Below are positions 1 to 64,000 of a stretch of 64,000 bases of DNA, one piece after another. The notes beneath the pieces were generated by a model, which saw nothing but the letters and a program-made list of their open reading frames with translations, was not told where the DNA came from and ran no database searches. Both the position numbers and the translations under genes were made by a program. This DNA is from Adineta vaga (Eukaryota > Animalia > Rotifera), in contig CP075494.1 of the NCBI GenBank assembly GCA_021613535.1, positions 16,120,001-16,184,000 of the forward strand, written 5' to 3'. The number at the start of each line of letters is the position of its first letter. Within the stretch, counting starts at the first letter, position 1.

Positions 1-33
1 AGAGAGAGAAAAAAAGTATTGTCAAAACCAAAA

Positions 34-374
34 TTAACATTTTGGAATATCACCTTTACAATGCTCAGCAAGAACATATCCAGTTTTTCCTTTAGGTAAT
101 TTAATATGTTGCCATTGAACTATTCTATTAAAATATTTTTCCTCTTCATAGCAATCTGATGAATAAAATTTGCCATTATCAACATAAGTAATAATAGCAC
201 ACGTTTTTGTTGGACATCGACGAACAGCACTCTTTTGAAAACATAAAACTTTACCAGCCTAGCGAATTATATAATTATAATATACAAAGATAGTTTATTA
301 AAATAAATGTTTACTTCACATGGTATTGAAGCAAGAAGTACAAGAATTAAAAAACAACCAATGGAGAAATTCAT
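34..374 (-). CDS. Small secreted Cys-rich protein, SH3b-like (94 aa, 2 exons: 374-315, 258-34)
   Basis: Manual translation gives exon 1 MNFSIGCFLILVLLASIPCE (signal peptide), a 56-nt GT..AG phase-0 intron at 259-314, and exon 2 AGKVLCFQKSAVRRCPTKTCAIITYVDNGKFYSSDCYEEEKYFNRIVQWQHIKLPKGKTGYVLAEHCKGDIPKC*. The vRxxP...W......GYV pattern resembles SH3b domains. Not in the ORF track. Confidence 0.8.
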
Positions 375-1417
375 TTTCGTTTTAGATTTATTTCAAATGT
401 TAAACCGTTTTAAACTGAATAGTTTAGCTATTCGACAAAGTCTTTTATATGCTCGTGAATACAAAAATTTTAAGATTAAAGTATATACATATATATTATA
501 TCACATGATGAAAACAGCGCAATTTAGAGTCATATGAATTGTTATATAGGTATGATGAAAGTTCTTAGTGAATTTGATATCAAATGTTTTTGTTGCATGA
601 TTAATACATCTGCTGATATTCGTTTGTTCTTATCAAATTATAAATCATTATATAATAAGATTTTATTGCTTCATCTTTATTATTGTTTTTTATGTAAGTA
701 GATTTATTGCGCTCATAAAATTTATTTGATGAATCATTAAATAATATCAGATGAAAACAAAAACTTTTCTTAAATATCGATTAACAATTCATATCGATAA
801 ACGCAACTTTAAATCGACTACAGCATTCATCTCACTCTCACAAGGAATGATCTGCAATTGATAAATCGCTTTAGACCTGAAAGCTAGTGGAGCATAGGTA
901 ATCGATGGTCCTGAATCAGAATCTTACTTTGATTTGTGCTGCTAGGCTTTGGAACTACTGGGTTTTTCAGAAAACTAGATAACAATGGAGAAAAGAGTTT
1001 TTTTTTCAAGTTTCTTACCGATAGAAGAGAACATTAGAGACCTAACTAATAAGTTAGACATCGTTAGTTTTTGTTCAGATCCTTCTTCAAGGTTGAATAC
1101 TTACGATCTAGTAAATGTTATGAAAATGAAAGTCGAGGAAAAAAATGTTTAAAACAAAGTTTCTTTGCACAGGTAACGCGTGTCTTCTCATGAATGAAGC
1201 AGACTTGATTGGAACTTAAGAAGGGAGTTGGATCAACTTTTCTAAAACTGGAAGCAAACCACGAATACATGATCATTTTTCGAAATACTGGAGTGTCTAG
1301 CTCTTTGGAAACGAGAGAGACAAGACGAATGATATCATTGCGTTCGTATAAATTACAATCAATTTCATCTAAGACCACGTGATGGTACACGTGTTTGACA
1401 AAATTCTTCAGTTGATG

Positions 1418-1460
1418 ATTGGGGGTGTGGGGATACTAAGATAGTACCGACATCCTCAAT
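1418..1460. repeat. Degenerate telomeric-hexamer hairpin element
   Basis: attgggggtgtggggatac ... gtaccgacatcctcaat, imperfect inverted arms. Confidence 0.45.
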
Positions 1461-2293
1461 TGTGTCTAAATATTTTGAAAATTTGTCAAATGTGAAAAAT
1501 GATGATGAAAAATTCATGTCTTTTCGGTACAAGTTCGATTTGTTTCTTAATTGCTCTTTTTATAAGTCATGACTTTTCATCTTTTTTTTCAGATATATTT
1601 AGAACAGTTTTTTACACAATTTAAGCGCTATCTTTTGATGAAAAAAATGTGTTTTAATCACAGGAATAATATAGGTGAAATTTGGAAATTATTAAAAGGA
1701 CAATTATTTATAGGCCACTTGTTACACAATAGGTGTTACGAGAAAATGATGCAGATCTTGATATCTTCAATAGGAAAAGTCAAATTTATAATCATCAAAA
1801 AGTGTTTTTCAGAGCATACTCACATTTTGGAGGAAAGAAATAGTTGGATCTTCATGGATTCATTGTAAAAATAGATATTCTTATATACAGATGTAAACCG
1901 TTTGGCTTTTAGCTACCGCCAGACGTTATCTATATAGAATTCAATATTTTTCGATATTTTTTCTTATCAAAAGTTCTTAGCCCTACAATGTTCAGTTTTG
2001 ATTTTTTAGTAAAATTCTCATGTATTTATCATTATTATTCCATAATTCTATTTACGGCCGTCGCTGTCATGAACAGGAGAAAAGAAAAAAGATTTCCAGT
2101 CAGAATGAGTAGAGATATTCTACTTTGAAAAACTTCATTAAATTTTTTTTTCTTTTTATGACACAGCACTATTTCATTTCAGATCCAAAAGTTTCACAAC
2201 CTTTTCCCCCTTTCCACCAAACAGGGTAGTTCTTCAGAAAAGATGAAAGAAAGGGATTTATAATTCTACTCCTTTCTTTTTAGAGAGCATAAC

Positions 2294-3253
2294 ATGTACT
2301 CTACAAGTAAATTCAGTATATTACTTGCTTTCGAAATTCCGGCTATCATTTTTTCAATCATTATCTTTGCTTATTTTGCTGTAAATCGTACAGCTCGAAC
2401 AAAAGTACAAAATCATGGTTGGCTTGTTTTACTTATTGTCAGTTTCATTCAGGTTATTATCAATTTGCCCATGCCCATTAGTTACTATTATTTGGGCAGA
2501 GTTGTTCCTGCATCAGATACATATTGTGCATGGTGGACTTGGTTCGAGTTTTCCTTGAACACTATTGGAATATTTCTTATGGCATGGATCTCAATCGAAC
2601 GACACATATTTGTTTTCTATTCCAATGCAATATTTCAAGGACGTTTTAAAAAGTGGATATGCCATTTTATACCAATTATTATCTGTCTTACTTGGACACC
2701 GTTCTTCTACTTTCTAGTAGTTGTCATTAGTCCATATTGCAGTCAGGAATGGGATTTTAATGTGATTATTTGTGGTGTTCCATGTTATTATATAAATAAG
2801 TCTGTTGGTCAATTTAATTTTCTTTTTAACGTTGCTTTTCCTATATTGATCATATTAATCGTAAACGTACTACTTGTTATTCGAGTGAACTACGAAAAGA
2901 TATCTCATCATCAAAAAATCAATTGGCGTAACCATCGTAAAATGATCCTTCAACTCTGGACAATCTCCTCCATATACTTGTTATGTTGGTTACCATTAAT
3001 GATTACAAAATTTGTTCAAATCACTGTTATGCCTACATTTATGGTAGATCATCTTGATATATTTCTATTTGCTGTTTATTTGGTTCCACTACTTTTACCA
3101 ATGGTATGTCTCAGTACATTGCCCAAGCTTATGAAAAAATTGATAAGCTTCATTCAGAAGCGAAATCAAAACATAGTTGGAGTAACACTTATTGGGGTAC
3201 CTACACGTATTGTTGGTAGAAGACAAATAGTGTTTAATATGACTAATCGATGA
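2294..3253 (+). CDS. Class A (rhodopsin-like) orphan GPCR, intronless
   Basis: Seven hydrophobic segments, TM3 Cys (YCAWW), SIERH (DRY-like), CWLP in TM6. Confidence 0.9.
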   Translation: MYSTSKFSILLAFEIPAIIFSIIIFAYFAVNRTARTKVQNHGWLVLLIVSFIQVIINLPMPISYYYLGRVVPASDTYCAWWTWFEFSLNTIGIFLMAWISIERHIFVFYSNAIFQGRFKKWICHFIPIIICLTWTPFFYFLVVVISPYCSQEWDFNVIICGVPCYYINKSVGQFNFLFNVAFPILIILIVNVLLVIRVNYEKISHHQKINWRNHRKMILQLWTISSIYLLCWLPLMITKFVQITVMPTFMVDHLDIFLFAVYLVPLLLPMVCLSTLPKLMKKLISFIQKRNQNIVGVTLIGVPTRIVGRRQIVFNMTNR

Positions 3254-3552
3254 ACTATAGTCTTCAATAACATAAGTGTCGTTAATCCAGATTCGCTAAC
3301 CTCTTGCCGAAGGATTGGAATTGCATGTATATGCTTTCTCTGTTTTTATGTCGCCGCCTAGATAGAAGAGAAGACGTTCAACTATCACCTTTCACTTTTC
3401 ATGTTTTTATTTCTTTGATATTATTTGATTTGGTTTCTAAGAAGAATTATTAATATCGAGAAGAAACATGTATTTGTCGTGCCGAAGTTAGTTTAAATGG
3501 TAAAATAAATATTAGCTACACAAACAAATTATAGCAATATCATACATATTCA

Positions 3553-4158
3553 TCTTCTATCTATATAAAGAAGAAAGTTTGTTTGTTTGTTCGCTATGCA
3601 TTCAGTCCCTGTAGTAGCTAATGTCGCCAAACTTTCCACAGTGCTTCCCTAGGTCAAGGGGAAGGTTGACATGGGATTAGAATGGACATTAGGGAATGGA
3701 TGGGGGGGGGGGCGCTTTTGTCTGCATCCAAGATGGGCAACTACAATGCCTGGGTTGGGTTCTTAGAAAAAACTGAATCTGAAGTGAAATGACTACTCTA
3801 CCTGTATGGAGTCGAAGTGAAGGTTATAAACTAGAGAATGACTTGCAGCGGGACAGTAGGAGTGGATTAAAAAGAAACAGACCTGTATGTCGTATGCATA
3901 GCAAGACAAGACCAGCAGGAAAGAACTGATAAAGAGATGCGGAAAGTTCTGAAAAAAATACCTGATGCATGACGCGAAAAGGGATACAGGAGGGGTCTCG
4001 GTACGGAGGAGAAAGACAGGGCAGGAAAGAAGGTTGTGAGGATTTTTTGATACACGACAGGTAAATACCAACGGAGAGGTCCGGTGGTTGATGAGAAAAG
4101 CACTGTTGTAGATGAAAAACGTAAATTGTGTCGTCTTTGCAGCGGGTATCTCCGCTAG
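3553..4158 (+). mobile_element. Non-autonomous Helitron-like element (606 bp)
   Basis: 5' TC (tcttctatctatataaagaag) followed by a (GTTT)n microsatellite; 3' GC hairpin agcgg-gtatct-ccgct ending in CTAG; sits between A (3552) and T (4159) with no TSD; interior is GC-richer than the flanks. Confidence 0.75.
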
Positions 4159-4358
4159 TTTGGTATATTTTATTTTTGATTTTTTACATGAAAAGTCTCA
4201 TCTACAACCTATCTGAGTGTGTTGGCATCAATGGTAGTCAATAAGGACAATTTTATACTTTGTTTTCGATATTATATGTAAGAATATAAATATAATTTCA
4301 AACTCAGTTTCGTAACGTTTGTATCGTCAACTTTTGCGGCGTTAAAACTGGTTTGTTA

Positions 4359-4440
4359 GGGCGATAGCGGGTGTGGGTGCAGTGATCAAATTGCATCTGT
4401 ACCTGCGATATACCCTCAATCATCCACACCCACTCTCACG
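4359..4440. repeat. Telomeric-hexamer hairpin element
   Basis: gcgggtgtgggtgc ... catccacacccactctcac. Confidence 0.55.
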
Positions 4441-4811
4441 CTTTTGCATATCTTACTCAGAATGGGACGAACACTTTTATCGTTGTGCATGATTTTGTTT
4501 AAACAATTACAGTTAAAATTGAAGAATGATTGATTTAGTCTTTGAGCTGGAAGACATATTTGATTTTAATGTGAATAATTTAAAGGGAGATGAAATGGTG
4601 CATTACTTGATTGTATTTAACTGAGCAGAAATGTGTGAATATTTGTATGTGCATCAACTGCGAATCCTTGTTATGACTGGAGCTCGTGATATGATCTCTT
4701 TCTTCATTCGTGTATATTGTTATGTCGCGAAAGCGGATGTTTCAGGTTGGCTTGAATCATCCTCTGTATTGGGAGACAAAGATAATCTTATTGAGATTGG
4801 TTTTATTCTGA

Positions 4812-5288
4812 ATTGTATTAATCCTATTATTCCTGCATCAGCTTTCTTCGTCATGTCTTTATCAATACTCGGCAAAATTTGATGTAAAAGTTGAGCGAGA
4901 ACCCATTCTTCGTATGTTAACAATGCGTTGTAACTGTCCATGCTATCGTACACGACCAAAGGTAAGATTAATCAATAGAGTCATACTAATCATGTTATGC
5001 ATCTTATTTCGGATAATTGCTTCAATTCTTTATTCAATGGGAGGTCGACGATTATTAGTTATAGTATGTGTTATATCTATTGTATTTCTATTAATTCTAT
5101 TAGCATTTGATTATTATCATTATCATATGTGTTGGCATTATCGTCCTGGAAATGATAAACTTCGCACTAAATATTCACCAAAACATCGACGATTTTTACT
5201 CTATCATATATTAGATAATAATCGTAATCCAATGACATTAGGCAATGAACCATGTGAGGTTGTGGGTGTGGGTGGAATTGAAGAATAA
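4812..5288 (+). pseudogene. Fragment of a multi-pass membrane protein (CNCPCY..RPK motif), ending in a telomeric hairpin
   Basis: The open frame runs from an upstream in-frame stop (4809-4811), has two to three hydrophobic segments, and reads into the (TGTGGG) repeat before stopping. Confidence 0.45.
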
Positions 5289-5312
5289 ATATACCACCCA
5301 CACCCATCAAGA
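5263..5312. repeat. Telomeric-hexamer hairpin element (perfect 13-bp arms)
   Basis: tgggtgtgggtgg (5263-5275), 18-nt spacer, ccacccacaccca (5294-5306), then tcaaga. Confidence 0.8.
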
Positions 5313-5961
5313 AACAACTAAAGGTCGATGTTTTCACTGAAATATTTTCGAGAAAACTCAGACAGTAAAACTTATGTCACATAGCACTTATTTTATTGAT
5401 GAAAATATGATAGAATAAATATGAATATGTAAAATTCTTCTGATTAGTGGTCAATAAATATCATTTGATGGCAGTCTTGGAATTTTCCAACATCGATCTT
5501 TCTGTTTCTCGAGTATACGAAAGGAAGAAAAGAAAAGAAAATACGTAAATAAAAATAGTCATAACAATTTTCAAACTCATTCTCTTTAATACTATACTTA
5601 AAAATACTGACTAAAGCCATTCTAGACAAATACACGTGATAAATAAATAAACGAAAAAATTTCACTTAAATAATAAGTTTTTAACATTTTATTAAAAAGT
5701 GTTTAATCAATTCCACTATTTCACAAAGAACACACAATCATTCAATAGTTTCATTAGCCTTGTATCATTTTCATTTCAGAAGCCACTCACTTCAGAAAGA
5801 TGTAAATTACGCAATTAGTTTCATTGTTTTGCGTAGTTCTCACTAGATAATCTTGTTTTTTCACAAAACTATTCAGGTTTACAAATCTCACAGAATTTTA
5901 TAAGATCCGGCCACCATACAGGATCCTATATGATTCCCTCGTAGAATATCAATTGCTGTAA

Positions 5962-6009
5962 AAGGTGTGAATGTGGGTAGAGTCCAATTCTCTTTGCACG
6001 CATACCTTA
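5962..6009. repeat. Degenerate telomeric-hexamer hairpin element
   Basis: aaggtgtgaatgtgggta ... tgcacgcatacctt. Confidence 0.35.
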
Positions 6010-6219
6010 AAACTTCCTAATACTTTATCACAGAAGAATCTTTCCAAGTTGATACATGATTGGAGAAAAAATACTCGCATATTTCTTTTTCTTTTCTCAC
6101 CACGTGCTATTATTGTTGTTTTTTCTCTATTTACTTCACGGTGACAATGTTGAGTATTGCATTTTAGTCATAAAAACTGTTACTCGCTGCTTATTTGTTG
6201 TACGAATAGAAAATACTAT

Positions 6220-8973
6220 ATGGAACAGTGTATTCTGATTTCTCTTGATTCCTCGTCAAATTCATTAATTGATGATTTAAAACAATTTCAACATGTCTTT
6301 AATTCCATACAACAGTTCACTGAGACAAATGCTTGTATAGACTATATAACAAATTCAAAAGTCAAGAAAATTTTTCTCATTATTTCATTTGAAGTTGTTC
6401 AAATCATCTCATTGATCAATCATTTACCACAAATTAATTCTATCTACATTCTTTATAATAATCTTGAAGGTGAAAAGCCAGATGAAAATCTATTACAACA
6501 TGAAAAAGTCCAAAGCATATGTGTAACCATTGATCAACTAATTACACAAATAAAACATGATATCAAGCATTTAGTGACTAATCATATAGGAATCAATAGT
6601 TTACCGAATGGTAATATTGGCTCATTTAGTAGAAGTGAACAGAACGACCAAAACAATGTTCAAGAAGCAACCTTTATGTATTCACAAATCCTACGTGATA
6701 TTTTTGTTCAAGAAAACTATACAGAAACAGATAAAAATGAAATGATCGATTTCTTTCGGCAGCAGTATCATGGCAATAAAAGTGAATTAGAAAAGATCAC
6801 TCGATTTCAATGTGATTATACAGCTGAACGTGCTATCTATTGGTATACAATGGATGGATTTCTTTATCGTACGATTAATAGAGCATTGAGAATGCAAGAC
6901 ATTTTGACTCTTTATCAATTACGTTATTTTATCAAAGATTTACATTTACAATTGAAAAAATATCACGCAGAATTTTGTTTGAATTCGTTACATGAAACAT
7001 TGACTGTCTACCGTGGAGTTGGATTACCAATCGATGTATTCGAAAAATTAAAACCAGGTCATCTGGTATCATTCAGTGAATTCTTATCTACGAGTAAGAG
7101 ACAAGATTTGGCAAAAATCTATGTTCGAAACGATGACGATAATATGCAAGCGATTTTATTTGAAATTGAGTTAAATTGTGCTATTCAAACATCAACGCCC
7201 TTCGCGGATATATCTGGACAGAGTCAATTCGACATTGAAAAGGAGATTCTTTTTTCTATGGGTAGCGTTTTTCGAATTGAAAGTTTATATCGAACAACAG
7301 AAACACGTTGGCATATAAAACTCTCTCAAACATCAGATGAAGATCAACAATTGAAATTATTACATAATTGGTTAGACCAAGCCATATTTCAAGTTCAACA
7401 TTTTCACTCGAAATTGAGTTCACTTATGTTATTTATCTCTGATTATGATAAAGCTGAATATTTCTTACGAAAAACCGTAGGTCAACCAGGTTTTAGTGGA
7501 AGTACAGAAACTATTGCAGCAACGTTGGCAATTTTCGGTGAAATTTACTTTCATCAAAATAAATACGACGAGGCCATGACCTTATTTCAGCAAACAGTAG
7601 AATTATTAGAGAAAATTTCTGATAAAGACATATCGTCAACTGTACAACGATGTTACACAGGTTTAAGTGAAATTTATTTAGAACAACGACAATTTAAAAA
7701 AGGTAAGATGTGACAAACAGTCGAAAAGTAGTTTTTTCCTTTGCAATTTTGTACAATTTAGTGTAAAGATACGAACCTTTTTACAATATTTGTTTTAGCT
7801 TTGGAGTACAGTCAAAAATCGCTTGACATTATACTTTCTGATGAGTATATGAAGAGTATTGATCTTCTATTGGCAACGCGTTATAATAATATCGGACACA
7901 TTCATTACAAATTAGGACATACCGAACAGGCATTACATTATTTTCAAAAAGCGCTTGATTATACCGCTTCTCTCCTACCTAATATTCCTCTCTTATCAAA
8001 AATATTTTGTAATTTTGCAATGACTTATGAGCAATGTGAAGATTATTCGAATGCAGAATTGTATTGGCACAAAGGACTTGAACATCATCTTAAATCATTG
8101 CCTAATGATACAGATGCCACTGCGTATCTCTTTCAAGCTGTAGCATCCAATTTAATTGACCATAAGAAATATCATGAAGCCATTGAACTTTTAAAAAAAT
8201 CATTGATCGTTTGCAAAAGTCAAGGATCAAAGACATTATGTTGCTGCTATAAGATTTTAGCAACTGCTTATCATGCGATTGGAAAATCTCAATTCGCTAC
8301 CGATTATATTCACAAAGCTATCGAACTTGCACAAACTCTGACAGATATGGATTTAAGTATTATGTATGTGGATAGTGGTAATATTTATTATAGCATCCAA
8401 CAATATCAAGAGGCACTGATATCATATGAGAAAGCACTGAAATGTTCTCGACCATCTGCCAGACTTTCAATACACATGAAGATTTTTTTAACTTACACAA
8501 ATCAGAACAAATCGAATACGGCATTGCATTATTACGAGAATCACCTCCAAGAAAATATATCCGAACTTGATTCTGACGATCATATCTTAATACATTATTA
8601 TATTGGAGTGAATTATGATAGTTTAAAGAACTATGATCAAGCATTGAAATATCTCAAAATAGCTCAAGAACTGATGTTGTCCGTGTCAAAATACAAATCA
8701 TTTATTATCAATATACTCAAAAGAATGGGAGATATTCTAATCAAACAAGAACAATGGTCAGATGCAAATAATATTTTAAAAAAATTATCAACTTTTCAAT
8801 CATCGGCAAACGTTCATCTAAACATAGGTGTTATTAATATTAAGCAAAAGAATTTTCAAGATGCGATTCAAAGTTTACGAACGGCGCAAGAACTGGCTAA
8901 AGTGACTGGTGATTTATTCACATTAGAAATAGCCACAAGACAACTCAATTTATTGAGTAAAACAGAAAACTAA
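6220..8973 (+). CDS. ADP-ribosyltransferase (ARTC, R-S-E type) plus TPR-array protein; 2 exons (6220-7702, 7799-8973)
   Basis: AIYWYT, INRALR, VYRG, FLSTS and EKEILF motifs followed by many TPR repeats; GT-AG intron 7703-7798 joins the two ORFs in frame (G|CT = Ala). Confidence 0.9.
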
Positions 8974-9429
8974 CACACAACAACATAGTTCTAGAGGATA
9001 TGTTGGTCGCCATCTTTTTTCCATTTACATCATTCTCACCCCGAACTGTGTTTTCTAAAGTCTACCGAAAATAAATAGAATAAATACGTATCTTTCAATA
9101 TATCCAGACTGCCATATTATAATTTGAATTATAAGTACTCGTACGTTTGACAAGGAAAAAGGGTCACAGTAGCGCTACGAATGACTCATGTTTTGTCATT
9201 GTGTTGTAATATTCATTATTCTGTTCTTTATCCGATGATTTTTTCGTCGGTGTAGGAAAAAAGGAAATGACTCAGGTATTCTTTCGTTGTTTTTAATAAA
9301 ATTACACAACTATCTGCAAGAAAAATTGAAAAGAACGATTATATCAGTCCAGTTGTATATTATTGGTCATGCATTCTTTAGTTTTTTGCTTTCAAATAGA
9401 TACACATCGTTGATCGAATACATCCAAGC

Positions 9430-10979
9430 ATGGCTGGTGTAATTACTATGGAAAAAGTTGACAGACCTGAATTAGCTAAACACGAATCATCTATTCTTGG
9501 TAAGTAAACGTGTGATATGCATATCATTCATGTTAATAATTATTTTTATTGTATACAGATCTAGTCTTTGTTATGGATTGTACTTCATCAATGACAACTT
9601 ATATTTCGAGTGCTTTGAATAACATTCATGCAATAGTCGAGGAAATCGTTGTTAGCGAAAAAAGTGATATTCGTTTAGCACTAGTCGAATATCGCGATCA
9701 TCCACCACAAGTATGTAATTTTCAAAAAAGGATGTTTGGCTGAAACATTTTGTTCTGTTTAGGATATTACTTTTGTAACACGCGTGCATGATTTTACAGC
9801 TAAGGTTAGCGAAATGAGAGGTTGGTTACAACAATGTCAAGCATATGGTGGTGGAGATCAAGCAGAAGCTGTGGCGGATGGACTTCATGCTGTTCTCAAA
9901 TTATCGTGGCGTCCTGAATCTACAAAAATTTGTATTTTGATTGCCGATGCACCACCCCATGGACTTAATTCTTTTGGTGATGGTTTTCCCAATGGATGTC
10001 CTAATGGTCTTGATCCTGTCCAAATCGTTCGAGAAATGGCAGAAAAACATATCACGCTCTACTCAGTTGGTGTTGAGCCACCTATTAGTAAGTAGATAAG
10101 TGTTTTATTCGGGAATCATCAAATAGTTGTAATGCATCTATCGTTTTACTAGCGCCTTATCGTGATTTTTTTATGTCATTGGCTTATACTACAGGTGGCC
10201 AATATGTTCCCATGGTAAATGCCCAACTTTTAGCAAAAGTTATTATTGGCGGTGTACGTGAAGAAATTTCGTTAGAACGATTAATGCAAGCTGCTGAAGA
10301 CGATATTAATCGTGAAATGAAACAAGCAGAAGCAGAAGGTGTTGACGATAAAGAAAAAGTCAAGCGAATTAATGCTATTTTCACTACGAAAAATCTATTT
10401 TCGACACAAATGGCAAACCCTTTTGGGACGACATCGTGTACCGCCAAGGCATTTTCTTCTACTTGTCATAATATGGCTCAAATGCAAAATGCGTTCTCAT
10501 CAGCTCCACAACCTACTCAACGGACATTCACCACAACTGCTCATTCTCCGTTTTCGTTCGCTGCGCCTTCTACCACTGTATCTGGGATAACTCCATCTTT
10601 ATTTGGTACGCCATCCACTACTCTTCCAAGTAGTATTTCGTTTTCATTTGGTCCGTTTTCAACTACTGCACCAGTAACTAATTCATCAATATTTGGTACG
10701 TCATCGATCGTTGCACCAAATGTCAGTCCATTTTCGTTTAGTGCATCTTCCAACACTCTTCCAGGTACTGCTTCATTTTCGTTTCGCGCGCCTACAGCTA
10801 TTCCATCTGGAAATGCTTCATTGACATTAGCTACGTCGACATACTCTTCTGGTACAGATAGTTCATTAGCGCAAAGTCGAACAGAGACAAATATGACCTA
10901 TGATGTGATGGAACATGCAGCTGTCAATGAAGAACAAGCCGATCGGATCTATCAGAAATGGCAAAATCGCAAAAAGTAG
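9430..10979 (+). CDS. VWA-domain protein (vwkA/alpha-kinase-type VWA) with an FG/FxF-rich low-complexity insert; 4 exons
   Basis: DLVFVMDCTSSM (MIDAS), YRDHPPQ, GGGD.AEAV, DAPPHG and TGG motifs; introns 9500-9558, 9711-9762 and 10088-10152 restore the frame. Confidence 0.88.
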
Positions 10980-11793
10980 ACATCGCTTTATCTTCTCAAG
11001 CTGTTGGCTTAAATAAAAGATATTCAATTTTTGTAAAAGCTGTTTTTAAAGTAAAAAAATTCATTTGAGTTAAGACCTATGTTTTTTTCCTCAGAACATA
11101 TACGAACCCAATACTATCTAAATAATCAATCGATAACAATAAAGGGCATGGTATCTTGAATTTAATTTTCATTCTAACGTCGTAAAGGACGTCTGCTATT
11201 GTATAGAATGGGTGGCGATTTCAATATGGAGAAAATGTTTCGTTTCGCAGTTATTAACATCGTAATTCGCACAAGTCATAAAAAATTAGTACCAAAGAAC
11301 CAATCATCCTACATAATCCTATAGATTTTCTGGTGACAAATTTGTATTGTATTTCATTCACAAAATAGCAGTCAGTGACCAATGAATACATTTATAAGAT
11401 TATAATGTCGAATCATCTCGCTTTACCAATAATAAAGGAGAACTGTTAGTTGATAACGATTTCACATGTTCATTCACTTGATAGAAAAGATGCATTTCTA
11501 GTTTCATACGGCAACCAAAGTTGGCTATTTTGTTTTCAACTTCCAGAAAATTGACCACCATCAGTTAATGGAATTAACAATAATCTTTCATTCAAAGTTG
11601 GTTTAATTTTGTTTCTTCATTCTGATGGACATTCGATTAGCAATCGATATATTCTCCACTTTAAAGTTCATTTGTAGATCAATGCGAATTCATTACTTTA
11701 CTTAGGAAAACACAATTTTTTAAGAAGAAAACTAATCGATATAATAACTGATTTTATACAAATTCATTAATTGAAAAAGAAAACGACAAACTT

Positions 11794-12740
11794 TTATTTT
11801 TGATTTTGACTATTTAATAAAAGATCTTGATTATTATCTACTGAAGACGAAAGTTCATTTTCCTTTGTTTCTTTATAACTTAAATAACCATAAATAAATG
11901 ATCCAAATAAAGTTATAAAAATTCCAATAAATTGATAAAATGTTATTGAATTATATTGTTGATTGAAATAAAAATAGAAAAATAAAATCAAAATTGTTTT
12001 CAAATGTCCAACAACTTGAAAAGTAAGTGGTGATGTTTGTCCAATTAAACCATATGAACATAAATTAACACAAATAGCAAGAATTGTACTTAAAATAATT
12101 AATTGAATTTGATTTTTTGTCCAAATATTTGTTAAGAAATTGAATTCAAATAAAAAAGCAAAAAATAATGAAATACAAAAAGTTAAAAAAGCTTGAGAAT
12201 GATTTATTTGTATTGGATTTAATTCATATTGATTTTGTTTTTCATTTTGCCATATTTGATATTGTATTGTTATTATAATTGATAAAAATGAAATAAATAT
12301 TCCATAAATATTCATTTTTAATGATTTTATTGTTAAAAAACAAATTCCAATTATGAAATTATTTTTTTATAAATAATTAATTGAATTAAAACTAAATATG
12401 GAATTGAAAAGATTTTTATTAATTGATAAAAATCTAATTGATTCAATTTTAAACTTGAATTTGTTAATCCAATTGATAATGAACATAAAATTGACATAAT
12501 TATTGAAGTTTTTATTGGTAAAGATTTTCGATCAAATAAATTACTAAATGCACAAAATTCCATAATTAAACCATTGAAAAAATAATGAATTGATGTTAAT
12601 GTAAAAACATAAATGAAATTATTTGGTGATGACATTAACATTTTATTTGTTATTATTAATCCAACTGAACTTAAAACATTTGTTAGAATCCAAAATATTG
12701 TTTTGTAAATAGGATTTTCTTTTAAATTTAATATTTTCAT
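11794..12740 (-). pseudogene. Nucleotide-sugar transporter (TPT/SLC35E3/URGT-like), frameshifted near 12350
   Basis: NVLSSVGLIITNK, FYQLIK and GQTSPLTFQVVGHLKT motifs; the two ORFs are in different frames and part of TM5 appears deleted; no splice signals rescue the frame. Confidence 0.75.
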
Positions 12741-12864
12741 TTCAATACAAAAAAAAAAGAATTTATAAAGAAAAAAAACAGACCGAAAGATTGTTTGTTC
12801 TGCTTTCTTTTGATTTAAAAAATGAAACTTTTGATGACAAAATATTTTTTTCTTATTTTCTCAG

Positions 12865-12894
12865 TACAGCTCTGGCAAAAAGTTCTAGGACACT
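12865..12894 (+). mobile_element. Solo Tc1-like terminal inverted repeat
   Basis: TA-CAGCTCTGGCAAAAAGTT resembles Tc1-family TIRs; no partner end found. Confidence 0.35.
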
Positions 12895-13426
12895 GAAGAA
12901 TCACGTTACAGTTTTTCTCCTTGTAAATTGTAAGAAAAACTATTCTGATGTTGCGCAATATTCGGTAGGAATAATCAGGTTGATTTTTTTGTAATCTCAT
13001 TGACTTTTGACACAAAAACTGTTTTACAATGACTAAAATAGGAGACGAATATTTTTACCAACAACTATGTCCAAGAGAGATGACGAATCTATAAGAGATC
13101 AGGTTTTTTCCTTTTTGATAATGCTTATGACTAGCTACAAAACCAATATCAGATTGAGAATCAGCGTTAAAAACTGAGTTGATTCATATATGTTTTAAAT
13201 AATTTAGAGAAAAAAATCCTGTATCCTCTCTTAGGGATGGTCTGACTAATAATAACAATTTTCTCGAGATATTGATGAGACAACTATATGTACAAAATTT
13301 CAGCTCAATCGAATGTAGTTGTGAAGAGTTATCATGTAAACGAACTTTTTGAATACACTAAAAAGATGTTTAACTGAAATTTTTTTAAGCAAAATTTGAG
13401 ATATAATAAGGTGATAAATCGATATT

Positions 13427-13969
13427 TTATTTTTTACTTTTATTTCTTTTTATTTTAACAATCCGATACGTAATTTGACCATTAAGAATTTTTTCATTAA
13501 ATAATGGAAGACATTTTCCAGCTTTCGAACCTAATCCAATCGATAAAGCACCATCTTCAATTTTCATTTGTTTTTCTTTTAAAAATTCCATAAAATCAAT
13601 AGGAACAGTAAATTCAACAATTGTTGTTGGATTTGTATCAGTCCATTTATTACCATTTAAATATTTATTTGCATAAATTCTTCCATTTTCACCTTCAATA
13701 ATTGCTTGATATGGTTGTGTTGATGGAAGTTGATTATTTTCAATTAAATAAAGAATTTCTTGATCACCCATTGGTCTATAAACATTTATTTTATCTTCTA
13801 ATGGAATTGATGAATATGTTTCTAACCAAATAGAAGATGAACCATCATGTGTTATATTAAATAATTGTCCATTCTCATATAATTCTAATTCATGTGGTAA
13901 TAATCTTTTTAAATAACCATTAATTGAAACAGCATTCTTTACAGATTCTTCAAATTTTTTCTCATCCAT
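13427..13969 (-). CDS. Hypothetical 180-aa protein, possible ART-like fold, intronless
   Basis: Clean ORF with an upstream TATA-like box; VYRPMGDQE..L..LP..QPY...YA.KY...TIVEF pattern. Confidence 0.7.
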   Translation of the reverse strand: MDEKKFEESVKNAVSINGYLKRLLPHELELYENGQLFNITHDGSSSIWLETYSSIPLEDKINVYRPMGDQEILYLIENNQLPSTQPYQAIIEGENGRIYANKYLNGNKWTDTNPTTIVEFTVPIDFMEFLKEKQMKIEDGALSIGLGSKAGKCLPLFNEKILNGQITYRIVKIKRNKSKK

Positions 13970-14899
13970 AAGTTTTTTTTGAAAATGATGTCTTTTTATT
14001 TCTTCTTCTCTTTATTTATATCACATGTTCTTATGCAATTCAGTGACGTTATCGATGAGTCATTATTTATTTGCTTTATTCAATCGAATATCTTTTTGAA
14101 GGAAACAATGGGGTGTGAATATTTTTGATAACAAGACGCAAATGAATAAAAATGATATTTGAGATCATCAAAAATTTCAAAAGCTAGTGATATTTCATCA
14201 TCTCTTTTTTGTTCATTCAAATAACATTTGGTCATCTTATGTTGTTTGCTATTCTATAAAATACATAAGAAAATATTCATTTGAAAATATGTTAATTGTT
14301 TTATCAGAATCATGTACGTGTTCTGTTGGTTTGAAAGTATATTCGTGTAAACATTCAGTTGATCTAGCTATATTGCGTTTAATTTATATAAAATTATAGT
14401 GAAGAAACACGTGTTCAGCCATTGGGTAAACAAAAGAGGAAGAGGACGTCCAAAAAAGGTTAAAATTAAGTAATTTCTCTAGTTTTCTTCCTCTCATATA
14501 AATATTATCATTATTTTTTGTTGTACCTTTTGAATAAACAAATATCATGAATGAATTTTGAAAATCTCCATGATCAAGAATATCTTTTTTTAGGGATCAT
14601 TTGCAACTGGTTATCAAATGTATTTTATCCCAAAAGAACGTCCTTGAATAAACATTTCATTTGTTAAACTGTTTTGAAAACAATTCCATTAAAATTATTA
14701 AACAAAATGAACATGTTTGAATACATTAAAAACGAGAAGAAGAAAAAAGAGAATACTCAAGTTTTTTTTTTATTCAAAAAAAGAGAAAAAAAGTAAATAT
14801 TCTTTTGTAATTATTATTTCAAAGTAATAATTTCTTTTTCCTTAAAAGACAAAAGAAAGTTTTTTCCTTGTAGATTTAGGTATTCTATTTGGAATAAAA

Positions 14900-16969
14900 A
14901 TGAATATTATAATTCCAATGGGTGGAATTGGAACTCGTTTTAGTAAAGAAAATTATCGTTTTCCTAAACCATTAATAAATATAATTGGTCGTCCAATGTT
15001 ATTTTGGTTATTAGATAATTTAGAAACTGAAGATAATGATATTATTTATTTAGGTTTATTAGAAAATCTTGATAAACAATTTAATTTAAGTCAAAGATTA
15101 CAAATTGAATATCCAAATAAAAAATTTGAAAAAATTTTATTAGATTTTGAAACACGTGGTGCTGTTGAAACATTATTTATTGTTTTACAATCAATGAATT
15201 CTGATCGATTACAATGTAAAACAATATCACTTGATTGTGATACGATTTATTTTCAATCAATTTTAAAACAATTTCGTTTATTATCAAATCAATTGAATAT
15301 TTCATTCTATTTTCAAGATAATGATGGAAAACCAATTTATTCGTATTTAAAATTTCATGACGATAATTCAAATTCAATTATTGATGTACGTGAAAAAATT
15401 ATGATTTCAAATAAAGCAAATACAGGTGCTTATGGTTTTCGTTCAGCACAAATTTTGAAAGATTATGCAATTCAATTATTAGATCAAGCTGTTGGTTATT
15501 CAGGAGAATATTATACAACTAACATTATGAAATTAATGTTAGAAAATCATGAAGAATTTCTTGGAATTGAAATTAAAAAAGAAAATTTTTGTTGTGTTGG
15601 AACACCTGATCAATTAAATGAATTTTTAAAATTATTAAAAGATCAAAAATCAAATTCTTTTCATATTCGTCAAATGAGATTTTGTTTTGATTTAGATAAT
15701 ACATTAGTTACTTATCCAACTATTTATGGTGATTATAATTCTGTTGAACCAATTCAAGAAAATATTCAATTAGTTAAAGAATTATATCAAGCTGGTCATT
15801 ATATTATTATTCAAACAGCAAGAAGAATGAAAACTCATCAAGGAAATATTGGTGCTGTTATTGCTGATATTGGTCATATTACTTTAAATACTTTACAAAA
15901 ATTTCAAATTCCTTATCATGAATTATTTTTTGGTAAACCATATGCGGATATTTATATTGATGATTCAGCTATTCATGCTTTAATTGATACAACAAAAGAA
16001 ATTGGTTGGTTAATTAATGATCAAGAATCGAATTTAAATAAAAAAACAAAACAAATTAAAGGCTTTATTTCATCAAGACATTTTCATACAATTGAACAAT
16101 TAGATCATTTAATTATTAAAAGTTCAACAACTTCTGATCTTGAAGGTGAAATTTATTTTTATAAAAATATTCCATTAGAAGTTGAAGATTTATTTCCAAA
16201 ATTTGATCGTATTGAAATTAATGAAGAAGCAGGAATATCTTCATTAGTTATTGAAAAAATTTCTGGAATAACTTATTCACATTTATTTACAAATTTATGT
16301 TTAACACAAGGACGTCTTTTAAAATTATTGTTTTCATTGAAACGTATTCATTTATCAAAAAAAGATCAATTGAAATCAAATATTTATTTAAATTATTCGG
16401 AAAAAATTCGTTTACGTTATGAAAAATTCAATGAAATTTATGCGAATTTAGATGAATATTTTCAAGAAACAAAACAAAATCAAATGATTAATTCAAAAGA
16501 TTTTTTAAAGAAATTTCTTAATTTTTTTGATGATTATGAAACAAATCAATATGGAAAACATAATTCAATAATACATGGTGATCCTGTATTTAGTAATATT
16601 TTATTAAAATCAAATAATGAAATTATCTTTTTAGATATGAGAGGTTTATTAGGAAAAGAACTTAGTTTAGAAGGTGATTTAAATTATGATTTATCGAAAA
16701 TTTATCAATCATTAACTGGTTATGATTTTATTTTATTAAATAAAATTGATTTTTTATCAAAATTATCAATAAAAACTTATCTTGAAGAACTTAAAAATAT
16801 TTTTCAAAATTTTCTTTTAAATGAATATTTAAATGAAATTAATTTTAAACATTTACAAATCATAACATCACAATTATATTTTACATTAATTCCATTACAT
16901 AATAATTTTCAACATCAAATTCAATTTTATCAACTTGCTTATGAACTTTATCAACAATTTTTACAATAA
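14900..16969 (+). CDS. Trifunctional NTP-sugar nucleotidyltransferase / HAD (capsule-biosynthesis-type) phosphatase / choline-aminoglycoside-type kinase, intronless
   Basis: Nucleotidyltransferase motifs IIPMGGIGTRF, PKPLI, TRGAVET, NTGAYGF, GTPDQL; HAD motifs FDLDNTL, TAR, GKPYADIYIDD; APH/ChoK kinase motifs HGDPVFSNIL, DMRG, YDLSK. Confidence 0.9.
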   Translation: MNIIIPMGGIGTRFSKENYRFPKPLINIIGRPMLFWLLDNLETEDNDIIYLGLLENLDKQFNLSQRLQIEYPNKKFEKILLDFETRGAVETLFIVLQSMNSDRLQCKTISLDCDTIYFQSILKQFRLLSNQLNISFYFQDNDGKPIYSYLKFHDDNSNSIIDVREKIMISNKANTGAYGFRSAQILKDYAIQLLDQAVGYSGEYYTTNIMKLMLENHEEFLGIEIKKENFCCVGTPDQLNEFLKLLKDQKSNSFHIRQMRFCFDLDNTLVTYPTIYGDYNSVEPIQENIQLVKELYQAGHYIIIQTARRMKTHQGNIGAVIADIGHITLNTLQKFQIPYHELFFGKPYADIYIDDSAIHALIDTTKEIGWLINDQESNLNKKTKQIKGFISSRHFHTIEQLDHLIIKSSTTSDLEGEIYFYKNIPLEVEDLFPKFDRIEINEEAGISSLVIEKISGITYSHLFTNLCLTQGRLLKLLFSLKRIHLSKKDQLKSNIYLNYSEKIRLRYEKFNEIYANLDEYFQETKQNQMINSKDFLKKFLNFFDDYETNQYGKHNSIIHGDPVFSNILLKSNNEIIFLDMRGLLGKELSLEGDLNYDLSKIYQSLTGYDFILLNKIDFLSKLSIKTYLEELKNIFQNFLLNEYLNEINFKHLQIITSQLYFTLIPLHNNFQHQIQFYQLAYELYQQFLQ

Positions 16970-17539
16970 TTTTTACTTTTCTTTGAATTTAGTTGTGTTT
17001 TTGCTTTATAATTCTAAACTAAATAAATAATACTCGTTGAGACCACTCGCTTAAGCTTTTACTGATCTGACAAATTGATTTATAGAAGAATTGTACTTCT
17101 GTGTGTGTGCATGAAAAAGATAGACATCCGATTATCAGCAAGTATATTCGAATTTTTGTTGCCAACTGATGAGTATGTATGTAACATATATCGATCAATG
17201 TATAATAAATGGAATGTTACGTCGGAAGACAGTAACTTGTTCCTCCAGTATAGTGACTCTTTGTGAAAAAGACCGAACTGTGATGTTTATCCGATGAACC
17301 ATTAGAACATTTTTCATCTGACAACTATTTTAATCTGAAGTCATGAAGATTAATTTCGTATCTCTTTCTACATATTCTAAATAACATTTGTTAAGCACAT
17401 ACATCTGTCTATTCTTATGATGAAGAATAAGATTATTTTTCTTACATTTGAAGAGATAAGTGAACGATTGTTTGGTCGTAAGCATCCATTTTCTCAATCT
17501 ATACTTTCAATTGAAGTTTAAATAAGACCACAAATTCAA

Positions 17540-17821
17540 ATGTCAAAGAATCTTCCGACGATTTATCCTCAACTTCAACCTGTTGTCGTACAACCATATA
17601 CTTCGAATGTTCATACAACTGTTGTTGTTGGAGGACGATCAAAAGATGTTCAACATTGTTGCCATTGTTTGTTATGTGTATTAACAAGTGGATTATGGGC
17701 ACCATGTTGGTTAGGAGCATGTTGTGGTTGTTGTAAGTCATTGTTTTCTTTAATATAGAGTCGAATTATTATAGTCACGAAAATTTTGTATTCTATTTTA
17801 GGCTGTGAACGACCTTGTTGA
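17540..17821 (+). CDS. Small Pro/Gln-rich, Cys-rich-tail membrane protein (CYSTM-like); 2 exons
   Basis: QPVVVQP N-terminus and HCCHCLLC..GLWAPCWLGACCGC; intron 17733-17801 gives the terminus CCERPC*. Confidence 0.75.
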
Positions 17822-18225
17822 TTTGGATGTTATACAGACAATACAACAAGATCGAAAACAATTTCTTTTTTATTCATAATCTAGAACATTTTCTATTCTA
17901 TATGTAGTTATATATGAACTTAGATTGATCACTTTTCTTTTTGAATATCTTTATTATTGAATACAACATGAAAGTTTTAATAAATATCGGTTCAAATGCA
18001 TTTTAATGACACTATATCACATTCGATTAACACATCGCACACACAATCAATGTGAGGATATCATTAAAGTGCAATTGTACCCAATTAATTCGAAATCTAG
18101 AAAATCTTATTACTTTAATTTTGTCACATCATCTCATATATTGCACGAAATAATTGACGAGAAATATACTCACAATATATCTACAATTCCTTTTTATTTT
18201 TTTTGTGTGCATCTAACAGAAACAA

Positions 18226-19182
18226 ATGTCTTCTGTAGTTAATGAAACCATTATTAGATTTACTTATCTAACTTTACGTATAAATGCCATACTCGCTCCG
18301 CCCATTTTGATTCTTGGTACAATTGGTAATTTAATTAATACTTGGATATTTACACGAAGATGTCTACGAAAAAATCCCTGTTCCATCTATTTTTGTTCAG
18401 CATCTATTGTTAGTTTGTTAACACTTTATTCTGGGTTAATGAGTCGTCTTCTCGGAGGTTATTCGATCGATTTAACAACTTGGAATCATTTTCTATGTAA
18501 ATTACGTTTCTATTTCTATTATGTAAATGTTATCCTTTTATCATGGTTTCTGGTCTTTGCCTCATTCGATCGTTATGTTTCGACATCACAATTTGTACAT
18601 TATCGAAATATAAGTTGTCGTCGGATTGCCTATCGTTTTGTACTATATTCAACAATTCTAAGCATTCTCTTTCATCTTCAAGTTTTCTACTGTTTCGTCG
18701 CCGATCGAAATCAATTTCCAGTTCAATGTTATTCGAAAGGTGAAATTTGTCGATCTTTCAATGATCTACATTTCTTAATCATCTATTCACTTCTACCTGC
18801 TATTCTAATGGCGATTTTTGGATGTCTAACAATTAAAAATGTTCATCAAATAGGAAGACGAATTGATTCGTCAGCAAATATTTCTATCTTTCGACAAAAG
18901 ACAACTCAACTTATACCAATGTTACTTGTTCAAATCTGTTTCTTTCTTATTTTTACTATCCCACTGGCTGTAACGAAATTCTATAGTACGTTAATAGTTC
19001 TTTTACATTTAGAATTAACGTCTGAAACCATCGCTCGTGAAACATTTGTTTTCAATATAACAGTTTTAATCTCATATCTTAACTGTTCAATTAGTTTCTA
19101 TGTTTATACTTTAGCTGGAAGTTTATTTCGAAAAGAATTGAAGAAAGCAATGCATCGAATTATTACTAAAATTCATCTTTAA
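18226..19182 (+). CDS. Class A orphan GPCR, intronless
   Basis: GTIGN in TM1, NPCSIYF, FLCKLR, SFDRY and FYVYTL..FRKEL motifs. Confidence 0.92.
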   Translation: MSSVVNETIIRFTYLTLRINAILAPPILILGTIGNLINTWIFTRRCLRKNPCSIYFCSASIVSLLTLYSGLMSRLLGGYSIDLTTWNHFLCKLRFYFYYVNVILLSWFLVFASFDRYVSTSQFVHYRNISCRRIAYRFVLYSTILSILFHLQVFYCFVADRNQFPVQCYSKGEICRSFNDLHFLIIYSLLPAILMAIFGCLTIKNVHQIGRRIDSSANISIFRQKTTQLIPMLLVQICFFLIFTIPLAVTKFYSTLIVLLHLELTSETIARETFVFNITVLISYLNCSISFYVYTLAGSLFRKELKKAMHRIITKIHL

Positions 19183-19248
19183 ATAATAAAATACTTCATT
19201 TTATTTTATGAAAACTTTTTCAATAATACGATTTTTAGATGAGAAAAT

Positions 19249-20703
19249 TTATTGTAGATGAATCCTATAGTTATATATGATAAGAATAGTACAAAATGCA
19301 ATCATAATGAATAAAAATATGAAATAGAGAAATTGCCGAAAACAAGTAGCAAATAAAAATGGTTGTTTTCTTCGAAAAATACCAATGTCATATGTTTGAA
19401 TCATCGAATGATTTTTCTTTCGATAAAATTGACAAGAACAATTCTTTAGTGAAAGATTTTTTACTTTTGAAGTTATTGATTTCTCATTTTTAAATAATGA
19501 AAAATTTGTCAATTGATAATTTAAACCATCATAAACTAAATAAATTAAACGTTGTTTACTTCTTTGAATAATCCATTGTTCAAATTGATCACAATGAAAT
19601 GTTCCTAACCAATGAATAAATCGAAAAATTTGAAAAATAAATTGAATAGTATAGAAATGTAAATAATCCATTTTGACTTGATCTATTCCAAGTGCATGAG
19701 ATATTTTATCTCCTAAAAGTATTTGAGAAATGCCAATATTTAATTTATATGATAATGGTAATTTTCCATGAAGATATGAAGTCATTAAAATATGATGAAC
19801 CATATGTTTTGAAATATATGTTGGAGAATAAAAATGATAGAAAATCGATTGTGAAATAATTTCTGCTAAATGATATGATGATAAATAAACAAGATATTGA
19901 TCATCAATTCCAATTAACCAACCAATATAACGCCAAAAATGTAAATAGGCTTCTTTATCATCATTAGATAAATTAATATGAAAACGATTTTCAATACAAT
20001 ATAATAAACTAAATGAAAATCCAAGTAATGTGATAAGAGAATCTTCTTGATTGATTGGAATATCATTGCGTTGAGATTTCATAATTTTATATCGAACCAT
20101 TCCATGTAAAAGACGAACACGTATGATATCAGAAAATGTTTCATCAAATTGATCAATATCTCCACAAATACTTGTTGCAATCATTTGTAATGTTTCTACT
20201 AAGCGACGATGACTTCGATTTAAATCATTTGATGAAAGATAATCTGTTTTATTTAGAACATCATTTAATTGTTGAAATCCATAACCTAATACTAATGTAT
20301 AATATAAAATTGATGTTAACATTAAGGATAAATTTTTTAAAAAGAATTTTTGACCATGTAGAATTTGTTTACGATTAAACCATGATGGTTTTTGACGAAT
20401 ATATTCATGAAATTCAATTAAACATGACGGATTTAATGGATTCTTAACGAGAAAACTTTGAAGCCATTCATAAGTATCATCACCATGTTGAAATTCTTCA
20501 CTATATTGTTGAAAGAATTGATCAATTAAAGGATCACCTTGTTTTCGCCATTGATTCAATAGAGTTGGTGAGACATGTTCGTTAGTCCAAATAAAGATTT
20601 GATCATAAAAACATATTTGTTGACCAATTATTGGTTCCAATCGATTGGATGGTCTTACTGAAACTGCATCGATCAGTTCATTGTGTGAGAAAGGACAAGA
20701 CAT
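19249..20703 (-). CDS. ER-bound oxygenase MpaB / rubber-oxygenase-like (DUF2236) protein with C-terminal TM anchor, intronless
   Basis: GDPLID, RRLVET, RVRLLHGMVR (heme His), PINQED and YLHFWRYIGWLIGI motifs. Confidence 0.85.
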   Translation of the reverse strand: MSCPFSHNELIDAVSVRPSNRLEPIIGQQICFYDQIFIWTNEHVSPTLLNQWRKQGDPLIDQFFQQYSEEFQHGDDTYEWLQSFLVKNPLNPSCLIEFHEYIRQKPSWFNRKQILHGQKFFLKNLSLMLTSILYYTLVLGYGFQQLNDVLNKTDYLSSNDLNRSHRRLVETLQMIATSICGDIDQFDETFSDIIRVRLLHGMVRYKIMKSQRNDIPINQEDSLITLLGFSFSLLYCIENRFHINLSNDDKEAYLHFWRYIGWLIGIDDQYLVYLSSYHLAEIISQSIFYHFYSPTYISKHMVHHILMTSYLHGKLPLSYKLNIGISQILLGDKISHALGIDQVKMDYLHFYTIQFIFQIFRFIHWLGTFHCDQFEQWIIQRSKQRLIYLVYDGLNYQLTNFSLFKNEKSITSKVKNLSLKNCSCQFYRKKNHSMIQTYDIGIFRRKQPFLFATCFRQFLYFIFLFIMIAFCTILIIYNYRIHLQ

Positions 20704-20970
20704 ATTGTAAATATCTCATATCTCTTCTACTCTCGATTATATTACTTCTTATTCTTTTACATAAAGAGAAAAACAATTCAGACATGTGCTTATTGTAAGC
20801 GAAAAGAAATATTTTTTCTTTTCTTTCTCCATTCACATTTATTTTCCATCGAGAGAAAATACCATCGACATACGCATTACCATTAAACAGAATAGAAATG
20901 TTTTTCCTCTATCGTGCGTTGAAAAATGGCAATAAAGAAACGCAAAAAGAGTATCAACAGTACTACTACA

Positions 20971-21025
20971 TCTTGAAGGTGTGTGTATGGTATAGGTATA
21001 TTATCTTATCCGTACACCCACACCT
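20971..21025. repeat. Telomeric-hexamer hairpin element
   Basis: tcttgaaggtgtgtgtatgg ... ccgtacacccacacct, between two divergent genes. Confidence 0.6.
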
Positions 21026-21207
21026 GCTATGTATGAAAATTTGCACATATTTGATATTATTGTTATTTTGTACGACACTCATTGCATATATTAAAAAGCA
21101 TTGAGAAAAACAAGTTTGTTTTCATCACGATTGTCTCTTATGGTAACAGATGTTGTGATGAAATTTGATTCTATGAGAAGGAAAAAAAACGAGATTTTAG
21201 TTCCATC

Positions 21208-23082
21208 ATGAATATGATTCGATCACCATGTCTTCGTCCTAAACAAACAATTGATTCAATTGAATATGAAATTGATCATTCAAAATTCTCACTTCTATTA
21301 CCATCACCATCCATTTTAATTACATTTCCATTAAAAATAACATTAAAACAAATTCAACAATTACTTTCTGTTCATTTATTCTCAACAAATGAAAATTTAC
21401 CAACTAAAATTCATTTTGAACTTGATGGAAAAATTCTAGATGAACATATTGAATTTAATTCAATAATTGAAAAAGAAAATTTAATCTTATTTATAAATAA
21501 TTCTCAATTCAAATTTCGCGAAAGTAAAAGTATTGAATTCGATATAGAAATCCTTGAGAAATTTCGTGAAAGTTTAATTAATCGTCTTCCAATTGTAAAT
21601 GGATCTCGACTTAAAACAAGTCAACATTCAATTTATCCAAATGAAAGTTTAGATTTATTATTTGATACATTAGATGGACAAATAAATTATTTAACTAAAT
21701 ATTTATTTAGTCATTTTGGTGAAAAACATCCATTTACAATTTATGATATACAAAAACAAATACATATCGAAGGAAAACAATGGAATGAATGGGAAACAGG
21801 AATTTATCGAATGCATGGTGATCAAAATGGAACAATAAATATCGCTTTAGCTTCTGATTGGTAAATTAATTTCGAAATTTTTCTTCTTCTTACTTTTGTT
21901 ATTTAAAGGGGAGCTGGAACATTGGAATCTTCACTTGTTGCTCGTGCAATGGTTAATGGTTTAGATTTAAGTTTACCACAAGAACGTGCTACATCTAATT
22001 TACCTCATTATACAATTCATTTAGGTGATATTTATTATGTTGGTTTACCAAGTGAAATCAAACATTGTTGTCTTGGAATAAAACCTGAATGGGCTGATCA
22101 AGGTGTTCGATGGCCTATTGGACAATATGGAAGTTTTACAATACCTGGAAATCATGAATTATATAGTCGAGGATTTGGTTATTGGGATTATTTTTTACCA
22201 AATCTTGGTTTATTTAATCCAACTGATTTAACAAAACCAATTCATTCACAAAAAACATCTTATTGGCTTCTTGAAAATGATCAATGGAGAATTATTGGAT
22301 TAGATACGGGTTATGATTCATTTTCATTATTAAATATCTATAATTCAGCTATTAAATTACCTGAAAAATTAATTGATTGGCTTCAAAATATTGTTGGTCT
22401 TAATCCTGAAATGAACGATAAACGTGGATTAATCTTTTTCTCTCATCATCAACTTATTAGTGCTTGGAATGAAAAACCAAATACAGGTTTGTTTTTTTCT
22501 AACATTTTCTATCATTGAAATTCATTGTGTTTTTATTTAGATTTTCCATCACAAATCGCATCGTTATTACCAGAAGGACGAACGATTTTATTTTTATGGG
22601 GTCATGAACATCGTTTAAGTTTTTATGAAAAACAAACAATAAAATTATCAAATAAAACTTTAACATTTTATGGTCGATGTTGTGGAAATTCAGGTTTTCC
22701 AACATTAGCAAAAGAACTTCCAATTAAATCTCGTGAAACAAAATTAATATTTTATGATGATCGACTTTATCATTTTCATGATAATTTATTTTTACCTGAT
22801 CTTTCATTAGGTTATAATGGATATGCAACAATGAAATTTATTAATACAAGTCAAATATCTTTAATTATTTCTTATAAAACATTAAGTTTAACAAATAATG
22901 GACAATTAACTTATGAAAATCCAACTTTACTTATTGAAGAACAATGGTCTGTTGATATTTATGGAAATGTTGTTTTAGACAAAATCGAACCAATTGATAA
23001 TCAACTTACAAAAGTTATACATTTAGATTCGAATCAAAATCAATCTACAACTAATCGATCAAGTTGTTGTACAACATTATAA
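21208..23082 (+). CDS. Calcineurin-like metallophosphoesterase with C-terminal CaaX-like motif; 3 exons
   Basis: SDWG, HLGDIYY, PGNHE, FSHH and WGHEH metal-binding motifs; introns 21861-21908 and 22487-22540 are in frame; ends SSCCTTL*. Confidence 0.9.
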
Positions 23083-23153
23083 AAATAAAATCTTTGATTG
23101 TTCATCATTTTAATTATCAATAAAATATCTTGAGGGTGAAGAAGATATACCGA

Positions 23154-23676
23154 ATTACATATCATTCTGTCGACAACATTTTGTCAACAAGTTTTTGTCG
23201 ACAGACACTTTGTCGACAAAACATATTGTCGACCGATATTTCGTCGACTAGTCGTTTCGTCAACAATCAATCTTTTGTCCTCATATGGTTGTATATTTAC
23301 TTTATCAATAAAACTAAACTCATAATCCAATTTTGCACTGAGCAAATTGATGAAAAGTGTTCCTCTTTTGGAACGTAACAAAAAAGAGATCAATGTAACT
23401 TTCTTCGTTCTAAATTACAAGTATTTTGCCACTAATTGGCTCAAGTGGTCGCTCGCTGATAGATATAGCGTCGGTCAATCGACTTCTCTTATTATATTTA
23501 CAAATTCTTCTTCACTTTCTTCTTCATTATGGCAACTCGCACGGTTACCCTCAAGTTTAGTGTGACGACAAAAGGCAAGCGGGTGGTTCTCTATGATGGA
23601 TACATTTACTCATTGAACACCAATACTGTCTCCTCTAATATTAGGCAATAAAATATCTTGTCGACGATTGATATTA
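23154..23676. mobile_element. Putative foldback/MITE-like insert with ~15-bp GTCGAC tandem repeats, nested in a telomeric hairpin
   Basis: About 7 units of GTC(G/A)AC at ~15-16 bp period (23168-23280); flanked by ataccga at 23147-23153 and 23677-23683; tcttgagggtga lies to the left and cccacaccc to the right. Confidence 0.5.
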
Positions 23677-23916
23677 ATACCGATATACCCACACCCGTAT
23701 TTTCTCACGTTTTCAACCATCATAGTCGGACTTGTCGACCTTTTTTTTAATAGTAGAGCAATATATGATTCGCTCGATATTTTATCATAAAAAATCTATT
23801 CCAATCAGATTTTTTTTATATGGGTCGATGATGATAAAAGAAAAAAGCAGATGTTAAACTTCTCAAATGAAATAAATATATAAAGAAATGATTTCACTGA
23901 ATCAAATCAATAAAAA

Positions 23917-24867
23917 ATGTTTTTCAAATCAATTTATTTTACTTTATTTTTCAATTTTATTTCATCAACATGGTTAACAATAAATGATTATTCAATAACA
24001 ATATGGGATGAAAATACTGCAAATCGAACAGAAATATTAAATGAAATTCAAGTTACAAATTATCCTCGAAAATATATTCGTTCATTAAACACACCAATTG
24101 ATATTTATACATATGATCTTGAAAATCAAATGATTTATTTTACAATGCAACAAGGTTTATATGGAATATCAAAATATTTCAAATATGATATAAATCAAAA
24201 TAAAATTTATCAAACAAATGAAATTCAATTATTTATGATTGATTATATTCAATATAATAAGAAAACTAAGAAATTATATTCTATAATTCATAATTCAAAT
24301 GAAGATAAATATCTTTTAGTTGAAATAAATCAACAAAAATTAGAAATTGAAAAAGAATTATTAGATTTAAAAGATTATGGACGACCAATGTCTGGTTATT
24401 ATTTTAATACAAAAAAACAATTATTTACTTATCATGCTTATGATTCAAAAACTAGTCAAACAGTTTTAATAACATTAGATTTATCGGATAATACAACACA
24501 AAGATTTGTTCGTTCAAAAATTTTTCAATATAATGTTTATTCATTAGCTTATTTAGAATCTGATAAATCATTACTTTCATTATGGCAATATAGTTTTATA
24601 ACACCATTAGTTATTATTGAATTAAATGAAAAAACAGGACAACAAATTCAAAATATAACAATAACACCGTTAAATGAAAGAATATCTCAAGGTTATAAAC
24701 CATCTTCAATTGATTATGAAAATAAATTACTTTATGTTTTATCATGGAGTGAAGATTTAACAAAAACATATCTTTCAAAAATTCATTTTGATACAATGAA
24801 ATCGGATTTAATTACTATTACAAATAATAATCGAAAAGATTATTATATCTTTTTCAAAAAAGATTAA
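23917..24867 (+). CDS. Secreted protein of unknown function, probably beta-propeller, intronless
   Basis: N-terminal hydrophobic signal; repeated short beta-strand patterns (TYDLENQMIYF, YNKKTKKLYS, IDYENKLLYV). Confidence 0.7.
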   Translation: MFFKSIYFTLFFNFISSTWLTINDYSITIWDENTANRTEILNEIQVTNYPRKYIRSLNTPIDIYTYDLENQMIYFTMQQGLYGISKYFKYDINQNKIYQTNEIQLFMIDYIQYNKKTKKLYSIIHNSNEDKYLLVEINQQKLEIEKELLDLKDYGRPMSGYYFNTKKQLFTYHAYDSKTSQTVLITLDLSDNTTQRFVRSKIFQYNVYSLAYLESDKSLLSLWQYSFITPLVIIELNEKTGQQIQNITITPLNERISQGYKPSSIDYENKLLYVLSWSEDLTKTYLSKIHFDTMKSDLITITNNNRKDYYIFFKKD

Positions 24868-25062
24868 CTTTCAATTATTTAATAAATAATCATCTGAAAA
24901 ACGAAGAACATATTTGAATAAACAAAATAATTTGCAATTTTATGAACATTGGATGGAAATTTTCAATGCTACAGAAATCGTTTCAGAAGAAAACCGTTCG
25001 TTAAGTATGATCAACTCTGAAAGACTCACCTGATAATGTCATTCAATTCTAATCCTTTTATT

Positions 25063-25854
25063 TTATTTCTTTAATAAAAGAACTAATTGTATAATAGAAA
25101 TAAAAAAAGATAAATTATATCGTTTATGATTAGCAGAAGATTTAATTAAATATTTACTCCAATTATCCATTGATTTAACTGATCCAACACCAGTATAGTG
25201 TAGTCTTCGTATTGGTCCCTTATAGTAGACAGTACCAACACTAGAAACATCGATATCAACAGCAGCATAACCAACAACATAGGCTGTACCAACACCAGTA
25301 ACAAATAAGGAAACTTTTTCTATTGAACATCTTGTTCCATCAAATGTATTGACACCATTCAAATGAATCATTCCAGTACCATTAACATGACCAGATAAAG
25401 TTAAATGAGCTGTTCCAAACATTTCAATATCAAGTTTGGAAGAAATATCTACTTGAATATCTCCAGTACTTGATCCAGACATTTTCAATTTCAAATAAAT
25501 AGATTGAAGTGAATTTGTCGTTCGAATACTTTCTGTACCTGACATTTCAATCAATGATAAAGGTTTACGTATTCCAACATAAGCAATAATCTTTGGATAT
25601 TGTCCATTCTTAATCATAATCTTAAGAGTACTTTTAGATATAACACTAATACAACAATCATGAACCCATTGTTCAGTTTCTATTTGTAATGTACTCATTG
25701 GAGCATTTTTATTAAGTTGTGTTATTACATAACTAACAATACCATCGGATTCTAATGAAGTTATATCTTTGTCCAATTTATAATTAATTCGTCGTACTTC
25801 ACCACAAATCGTTGCTATTCCAAAGTAGAAAACGATAAATATTGATTTCAACAT
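25063..25854 (-). CDS. DUF2807 / GIN (autotransporter adhesin head) beta-helix protein with signal peptide and predicted GPI tail
   Basis: Repeated hxhSGxGxhxh units (MSGT, MSGSS, MFGTA, LNGVN, VTGVG, VSSVGTVYYKG); hydrophobic N- and C-termini. Confidence 0.8.
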   Translation of the reverse strand: MLKSIFIVFYFGIATICGEVRRINYKLDKDITSLESDGIVSYVITQLNKNAPMSTLQIETEQWVHDCCISVISKSTLKIMIKNGQYPKIIAYVGIRKPLSLIEMSGTESIRTTNSLQSIYLKLKMSGSSTGDIQVDISSKLDIEMFGTAHLTLSGHVNGTGMIHLNGVNTFDGTRCSIEKVSLFVTGVGTAYVVGYAAVDIDVSSVGTVYYKGPIRRLHYTGVGSVKSMDNWSKYLIKSSANHKRYNLSFFISIIQLVLLLKK

Positions 25855-26401
25855 ATAGAATTTATTTTCCTGTCTTATTTTGATATAAATAAAAAAGAAT
25901 CAAATATCACCAAATTGATATACTCATTTTAGAGAAGAAGAAAAAGAAGAACGGAAAAAGCACGAGAAATTAATTGAAAACCAATAAATCAATATTTACT
26001 AATAGACTGCGATTGATGATGACTCAAACAGATAGATGTATATAGTCAATCGATTCTGTTGCCTTCTTCTTTCTTAGTAAATATGCTACAATAGATATGA
26101 ATATTTATTCATTGTTTTACTCAATCAAATCATTCTGTGTACAATAAATAGGAATATCAATACTAAGGCAAGAATAAAGATCATTATTTTGTAATACATC
26201 GCAGTTACTTTGTAGAGAATTCATCATATCTTCTATTAGATTATTGAAGAGCAATACCATAGTAAATATGATGGTTTATATTTCTATTTTATAATATCGG
26301 AAATTTTTGTGACGAAATACAGTATTACATCGAGAAGAAACGATATGAAATAAAAGTATACAATATAACAAGGAATAGTTTTGTTTCATAATGAAAATGT
26401 A

Positions 26402-27444
26402 TTATTTAAGTTCTAATTCAATTGGAGAAACTTGATTAATAACTATTGTTTGTGTTCTCAATCGATTGAGATGTTTTTTAAATAGTACATAAATAGATTG
26501 TCGACGATATCGTTCAGATATACATATATAAACATAAAATGAAATCTAAAAGAAATTTTGTACAGAGATTTTCTCGTTATTCAACTTCTACTTACCGAAA
26601 AATACGTATAGAATAAGATTAATGTCATAGTATAAAGAAATTGCATTAGATCTGTAAAAGAACGATCTTTTTTTACATTCGATGTTGCATATGCAATAGC
26701 ATTTGTTATAATCCATGGTGTATTTGTAAATGAATTAATTACAACTTGTATAAAAACCATTTTTGTCAATTGTTTATCTAATTCTCTTCGAACAAGTGGA
26801 ACTGTTAGACGAAGTATTTGTTGAATATTTTGATAAGACATTATTCCAAATATAACTGTTATTAAATCAGGTAGAAATCCGGAGAGAAATAAGATAATAA
26901 AATAGTATCTATATTCCATCAGATTGACATTAGTTAAAGTACAACTAGTTTTTCCTGTAGAAAGTAATACATGATTAGAAAATACAATATATGGAATGGC
27001 GTGAACACTCCATAAAATAGTAAATATAACAATTAGACGATGAGCTATTTTAATTTTACTATATTGTTGCCAATGAAAACGGTTACAAGTTGAAAAATAT
27101 TGATCAATTGTTGCTAAACATAAACATGTATATGACATTGATGTACACCATTGCCAAAATGCTAATCGAAATTTACAATAAAATAATGATGTTATTTGCC
27201 AATCAATTCCATATCCACTATCCATAATACGAGATAGAAGACCTGAAAGTAATTGACCAATATCGGCAATTGACATTATAAGTAAATAAAATGCACATGA
27301 ACTTTCTCGAAATGTTTTAAGACTAGAAAATACAATTATATTTAATAGTCCGCCAAGAACACCCATAATAACAATAAATATACCACCATAAATTGCGACT
27401 CCTTCTGCAATTAAGTTAAGAATTGAACTTGTTGATGATGACAT
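26402..27444 (-). CDS. Class A orphan GPCR; 2 exons (27444-26596, 26545-26402)
   Basis: LKTFRESSCAFYL, CKFR, ATIDQY and RRELDKQLT motifs; intron 26546-26595 gives ISFYVYICISERYRRQ. Confidence 0.9.
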
Positions 27445-27721
27445 AAATATTTCTTTATAATATCAATCAAAATAAGTTACTAGTTAATTTCAATCTTACA
27501 CAATATAAAAGAACATGAGAAGCTTTACTGATATTCGATAAAAAATAAATCCTTAACCTTATATACTATTTATATATTTCATTTAAAAATCTATTTTGGT
27601 GTATATATGTTTATCTGTCATGAAAACGGAATTAAACATACATCAAAGTATTTTATTATTGAAGTCATGCGAAAATTAACTTTATCATAGTTTAATTCTA
27701 TTTTTTTTTATTAAACAGAAA

Positions 27722-28140
27722 TCTGTGATCCGAAGATCCTAACAGTGCGTACATGTAGATATAAAATGGACTCTAAATTGAAAAAGGAACATAAACTCCT
27801 ATAAATTCAAATAAGTTGATGCTTACTGAAAAATAGACATAATAAATAACAAGGATGATGTTTAAAACTAGTTGGACTTTCATTTTCATGTTCGGATCAT
27901 TCGTAAGATTTATATTTGTAGCAACAGTATTTATGGTAACGTATGGTTTTAGAGTAAATACACATACAAGAACTTGCACCACTACCATGACGGTTAATCG
28001 TTTGTCTAAAGATCGCATTGAACAAGAGGCACTGTACAATAAGCCAATTGCTGAACATTACGATAAGCTAATATTGCAAACAGACCAGCAATAACTATTG
28101 GAAGATATTCAATGATACCAATAGTAAAAATTATATTCAT
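27722..28140 (-). pseudogene. 3' fragment of a paralogous GPCR
   Basis: LDKRLTVMVVVQV, the same intron position as 26402-27444, then SPFYIYM; 5' part is degenerate. Confidence 0.65.
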
Positions 28141-28439
28141 AAGTCAGAACTATTCTCAAAAAGTAAAGTTAGAACGATTATGCACGGTTCGCTAAAGTAT
28201 CACATTTATAGTGCTTTTATAGATTCTTCTCTTCGCTCCAATGAAAAACGTCGCATGTTCCAAAATAAATTCAATCTATCACTATATTTGATATTTCTCC
28301 TTTGTTCTTTTTTTGCTTGAAATGCATTGAGGATAGGGTAATGGTGTATAAGGACGTTCCATTCAACGATACGTATTTCGTCCTCATCTTCAAATTGTTT
28401 GTTAGATCGCATTTGATTTATGATACATCGATGAAAATA

Positions 28440-29780
28440 TTTTATATACGACTTGATAAAATCGCAAGACATCCTATCTTTACTAATCATTTAGCATTAG
28501 TAAAACGTTCTGCTAATGGTGATATTAAATCAATGGATGATTCAATATTTGATCGCTTTTATTCCAAAATATTGACTACGGTTCATCATAAAATCAACTG
28601 GCTCGACCTTGAACTGTTATCTATGGAACGTGTTCTTCTTTCTATTCATTATCCAAATTTACGTAGATTTTCCCTTTTCAATATTGAACATTACACTTGC
28701 TGAAAGTAAGATAATACAATCAACACCTAATATAATGAATGTAGTTTGTAATTTTTTCGTCAAGTTTAATGGAATTACATATTAATGTTGGCAATTTTTT
28801 TGATTGTCTTTATCTACTCGATGGTCGTTTCAAACAACTAAATACTTTCTGTGTTAATATTTATCGGTATTTCCTTGTCCATCGGAAGTGATTATTAGCA
28901 AGGTAGACTATTTGAAAAAAAAAGAAATCGTTAAGTTTTAATTGTTTTTCTAGGAGGAATTAATCCATTTAAAATGTTTCTCATTGACTTGTAATTCAAT
29001 GGCGTGTGTTTATAAAGAATTTATTATACTTCTATTACATCGATTATCGAATTTAGAACAATTATCGTTGTATATCATCATCTGGCGTTATGATCATTTT
29101 AAGTCTTTTCTTGATGGAGATAATTTGAAAAAAGATATTATTTGTGACATGTCAAAGTTAAAAAACTTTGCATTTAGTATTCATTCGATTATAAAATATT
29201 CTGATTTTTTTAATTTATACCATCAAATCAAGATATTTAAAGGTCTTGAAGATTATCAAATTGTTTCTTATATCGATTATTTTCCAAATAAAAAACAAGC
29301 TCGATGTCATATATATTCGTGTCCAAATCAAATGAAATATTACTACAAACTTGCAAATAGTTTTCCAGGTGGATTATTCAATTCTGTTCGGTACGTATTT
29401 CTCTTTGATGAACGTCCTTTCGAATTTGAATTTTTCCTTCCCATTGCTGAAACATGCCCATTTTTTAAAATATTAGTTCTGGAAAATGAATCATCACAAA
29501 ACGATAAACAATTATTAAATATCATCATCTTATTTTACTCAATCTCTTGGAAGCTCATACTGATTACATTGAACAATTTCTTGATAATACGAAAACTTGT
29601 CTATCAGATAATATTCATCTTGTCGTCGATTATAAATCGTTACAAACAGTGACATACAACTTTATAAGAAATACAACACGAATTAATTATAGTAAAATCA
29701 ATAAATTAAATGTGTATGATAAATTGGTGACTAAGAACGATCTCAATGATTATTTTCCTCATGCAGAAAATATAAAATAA
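28440..29780 (+). pseudogene. F-box/LRR-like (bdelloid-type) gene relic with multiple frameshifts
   Basis: IFTNHL, FDRF..IL..VHHKI.WL.LE..SMERVL...YPNL, LLHRLSNLEQLSL, FPGGLF, DERPFE.EFF and HTDYIEQFL motifs spread over several frames; F-box N-terminus is absent. Confidence 0.75.
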
Positions 29781-30219
29781 AAATTGAATTTCAAAAAAAT
29801 AATACTTCTCATAAAAATATCATATGTGAAATTTGATTGAATAACTTATAGTTTGGTTTTATCAGACTTGTTTAATTTATTTATTAATCTAGCAAAAAAA
29901 ATCATCTTTGATATATGCTCAATATCTGTATTGAATCAACTTTTATTTTGAAAATTTCACGATTATCCTAATCTTGAAAAGATTCGCTCACAAAAGGGTA
30001 CGATATTTGCACCAATTCATTGATTGTTCAAGGCAAGCTTCTGATCGATAAACTTGAAATAAGAGTACACAATGATATACATATTGTCGAGAATATTAGG
30101 GATGTAATAATACCAATACCGTATTGGGCTTTGCTCATAAGAGTCTCCATGTAAAATAGTCTTTTCGGAAGAAGACGGATGGTTTGTTAATTGAAAATAA
30201 AATAAGAGGAAATATTTAT

Positions 30220-30528
30220 TCAAGGAAAAAAGTAAATGAATTGACTTTTCAAAGATTCATTGTGAATAAGAATATTTATGTATGAAATAAAGATGATCCA
30301 AAATAGAATTTCAATTGTTGTAATTAAAACATTAAGTATTAATGCTATTTTACTCATTATTTGAGCTTGTTTCAAATCATCTTGATGTTTTTTCTTTCGA
30401 CAAATTAATGAAAAAATTAAAGGTAAAAAACCAAACCCCATTCCAAAGATTATATTAATAATTGACCATAATAACCAATCATGAATTTTATGTTTATTTT
30501 CAATAAAAATAATTGTAGATTGTTCCAT
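30220..30528 (-). CDS. CD225/dispanin (IFITM-like) small membrane protein
   Basis: DWLLWSIINIIF...LIFS..CR.....D...A...SK.AL.LN pattern with two hydrophobic segments. Confidence 0.7.
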   Translation of the reverse strand: MEQSTIIFIENKHKIHDWLLWSIINIIFGMGFGFLPLIFSLICRKKKHQDDLKQAQIMSKIALILNVLITTIEILFWIIFISYINILIHNESLKSQFIYFFP

Positions 30529-32987
30529 TTGATAAAATTTTAATATTAATAAATCTATTAAGGAACATTTTATATATATTTGATTAAGATGAAATTATAT
30601 AATTTGGATTTTTCCAATTGTTATTTTATTGATCTTTATAAAAGGAAATGAATATTGATATATTTGAAGTTTAACCTATTCTTTTATTGCTACTTCGACC
30701 TTTTTTGATATAGTATAGAGAAAAGGAACAAACATTCTTTTTTTTCTCATCAATTATTGATGAAAACATCGATGGATTAAAATACAACAATTTCAATGAG
30801 AAGATTTACCTTTATATTCTCAAGATGATTATTTTAAATTTAAATCAATATATGAAAAATAAATAATTGAAATAAACAAATTTATTTATTTTCTTTGAAT
30901 TAAAATATTCTGTGAGTAAATACCCAAAATGGTCTAATACAATTAAATGATAATTATAACGCTCGCCGAGTGATTCGCTTGACTCTCGACTGAATGATTA
31001 ATTGAAGACAGTTAATCTTATGGCCAATTTCTCATAAATAGATAGCAATAGAAATAGAAACATATCCCGAACAATATCTTCTCGAACATTGTTCTCATTC
31101 ATACTCACAGTCTTGTATAGACAAATATGAGCGATTACTATTACAGTTCTTATTTCTTATTTATGCAATATCTCTTAATAGAAATCACTATTCTCAGAAA
31201 ACCATCACCGTTTCCGAGCAGCGATCCTCCACTCTATCCTAAAACATGTGTATCTTTTAGAAACGCAAGTATGAATGCTGTGGAATAACATGGAATCTTT
31301 TAGTTAACACAGAAGAAAGTATCCACCCGCAAAGATAGCTATACGCAGATTTAATTAGTCGACACTCGCTTCCAGGAAACTGAAAAAAGCTAAAAAGCCG
31401 TGTGCACTATCTTTTGCTATACCTCCGTCTGAAAACTATATCTACAGTTAAAATCTCCAACTTGAATAACATGACAACACATACACAAACGATGAAAATC
31501 GCACGATCTCAGCTAAAGATATATACTTCCACCAAAACTTACAGTGAAAGAATATGATCGGTCGATTTTGAGTATATTTATCTAATCAACATAGATATAA
31601 GAAACCACATATGCATTTGTAAAGATCTATTATCAAAGATCTCGTCTCATTCATCTCTCTATAGCTTCTAAAGTCAATGATCGACTAGGTATCAATTTGA
31701 ACTAGAATAGATTTCGAGTAAGTATAGCTTAGTGGTGTATGTTCACGACTTCTGATCGATGTTTCACACGTTCAAATCTGCTTATCGTCATGTAAGTAAA
31801 AAATTCAGTTCACTTGCCAAAGTAGGCTAAGACCATCCGAGTGTTATGTTGATGGCAACTCTGTTCGAATCTGAGATAAATTTATGTATTTTTTGCCTAA
31901 TTCTAAAAGTTAACCGAAACGCATCCGAACGCATTTACCTTTGATCGCGTCAAAAAGTCAGAAATGTTTCATCCACGCTGCGTCTCGCTGCGTTTTGACT
32001 CAAAAAATATTTACATGGGTGATAAAGAATCAATAACTGAAGCATTATCATAACTAATTTCGACTTCAAAATCATTACTGTTAGAGTTTTTAATATTAAA
32101 ACTATCTGTATTTCCTCTATATCGCTTGTTTGATACAAAATATGTATTAATATCTTTATACTTTTTGCTCATTATTTTAAAAAAATATTTACTGAAAAAT
32201 ATTGAGTGAACACTATTCTATCTCAATCGCAAAATGAAAAGTATGCGTCAATCTATTTTAACATATCACAAAAATAATTTCGTATTTCAAAATGACGTCA
32301 TATTGTGTTTTACCATACTTCTACGTCACCTTGTTTATTCATATCAAGCAAGGATTAGGTATGATGATCGGTGGGGAAAAAAGCGATCAACCGTATCCCT
32401 CATTCTTTTTCTTTATAGTACAGGTGCAAAAAAATGTATATGTATATATATATACAGAGAGAGAGACAGTCTATATAAAGAATTTTATAAATATAATTAT
32501 AGATTATTTCTGTTTATTACCGTTATATAAACTAATTAGTAAGTAAATATCTGTTTTCTGACTTTAAAAAAATGAGTCACAAGATTTAGCTTATAGAAAC
32601 TTTGAATAAGTCATAAGATATCATTATTTTAATTAATAATACCTTTATGTATAGATTATATTGCTTTATTTAAATGAAGCGCGTGGGTTATTCTCACATT
32701 TCTATATGTTATCAACGACCTTCGTCGCTGTTAATCGAGCCATAAGATGAAATAAATAGATAATGACACACTTTATACACAGAGAAGATATATCAATATC
32801 AGAACTAAGAAAGACTTGCAATTAAGTTTATGAAACAAATTGATGATATTGTTCAATTGTTCTCTTTTCTTTCAAAAAATAGTACTGTATCTTATTCTCT
32901 ACATATAGTCAAAGTGCGTCATAATTGATCATGTGTAGTCGATATATATATATATTTGTTTAAATAGGATTGTGACCGGTTTTAAAG

Positions 32988-35900
32988 ATGTTTGAATTAA
33001 GTAATCGAATTTCTGGGGCTATGGAAGATGTTGATATTTCTGGTCGAAGCCGATCTGTTGTTTCGCAATTGGTATTGTTTCCGACTGTGTATGTTGTACA
33101 TTGATTAAAAATTCTTGATTGAAATTATTCAATTCTTTTAGGACTCCTTTTTCAATTGATGAAGAATCGACAGAGAAAAATATATCTCAACCTTTCTGGA
33201 ATAAAAGCAACGATAAAAAATCAACAGGAAAGAGTATTACTCTTCGAAAATTAGTAAAGTGATTTTGTTTTTAAATGGAAAATTTCATTGTTTTTTTTCT
33301 TGAATATATTAGCTGCGATTCGCTCGTCCCTTGGATATATTTTTAATAATATTTGGTACATTAGCAGCTCTTGGTCATGGGTCTGCTCAACCATTACTTA
33401 TTTTAATTTTTGGAAATCTTATTCAAATATTGATTAATCAAGAAAATAGTGTATGTCCACTTAATCAAACTGCTATACTTCAACAAAATTGTCCCCCAAA
33501 TATTCAAACAAATCCGATTGATTTTAATTCAAATACAAAGTAAATTTTTCTCTCTTTTCTTTCATGTCTATAAAATGTTTATTGAATATTATTTTAGTCA
33601 ATGTAATCTTTCTTCGTCAAATATCAATGAAAATCGGCTTAATCTAAGCGGAGAAGCAAATCAAATATCACTTTATATAGTTGGAATTGCTTGTGGTGTT
33701 ATTGTTCTTGGTTATATTCAGAATGCATTTTGGAATATATCAGCTCAACGACAAATACGTTCAATTCGAAAGAAACTCTTTCAAGCAATTATTTATAAAG
33801 AAATTGCTTTTTTCGATACACATAAAACAGGAGAATTAAGCACATATTTAACCGATAATATTAATAAAATTCATAATGGAATAGGAGATAAATTTTCTAA
33901 TGGAATTAAATATTTCGCTTCATTTATCACAGGTATTATAATTGGTAAGTAGATTTTTCTTTCTAATAATAATAATAATCAATAACAAATTTTAATGTAG
34001 GTTTTTCTGAAGGATGGAAATTATCATTAGTTATATTATCATTTTCACCATTAATTTTTGTTATAGCAATGTTATTCTCGAAAGTAAAATATATACTTTT
34101 GTTTTTGTTTTTATTAAAAGTTGTAAATATAAATATTGTAGTTTACAGTTAATTTAACAATATTGGAATCAAAAGCATATGAAAAAGCAGGTGCAATTGC
34201 TGAAGAAGTATTTAGTTCAATTCGTACAGTTTTTGCTTATAATGGACAAAATCGAGAAAAAGAACGGTTAGTATTATAAGATTAAAAATGATTAATACAA
34301 TTCTGATTTATTTTATTTAGTTATGGAAAACATTTAAATGAAGCAAAGAAAAGTTCTATTCGAAGAGGAATGGTTAATGGTTTGATAATGGGTTTTATGT
34401 GTGTGATCATTTTTTCTGGTTATGCATTAGGTAATTTATTATGAAATTTGATAGAAATTATGTAATTTGAATTTTTATATATGAAGGATTTTGGTATGGA
34501 ACAAAATTAACTTTTGAAAAAGAATATAATATTGGAAATGTTGTTATTGTAAGATAAAAGAAATCTCTTTTTCTTTTAAAGGAATTTAATTTTTAGATCT
34601 TTTTTGCAATTATTAATGCTGTTTTCGATTTGGGTCAAGCTTTTCCACAATTTCAAGCAGTAATTGAAGCACGAACAGCTGCTTATCCTATATGGCAATT
34701 GATCGATGAAGTAAAATAAATAATTGAAAGTCTTCTTTCTTTTCTTTTTATTAAATCTATTCTTTACTTTGATAGTTTTCTATTACTGAAAATTCTTCCG
34801 ATGAAGGTATTATAAAAGATGAATTGATTGGTGATATTCAATTTTCACACGTTCATTTTTGTTATCCATCTCAACCTGATACATCAATACTTAATGATCT
34901 TTCATTTAATGTTCAACATGGACAAACAGTTGCATTAGTAGGCACTTCTGGTTCAGGAAAATCGACTTGTCTTCAATTATTACAACGATTTTGGGAGTTA
35001 AATTCAGGTTCAATTATGATCGATAATATTCAGATAAATGAATATAATTTAAAATGGTTAAGACAAAATATTGGTGTTGTTAGTCAAGAACCTGTTTTAT
35101 TTCATGGAACAATTCAAGAAAATATTTTATTTGGACAACAATCAGCTACTGATGAAGATATTCAACAAGCAGCAAAAATGGCGAATGCACATTCTTTTAT
35201 TATGACATTACCTGATGTAGGATATTAAAAATATTATGATACATCTTTGTTATTGTTGTTTTCTTTTAATAGAAATATAATACTTTAGTAGGTGAACATG
35301 GAGCTGCATTATCAGGTGGACAAAAACAACGTATAGGTAAAGTGTAAATCTTATAATTAAATATGATTTTTTTTAAGTATTGATTTACTTTAGCTATCGC
35401 TCGAGCATTGATTCGAAATCCTTCAATATTAATTCTTGATGAAGGTTTGTTTTTTATTTATTTATTATTATGTTATTATTTTCAAATTTCAATTCTTTTT
35501 TTTAGCGACAAGTGCTCTTGATAACGAAAGTGAACATATAGTTCAAGAGGCTTTAAATCGTGTTACTGGAGGTATGTTGAGATATTGATTATTTTCTTAA
35601 TATTCTATCTTTTCTTTAATGATCAGATCGAACAACACTAGTTATTGCTCATCGTTTATCAACTATTCGAAATGCTGATAAAATTATTGTAATACATAAT
35701 GGTAAAGTTGTTGAAGAAGGCAATCATGATAAATTAATGTCCATGAAAAGCATTTATTATAATCTTGTGGAACGACAAAAGTTATTGAAAGTAAAAGAAG
35801 AAGAAGAAGAAGGATTTGAAAGACAAGAAATTATACGCACTATATCAGAACCACGTACAAGATTTCAACGACTTCGTGCTTTAAGTAGTTGTACATCAAC

Positions 35901-38557
35901 GATATTAGATGCATCGATAATGAAAGAATTAAAAGAAATTCATCATGAAGAGATTATTGATACTAATCAAAAGTCTAAAAAGAAAAAAGTAAGAAAGAAC
36001 TTTTTGAATAAATTATATATGAAATCAAATTATAATATTTATAGGATAAAATCTCTAATATAACATTTACTATATTGAAAATGAATAAATCAGAATGGAT
36101 ATTTATTTTATTTGGATGTTTAGCAGCAATATGTAGTGGAGGTATTCAACCATTATTTAGTGCTATTTTAAGTAAATTAATCGCAGTATGTATAATAAAT
36201 ATTTTTTTTCATATAATATTATTTAAATTAATATAAAAAGGCTTTTGAACAATGTGAAAATAATGAACAAGAAAAATCTGTACATACTTATATTATTTTA
36301 TTTATTGTTATTGGAGTTGTTCGTTTTATTTCAATATTTTTTCAAGTAAATTAATTAAAAAAGTATTTCAATATATATATATTGTTACTTCGTTCTTCTA
36401 ATATAGACTTTTTTATTTGGTTATTCTGGTGCAGCATTAACTAAACGATTACGTTTAAAAATCTTTTCTCATATACTTCGTCAAGAAATTGCTTATTTTG
36501 ATCAAACAGAAAATAATACTGGAGCATTATGTACACGTTTATCAGCTGAAGCATCAGCAGTTCAAGGTGCTACAGGTGTTTTTCTTGGTGTTCTATTTCA
36601 AAATTTTGCATCACTTGGCATATCGATTTTAATTAGTTTTATTTTTTCTTGGCAAATGACATTAATTGTAGTAATATTTGTACCATTTATTGTTCTTGGT
36701 GGATTATTGCAAAGTCGCCTTAGTACGAAATTTGAAAATAAAACTAAACAAATTTTGGAAGATGCTGGTCAAGTAAAATATTTATTGATTAAATTAAACT
36801 TTTGTTTTTCATTTTATTATTATTTCAAATAGATTTCAATTGAATCGATTCAAAATAGACGAACAGTTGCATCGTTATCTGTGGAAGAATATATTTGCGA
36901 GAAATATTTCGAATTAATTGATAAATATGATAGATTATTATTGAAACGATCTCATATTCTGGCAATAATGTCATCAATAACAAATTCTTGTATATTTTTT
37001 TGTTGGGCTAGTCTCTTTGCAGCTGCGGTTTATCTCATCGAGAAACAAATTGTTTCATTTCAAAGTGTCCTATTGTAAGATATGAATGTATTGTTTTATG
37101 TGGTTAAAATTAATTCTAATTTATTTTAGAGTAATCACTTGTGTTATATTTGGTATTCAAAGTTTAAGTGAAACTTCATTAATGTAAGTTTCATGTTTAA
37201 TACTTTTCTTATGGTCGAAAAAGGAAATTTTGTAATTAAGGTCGTCTGATTATGGTAAAGCAAAACATGCAGCAGAGAATATTTTAAAATTTCTCTCACG
37301 AAAACCTCTTATTGATAATGAATCGAATGATGGTGAAGAGATCGTAAGTTATTTATTGATAAATAGAGTTTTTGATTCTTTTTTCTTATGATAAATTCTT
37401 ATTATAGAAAGATTTTCGTGGTGAAATTGAATTTGATGGTGTATATTTTACTTATTCAAATAGATCAAATGCAATTATTTTACAAGATTTTAATCTAACA
37501 GTTGAAGCTGGTAACTTCTATGATTTTTATATCTTATTTTATAATTCATTTTTATCTATCATTTTAGGTAAAAAAATAGCACTTGTTGGTAAATATATTT
37601 TGTTATTATTTATCGATATAGAATATATAAATCATTTTTAGGTGTATCTGGTTGTGGAAAATCAACAAGTATACAATTAATTGAACGTTTCTATGATACT
37701 TCAATTGGACAATTGGTAATAGGAATTGATATGCTTGACCTTTTTTTTTTCAAAGTTTTTCTTTTGTCTAGTTGATTGATTCGAAAAACATTCAAACGCT
37801 TAATTTGCAATGGTATCGATCACAACGTAAGTGTTTAGAAAATTAAATTTTCATTTAATTATTTTCATTTGATAATTATGTAGTTGGTATTGTTTCACAA
37901 GAACCAGTTTTATTTAATACATCAATTCATGATAATATTGCATATGGTGATACAAGTCGATCTAATATTCCATTCGAAGAAATTGTTCAAGCAGCAAAAG
38001 ATGCAAATATTCATGATTTTATACGACAACTTCCACAAGTAAAATGAAATATGAATTCAATAAATTTATTAGTAAATTTCTTATATTTAGGGATATGAAA
38101 CGAATTGTGGTGCTAATGGAAATCAATTATCAGGTGGTCAAAAACAACGAATCGGTATAAAGTTTATTTGATATAATGCGAGTTTTATTATTCTATCAAA
38201 AAAATATTTCTTTAGCTATTGCTCGAGCATTAATTCGAAATCCAAAGATACTTTTATTGGATGAAGGTAAGATAATCAATATGAATCAATTGATTGTTTA
38301 ACTAATAGAATGATTATTATTATTTCTTAGCAACTAGTGCACTCGATAGTGAAAGTGAAAAACTCGTTCAAGAAGCATTAGATAAAGCGCAACAAAATCG
38401 AACAACAGTTATAATTGCACACCGTTTATCAACAATCCAAAATGCAGATGTTATTTGTGTTATACACAAAGGAAAACTTGTTGAAAAAGGTACTCATGAA
38501 GAATTAATTGCGCAGAATGGACGATATTATCGATTAGTACATGGAAAACTCCAGTAA
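32988..38557 (+). CDS. ABCB1: ABCB1/P-glycoprotein-type full ABC transporter, many short exons
   Basis: TMD-NBD-TMD-NBD layout: [60 protein letters not shown]; second Walker A GVSGCGKS; ends HGKLQ*. The symbol is family-level and orthology is not established. Confidence 0.92.
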
Positions 38558-40169
38558 AAGATTTTATATAGACGAACTATCAACATTTCTTTTCATGCAT
38601 ACTTTAATGCGAATTGTTTTTTTTTGTTTCTATATTATAGAAAAAATCATGTTCATATTAATAGATAATCAGTTCAATTTCATAGAATTATACAGTCATA
38701 TCACCTTCGCGGTTAACATGTGATTGAAAGACGAAAGCTCATGTATGAAATAATGTTTACATTTGCTTCATCGTACATCCATATGTTAGATATCGTAGCA
38801 TTTCCAAGATTAGATCATATATTGTAAATTAAATGCCAAGTTATAGTCATTAAAGCTTGTGGATATAAAGCAGTATTACAGCTGCTAGACGAAAATCTAT
38901 CATAATGAAAGATAAAAGTAAATTGCTCATGCTTCAAAACACGTTAATATTCAATCTATAATCTATTTGTATATTTTGTATACATATCACCATCAATGGT
39001 TTGAGTAGATATAGTTCTGATGGATAATAATTCCCAGCATCTATCTAGAACAGATGGAAAGCTATTTTCATCGGTTGTTGTATCCCAAATAAAAAAGTAT
39101 TAACTATTTTAAAAAACAAAATTAACTTATGTGCATATTTTATTTCATTTATATCATTGTAATGTTAACATTTATTATTTTTGTTTGACCATCAAAATTT
39201 TATAAAAAAAAAGAAGAATTTCAGAAATATCGAATTGCTACACACAAATGGAAATATTATTATCAAGAATTTTATCTAAACTTTATTTTAGAAACAAATA
39301 ATTTGAATTGAGATTATATTTCAATGCGTCGCTTTCTTATGTAGAGAACAGATTCGAAAACAAAAATTTTCGCCTTATTTTCTTCTTTGTATATCTGTAT
39401 TTTCCCGACTGTCAGTTTTTTTCATTGAAGGAAAGAATGAGTTTTATTATAAAAGCAGTGTTTTTCTGACCTTTTTGACTGAATAAAAGATAGTCTTTTC
39501 GTAGATTTTTTGACAAAATAGAAAGTTATAATTGACTATCTATATACTGTTTTCTCGAGATTGGTATGTACTTAGGGGCTGAAATTTCGACTACAAATAA
39601 ATCGTAAAGCGAGCTAAAAAGGATCAAAAAAATCATGGTCTAATCTCTTTTAGTTACCGAGAAATCGAACTACGAGCAGGGTAGAAATTTAATTTTTTAA
39701 CGCTAAGCAGGACAAGCATCAGCAAGTTTTTTTTTCTTTAAATTATGAAAATCGATTGACTAAAAGTCTACATATAGACGATTTTGTTTTTCCAAGGGAA
39801 CCGTACAATACTAGAACAATTCAGTCATACTTACAATCGAAATCGTCTATTTTATGTATGATAAAAGCAATTTAAAAATGAATGTATACTATGTTTTCTA
39901 ATAGATGGTAATAGAATGATTTTTTGACCATCGTTTAAACAATTTCAAATGATTGTATTCCATGGAGTCATTGTTACAATATATTTGTTTCATTATCATT
40001 TTAATATGTTTATCTTTTCTGTATATCATGTTTTTCTCACATATTGTATAAATTTAAATTGTTTATTAATAAATTAAAAAGCGTGAATAAATGTTTTCTC
40101 TTCAAGATAGTTTTTTTTTAAAGAAAAAAAAAGAGTCATATTGTTCAAATGATAACTTTATTTGTTATC

Positions 40170-40505
40170 TTAACTTGTAAGTGATACTTCACCAATTTTT
40201 CCTTCTTTTGTAAATATACATGTTTGTTCATAACGTTTCTTGTCTTTATGTTCAACAATAAAACGAATACGATCACTATCTTCAGTTGGTAAAAATTCAA
40301 CCAGACTATGTTGATAATTTGGATCTAAAAATCGTTGTTCTGTTTGTTTTTTTAATTCATCTTTTGATCGAGAAAGTGATTCTCCATCACGTTTTACTTG
40401 ACAATTATCATCAATATACTTTAAGAATTCATCGATATTTTGGTCATTTAATGCTTTAGTCATACTTTCAATAATCTTTTTATGTTGCTCCAATGATGAT
40501 GACAT
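40170..40505 (-). CDS. SnoaL/NTF2-like small protein
   Basis: ALNDQNIDEFLKYIDDN N-terminal helix pattern and C-terminal F..EGKI strand; 111 aa, intronless CDS. Confidence 0.7.
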   Translation of the reverse strand: MSSSLEQHKKIIESMTKALNDQNIDEFLKYIDDNCQVKRDGESLSRSKDELKKQTEQRFLDPNYQHSLVEFLPTEDSDRIRFIVEHKDKKRYEQTCIFTKEGKIGEVSLTS

Positions 40506-40895
40506 ACTTCTTTCTTGTATTGATAAATATCTATAACAAAATAAATAGATATAAGAGAAATTCTATCAGCTTCTATTCTCTAATAAATAAATATTTGAAA
40601 TCAATCGTATCTTGAAAGTATTAAAATAAATATAACAACAAACTATAATGTTTTTCACTGAACCGTGACAAACAGAAAAAAAATGTGTATACTTATATAT
40701 AGTTCTTTTTTCTTTCTTTCTTGATATTATTTATCATTATTCAACGTCATTATTTTTCAATGTGATATAAATACTTTCCCCACCATTCAAGGATATTTCT
40801 ATTTATTGATAATGACAAAAGAAATTTATTGAGTATTCATTGAGTAAAAAGAATCTTTATTTATTCTATTCTAAAAATATATAAAAAAAAAATTT

Positions 40896-40955
40896 TGTGT
40901 AGGTGTGAGTGTCGATAAGGGTATTTTTCTTTACCCACATTCTCACCATTACTCG
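40896..40955. repeat. Degenerate telomeric-hexamer hairpin element
   Basis: tgtgtaggtgtgagtgt ... tacccacattctcacc. Confidence 0.45.
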
Positions 40956-41324
40956 TACGGTGAGTACAAAAATTATTCAACAAGCATATTTATCTTTCTT
41001 TTTTCGTCTATATCTCTATAACAAAGCAACACAAAGTCACTCAATTTTTACTAATTTGTTTTCTATGACCTCTAGTATATGAACAAAAAATTTCAGTGAA
41101 AAAGTTTTATTCGTTCGTTTTTTATTAAAAACAAACAAAATACATGATTTTTCATCGTACTAAAATTATTCAACAAGAACAGAAAAGGACAAATTAGTGA
41201 TTGCGCATATATATATTTCTTTTTTTCCAATCCAGTTGAACTATAGACATTCTTTCATATATTTAATAAACGTTTTTTATTCATTTGAAATCATCTTTGT
41301 TAATTTATAAAGGTGTATAACGAT

Positions 41325-41540
41325 ATGGTCCCTAAAAAAAGGAGCATTCTAACGAATTTCGAGAAATCATTATAAAACATTTTCTAAATGGTGATACTGA
41401 ACTGGATATATAGCTAAAAAAATGATATGCTTAAGAAATACGATTCATTCCATAATTGTAAAATACAAAAAAATCAAATGCGTTGGAAATATTTTGGTTC
41501 GTGGGTGGAAAAGAAAAACAACAATACGTGTTGACAAAGC
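41325..41540 (+). mobile_element. Tc1/mariner transposase N-terminal (HTH) relic
   Basis: With frameshifts it reads MVPKK.EHSNEFREIIIKHFLNGDTE..IAKKMICLRNTIHSIIVKYKK..CVGN....RKTT. Confidence 0.7.
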
Positions 41541-41597
41541 TAGAGACGTCTGGGGTGATTCGAATCAAAATTTCAGTCATTGATCATGTTTTATTTC

Positions 41598-41640
41598 GTG
41601 GGTGTCGATGTGGGTATAATAACAGCTCAACCCACACCCA
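41598..41640. repeat. Telomeric-hexamer hairpin element
   Basis: gtgggtgtcgatgtgggt ... acccacaccca. Confidence 0.65.
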
Positions 41641-42513
41641 TTATCTAGAAAATGAACTCGAGGTTGTCTATGACATTTTGGTCGGAGTCAACATTAATTT
41701 TTACACAAAAATCAGTTGGAAAGTGGCAAATTATCTGCATTTTTCTTCCAAAGAGAAAAATTTTAAGTTATGTCGACTTGATTTCTATTGTTTCTGAATA
41801 TTTTTAAAATTGATCACATTTTTCTCCGATGTTCCGAATTGCCATTCTCCAGATCTGATTCCTTCGCGTCACCACTGAGCTGAGCCTACCCTAGACTAAA
41901 ACCGTTCCGTCGCCATTGAGCGCACATCTCAGTTTATTTTCATTCAATCTCCAATGTTCAATTCGTCGCCAAGTTCTTCCTGCGATTCATTTAAATTGTC
42001 AACTTCTCACGTGACTTTATTGTCTTCTTAGTTACCTTTCTGAAGAGTCCTATCTGTTGAGTATCCACCAGCACCGTATATTTACCACTCTACAACTGAG
42101 ATTTTCAAGACGTCTTTAGCAACGACAATGCAATCATGTCAGGTTATTCTTGATCGAGCTGAATTCGAAGCTGTTGTGAATATTTGACGATATGTTTGAA
42201 GGTTCAATAGACGTCACCGATGCTCTCGAGCATATTTTAGCCATTTTTGATATTATAGTATTAACATTTCAGTAGTTTTTCATATAAAAGTAGATTAAAT
42301 AAAAAAGGTGTATCTACATGTATGTTATTTCTAGCTTTTCTTTTTTTTAATGAAAATCATATTTTTTATACGATCAAACTGTTGTATTATTATTATTATT
42401 AGGTGATTTCGTTGTACGTCTCATATTGATAATTTAATCTTGCAAATGAGGATTTGGATCTATTAGATAAAACGAAAATTCTCTTATTCTATCACTCTTA
42501 TTTTAATTTTGAT

Positions 42514-45500
42514 TTAGTTTTTACAAATAAGTTTATGTTTATATAATTTCCAATCATTAGTTTGACATTCTTTTGAACAATAACGAGCTTGTTCACATTT
42601 GCCACAAAATTTCGATGCATTTGCTTCACAACAATATCGACACATATTTAATATCCATTCTGATTCGCTTTGCATTACAATCGAAGAAATATCATCAACA
42701 CGAATCGATGGTTTCATATCAACTTTTCCTATTCGTAAATAAGGATTGATAATATGGATTTTTTTTCCAACAGTATATGATTTCTTGATTAAATATTCAC
42801 CTTGTTCTTCTGAAATTCCATAAATGAGCATACGTTGACAATCAAAATTTTCATCTTCAATGACAAGATGAATTGATGGAATCCATGAGAATGTCTCTTC
42901 AATAATTGTTACAGAAAGTACACGTCCAGTATAAACATAATCTTTTCTTGGATCCATTTCTCGTAATGTAATTGATTTCAAACCAATTAATGATTTGTCT
43001 GTTTGTTGTTTAACTCGAGGTTTCACAGTCGTCGAAATACTTTTATAAGCTGGATTCCGTTTTTCATCTAACGTTGTTTTCTCCCATTCACGATGATTTT
43101 TAATAAGTTCTATTCTATAAGGATCAGTAAGATGTTTTTTACGATTATTAATTGGTTCTGGTTCTACATTGTTGATCGTAGATTCCATCATATCAACAAA
43201 TGGTTGTATAAATGCAATATTTTCTGATTTATACGGCAAAAAACATGGTAATTGTAGCTTTTCTGCCTCTTTACCTTCTTTATATCTTTTAAAGATCCAA
43301 TCCATTGCAACATCAGGCCTATAATCTTTCATATAACATTGTGCCATTTCATAATATGCTTCAGGAATTTTTCGATGATCTTTTGGAGCAATTGTAATAA
43401 ATTTTTCATAGGCTTTAATTGCTTCATTCATATCTTTACCTATATGACGTAATAGAATAGCTTTATGATACAATAATGTATAATTATTAGGTTCTATTTC
43501 AAGTCCATGGTTTATATTATATAAGCCAGTGTCAGATTGACGTCGAAATCCATGTACTGCGCCACTTATTAAGTAGAAATAGATTGATTTTGGATATTTT
43601 TGTTTACATATCTCAAGAAATTGTTCAACTAATCCATATGAATTGATATTTAATGTTGCAAAACAGAATCGAACATCTTCATCCAGTTGTGAAGTAATAG
43701 ATTTTGATTCTTTGGTACATCGAAATAATACTCTTTCGATGATGTTACTGACTTTTTTATGCATGTGACTTGGAATTTGAGCTACAATAGTTTCAATACG
43801 ATAACATTGTGAGAGTTCATGAACAAATATATTCTCTTGTTCTTCGGTTAAAGTTTCAAAAGAAATGAGTATATTTAGCGCTTGTGTGTAATGTTCTAAT
43901 GCAGTACGAAGTTTCTTAGCTGTTATTGAACCACGACGAGCATAGTCGCATAACATCTCGTAATCTTTCAAATATAAGTGTTCAGATGCCACTGATGCAG
44001 AATATTTACTTTGACATGACAATAAGTAGTTCTCCGCTGTTTTCATTGCTTTTAAAACATCCGGTGAACATCGTTGACGTGCTTCCAATGTTTTTATAAA
44101 CTTATCACGATCTCGTCGAGCGACAACATTACCTGATTCACAAGCACGATCGTACCAAAGTCTTGCCATTTGAAAATCATTTTTACTTAATCGAATCTCT
44201 GCTAAAGTCATCATAGCAACTGGATCACCTCTTTTTGCTGCTAATTCATGTAATTGATCAGCTTTTTCAAGATCCTTGTCAACGGCAAGACCATCTAAAT
44301 ACATTGAACCTAAATTATTAGCAGCCATTGCACTACCATGATCAGTAGCACGTTGATACCAATAAACAGCTAATGAAAGATCTTTACGAACACTAATACC
44401 TTCAAAATATCTCACTCCTAAAGCGTGTTCAGATTCAGCTACACCAATGTTTGGTAAACCTTTTACTATAGGATGTTCTGGTGGTTGTGCCGCTGCCTTT
44501 TCAAGCCATTCGCGAGCCAAATTATGATCTTTTTTTACACCTAGACCTTTATCTAATAATCGTGCTAAATTATACATTCCTTCAGCATTACCCGCATTTG
44601 CTGCTTTAGCAAAATATTTCGCAGCTTGTTCATAATCTTGTATAACATCGATATCTCCAAGTGCAAATTGATGTCCTTTCATTACATCAGCTGCTGATGG
44701 ATCTATTAATTTGAGTAAATTTCTATTTTTTCTCATCATTTCTGGATCCAAACCGAACTTTTCTTTTAAGTCATTTAAATTTTCTGGAATTGTTTTCCAA
44801 TTCGTTCGTGGATCAAGATATTCTTGTCGTGAATTTCGATGAACTATTATTCGACTCTCATCTAATGCTGTTTGTATTTCAATTTTTGTTGGATCAAGTG
44901 CAAATGCTCGTTCAAATGAATCAATTGCCTTTTCATGTTCTTCTAAGACAACATAGACTTGTCCAACACGAAAATGTGCTTTCCACCATGTTAACCAAAG
45001 TTTTCTTGCTAGTTTAGCATCTTTTAAAGCACGATCTAATTCTTTTGTTATATCATCATCTTCACAACTATCCGACGAATATAATTGTTGTTTATAAAAT
45101 GCTAATCGACTTGCAGCCATATTCGAAAAGAAAGTAGCTCGATCATGATCTGCAACACCTGATAAAACTGTTGCTTTAATAAAGAATGTTATTGCTTGAG
45201 AATAATTTTCATCTTTATGAGCTTTTGTACCCAAGGAATTGAAATGAAATGCTTCTTTTTTATTTTCTTCATTTATTGTTTGTTTTGGTGAATCAAATAC
45301 ACTATCATCTTTTAATTTATCTAATTCACTTTCAATATCACCAAATGTAACTAAAATTACAGATATATCAATCCATAATTGATTAAATTCTGTATTATCA
45401 ATAAATTTTGATGGATGATGAACTAATTGATTTCTTAAATCTCTTAATTGTTTTAGAAGTACATCTTCTTGATCAAGTTGTTGTATTTCATTTGTATTCA

Positions 45501-45795
45501 ATGTTTGTGGACGATTACTATACAATAAAATAGAAGATAAAGTTGATAAATCCCATTCATCTGTATTTCCATTCGAAACAGATATTTTTTGTGTAGGTGT
45601 TAAATTGATTTTCTTATTTTTTAAAATAACATTTGTTAAATAATTGTTTCCACATGTTGGTAAATCAACCCATGTTTGACCATTGTTGAATAGTGAATAA
45701 CGATCTTTAAATAAATTACGAAGTATATTATTTGAACGTGAGATTAACAAATCTAGTTTGAAATAATTACGAACTTCCGTTGATATATTAGCCAT
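42514..45795 (-). CDS. HEPN (DZIP3-like) - TPR - Sel1 repeats - TPR - MYND zinc-finger protein, intronless, 1093 aa
   Basis: WDLSTL...LRNQLVH..S...F..LW N-terminal domain; TPRs (KAHFRVGQVY..LE); Sel1 repeats (GMYNLA....G.GV.KD, ANNLG.MY.DG); C-terminal CRYC...CGKC....YCSKECQ..DW...HK..C. Confidence 0.88.
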   Translation of the reverse strand: MANISTEVRNYFKLDLLISRSNNILRNLFKDRYSLFNNGQTWVDLPTCGNNYLTNVILKNKKINLTPTQKISVSNGNTDEWDLSTLSSILLYSNRPQTLNTNEIQQLDQEDVLLKQLRDLRNQLVHHPSKFIDNTEFNQLWIDISVILVTFGDIESELDKLKDDSVFDSPKQTINEENKKEAFHFNSLGTKAHKDENYSQAITFFIKATVLSGVADHDRATFFSNMAASRLAFYKQQLYSSDSCEDDDITKELDRALKDAKLARKLWLTWWKAHFRVGQVYVVLEEHEKAIDSFERAFALDPTKIEIQTALDESRIIVHRNSRQEYLDPRTNWKTIPENLNDLKEKFGLDPEMMRKNRNLLKLIDPSAADVMKGHQFALGDIDVIQDYEQAAKYFAKAANAGNAEGMYNLARLLDKGLGVKKDHNLAREWLEKAAAQPPEHPIVKGLPNIGVAESEHALGVRYFEGISVRKDLSLAVYWYQRATDHGSAMAANNLGSMYLDGLAVDKDLEKADQLHELAAKRGDPVAMMTLAEIRLSKNDFQMARLWYDRACESGNVVARRDRDKFIKTLEARQRCSPDVLKAMKTAENYLLSCQSKYSASVASEHLYLKDYEMLCDYARRGSITAKKLRTALEHYTQALNILISFETLTEEQENIFVHELSQCYRIETIVAQIPSHMHKKVSNIIERVLFRCTKESKSITSQLDEDVRFCFATLNINSYGLVEQFLEICKQKYPKSIYFYLISGAVHGFRRQSDTGLYNINHGLEIEPNNYTLLYHKAILLRHIGKDMNEAIKAYEKFITIAPKDHRKIPEAYYEMAQCYMKDYRPDVAMDWIFKRYKEGKEAEKLQLPCFLPYKSENIAFIQPFVDMMESTINNVEPEPINNRKKHLTDPYRIELIKNHREWEKTTLDEKRNPAYKSISTTVKPRVKQQTDKSLIGLKSITLREMDPRKDYVYTGRVLSVTIIEETFSWIPSIHLVIEDENFDCQRMLIYGISEEQGEYLIKKSYTVGKKIHIINPYLRIGKVDMKPSIRVDDISSIVMQSESEWILNMCRYCCEANASKFCGKCEQARYCSKECQTNDWKLYKHKLICKN

Positions 45796-46179
45796 AAGAG
45801 AACTATTTTATTGAGATATGTCGTTTAATTCAGAAGAGCTGAAATGGCAGTAAATATTACAAACTTTTTCTTTTTCTTATCTTCAAAATTCTGTCGTTAG
45901 TCAAAGAAAAAAAGATGAAAAGAAACACATAAGAAGGCAACATTATTTATTTTTTCTCATGTGTTTTTTTTTCATTCTCAAGAGAATGAGTTGTGCTTCT
46001 CAAATGATACAAGAGAAGAAAAGGAACAACATACGAATGAAGGAAAGATTTCAAGCAAACCAATTGATGTACTATTGATAAGATATGAAAAGACTTTTGA
46101 AAGAAAAGGACATTGATATATAGATGATGACATTTGAAAAATGACTTAATTTTTTGTTGACGAAAACATTCAGGTAACA

Positions 46180-47631
46180 ATGTACCCAAGTTTTATCAAA
46201 AAATACTTGACTTTTATACCAACAACAGTGGAACAAAATGAAAAATGGATTCATATAGCGGAACAAGGAGCAAGCTTGAATACCTATTTTTTGGACATTG
46301 AAAATAGTCACCTGAAGTTTTTGAACGATACTCTCAGTGATAAAAACTTTGTTAGTAGTTTGACCAATTATCACAAGAAACTCGTCATGGATAAGATGAA
46401 AACTTTACAATATGAATTTCCCAAACTAACAATCAATCTATATTCGGATTTTAAATCTCTTCGATTTTTATTTACAGATGATGTTCCTGTGAATTTACAA
46501 GAACATTTGATTCAATTACTAAAACCAATCAATGAAGAGTTTTCAAACTTTATTTATTCATGGGAAATATTTAGAAAAACAAATCACTCCGAAATCTGGT
46601 TTCGTGCTGGCTTTGGACAATCCGCCGATCAGGCAAATATTGCTGCTCGATATTCACGTCGTATGAAAATGAATACTTTCCAATCTTACGATGAAACTTC
46701 ATTTAGAATAATTTTACAGAATGAATTTCAAATGGTTGAAAACATCCGACAAACATTGTGTCATATATTCAAAGATACTTTGGTGCTTGAGGGAAATACA
46801 TTACATGAAAATGTTTTTGATATTATTCGTAGAAATATCGATAGCGAACAAAATATTTCAAATGTGATCAAACGACATTATGGTGTGAGTTTGATTTCTT
46901 TTGAAACTATTAATATCCTTCGAATATACGTAAAACTTATCGATACTTTTCAACCATGCTTATATATTCCAAAACGAGAATTTGCAAATATGAACGCGGC
47001 GAAGTTTGGAGGTTTTTCAGCAGATATTATAGGTTTAGGTTCGAAAAATCTTAAAGCAACAGCTGAAGCTCTGACAAAAAGCGATACTATCGATGAAGTT
47101 TTCGTACATACCCGTACTGCAGAGAGAACAGTAACTGAACAATTCGTTGAACAAAAGCGTTATTTTGAACGTATACTTAGAAAAACAATCGCTTCTGACA
47201 AATTTAAACTTACATATTCCGGAGATGATTGCGTAGTCATAGCAGCAGCACCTATTACAGATGATGAAAAAGAGGCAATTCTGTTCGAATTAAATAATGA
47301 TCAATATGCATGGAAATATCGCCTTGCATTTATTTCAGATGGAGTGAAAGATTGTGATGTAAGAAATATATTAAGTACTCACGGAGAAAGTATAGAAAAA
47401 CTGTTGAGAAAATCTTTAGAGAACGAGCTTGATCCAAGTAAATTAAAGAATCTCACATTTGGTATTGATATGAGAACACGTGAAGTCAATCAAGGAAGTG
47501 TTAGATTGATTTTAGTCGAATCTCACAGAGTAACATTCAATTCTAATGAGTATAAGACTATTCAAGAAATATTTAGGAAAGTTCTAGACGAAATAAACGA
47601 AATATTTAAATCTAAATATCAAACTGTTTAA
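46180..47631 (+). CDS. Hypothetical 483-aa protein with two palm-like (GGDEF/Cas10-like) motif sets, intronless
   Basis: The long clean ORF supports a gene. FLDIENSHLKFLND..YSDFK and FSADIIGLG...YSGDD suggest a palm/nucleotidyl-cyclase fold, but the function is tentative. Confidence 0.65.
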   Translation: MYPSFIKKYLTFIPTTVEQNEKWIHIAEQGASLNTYFLDIENSHLKFLNDTLSDKNFVSSLTNYHKKLVMDKMKTLQYEFPKLTINLYSDFKSLRFLFTDDVPVNLQEHLIQLLKPINEEFSNFIYSWEIFRKTNHSEIWFRAGFGQSADQANIAARYSRRMKMNTFQSYDETSFRIILQNEFQMVENIRQTLCHIFKDTLVLEGNTLHENVFDIIRRNIDSEQNISNVIKRHYGVSLISFETINILRIYVKLIDTFQPCLYIPKREFANMNAAKFGGFSADIIGLGSKNLKATAEALTKSDTIDEVFVHTRTAERTVTEQFVEQKRYFERILRKTIASDKFKLTYSGDDCVVIAAAPITDDEKEAILFELNNDQYAWKYRLAFISDGVKDCDVRNILSTHGESIEKLLRKSLENELDPSKLKNLTFGIDMRTREVNQGSVRLILVESHRVTFNSNEYKTIQEIFRKVLDEINEIFKSKYQTV

Positions 47632-47813
47632 CGTTTTCTAATATTGTGTTTACAAAGAACATGGCACTATGTGGGGAAAACGAAATCGTATACGGAGTTC
47701 GTATTCTTCATCTTGGGTATTCTTTCCTTTTTCATGTATTATTACCATATGTATTTATGATTGTTTGTTGGATGCATTATTTTCTATTCTTTTGTATTGC
47801 AAATAAACGATTA

Positions 47814-47856
47814 CAGTAAAACCTCTCTATAATGGACACTATGAGAGGTTTTACTG
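47814..47856. mobile_element. 43-bp pogo/Tigger-like micro-MITE
   Basis: Perfect 14-bp TIRs cagtaaaacctctc / gagaggttttactg; TA on the left, CA on the right. Confidence 0.6.
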
Positions 47857-47899
47857 CATAGAAAATTCTGCGAATGAATTATTTTAGAATTCGATCATT

Positions 47900-49160
47900 T
47901 ACCAGATTTGATTTCTAATCTTTGAAAATAAACATACTTAGTGATAGATTTGAATCAATATCAAGATTGTTTTCTGTTTTAAATTTCATTGATTTTTGTA
48001 AATATTGAGTACTTTTATCATAATTTCCTGTTAATGCTAAAAGACCACTAAGATCTTTATATAAATGAGCACATAAAGGATGATTTGATGGTAATTCATT
48101 TACAAAACCGAAGAAAATATTTTTCTGCTAAATCAAATTTACTCATATCTTTCAAAAGTCTTCTCAAACTTTGAAGATACATTTGTTCATTTTTTTCAGA
48201 AATATTTTCAAGACGAAATATTGAACCAAGCATAAAAAGAACTTCATATTCTCATGTATAATAACTATATTTACTTATTTCAGCAAATATTTGTGTTGTT
48301 ACTTTCTTCGAATCAGTATAGATTTGAAATACGACATTTTCAAGATCATTATTATTATTAGAAGAAAGAATTTTAGAGCAGTTTTGTAACCAATACTAGT
48401 AGAAAAAAATCAATTGACGATAGATGTCAAAGATGTATGAACGATACAAATAGATCATATGGATTTCTTGCAACCGTAACGCTGCATTCAACGTTTTGTA
48501 AAAAAAAACGTTTCTCTAGTATACCACAACATAATGCATTGTCTGAGGAATAATTATTTTGAAATTCTTTAATGTAATTTAATTCAGTTAAGTTTTCATT
48601 ATATTGATTTTTTAAAAAATGAATAAGTTCATTTTTATCATTTGAATTTGATTTTAATTGTAAAAGATAATCAATAAGTAATTGTGAAAATACAAAATCT
48701 CCATCAATATTTTTCGTCGTTTGTCCATCAAAATAATGAAATGATAATGGTTCTTCAATCTTTTTTTTGAATTTTATGATCTAATTCAATTCGCTGAATC
48801 AATTCATCAAGTTTCTTAACAACTGATTTTACCTAGAAGAAAAACAAACATTATTAGAATAGAAAATCTTCATTATTCTACTTTAGAATATTTGTCAGCC
48901 CATTATTTATTTCGTATTTCATCAAAACAATAAACATAAATAGATATAACTTGTCGAAGTTTATTAATCGATGTTGAGAAGATTTTTCTTCAATAAAAAT
49001 TCTTGACATTGTTTAACATCATGAAATTTTTTATAATTACTTACAATTGAACGTAATTTTTGTTCAGTATCTCGATTTTCTTTCACATTTACATCAAACC
49101 AAATAAAATAAAATATATCAAGATCTTTCTCGTACGTTGATATAATATTACTATAGCCAT
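47900..49160 (-). pseudogene. ART(-TPR) family pseudogene
   Basis: FIWFD..., LWYTRETFF/YKTLNAALR and EYEVLFMLGSIFRL motifs in broken frames; the YRG segment is missing; left boundary is approximate. Confidence 0.75.
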
Positions 49161-49214
49161 TTAAATTTATTTGAAATTTTCAAAAAGATATATCACATCA
49201 GATTTTTTTTCTTA

Positions 49215-50287
49215 TCTTGACAAGAATTATTTGACACGAAATGTTTGAACTCTATGATTTGAATAATCTGAGCTATGAAGATATGTTTCAACTAGATCAA
49301 AAGCAATATCTCCAGGTGCATCCAAAAGTTGATTGGTTGCACCAGCGAAATCACTAGCACTACCAGCTGCAACCGAATCTTGTGTGTCACCAATTCTCAA
49401 TTTCATTACACGATCATTTCCACGATCAACAATGTTACCATTAGTAGTATTAGTTCTTCAAGTAACGATGATACATAAATATTTCCAGATCGATCAACTA
49501 CTATGCCATAGGTAGTGTACAATCCAGTTAACAGACAAGAACCTGTTAATAATCATGCAGCTGGACCAGTAAAAAGTGTAACTCCAGTTCGTTTATATGG
49601 TGAAAAGGCTTGAACTCTTTTGAGATTCCAATCGGTAATATACAAAATTCCATCAATTGGTGATAAATAAATACCTCCAAGGGCCTACTAGACCACTTAA
49701 ACCACCACCAGTAGTACTATTACAAAAACCAGCCACTGTTTGACCAATTCCAAACATTGGAACTAAAATAGATTTGAAAAAAATTGCTTAGAATATTTCA
49801 ATTCTCTTAAATTACTTACTTTCTAAGCATCGATAGGTAAAATCACAAGTTGGTGAACATATTTGATTTCGAAGCAGTTGTGTTGAACACACTGAGCCAT
49901 TCCAAAATGTCTTCAAAGGACATTGACAAGTTTGACTCATTGTATCACATATTTTATATCGACTTTGAAGACATTTATCACAGGATTGATTATGAATATT
50001 TATATAAATGTTTAATGATGATCGAAGAGAACCTACAATTGATCGAGGTTTTGAAGATGAGAAAATAATTGAACCTGTTGTTGTTGTTGTATCAACATCC
50101 CATAAACAACAATGTTTAGAATCAGGATTAAAGTCAAATATTCGACAATCTATTCATTTATTACATTCAACTGAACAATACAATAAAGAATAAATTCCCG
50201 TCCAGAATCAATTATATCAAATATCAATTTATCTTGAATACTTGAATGAATAAAGAATAATAGAATATATTGAATAAATTGTATCAT
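49215..50287 (-). pseudogene. PAN/Apple plus NHL-repeat secreted protein pseudogene
   Basis: Signal-like start, DCRIFDFN...C.LW, QTVAG, LYITDWNL.RV and DRGNDRVMK motifs; many in-frame stops; left boundary is approximate. Confidence 0.7.
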
Positions 50288-50320
50288 TATACAATTTGTT
50301 AATTCAATTTAAATAAATAA

Positions 50321-50523
50321 GTTATTTTTTAATGAGAATAAGAAGAAAAAAAGAAAAGTATTTATATAAAGTTATTCATGTGTCATTTTCATAGAAATAA
50401 TAAAGATTTTTCAGAAAGAAAAACAAGAACAATAATTTTATTCCGGTCAGAAAATATCATTTTATAAATGATCAATGCTTGGACTCGTAGTATAGTTACT
50501 TTATCGAATAACTTTAGAAATCC
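50321..50523 (+). repeat. 203-bp direct repeat, copy 1
   Basis: Matches 59865-60067 with 4 substitutions counted by eye. Confidence 0.92.
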
Positions 50524-51148
50524 TTTGTTTTTTTCTAAAATAAAAAGTTTTATGTATCATTATATCTTTTCTAAATTCAAATTTATAAAATGAATTATAT
50601 TTCTGCTTTTTTGACGATACGAGAGAACAAATTATGACTTGGATTTTTTCTAATTAAAGAAAGTTATTATGACAAATAGAGGTCTGTAGGGTGAGACATT
50701 TTAGTAATCTGTAACCTGTCCTGTAAAAATTTTTCGTAACCTTTTATCATTGTACGAAACTTGAAAAGGTTTCGCGGATTTTGAAAACTAATTGGCACAT
50801 ACAAAACCTTTTCAATGAGTTCGGTGATACACATTTTTTATTTAGAGTGTACAGATTAAGAATAATGCTGCCGACATAGCATAAAGTCATGTGACAAGGC
50901 CATAAAAGAAAAAATTCTTTATAGGCATTTATCAGAATACCATTAAAACACGAAACATTTTTCTAAGATAAGTCATATGGTGATAAGAATGACGCAAATA
51001 ATAGGACAACACTTATGATAGCAGAAGTAGAGAAAAAGCAACATCATCAAAAAAAATCATAGAATGAAAACAGAACACATTATTTCAAACAATAGATAAG
51101 CTAATAATGAGAGAGAGAGCGATAAAGATGAAAAAGGTTAGAGTATAG

Positions 51149-51156
51149 TATAAATA
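51149..51156 (+). promoter_or_regulatory. TATA box of the subtilase gene
   Basis: tataaata upstream of a probable 5'-UTR intron (gtaagt at 51207) and the ATG at 51390. Confidence 0.4.
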
Positions 51157-51389
51157 TATGTGCCTATTTACAGTAAAAATTAAATTATTACAAAGGATTC
51201 TCCAAGGTAAGTGTGAATAATTTCAATTATCTTAACTTATTTTTAAAGATATTTTCTTAATGTTCGAATTAAACTCCATATATCTGTTATTTACTCATAT
51301 CTTTTGAATAGATGCATCAAATGATCTAATCTTATAATCTATATTTTTTAGATATTTCACACAATCTAATTACAAAAGCAAAAGACAAG

Positions 51390-54300
51390 ATGCAATATAA
51401 TGAAATACCTGCAAGCAATGAGCAAGCAACATTCATTTCCGAGGAAACTGAAGGCAAACAACAATCAGCCAAAAAGTAAGTACACGATCTAGATATTTCA
51501 ACAATGGTTGATAATATTTTTATGGTTTAGATCAGTCTGGTCGACTGTATTCTCACACAATAAAATGAAAATTATCATCACAGGACTGGTGTTTGTTTTC
51601 GTTGTGACTGGTGCAGTAATGCTTTTTACTTCTTCACAATTACAATGGACGAATGAACCATCATTCGAAAATGATCAAGGTAAAATTAGAAAGTTCTCTT
51701 ATTCTACCATAAATAATGACCAAATTCAACGAAACAAATATCAACTTCTTCATTAATATATTTTTATAGGTGATGCACTTCCTCAACTACGATCATATTC
51801 AAAACATGAAGTAGACAATTGATATGTTCATTATTTATTATCTTATAATCATTTTATAGAGACATCGATCACCAGATAGTCTTGGTCATATGAATATTTA
51901 CATTAACAAACACAATCATCGTTCAAATCAACGACTACGCTTTCCTGTAGCTCGATATGATGATCGTCGTCACTTTCGTTTGTTTTCTTTTCATATTATC
52001 TTTTCGTTCATTTGAATAACTTCTTTTTTATTTTTTTTAATCTTCTAGCATTGCGAGGTCCATTTCTCAATTTTATGCCATGGATTCCAATATTTGCTGA
52101 CCGATTAACAAAACAAACAATTGTTTACTCACCAACAGGAGGTAATAGATTATCTTTATTGTTGTTCAAGTTAATCAACAATTTGTTAATTATTATAGTT
52201 TACATTCTTCCGCCATTGATCAATTCATACGGTCAACTATTTTCAGTTGCACAACTGATTGCTTCAGGTTACGCTAGTTTAGTTAGTAGTGGATCATCAC
52301 CCTATGGAAACATTGATATGCTTCGTTATTTTCAACCGCAACCTTGTATGTTTCTTTTTTCCTCATCCACGGATTATAATATTTTGTTTATGATAGTGTT
52401 GGGTCCAGGTATTCCAGTGATTAATCCTTTGACAGGTGGCTTCACTGGTGGTATTTATGGCAATTTTGGTTCGTTTCCAAAGACTAGAGATTATGAAGCA
52501 CGATCGAAGATGGATTATTCACGTGAAAACGAAGACGATGATGATAATTATCATCGTGATGAACAACAAGAAAGTGAAGAATATAAATATCGACCTCAAT
52601 ACAATTCATATCGAAACAATAGAAAACCATACAAAACAAACAAAATTACAAGTAATATACATATTTCTTATTCATTTATTCTCGACTATTTCACGTATCT
52701 ATTCTTTCGATTGACACTGATTGATTTGACTTTGTTACAGGAAAAACAACACCTTCAACTACCAAATCATCACCATTACCATCACCTCAATCATATTTAA
52801 CCAAATGTGAACCAGAAAAGAAATCTCGTAAGTCAATTTGTTTCTTTACATATGAGATCTCACAATTCTAATTACTCATAAAATTCGCTAAGCTAATTCA
52901 TTTACTTTTTTCATTAATCATAGTGACGATAAAACTGATTCTCTTTGAATATGATATAAATAAACTTGTATGATTTATTTTTTGTTTTCATCTTTAGGAA
53001 CAAATGATCATAAAGGACGAGCATTCAAAAAGCATAAACTTCGTAGAAAAATGAGAATGTTATCGAAGTCAAAGAAATCTGATACTCCTCGTCTTCTAAG
53101 GGGTGCTTATGTCATTCAATATCCAGCTAATACTCCTGTCAAAAAATGTTTTCAGTCAGTAACTGATTCTTTACAAAAAACACACGGAATTAGTAGATCA
53201 TTAGTTAAGACGCGACTTGAATATAAGTCATCATTATTTGCTGGCATTTCTATTCAAGTAGACCATAAAGATGCTATTGACGCATTGGAAATGATTGAAG
53301 ATGCTATTGAACTTTATCCTGTTACCATTAGTCAACGTCCACGTCCTAAAAAGAATTCTGCATTTTTTGACAGATTAACAGAAGCACAACGTAAAACATT
53401 GATTCCTCACTATTTAACTGGTGTTGATGATATTCACAAACGGTTCAAAAATTTTGGTGAGGGTGTTAAAGTGAGTATTGATATATTTTGCTTCATTTTC
53501 AAGCATTCTACTGAGCTAAACAAAATAATTTATTCTATTTTATTACAGATAGGTATGATTGATACCGGTATTGATTATACACATCCAGCACTTGGAGGCT
53601 GTTTTGGAGGAGATTGTAAAGTGGCTTTTGGCTATGGTAAGAGATTAAATTTGATCATTATCGGGATAATTAATATGAAACAATGATTGTGTAGATTTAG
53701 TTGGTGATGCTTATGATGGTAGTAACACACCAGAAGAAGATGATGATCCTATGGACAATTGTTCTGAAGATGCTCATGGTATATTTTGTCTTGCATATTT
53801 CTATTATTTAGTGTCATAATATAATATATAGGAACACATGTCGCTGGTATTATTGGTGCAAATACGACTGGAATTGATCAACCACTTTATACTCCATTTG
53901 AGCATTTTATAGGTGTTGCTCCTCGAGCAAAACTCGGAGCATGTGAGTAACGTTTAGTTTATTCAATAGAATATTTATATTTTTCATATTTCTTTAAAAG
54001 ATCGTGTATTTGGGTGTTCAGGTTATGTAACTAGTGGTAAGTGTGAATAGTGATACATTCTTACTATTGATCCTGCGTTTATGAAATATATTTTGCAAAT
54101 ATATCAATTTCTAGATGTGGTAGCTAAAGCAATCTATCGTGCTTATGACGATGGTATGGATATAAGTGAGTATTTTCGATTATGTCTTTTATTTTTCTCG
54201 ACCAAATCTTGATGTCAGAAACGAGGCTGCCGAGAAAATATCTTTGAAGCAGTGACATTTATTAACATACATTGAAAATCTGTAAATGAACTTAGTCTTT

Positions 54301-57300
54301 CCCTTGAGATTATGAATTTTTCATTCAAGTAGAAAATAATATCAATCGAATCTCTGACGACGGGTAAATATGTAAATAATTTGTATAAATGATAAGCTGA
54401 TCGAAAAATTTTTCGTTCTGGTCCGAAAATCGGGCTTCTCTGTAAAACCGCTCAATTTTCTGTATAATTTCATACTCATTAATTCTTATTATAATTCTTA
54501 TGTATTTAGTAACACTATCTCTCGGAGGTCTTGACGCTTACCGACTTTCTGTTGATACAATAGCTGCTCAATTAGTATCCGAAGCAGGAGGTGAGTTTTT
54601 ATTCCGTTATTAAATCATATAGCTAATCTAACATTTGTCGTAGCTTATATCACAATCTCGGCTGGGAACGACGGAACTAAGGGTTTGTACAGTACTCAGA
54701 GTCCGGCAATTGCATCAGGTGCTATGACTATTGGTTCGATCGATAATAAATATCAACTAACGTCCATTATAATCACACCTAACGGTAAACAAATTAATTA
54801 TTCACCTGGATTTTATGGTGGATGGACATCGAATGTCACCTCAAAAATCGTTGTCAACGGTTAGCTACAACAATGTACATCATCTATATTTATTAGAGTT
54901 TTTCTTTAGATCCAAATCGAGGACTGAATGACGGTTGTAATGGTATAAATAATCCAACGACAGTGATAGGTGCTGTAGTTCTATTTTCTTACAATGTTCA
55001 AGATACATGCAGCTCTTTTTTTCGATGCAATGCGGCAGCAGAAGCTCACGCAATAGGGTGTCTTATGTATGATGCTGGTTCTATTTCAGGTCTTGTTTCT
55101 ACATGCTTTTTATTTAACAATGATTTTGTTGTAGGTTCCAATTTGATTCCTAGTGGAAGTATGAGTTTAACTAATGGTTTAAGCATTGTTATAACTGTAG
55201 CTAAGAATCCTTCTGCTCTTTATACTTTCACTGGCATACCTAGTGTGACTTTGTCGGTAAGAATATTGAATGAAAAGTCAAAGAAAATGTTTTCCTTTCA
55301 TAATAGAAACATATGAGAAACAACAAGTAGTGTAGATATATCGGAAAGAGATGAAGTGCATAAAAAGCTTAATCTCTATTAACATCTCTATTTTGGGCAT
55401 ATTTCAGATTAAATGATGCCTACGAAAAAAGTACACAAAACTTAACTTGATATTTTTTGAATATGGACATGACTATCGACATGCATCTATCCTAAATTGT
55501 TTTGAGCTTTAGAATTGAGTTTGAGTTTTGCCAAAAGATATAGAAATATGACATCAACTACAATACTAACTCATTAGGCATTTTTGATCTAGTGTATTGA
55601 ATTGAAGATCAAACATCGAAGATTTAATTGCTTAAATTAGGAATAGATATAGTTCTTGAACTTATATACAAAATCAAATCGTTTATGTTTGATGCACATC
55701 TAAGTATGCAACTGTAGTTGAGAAAGAAAAGCAAATTAAAAATGATCTGTCCAACCAAATAATAACCAAAATTTCGAGTCTTCCTTACTCCTCTTTTGTA
55801 GCTAGATCGAATTAAATGACACTAATAACTTTTAGTGTTTTTGAATAAATCTTTCAGCTATTAAGTATAGACACTTCCGAATGGAAGAAGCATCTTTTCT
55901 TATCTATTCATTTTTACCAATCACAAATCCTGATAATGTGAACCTGCAAACACTTGTTTCTCTATATGTTTAGGAAAAACTGTTAACACCTTCTTATTTT
56001 ACATCGCTTGGTCCTACCGGTGACTTAGATTTCTATACAGAAATATGTGCCATTGGTGGATTTGTATACTCAACAGTTTCACCCTCTGCTGCTACGATAA
56101 GCAAAGTGTCAGTAGCATATAATACATATTCCGGTACAAGTATGTCTTCTCCTTATATGGCTGGGTAAGTTTCATTATGCATGATAATAGGAGATTTCTA
56201 TTAAATGATCAATTAGATACACATGATAGTCGACTTTTAATTACTAAAATTATCATAAACAACCATTTTGACTTCTTATGCATTTAGATTCTAATAATTA
56301 GTACAACTTTTTTTGTTTCTACTTGAAGAGTATTAGCATTATTTCTATCCAACATTAACAATCCTCCTCCATACACAGTCAATGGTACTTCATCGAATGG
56401 AAAATGTCGTCCTAAATTCTCTCTTGTCAAAGATATATTTCAATCAAATGCTCAAATGCTGAATATACACAGTTCTTCTCTTCTTGCTAGTGCTATTCAA
56501 CAAGGAGCTGGACTGGTGCAAGCTATGAAAGGTATCACTACTACAACTTTGGTCTCTCCAAGTACACTTTCACTAAATGATACAGTGAGAAAACACTCGT
56601 CATACAAAGTTAGCATAACAAATATTGGAAATACAAAAGCTACGTATGAAGTGAATCATGTTGGGGCAGCACTTGTTACTGGAGCAACATCAACCAGTGA
56701 ATTGCTCCTTCTTGAACCCATCTACTCTGAAGATTATTCTGTAAGTTTCAAATTAGAGATTCATCTAAATTAGCGAGAGGTTTCAAAAAACAAAAGCTAA
56801 AGACGTATTTTGATCAGTAGAAAAACGAAAAAATATATTTGTTTGTTTGCTTATTTAGAAGATGATTTCTTTTCTTTTTTTACTCTAAAAAAATCTTTTT
56901 GTTATTGTAAAATATTTCAGAAAGTAACTATTCAACCATCTAAATTTCAACTTCAACCTGGACATACACAAAAAATAACGCTGCGATTCCAAGAACCTTC
57001 GAGAGCTGATCCAACTCTTCTTCCAGTGTATTCTGGTTATATTAATGTTCAAAATACAATCAATAATCAGAATACTCATGTATCATGTAATTTCTTTAGT
57101 TCGATCATTTGATTTTCATATTAGTTACTGCGTCTTCGTCTGATTTATGTCTAATAGATGCTGGTGTTGTAGGTGATTATAGTAAAGCACAGATTATTGT
57201 TCGAAATTCGGATTTGGGACCTATCACAGGAATTCAAGATGTAAATGGAGCTTATGTGACTAATGGACAAATTCCAACATTAAAATGTACTGAAGGGTGT

Positions 57301-58061
57301 ATGGTCATTGTGGTATTGGCATATCCAACACGACTTCTTAAAGTAGAAGCTATTTCAACAACAGATAATACAAAGTAATAATCATTTAGGTATTAGCTCT
57401 TTTAGTTATTCCAAAGATAGAAAGTGTTCCTCGATACACTATTTAGTCTTTAGAAGAGTCGATGGTCTTTTATATTTCAAATTGAATTTTGAAAACAAAA
57501 ACGACCTTCGTATATATACGGAGTACTGGGGACGTGAGAACTAGCAAAGCAAACTCCTTAATAATGAATATAAAAAAAGATATGAACTTCCACACTACTC
57601 CAATGCTAGAGTTGAATTAAATGCAATTACCATCAATTAACTCGTGTCCTCATCATAAACGATTATCCTTATAAACTTTCAAGAGTTCTATGAGCATTTG
57701 CTAAACTTCTATATTTAAAAATATATGTAGTTTTCGAACGATTATTTCTTTCTTTTGTAGTCATGGTGTACTATATAGTGCGGGAACTACTTTTAGCGAC
57801 ATACAGAACACCTTAGTCGGTTATCTCTATGCCGAAAGCTTGCCAAGAAATTTGCCAATTATCTTTGCTTCTTATGAAAAATACTGGTATGGTGAAGTTG
57901 GTAAAATATCAATGACAGAAGAAAAACCAGATGGCCCGATTAGTAAACTTGCCGACGATCAATACACAATTCAGTTTTCAGTTCTTCGACATTTTGGTGA
58001 TCCAACAAACCCAAGTGACTATGAGGTTTATCAGTCACCACCGTTCAATCTTGTTCAATAA
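51390..58061 (+). CDS. Subtilisin-like S8 serine peptidase (Vpr/fungal S8_5 type, PA and Fn3-like regions) with N-terminal TM anchor; highly intronised
   Basis: Catalytic motifs IDTGIDYTHPALGG, HGTHVAGII, SAGNDG and SGTSMSSPYMAG, plus QQGAGLV and LPVYSGYI. The exon phases I checked (52651/52741/52828/52999) join the TM/Pro-Gly-rich N-terminal exons to the prodomain. Confidence 0.88.
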
Positions 58062-58265
58062 CCTGATATAAACATTAATCATTACTTCATTTCTTTTAGG
58101 ATTTCTTTTCGTAACGATTCTTTCATCTTTCATCCTTTTCCCTCGACTGAAGGGAGGATAATACGAAAAAAACTAAAATGATTTGTTTGTTTGTGACAGA
58201 TCAAAGGTCAAAAGTAAAAAAAAAACATTATCTGCAAAATGATAGAAAACATTCAAAGCAAACAG

Positions 58266-58284
58266 GAGGGTGAGGGTGTGGGTG
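58266..58284 (+). repeat. Single arm of telomeric hexamers
   Basis: gagggtgagggtgtgggtg. Confidence 0.55.
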
Positions 58285-59864
58285 AAAGATCAACGGTTGT
58301 CTATGGAAAAACAAATTTCAAGAAAATCATTCTATAGGAACACGCTTCGGCCTTCATATACTACCTAAAGGGTATCTTTAGGCGTCATTCACTCCAAGAT
58401 AGAAATATCCCATGAAATAAAGTATTTGTTTCGAAAGGTATTCAAAAAGATAACTGGCTAAGCTTTGGTTGCGTCTTCTCATGCACCAAGGTCATTGAAA
58501 AGTTCATGAAGGACAAAGATCTTTACAGAATTACCGTGTTACGTATTCTACGGGTAGTTAGTCACGAACTCATTCTCCTTTTTCAATTTCTCTCGCAAAT
58601 TGTATTGATAAAAGACCAGAAGCTACTGAGGAAACACCGAAACTCGATTCAGTTATTCTTCTCAAGTTTGAATTCTTAGTGACCAATATGTTGAATTGGA
58701 ACGTGTAAACCACTGAACATGAGTGACCAATCAGAGACCGACTGACGAATGACTAGTCCTTTATAGAAAAGGTTATTTGTTAGTAAAAGATTGAAATGAC
58801 TATAAAATCAGATTCGCAAAATCAAAGAGAAAATGAATAAAGAGTTCGAAAGTAGGAGCTGCTATATTTAGATGCGTATGAATTTACGATACAAAAATTC
58901 GTTCTCGTGTGTTAAAGATAAATTCAACTTATGGTAGATCCATCATTATTGCAATAGGCGAGACTCGTGATACTTCAGAAGCTATTAAATAATTCTTGGT
59001 GAGCAAGTGCACGTAACTGAATCGATTGATTGACGCGAACCTGATGCTGTTTACTTATATTTATCTGATTCCCCGCACTAAAACCTGTGAGTGGTATCAG
59101 TACTTCGGAATCCTCCGTTTCGAAAATATTCTTTTCTTTAAGATGGTTGATGGTTAAGGTTCCAAAGATATGACATTGCTCGGACTACACCTATTAGCGT
59201 GCAATACACACTGAAGCATTGTAATGCTCTAATTTCCGTTTCTGGTACCAACCGCAATATAATGACAATGAATGTGCTTAAAAAGTCATAGATGTTTGTG
59301 TTTGCTTTTTTATTGAACACTTTGTCGGCTTGTATGTACGATAAGGGTGGTTTTTTTAAACTTAATTCCACTTAATGGTTAATATTAAGCGTTGAGTCAG
59401 AAAACTTGACTTGATTTTGAGTTAAGCCATTTGACCCACCCCTATTGTATGATTCCAATCCTTTTTTTTATCCATGGCTGAATCTCAGTTGTATATATCA
59501 TATAGTTCACAAAGTTAAGGTTTTCTATAAATATTCTAGTGGTCCCAACAAATATTAATCAAGACATGAGCGGAAAAGAAACGAAACGATATTATGTGAT
59601 AATAACGATAGTGTGTAAAATCATGACATTTTTAAATATAAGAACCGGTCAGAACAATCTTCTAACTTTTTCTAGAAACCGCTTCGGGAATGCAAAGAAT
59701 TAGCGCTACTGATTGCCTAATTGTCTATCGACGGATATGTAACAAGTATTCCATGAGTTGTAAAGATTCAATCTCAAACCAAAAACCGTTTCAGCGAAAA
59801 TAGTCCCTAAATTTGGTTTGATTAATCCTTCAGTCTAGGGTCAAGCGATTCACCTTCGACGAGC

Positions 59865-60067
59865 GTTATTTTTGAATGACAATAAGAAGAAAAAAAGAAA
59901 AGTATTTATATAAAGTTATTCATGCGTCATTTTCATAGAAATAATAAAGATTTTTCAGAAAGAAAAACAAGAACAATAATTTTATTCCGGTCAGAAAATG
60001 TCATTTTATAAATGATCAATGCTTGGACTCGTAGTATAGTTACTTTATCGAATAACTTTAGAAATCC
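59865..60067 (+). repeat. 203-bp direct repeat, copy 2
   Basis: Matches 50321-50523. Confidence 0.92.
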
Positions 60068-60068
60068 A

Positions 60069-60132
60069 TCTTGATGGTGTATGGACTTGTGGATGTCTCT
60101 GTTATATTCAGACCCACAATCACATCCTCAAG
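60069..60132. repeat. Degenerate telomeric-hexamer hairpin element abutting the direct repeat
   Basis: tcttgatggtgtatgg ... gacccacaatcacatcctcaag. Confidence 0.55.
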
Positions 60133-60452
60133 TCATTTTTTTATTGAGTCTGAAGAAGAGTGTATTACTTCATAACAACTTATTACTGTTTAGATTTTTC
60201 CTTTACTTTTGTCTGTGATCGTCGATTATTATAATGACGCATAAACTTTCTTTTGTGTTTCTCTTCTTTACTTTGGGTTTTTTCCCATTTCATGATGTGC
60301 TGTTCTCCACTTTAACTTTTTGGTTATTATTTTTTAAAGATTTACTCTTCCTTTATATATTAGAAGTTATTCAAAATCAAAATAGAGTAAATTGACTACT
60401 AGTAATTATTTATTTTTTTATTATAGGTGTTTCACATATCGAAGACTCAACT

Positions 60453-63400
60453 ATGTCAGAAAATAATCAAACTAATAATTGGGATAATATTACTAGACTA
60501 ATTGATGAAATTTGGAATGGTGATGAAATTACTGCTACTAACTATATGGATTTGTATACGTAAGTTTATTTTGCTTTTTTTAAAATTTATTTTGACTTCT
60601 CATTAATAGATATACATGGCAATATTGCACGACTTGTGCGCCAAGTGAAAATAGTCGGCAATGCATTAGTGATAGACAAAAGCTCGCAAGAGAGAATTTA
60701 TATGTTTATTTAGAAAATTATATTCGAAAGAACCTTGAAAATGTATCAAAAGTAAGATTCATCATTTAGAAATCTTTATACGTATCGGAATAAACACGAA
60801 TGAATAATTTATGTTATTTATATCCTAAAAATTTATGAATTATAGAAGATTAATATTTATTTACGAAAAAATTCGTAATGTTTAGTTGTAAAATACTTTA
60901 TCATTATTTCCTCCAAAGGATATTAACAATCAAAACGACGAAAATTGTCATCAGTATTTCAAACAACTTCACGTTAAACATGTCAGAATATTCGCCACTT
61001 TGAACGGTAGTCTTAACTATCTTTATCGATGTTGGATTAGATCTAAACTTGATCTTGGAAGAAAGAATGTTTATGAAATTAGTGTAGTATGTTCTTTTCT
61101 TCTACTCTTTTATCGTTATAAAAAAAATTTTTGAATAATTAGTTAGCCAATCAAATGTGGACAGAAATTGTCATCAAACCACATTTTCATCGATTGCCTA
61201 AAATATGTTTAACAACGATCAACAAGAATCGTCAACATCATTCAGCTTTTGATGTACAATCACTCAAATGTATTCTTGAATCTTTTTGTACGTAGATGAC
61301 TTTCATCTGATCTTCGCGTTTATTTTAAATATCTTTTTTAGCAAATGATATTTATAAGGAAAATTTTGAAAACGAATTTCTTCAAGCAATGGAAGCTTTT
61401 TATCGAACAAAAGAAACGCCTTCGATCGAATCAAATGATGAAATGCTCGATTATTTGAAAATAGTAAATATATTAGAATTAAATTAAGTTAAATACACTT
61501 ATTCTTTTTTAGGTAGCAGAATATTTTGATTATGAAATCAACCAAGCAAAATCTTATTTACCTCAAGGAAAAACAACAATAATAAAACTAATTGATTTGT
61601 TGGAAAGAATATTTCTTCCAGACAAGATTTATAATATTATCATAGAAAAACTTCAAATACTTGTATCATATGAAAATAATTATCAAAGTAAATTTATTCT
61701 ATTACTAATTCATAGTTATCAAATTTTTAGATATGAACATAGAATTATCAATATTATTCGAACATATTCGTCGAATTCCCAAACTAAAAAATGAACTTTT
61801 AAAATTGATAGAAAATCATATTTATCAACAAGGAATCAATACAATTGAATCTCTTAACGGAAAAACATCAAATGTAAATGTATTAATCTCCATTTATTGA
61901 CATCTTATATCCAATGTGTTATTTATAGGATGCAATACTTTATATTGAAACAATTGTTGATATTCATAGAAGATTTCTTACATCGATCCAGAAAACATTT
62001 GTCTATGATCCAAGCGTGATTGGTGCTTTTGATAAAGTATACACATCGATATTGTCTGTTTCAAATAAAATTTGTTCTCGAAAATCTTTTAGGGTTGTGC
62101 TAAATTCATCAATCAGAATAACATTGAACAAACAATTGGTAGCATAAGAAAATCAGCAGTATTTTTAGCTCATTATTGTGATCTATTATTAAGAAAAAAG
62201 TTATATATATATTTATTGAAAATAATAAATTTTTATTTATGATCTTTATGTAGAAGAAAAGGTGTGATAGATGATGATTGGGAAGATAAACTGAATAATA
62301 TTCTAGTAAGGTATTCATTTATTTCCTTTCTAATATATGTTGTTCTGTTTTAGATTATTTTCAATTACATTGACGATAAAGATATTTTTATGAAATTTTA
62401 TCAAAAAATGTTTGCAAAACGTTTAATTAATCAATCAAATGTATCAGATTCATTTGTTGACGAATCATTAATTTCACAGTTCAAAGTAAAAAAAGAAACT
62501 TTTCACATTTCTATTAAGATTTCTTCTTGTTTCAATGTTTAGAGCAAATGTGGTCATGAATATACATCAAAATTAGAACAAATGTTCAAAGATATTCAAT
62601 TAAGTAAAGATCTTACTAATGAGTATCAAAGATATCAGAAAAATACATATAATAATGAAATTGGTAAAGTATAATGACATAGAATAAGTATATGAACATA
62701 TGAATTTGTCTTACTGTTTTTGTTTCAGATGATTTTTCTATGATGATTCTGACTTTAAATTTTTGGCCATTTTCGCAACCATCATCTATAATTTTGCCAA
62801 TGAAAGTAAGAAGATATTTATTTAATCTGATAAACTTATAATATTAATTTTAGTTAAACAAAACATTTGATCATTTCACAAAATTTTATCTTATGAAACA
62901 TAATAGTCGAAAATTAACATTACTTCATCAATATTCTCAAGGTGAATTACAAATGAATTTAAAAAACAAAAAATATCGATTAGAGGTAAGAATTACTTTA
63001 TGATTCATTGAAAAAAAAAACGAATTAATTCTATTGAAAAAGGTATCAATATATCAAATGATAATTTTATTATTATTTAATCAACAATCAAAATGGATTG
63101 TTGAACAAATTTATGATCAAACACAAATTAAATTAGATTTATTATTTGAAATTCTTTCTTATAGTTTTTCCTCGATACAAAATCTTGTTTAAAAGAAGAA
63201 AATCTTTATTTTGCAGTGATAAATTTCGATTGAATTTCATTGTTCCATTGAAATCGAATGAAACAAAAGATCTAAGTAAAACAATAGATGAAGAATAAAA
63301 AAGAACTTAAATATTCATTATTAATTCAAGAAGTTATTGAACAATTATATTCACGTTTTAAACCAAATATATCTTTGATTAAAGTAAATTTTATCGAATT

Positions 63401-63521
63401 TTTAATAATCAATTTAAAATCTTTCATTTTGTTTTCTTAGAAATGCATCGATATTTTAATTGAAAAAGGATATTTTGAACGTGATGCAAATGATAAAGAT
63501 ACTTTACATTATTTGGCTTGA
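60453..63521 (+). pseudogene. Divergent cullin-1-like gene with a damaged C-terminus
   Basis: YMDLYT, LAHYCDLLL, DKDIFMKFYQKMFAKRLI, CGHEYTSKLEQMFKDI, SRKLTLL and KKCIDILIEKGYFER...YLA*; the IVRIMK neddylation segment is absent at ~63295 with a frameshift and stop. Confidence 0.8.
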
Positions 63522-63679
63522 ATATAATCGAATTCAACACTTCACTTTCGAAGAAAATTCCATTATAAATGTTTGTTTTTATATAAATTATAATAAACAT
63601 GAATCATGTATGCTGATATTCTCTTTATCTCCAAGTATTAGGACACAATTGTTGTGTTAATTACAATGAAATATAAAAA

Positions 63680-63735
63680 GTGAGGGTGTAGGTGTGAATC
63701 TCTCTTCTATATATTCACACCCACACCCACACCCA
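63680..63735. repeat. Telomeric-hexamer hairpin element
   Basis: gtgagggtgtaggtgtgaat ... attcacacccacacccacac; arms match at 18 of 20 positions. Confidence 0.8.
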
Positions 63736-63940
63736 GGATTTCTCTACACGACTTGCAAATGTAAAGTGAATGGAAGTTGGCGATCTATTGCTGGCAGTTG
63801 TAACAACTAAACATTTTCCTCATATTTATGTAGTTCCTCTCCGATTATAATGATCCTCTCTATTCAATAAAACTACCCTGAGTACTTATAGAATGAATTG
63901 ACGAATACATTCTATAAGAATATCTACCATCGTTCTTAAT

Positions 63941-64000
63941 TTGAGGGTGATGGTGTGAGGGTGTATTCTCTCTTTAATAGTATCGCCCTCACTCACACCC
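63941..64000. repeat. Telomeric-hexamer hairpin element (runs off the window end)
   Basis: ttgagggtgatggtgtgagggtgt ... cgccctcactcacaccc. Confidence 0.75.

Follow-up and report, generated by a model that had tools for sequence, protein, structure and literature searches.

The window analysed here is a stretch of 64,000 nucleotides of the Adineta vaga genome (contig CP075494.1, positions 16,120,001 to 16,184,000), and the surroundings of the locus are a mosaic region close to a chromosome end. As the earlier note had described, two intact and intronless open reading frames diverge there from a short spacer, gene A on the reverse strand and gene B on the forward strand, both uninterrupted. The features of the locus are as follows.

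42514-45795, reverse strand: gene A, 1093 aa, HEPN(DZIP3-type)-TPR-Sel1-(weak TTC5-like OB)-MYND, an intact ORF with Pfam domains
42523-42642, reverse strand: MYND zinc finger of gene A, residues 1052-1091 (PF01753, E 5.7e-6 and 1.1e-6)
45301-45633, reverse strand: HEPN domain of gene A, residues 55-165 (PF18738), with RNQLVH at 45418-45435
45796-46179: spacer between the divergent start codons, 384 bp, AT-rich, read directly from the sequence
46180-47631, forward strand: gene B, 483 aa, a tandem-palm protein (AF2 model, pLDDT 91.7)
46207-46719, forward strand: palm 1 of gene B, residues 10-180, GGDEF-like fold by VIA-align
47011-47334, forward strand: palm 2 of gene B, residues 278-385, mCpol/Cas10/cyclase-like (separate model, pLDDT 91.1)
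about 47918-49179, reverse strand: decayed ART-TPR pseudogene, short stop-free pieces only, with tblastn and tblastx matches to the ART-TPR family

The decayed ADP-ribosyltransferase that had been noticed downstream of gene B is real, since the ART-TPR gene that is intact elsewhere in the window (6157-8973) is matched by three pieces, collinear but lying in different frames (combined E 1.8e-24 with tblastn and tblastx). This pseudogene is convergent with gene B and is a neighbour, outside any unit with it.

The protein encoded by gene A gave Pfam matches to Sel1 (E 4.6e-32), TPR, zf-MYND (E 5.7e-6) and HEPN_DZIP3 (E 2.2e-5), the last of which scored 24.7 bits on the protein, below the cut-off of 27, and 28.3 bits, above the cut-off, in a six-frame search of the genome. 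The RNQLVH motif lies exactly where it had first been reported, at residues 121-126, and is the sole R-x4-H within the first 220 residues; R121, N122 and H126 are invariant across 20 members of the gene A family, and the domain, which carries this RN...H signature, is likely to be an RNase. Behind the TPRs, TTC5_OB is matched weakly (E 0.011, over 87 of the 115 positions of the profile; Atlas lead 0.77); this match is below threshold and is therefore treated as a lead only. Domain searches of gene A, including Pfam, revealed no CARF, SAVED or other recognisable nucleotide-sensor domain, in agreement with a caveat of the earlier note, and the fusion of HEPN to protein-binding TPR, Sel1 and MYND modules suggests control by protein partners and not by a nucleotide. 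Gene A belongs, as an ordinary member, to a multigene family found across bdelloids, with orthologs in Adineta, Rotaria and Didymodactylos and relatives also in Mortierellaceae fungi and a springtail. A. vaga holds about 5 full-length and about 6 partial dispersed members, that is about 10 loci besides gene A, spread over chromosomes 1, 3, 4 and 5; these paralogs have different neighbours (trypsin, GPCR, ART-TPR and VIT-VWA genes) and no gene B nearby.

Gene B has no match in Pfam, NCBIfam or PADLOC, the profiles PF00990, PF00211 and PF18182 do not match it, and a sequence search of the PDB was also blank. Its full AF2 model is made of two beta-alpha-alpha-beta-beta-alpha-beta units. Using VIA-align, palm 1 superposes on the GGDEF domain of LapD (3pjx; Z 13.5, rmsd 2.9, 142 aligned residues), and each of its best 50 structural matches is a palm of a GGDEF, cyclase, mCpol or polymerase protein. 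Palm 2 matches mCpol 9mnr (Z 8.9, 116 of 119 residues, rmsd 2.8) and residues 593-766 of Cmr2 (Z 8.1). With the whole protein as query, Foldseek returned Cas10 (Cmr2/Csm1) first, over 450-670 alignment columns, followed by mCpol, soluble adenylyl cyclase and GGDEF, and a language-model search gave mCpol as the nearest cluster (score 0.92).

The motifs announced for gene B were recovered in part. SGDD is found precisely at 47218-47229 (residues 347-350) and SADIIGLG, of the form hD..GhG, at 47017-47040 (residues 280-287); the 'hhD..K.hND' motif is not literal, as the stretch concerned, FLDIENSHLKFLND (residues 37-50, 46288-46329), is only loosely like the GGDEF pattern 'DxDxFKxxND' and carries extra residues. 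In palm 2, D282, G285 and G287 are on strand 1 and S347-G348-D349-D350 on a beta-hairpin, and conservation among 178 relatives is nearly complete for the acidic positions and their neighbour (D282 in 178, G348 in 177, D349 in 176 and D350 in 172). In palm 1, N49, D90, K92 and R160 are near-invariant among the same relatives and the strand-1 acid, D39, is variable. The earlier description of gene B as a palm-domain protein thus stands, with two confidently modelled palms and conserved acidic residues at canonical positions; the models support its placement in the GGDEF / class III cyclase / Cas10-mCpol superfamily, and palm 2 is likely to be the catalytic half.

Close relatives of gene B are limited to ~780-aa proteins of Bdellovibrio, Pseudobdellovibrionaceae and Halobacteriovorax. 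Gene B is 41-49% identical to these Bdellovibrionota proteins and aligns with their C-terminal ~480 residues, from residue ~300 to the end; its 483 codons are collinear with them and every family-invariant residue is retained. A Maximum Likelihood tree (IQ-TREE, LG+C20) placed the rotifer sequence, grouped with P0002 (support 100), within a Bdellovibrio clade of 16 rows (SH-aLRT 98), and FastTree on 178 rows agrees. As gene B nests inside the genus Bdellovibrio, it was acquired horizontally from this lineage. It is single-copy in the A. vaga genome, its GC content (~31%) is that of its surroundings, and its dN/dS against a second eukaryote-type copy is 0.26-0.38.

In bacteria, these proteins make up a large Bdellovibrionota family without a name, of 754 clusters when grouped at 50% identity, with a match in 58 of the 201 Bdellovibrionota genomes sampled, mostly one copy per genome. 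The conserved C-terminal module is preceded by N-terminal regions that vary from 0 to ~860 aa, and 47 of 52 members have a signal-peptide-like N-terminus, compared with 15 of 183 conserved genes in the neighbourhood. Their housekeeping neighbours encode Dus, a methyltransferase, an EVE-domain protein, an SDR and acetyl-CoA synthetase; no CARF, SAVED or HEPN partner was found beside the bacterial relatives, and no immunity-like small gene is conserved next to them.

The linkage of the two genes was then considered. No gene B was found within 10 kb of the closest gene A homologues of A. ricciae, A. steineri and Rotaria sordida. In A. ricciae, it is an ART gene that faces the homologue (78% aa, 84% nt) head-to-head. 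Since alignment of this locus with the window is confined to the ORF and orthology by position is uncertain for the comparison loci, the absence of gene B from this locus cannot date the pairing. Contigs from putative RNA runs cover gene A over 42534-45838; those of X1, X2 and X5 tile gene A only, and gene B is barely covered by the putative RNA contigs. This expression evidence is weak, as the RNA nature of these runs is a guess and contigs show presence, not absence. In the spacer, one 151-nt contig (run X6) spans 45769-45919, and 45920-46179 is without contig coverage in these runs. Assuming uniform placement, about 10 loci and a gene number for A. vaga that we take to be about 3x10^4, we estimate at about 10^-3 the chance that one of the two neighbours of gene B belongs to the gene A family, a figure that is pushed up, by an unquantified amount, by post hoc selection and by the tendency of conflict-type families to cluster near chromosome ends.

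Our preferred explanation, to which we give a probability of about 0.72, is that two unrelated genes were brought together by a horizontal gene insertion and that they do not form a synthase-effector operon; the head-to-head pairing is most likely a by-product of the insertion site of the foreign gene, and the evidence thus favours the caveat, already raised in the earlier note, that adjacency may be due to chance in a region of horizontal transfer. Gene B would correspond to the enzymatic module at the C-terminus of a Bdellovibrio protein that is exported via a Sec-type signal peptide, and an ancestor of A. vaga would have captured this module without the signal peptide or the Cys-rich N-terminal region and kept it since under purifying selection. 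The two palms would pair within the one chain as a pseudo-dimer, much like those of Cas10 or of heterodimeric class III cyclases; in this arrangement palm 2 (D282 with G348-D349-D350) may provide a two-metal catalytic centre and palm 1 (N49, D90, K92, R160) may hold a second nucleotide. Such an enzyme could use NTPs to make a cyclic or linear (oligo)nucleotide, by condensation or cyclisation.

A different purpose for the enzyme would be that of a weapon: the tandem-palm module would be an exported toxin-like cyclase or NTP-consuming enzyme directed at prey, which the rotifer would keep for an anti-microbial or other non-signalling use, a logic analogous to that of the secreted cyclase toxins ExoY, CyaA and edema factor. 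The signal-peptide-like N-termini, the toxin-like combination of variable N-termini and a conserved C-terminal module and the confinement of the family to predatory Bdellovibrionota are in its favour, as is a 2464-aa member with a HopBF1-type effector kinase domain, but this precomputed Pfam match was not reproduced in our own Pfam search. We nevertheless regard this as unlikely, because a conserved housekeeping neighbourhood and a copy number of usually one in Bdellovibrio evoke a core function more than a polymorphic toxin, no immunity-like neighbour is conserved, and the rotifer would not easily tolerate a signal-less cytosolic toxin that is catalytically intact. Only the purpose of the enzyme separates this explanation from the preferred one, the pairing with gene A being incidental in both.

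The earlier note had proposed a co-regulated synthase-effector unit. In such a unit, both genes would be driven by one bidirectional promoter, and a nucleotide signal made by gene B would activate the HEPN RNase of gene A and perhaps its paralogs. A short spacer between divergent genes is compatible with one promoter serving both, and the 384-bp arrangement is permissive in this sense; both genes are intact and under constraint, palm 2 with its conserved GDD is closest to mCpol and to palm 2 of Cas10, the HEPN signature of gene A is invariant, and the adjacency is rare a priori. In type III CRISPR, Cas10 products activate HEPN RNases such as Csm6. mCpol systems also signal to effectors (PMC12657218, PMC12657230). 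However, gene A carries no known nucleotide sensor, its remaining domains being protein-binding repeats, gene B is single-copy against some ten further gene A family loci with other neighbours, the pair was not seen at the loci of the three other bdelloids, the donor-lineage protein is exported and has housekeeping neighbours instead of effector partners, and the putative RNA runs that contain gene A have essentially no coverage of gene B. We consider such a unit quite improbable, although a putative synthase could signal in trans to all HEPN paralogs without linkage.

That gene B is a functionless relic or a bacterial contamination of the assembly is very improbable: its scant coverage in the putative RNA runs, a truncated public gene model (P0001, 370 aa) and the decayed ART pseudogene of the region would fit, but the ORF is intact with all family-invariant residues kept, its dN/dS indicates constraint, its GC content is host-like, it sits on a 16.9-Mb chromosome 384 bp from a member of a bdelloid-wide family, and DNA-type runs of three studies contain the stretch.

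Compared with known systems, the N-terminus of gene A matches the DZIP3/hRUL138-type HEPN (PF18738), with the R-x4-H kept, a family that has been described as mainly animal, expanded in particular lineages and fused to modules such as TPR, Zn-ribbon and RING (PMC3710099); by contrast, the HEPN-TPR-Sel1-OB?-MYND proteins (~1095 aa) are a bdelloid-wide expansion without RING. Gene A resembles TTC5 (TPR and OB fold) in that its TPRs precede the region of the sub-threshold TTC5_OB match, whereas TTC5 has neither HEPN nor MYND.

GGDEF domains superpose on palm 1 of gene B over ~140-150 residues (Z 11-13.5). The palm 1 segment 'LDIENSHLKFLNDT' recalls the GGDEF motif 'DxDxFKxxND', and 'ADIIGLG' of palm 2 the 'DIxGFT' of class III cyclases. 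Gene B differs from GGDEF cyclases by the absence of a GG[DE]EF signature (YSDFK in palm 1, SGDDC in palm 2), and from both groups in that its palms are fused and do not form a homodimer, with no sensor or I-site features.

The minimal CRISPR polymerase mCpol (OptS of Panoptes) is the best structural match of palm 2, both having a GGDD-type hairpin, and also matches palm 1 (Z 10.8-10.9). It is a single palm of ~120 aa that works as a homo-oligomer and belongs to a defence operon, with a 2TM or CARF-TM effector encoded next to it (PMC12657218, PMC12657230, PMC13577387), whereas the gene B family fuses two different palms, has no effector neighbour or PF18182 match and, in its bacterial members, carries a signal peptide.

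Cas10 (Csm1/Cmr2) gave the best whole-chain Foldseek matches (3w2w, 6ifl and 9g9k; probability 0.85-0.96), although the whole-chain TM is only 0.23-0.30 and there is no sequence-level match (Pfam, NCBIfam, PDB). Gene B is devoid of the HD domain, the Zn-finger D2, the Cas partners and the CRISPR context of Cas10, and its bacterial family members are exported; both proteins nevertheless have in one chain two palms with a helical region between them, a G-D-D hairpin in the second palm and a C-terminal domain after it.

The gene B family is a more interesting result of this analysis than the pairing of gene B with gene A. The chromosome that holds the window (C5:16120001-16184000 in a 100.8-Mb, six-contig assembly) is 16.93 Mb long and ends about 0.75 Mb away, and the two genes, described in the earlier note as intronless and divergent, are both uninterrupted and face away from each other across an AT-rich spacer of 384 bp. 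The ORFs considered here are the following.

2294-3253, 18226-19182 and 26581-27444: three intronless ORFs for rhodopsin-type GPCRs (PF00001)
6157-8973, plus strand: intact ART-TPR gene (NAD:arginine ADP-ribosyltransferase, ART)
19249-20703, minus strand: ORF with an MpaB/Lcp-type oxygenase domain (PF09995), candidate foreign gene
25063-25854, minus strand: ORF with a DUF2807 "adhesin head GIN" domain (PF10988), candidate foreign gene
42514-45795, minus strand: gene A, uninterrupted ORF of 1093 aa
46180-47631, plus strand: gene B, uninterrupted ORF of 483 aa
about 47918-49179, minus strand: decayed ART-TPR copy in three frames, just past gene B and convergent with it

A mosaic of such gene kinds is expected near bdelloid chromosome ends, and these surroundings are compatible with gene B having inserted among genes already present. 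Two paralogs of gene A (loci L073 and L074) also adjoin GPCR ORFs, and another ART-TPR gene (L068:3158-5338) is found upstream of one paralog. The decayed ADP-ribosyltransferase that had been reported downstream of gene B is indeed there, as the broken ART-TPR copy; it was ruled out as a third component of a unit with genes A and B, given the size and dispersal of the ART-TPR family, its own breakage into three frames and its convergent orientation relative to gene B.

The AlphaFold2 model of gene B (41 sequences; pLDDT 91.7, pTM 0.88) contains two beta-alpha-alpha-beta-beta-alpha-beta units, at residues 36-146 (palm 1) and 278-385 (palm 2), with helices between them and an alpha/beta part at the C-terminus. 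The earlier assignment of gene B as a palm-domain protein stands, since the top Foldseek and VIA-align matches are to folds of the palm superfamily, with which an ESM Atlas search was also consistent. For the whole chain, the best Foldseek matches were to Cas10 (Cmr2, 3w2w; Csm1, 6ifl and 9g9k), with probabilities of 0.85-0.96, E-values of only about 1e-3 and TM scores of 0.23-0.30, followed by mCpol, soluble adenylyl cyclase and GGDEF. Using VIA-align, palm 1 (residues 10-180) was matched to the GGDEF structure 3pjx (Z 13.5, rmsd 2.9, 142 residues), to dozens of further GGDEF chains (Z 10-12.9) and to mCpol (Z 10.8). Palm 2, modelled separately (pLDDT 91.1), gave matches to mCpol (Z 8.9, 116/119 residues), to residues 593-766 of Cmr2 (Z 8.1) and also to GGDEF and class III cyclases; these Z values fall in the grey zone of the tool, and the top 50 rows all belong to one superfamily. 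No sequence similarity between the two palms was detected by hhalign (probability 2%), so that the sequences give no evidence of a recent internal duplication, although the folds match.

The SGDD motif is present at 47218-47229, as noted, and corresponds to residues 347-350 of gene B, and ADIIGLG to residues 281-287. Residues 37-50 (FLDIENSHLKFLND) agree no more than loosely with the motif that had been described as hhD..K.hND. Conservation of the active-site-like residues was as follows.

Residues of gene B kept among 178 relatives
Palm 1, D39 (strand-1 acid): 106/178
Palm 1, N49: 177/178
Palm 1, D90: 174/178
Palm 1, K92: 177/178
Palm 1, R160: 175/178
Palm 2, D282: 178/178
Palm 2, G285: 172/178
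Palm 2, G287: 174/178
Palm 2, G348: 177/178
Palm 2, D349: 176/178
Palm 2, D350: 172/178
Palm 2, R381: 178/178

According to the model, D282 on strand 1 and D349/D350 in the hairpin match by position the two-metal acids of cyclases, GGDEF and Cas10. Because the acids of palm 2 sit at these positions, we infer that palm 2 would be the single catalytic centre and palm 1 a nucleotide-holding partner, as in Cas10 or in heterodimeric class III cyclases.

The closest matches of gene B in homology searches are the A. vaga model I4U23_027146 (370 aa) and P0002, a second eukaryote-type copy (593 aa, 58% identity) from a Logan assembly; the rest, with 41-49% identity, belong to Bdellovibrio, Pseudobdellovibrionaceae and relatives and are all hypothetical proteins (about 720-830 aa). 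The gene B ORF aligns with the C-terminal ~480 residues of these bacterial proteins, and no counterpart of their first ~300 residues was found in the window. When 1.84 billion representatives were searched with a profile, 754 clusters at 50% identity were found, 417 of them at E <= 1e-30. With each species represented by one genome, 51 of the 53 related loci found in a scan were labelled Bdellovibrionota, the two exceptions being MAGs labelled Bacillota and Sulfitobacter; with a single-protein query on a sample of the phylum, 58/201 Bdellovibrionota genomes matched, usually once per genome.

In the bacterial relatives the tandem-palm module is preceded by up to about 860 residues, or by none, and no Pfam match was obtained in the N-terminal regions of six long ones. 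A basic-then-hydrophobic N-terminal stretch ending in an A-x-A-like site is present in 47/52 full-length members (conserved neighbour genes: 15/183), including short members of about 540 aa, where it stands directly ahead of the palms; in Bdellovibrio members it is followed by a Cys-rich region of about 250 aa. Neighbouring genes in Bdellovibrio are of housekeeping type (two dihydrouridine synthases (Dus), a methyltransferase, an EVE-domain protein, YchJ, an SDR and the acetyl-CoA synthetase acs), a context conserved in many species, and no CARF, SAVED, HEPN or Cas gene was found in the neighbourhoods examined. These signal-like N-termini and housekeeping neighbours, together with the lack of CARF, SAVED, HEPN or Cas genes nearby, lead us to predict that the donor protein is an exported enzyme of a predatory lineage rather than part of a defence operon. 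The rotifer gene begins exactly at the tandem-palm module and encodes no signal peptide. One long Bdellovibrionota relative, P0152 (L076:10001-17395, 2464 aa), has its tandem-palm module at residues ~900-1390; its recorded match to a HopBF1-type kinase (HopBF1_kinase) was not reproduced in our Pfam scan, and an MNT/HepT toxin-antitoxin pair lies directly downstream of its gene.

Phylogenetic trees were calculated with FastTree from 178 modules and with IQ-TREE from 49 rows (LG+C20). Gene B and P0002 are grouped together with support of 100 in both, within a clade of 16 rows of named Bdellovibrio species (support 97 in the former, SH-aLRT 98 in the latter), with the B. bacteriovorus group as sister in the IQ-TREE tree. 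Nesting of gene B inside Bdellovibrio is well supported; the exact donor is uncertain because the eukaryote-type stem is long (1.02) and of deviant composition. Gene B is single-copy in A. vaga, has a host-like GC content of about 0.31, is located on the 16.9-Mb chromosome at 384 bp from a bdelloid gene, and its stretch is present in DNA-type runs from three studies. Bacterial nesting, integration in the host and host-like composition, by which a horizontally acquired bdelloid gene is recognised, are thus all found for gene B. Comparison with the P0002 gene gave dN/dS values of 0.26-0.38 with dS near 1, which indicates that purifying selection has acted on gene B since its transfer. The P0002 ORF (L001:483-2264, on a 2.4-kb contig of run SRR10663368 with 41.5% GC) encodes about 110 additional N-terminal residues that are rich in Ser and contain no signal peptide. 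No gene A match was found on its flanks within this contig, which looks like a transcript contig and is for this reason uninformative on synteny.

Gene A encodes, in order, a HEPN_DZIP3 domain (residues 55-165), TPRs, four Sel1 repeats, further TPRs, a weak TTC5_OB-like stretch (E 0.011) and a C-terminal MYND domain. The profile PF18738 matches the protein slightly below its 27-bit cut-off (24.7 bits, E 2.2e-5) and exceeds it in a six-frame search (28.3 bits), as do all seven other A. vaga matches. RNQLVH, present at 45418-45435 as had been reported, corresponds to residues 121-126, and R121, N122 and H126 of the R-x4-6-H motif are invariant in 20 sequences from bdelloids, one fungus and one protist transcriptome, so that profile and motif both uphold the DZIP3-type HEPN assignment. 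This HEPN family has been described as found chiefly in animals, where it has undergone lineage-specific expansions and fusions to TPRs (PMC3710099). In A. vaga the gene A family comprises about 11 loci on chromosomes 1, 3, 4 and 5, five of them full-length (53-57% identity) and about six partial or broken, and relatives are found in A. ricciae, A. steineri, several Rotaria species and Didymodactylos. A distant, gene A-like HEPN_DZIP3-TPR-Sel1-MYND architecture (26-30% identity) is also present in Mortierellaceae fungi (proteins P0296 and P0298) and in the springtail Orchesella (P0302), a patchy distribution that might itself involve gene transfer. As the earlier note had cautioned, no CARF or SAVED sensor is visible: only HEPN, TPR, Sel1, weak TTC5_OB and MYND were found, residues ~560-760 (about 200) carrying no domain assignment. 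Since the accessory domains are protein-binding modules, control of gene A by protein ligands would be the simplest reading.

The earlier note proposed that genes A and B form a co-regulated synthase-effector unit, and we now consider it very unlikely that they act as one. The divergent spacer is short, the a priori chance that gene B adjoins a member of the gene A family is low (about 10^-3, our own estimate assuming uniform placement), and type III CRISPR is known to work by the same Cas10-to-HEPN logic. However, linkage is not conserved and the putative effector has no recognised ligand-sensing domain. Gene B is unique, whereas gene A paralogs adjoin trypsin, GPCR, ART-TPR and VIT-VWA genes, with no conserved partner in a survey of their neighbours in A. 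vaga. The closest gene A homologue of A. ricciae (78% aa and 84% nt identity) stands head-to-head with an ART gene encoding 886 aa, the two being 277 bp apart (L080:7011-13288), and its alignment with the window is confined to the gene A ORF. No gene B match lies within 10 kb of this homologue or of those of A. steineri and R. sordida, and a protein search, covering lengths of 0.55-1.75x the query only, gave no gene B homologue from the three species; because flanks differ between species on both sides, the compared loci are possibly not positional orthologues. Bacterial relatives of gene B have no HEPN neighbour either. Contigs of putative RNA runs tile gene A (42534-45838) and cover almost nothing of the spacer or gene B, with a 269-nt piece in run X6 and short chimeric pieces in runs X1 and X2; since contigs show presence only, and neither absence nor the level of expression, this is weak evidence on expression. 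In X1 and X2, two short pieces each inside gene B (~46788-46956 and 47536-47714) continue for 255 letters unlike the window; these loose ends were not found elsewhere in it, and they might stem from chimerism of the contigs, from a copy that has diverged or from splicing. It is just as improbable that an exported two-palm predator enzyme became a cytosolic nucleotide-signal synthase in the rotifer, its product controlling the head-to-head HEPN RNase and possibly paralogs in trans; if true, a foreign synthase and a native effector would together form a second-messenger defence module in an animal, with a sensor surface unlike CARF or SAVED. The animal synthase-effector module should not be carried forward as such.

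Public models of both genes appear truncated. P0001 (I4U23_027146) starts at M70 and so lacks the first strand of palm 1, with an internal piece spliced out, and the HEPN end of gene A is missing from P0189 (868 aa), though putative RNA contigs span 45377-45838; the HEPN domain and the first palm are therefore invisible to proteome-based surveys. The acquired gene B represents a large, unnamed and Bdellovibrionota-wide family of at least 754 such clusters, essentially restricted to these predatory bacteria and predicted to pair a Cas10-like two-palm arrangement with a signal peptide. We know of no described cyclase, GGDEF or Cas10 family with this combination, which suggests that a nucleotide-based activity still to be explored exists beyond the cytoplasm of the predator. 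The rotifer captured the predicted enzymatic module without its export signal and kept it under constraint, which offers a second, eukaryotic setting for studying this activity.

Searches of gene B against Pfam (E <= 1), PADLOC, NCBIfam and the PDB (phmmer and profile search) were blank or irrelevant. With Cas10 and mCpol, gene B shares, in its model, the palm fold, a GGDD-type hairpin and the strand-1 Asp of palm 2, but it has no profile match to PF18182 (mCpol) or PF22335 (Cas10-Cmr2_palm2), its relatives have no linked CARF, SAVED, 2TM effector or Cas genes, and its rotifer neighbour has no sensor domain. By comparison with GGDEF diguanylate cyclases, palm 1 has the fold of the GGDEF domain, yet gene B lacks both the GG[DE]EF signature (its hairpins read YSDFK and SGDDC) and a match to PF00990. 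As these sequence-profile and context criteria set it apart from each of them, we file gene B in the palm-domain cyclase/GGDEF/Cas10 superfamily, outside every named family.

Follow-up and report, generated by a model that had tools for sequence, protein, structure and literature searches.

A chromosome of the bdelloid rotifer Adineta vaga carries an intronless reading frame whose translation recalls the palm domains of GGDEF and Cas10 enzymes. The locus raises the question of where such a gene came from, what its product might synthesize, and whether it still serves the animal. The window analyzed here is a stretch of 64,000 nucleotides (C5:16.12-16.18 Mb) from a genome of 100.8 Mb in six contigs. 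Positions refer to the window, residues follow rotifer numbering, and residue counts are given over 186 bacterial homologues. The gene and the sequence directly before it are the following:

46120..46179, plus strand: probably what is left of a now decayed N-terminal extension, in the frame of the ORF; tblastx to the extension of the related sequence P0002 reaches 46120
46180..47631, plus strand: tandem-palm ORF, intronless and uninterrupted from ATG to TAA, 483 aa

Protein and profile searches both find this ORF in a single copy, with no homoeologue in the A. vaga genome, and its product has no signal peptide. Three in-frame stops lie within about 25 codons upstream of the ATG. The public record of the gene (I4U23_027146, P0001) is a spliced model of 370 aa that starts at M71 and removes residues 391-411 as a 63-nt intron. 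Because the excised region contains E403, E406, K407 and R410, each kept in at least 180 of the 186 homologues, the spliced product was rejected, and the unspliced 483-aa ORF is, from this conservation, the likely gene product. With its start at M71 and its invariant motifs spliced out, the public model would have masked the palm gene.

Bacterial relatives and the architecture of their proteins

A word search returned 41 relatives, the bacterial ones mostly 41-49% identical over about 98% of the query; those with names belong to Bdellovibrio or Pseudobdellovibrionaceae, apart from one MAG labelled Bacillota. Similarly, 55 loci emerged from a scan of genomes, whose titles name Bdellovibrionota throughout except for the same Bacillota-labelled MAG, and a profile search extended the family to 610 clusters at 50% identity. 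The family is carried by 65 of 121 sampled Bdellovibrionaceae genomes, usually in one copy. In a FastTree phylogeny of 83 sequences, the rotifer protein and P0002 form a clade on a long stem (support 1.0) that is nested within a Bdellovibrio-dominated clade (support 0.94); its sister group is placed at a support of 0.50 only. Homologue search, genome scan and tree agree and, at the level of sequence, confirm horizontal acquisition from Bdellovibrionota; an earlier note on this DNA had proposed a bacterial origin and had pointed to similar hypothetical proteins in that group. The same note had called the protein an orphan, a label that must be withdrawn in view of the unnamed family of 610 clusters.

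The family has so far escaped naming. Pfam, NCBIfam, PADLOC and PDB sequence searches gave no match for the palm protein, candidate matches to RNase HIII and globin were rejected as far below threshold, and no description of the family was found in the searchable, incomplete portion of the literature. The only named eukaryotic match is A. vaga itself. Among the best 150 of the 610 profile matches, P0002 was the only further candidate for a eukaryotic copy; it lies on a 2.4-kb contig, is 58% identical to the rotifer protein, likewise lacks signal peptide and carrier, and shows no long ORF in its 482-base 5' flank. Judged by its sequence, it may be another bdelloid's gene.

Full-length bacterial homologues are mostly 720-1100 aa long, and 133 of the 186 begin with a hydrophobic, signal-like N-terminus, as scored by a crude hydrophobicity test only. 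A Cys-rich domain ending in a C-x-DP-x-G segment, referred to here as the carrier, precedes the palm module. The rotifer protein lacks the N-terminal 300 residues of its bacterial homologues, and the carrier is absent from the rotifer genome. The earlier view of a bacterial protein thus holds for the origin, but what the rotifer possesses corresponds to the C-terminal cargo of a secreted bacterial protein. Per bacterial genome, the carrier is found in two to four proteins with unrelated C-termini, some of them helical and some HExxH zincin-like, and its language-model neighbours include MafB, EndoU-toxin and PT-TG clusters, with scores that serve as leads only.

In Bdellovibrio, the palm gene is syntenic, usually single-copy and flanked by housekeeping or transport genes. 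Neither CRISPR genes nor a conserved sensor or effector neighbour appeared in the loci compared, and three genomes that have the palm gene gave no match to Cas10 palm 2 (PF22335); a CRISPR, CBASS or Panoptes context was rejected on the neighbour genes. Like bacterial polymorphic toxins and effectors, the palm proteins have a conserved carrier at the N-terminus, to which exchangeable enzyme cargoes are joined at the C-terminus, and, by hydrophobicity, an export signal. They differ in lying outside variable cassettes and in the absence of an adjacent immunity gene, no conserved small downstream ORF of 80 aa or more being present in the loci compared. This architecture suggests that the bacterial palm proteins are polymorphic, exported, prey-directed effectors.

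Other features of these genomes deserve mention in their own right. The unnamed carrier family of Bdellovibrio, with its signal peptide and Cys-rich domain, has no Pfam match and bears at least five different C-terminal cargoes (L074/L089, L091, L094, L088 and L090/L093/L096/L097/L098), making it a candidate predation-effector system of its own. A 2418-aa protein from Oligoflexia (P0169, L054:3654-10910) joins HExxH, ART-like and tandem-palm modules in one chain, its ART match being weak (E 0.005). A single Bdellovibrio subgroup has an exporter operon of TolC/MFP/MacB type immediately behind the palm gene and on its strand (10 loci: L003, L004, L005, L012, L014, L015, L020, L022, L032 and L056).

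Predicted fold, conserved residues and candidate activity

Profile-profile comparisons with GGDEF and Cas10 were not significant (hhalign probability 8% at best), nor was the comparison of palm 1 with palm 2, which leaves predicted structure and conservation as the basis of the family assignment. The AlphaFold2 model of the whole protein (pLDDT 91.5, pTM 0.88) is divided as follows:

46207..46719, plus strand: palm 1, GGDEF-like including the N-terminal helix, residues about 10-180
46720..46959, plus strand: helical linker domain between the palms, AF2 helices 173-256
47005..47520, plus strand: palm 2, residues about 276-447

Palm 1 superposes on the GGDEF domain of LapD (VIA Z 13.6, rmsd 2.8 over 142 aa) and on the mCpol enzyme OptS (Z 10.9, rmsd 2.4). 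Residues 262-483 folded alone reach a pLDDT of 92.2, and palm 2 matches OptS (Z 9.4, rmsd 2.6 over 116 aa) and Cmr2 palm 2 (Z 8.2); its matches to OptS, GGDEF, class III cyclases and Cmr2 palm 2 are effectively tied, and for both palms class III cyclases come within 1-3 Z of the best matches. Foldseek with the whole model ranked Cmr2/Csm1 first (best E 1.4e-4), yet with a TM of 0.23-0.30 and an rmsd of about 20, so that whole-chain superposition on Cas10 is poor despite the two palms and the high pTM. The language-model neighbours of the palm protein are mCpol clusters (0.92). Taken individually, both palms match those of GGDEF, OptS and Cas10, and the model confirms two palms of GGDEF/mCpol/Cas10 type. 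The earlier note had claimed such a tandem-palm protein and had made the claim depend on conserved acidic residues and a palm-type structure; the predicted structure is palm-type and the acidic residues are conserved in the following motifs:

46300..46329, plus strand: E41-N-x3-K46-x2-N49-D50, candidate strand-1 acidic ligand and GGDEF-like K/N/D helix, from conservation and the OptS alignment
46354..46377, plus strand: S/T59-x2-T62-N63-x2-K66 helix, candidate base-reading face, spaced like OptS S30/N34
46444..46455, plus strand: palm-1 hairpin S89-D90-F-K92, non-canonical, with one Asp and a Lys, between DSSP strands 84-89 and 93-99
47023..47049, plus strand: D282-x2-G-x-G-x2-N290, strand-1 Asp and loop of palm 2, D282 in 186/186
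47215..47232, plus strand: palm-2 hairpin Y346-S-G-D349-D350-C351, from conservation
47380..47409, plus strand: H401-G-E403-x2-E406-K407-x2-R410 helix, with E403 in 185/186, E406 in 183/186, K407 in 182/186 and R410 in 180/186

The motifs first quoted from the sequence are all present (FLDIENSHLKFLND at residues 37-50, YSDFK at 88-92, FSADIIGLG at 279-287 and YSGDDCVV at 346-353), and each forms the end of strand 1 or the hairpin between strands 2 and 3 of its palm model. The proposed YSDFK hairpin and D..G...GGDD-like second module are borne out by D90, D282, D349 and D350, conserved in at least 183 of the 186 homologues. Palm 1 has D90 alone in its hairpin, together with K92 (both 183/186), and no acidic dyad, whereas palm 2 shows a near-invariant S-G-D-D hairpin (G348 185/186, D349 184/186, D350 185/186). 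The reading of strand 1 survives in part. Its GGDEF-like K/N/D pattern is real (K46 169/186, N49 181/186), but D39, the Asp of FLDIE, is variable (Asp in 115/186, Phe in the closest relative) and was rejected as the catalytic Asp; the conserved acidic residue is E41 (167/186), five residues before K46 as in a gapless GGDEF register. Conservation extends to R160 in palm 1 and to N290, R312, E315 and R381 in palm 2, and the invariant Arg and Lys residues comprise R160, R266, R312, R381, R395, K407 and R410.

In most bacteria, the palm-2 hairpin reads C-S-G-D-D-C, both Cys being present in 151 sequences, neither in 33 and one only in 1. We read this co-varying pair as a putative disulfide, which would suit an exported protein. 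The rotifer hairpin, with Y346 and C351, keeps half of the pair, and the complete pair has been lost in both the rotifer protein and P0002.

Comparison with characterized enzymes places these residues in context. In OptS, D6 is catalytic and S30 and N34 read the base (PMC12657218); by alignment offset (35 for E41), both E41 and D282 fall on D6 if strand 1 is gapless. A strand-1 acidic residue combined with a small-acidic-acidic hairpin marks the GGDEF/CRISPR-polymerase/Thg1 branch, distinct from mononucleotide cyclases (PMC2904730). Here E41 and D282 end strand 1 and palm 2 contributes the G348-D349-D350 dyad, by which model and sequence place the protein in the palm-fold (RRM) nucleotidyltransferase superfamily, within the GGDEF/mCpol/Cas10/Thg1 branch, with predicted activity. 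In Cas10, palm 2 gives the two-metal site, while palm 1 holds a second ATP with Asp, Ser and lysines (PMC11734703). The residue pattern of the rotifer protein fits such a division of labour by analogy, and a further metal site like that of GGDEF and OptS dimers could be made up of E41 and D90. As for the base, Hypr GGDEF enzymes carry Ser/Thr for Asp at the specificity position, which permits ATP use (PMC9140294). Because Thr/Ser and Asn (T59 173/186, N63 177/186) replace the guanine-selecting Asp in the candidate base-reading helix, the comparison, one of spacing only, hints that this helix reads the base and that the product contains adenine.

Despite these parallels, the protein falls outside each known family. 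It resembles Cas10 (Csm1/Cmr2) in having two palms per chain, a strand-1 Asp and GDD hairpin in palm 2, a non-canonical palm-1 hairpin and the top Foldseek matches. It differs in lacking an HD domain and a Pfam Cas10 match, in S-G-D-D rather than G-G-D-D, in a whole-chain TM of at most 0.30 without sequence similarity, and in belonging to a family that stands outside CRISPR context and is exported in bacteria. Cas10 membership was rejected for want of a Cas10 profile match and because the neighbours are housekeeping genes, not a type III CRISPR-Cas locus. Each palm superposes on the mCpol/Panoptes 2',3'-c-di-AMP synthase OptS (rmsd 2.4-2.6), with E41 and D282 on D6 and a T/N pair like S30/N34. 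OptS, however, is an oligomer of 120-aa chains with a single palm each, and its gene is accompanied by that of a membrane effector in defence against phages. The palm family instead joins two palms and a helical insert in one chain, lacks a partner gene and, in bacteria, bears a secretion signal; mCpol (PF18182)/Panoptes membership was rejected on the absent Pfam match, the two palms and the lack of a conserved partner gene. GGDEF diguanylate cyclases, including the Hypr enzyme Bd0367, share the fold of palm 1 (Z up to 13.6) and the acidic-x4-K-x2-N-D motif, and the rotifer Thr/Ser lies near the Hypr specificity position (PMC9140294), with the register apparently shifted by one. The rotifer protein nevertheless has no GG[D/E]EF motif, no Pfam GGDEF match and no sensory domains, and it carries a fused second palm; GGDEF (PF00990) membership was rejected, given the hairpins YSDFK and SGDD and the hhalign probability of 8%. 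The resemblance first noted to GGDEF and Cas10 therefore stands for the fold and fails for membership in either family.

From model and conservation, we infer that the palm protein, whose set of predicted catalytic residues is complete, would be a two-metal cyclic di- or oligonucleotide synthase, a reading to which we assign a probability of roughly 0.55. Origin and fold being equal, it might instead be a Thg1-like or other template-independent nucleotidyltransferase, which would attach NMPs to the ends of RNA or to a different acceptor bound by palm 1, or would build linear oligomers. The G-D-D hairpin is common to Thg1 and polymerases (PMC2904730), the many invariant Arg and Lys residues could bind nucleic acid, and the palm-1 hairpin is non-canonical; but Thg1 is absent among the best 50 structural matches for either palm, and the nearest matches are makers of cyclic nucleotides, which leaves this alternative unlikely. 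Slightly less probable again is a class III-like mononucleotide cyclase (cAMP, cGMP or cUMP) in which one chain would act as a pseudo-heterodimer. Matches to adenylyl, guanylyl and uridylyl cyclases do reach Z 8-11, and the two-domain mammalian adenylyl cyclase aligns over 262 residues, though at an rmsd of 7.3; palm 1 nonetheless matches GGDEF better (Z 12-13.6), sharing its N-terminal helix and K-x2-N-D motif, and the acidic dyad differs from the cyclase pattern (PMC2904730).

Integration, signs of selection and neighbourhood in the rotifer genome

The palm ORF lies in a 16.9-Mb chromosome amid animal-type genes. Its GC content is 31.6% and its GC3 0.23, compared with a GC3 of 0.05-0.29 in neighbouring ORFs and 0.41-0.57 in Bdellovibrio homologues. 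In the 2013 DNA run X3, every bin has reads, whether in the palm gene, in the adjacent HEPN gene or in the flanking sequence, and the gene is covered about as deeply as its flanks; a contig from this run bridges the 3' end of the gene and allelic differences are present, no single contig covering the whole stretch. The gene is part of the A. vaga genome and was transferred horizontally, in a species whose foreign genes amount to about 8.9% of all genes and in a group where such transfer is common (bioRxiv 10.1101/2020.06.16.155473).

Between the rotifer ORF and P0002, dN is 0.28 and dS 1.08 (dN/dS about 0.26). The rotifer protein keeps 47 of the 49 columns that are 90% conserved, both substitutions being conservative, and together with 483 intact codons beside a stop-bearing upstream remnant this points to selection on the palm module. 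A silent or decaying copy with no current role in A. vaga, the bacterial enzyme being real, is about as improbable as the mononucleotide cyclase. In its favour, RNA coverage is not convincing, since a presumed RNA run yielded intergenic pieces besides a contig of 269 bases within the ORF, two further runs of the species yielded nothing of use, and the gene is not among the rows listed of published expression tables. Its N-terminal extension appears decayed, and it is single-copy, without homoeologue and without another named eukaryotic match. The intact frame, the conserved columns, the low dN/dS and the host-like codon composition speak against decay.

The divergent neighbour at 42514-45795 (minus strand) is an intronless HEPN(DZIP3-like)-TPR-Sel1-MYND gene with an R-x4-H motif, from a family with at least five full-length copies in the A. 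vaga genome, the motif being kept in all those inspected. The two head-to-head genes might form a signal-and-effector defence pair, as the 385 bases between their divergent start codons and the R-x4-H motif (in a weak Pfam match) would allow. This is very improbable, given that at least four other full-length HEPN paralogues do not adjoin a palm gene, the HEPN gene has no CARF or SAVED sensor domain, and bacterial palm homologues have no conserved effector neighbour. Bacterial contamination or misassembly, to which an intronless gene with bacterial relatives only might point, is scarcely credible given the chromosomal setting, the base composition, the X3 depth, bridging contig and allelic differences, and the missing bacterial N-terminus.

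Elsewhere, the window looks rich in foreign genes. An intronless 689-aa ORF at 14900-16969 (plus strand) has no Pfam match at 1e-3; by eye, it begins like a sugar nucleotidyltransferase and also contains the DxDxT motif of HAD proteins and an HGD motif like that of aminoglycoside kinases. It is probably another foreign gene. An ADP-ribosyltransferase and TPR gene lies at 6157-8973 (plus strand; Pfam ART E 2e-12), and two genes of microbial type occur on the minus strand, one MpaB/rubber-oxygenase-like (19249-20703) and one with a DUF2807 GIN domain (25063-25854). Just 3' of the palm gene, at 47797-47855, run X3 shows an allelic insertion of 16 bases and several runs have loose ends, which may reflect a short repeat or a polymorphic element.

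Proposed mechanism and meaning for predator and animal

In the cyclic nucleotide synthase reading, the two palms would close on each other as a single-chain counterpart of a GGDEF/mCpol dimer or around a pocket like that between Palm1 and Palm2 of Cas10. Palm 2 would use D282 and the D349/D350 pair to bind the triphosphate of a first NTP together with two Mg ions, while palm 1 (E41, K46, N49, D90 and K92) would hold the second NTP and may provide a second metal site. Attack of a ribose hydroxyl on the alpha-phosphate would then yield, without template, a cyclic di- or oligonucleotide that probably contains adenine.

For Bdellovibrio, we infer that the enzyme's target is most likely the prey, whose NTPs it would deplete or whose nucleotide signalling it would disrupt; delivery into the prey cytoplasm is assumed, and export away from the predator's own NTP pool would account for the absent immunity gene. 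In our best reading, the rotifer gene is a domesticated fragment of such an exported protein, of which the catalytic module only was retained. The rotifer protein is probably cytosolic, because the palm module was kept and signal peptide and carrier are gone, and would most likely serve as an antibacterial or signalling enzyme. Searches of the A. vaga genome, exon by exon, with STING, SAVED and GGDEF profiles gave no match, those for STING and SAVED being run without a positive control. A comparable case is offered by the Min-Wnt toxins domesticated in bdelloids (PMC12419801), where a stand-alone bacterial effector-type domain likewise moved into rotifers; the palm gene differs in being single-copy rather than expanded, in its palm nucleotidyltransferase fold and in its Bdellovibrio donor. 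More tentatively, these proteins might constitute a class of CRISPR-independent tandem-palm cyclic oligonucleotide synthases, exported by Bdellovibrionota against prey, possibly redox-gated by the hairpin disulfide, and captured by an animal in which they became active in the cytosol.

Horizontal transfer into bdelloids is common; what makes this locus of interest is an enzyme family without a name, the effector-type architecture of its members and the fact that an animal has kept one of them. The analysis brings to light a large, widely retained family in predatory bacteria, with implications for the way Bdellovibrio overcomes its prey and for the number of times that a double palm has evolved. 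If active, the enzyme would be an exported weapon that synthesizes a nucleotide signal, and would parallel the Cas10 double palm outside CRISPR. The rotifer copy, shortened by nature and probably soluble, lends itself to biochemistry. To our knowledge, a palm-fold di- or oligonucleotide synthase would be unusual in an animal, where we know of no such role for this fold. If the more tentative reading is true, cyclic di-/oligonucleotides would be made in a metazoan pathway by the GGDEF/Cas10 palm fold and not by cGAS-like enzymes.
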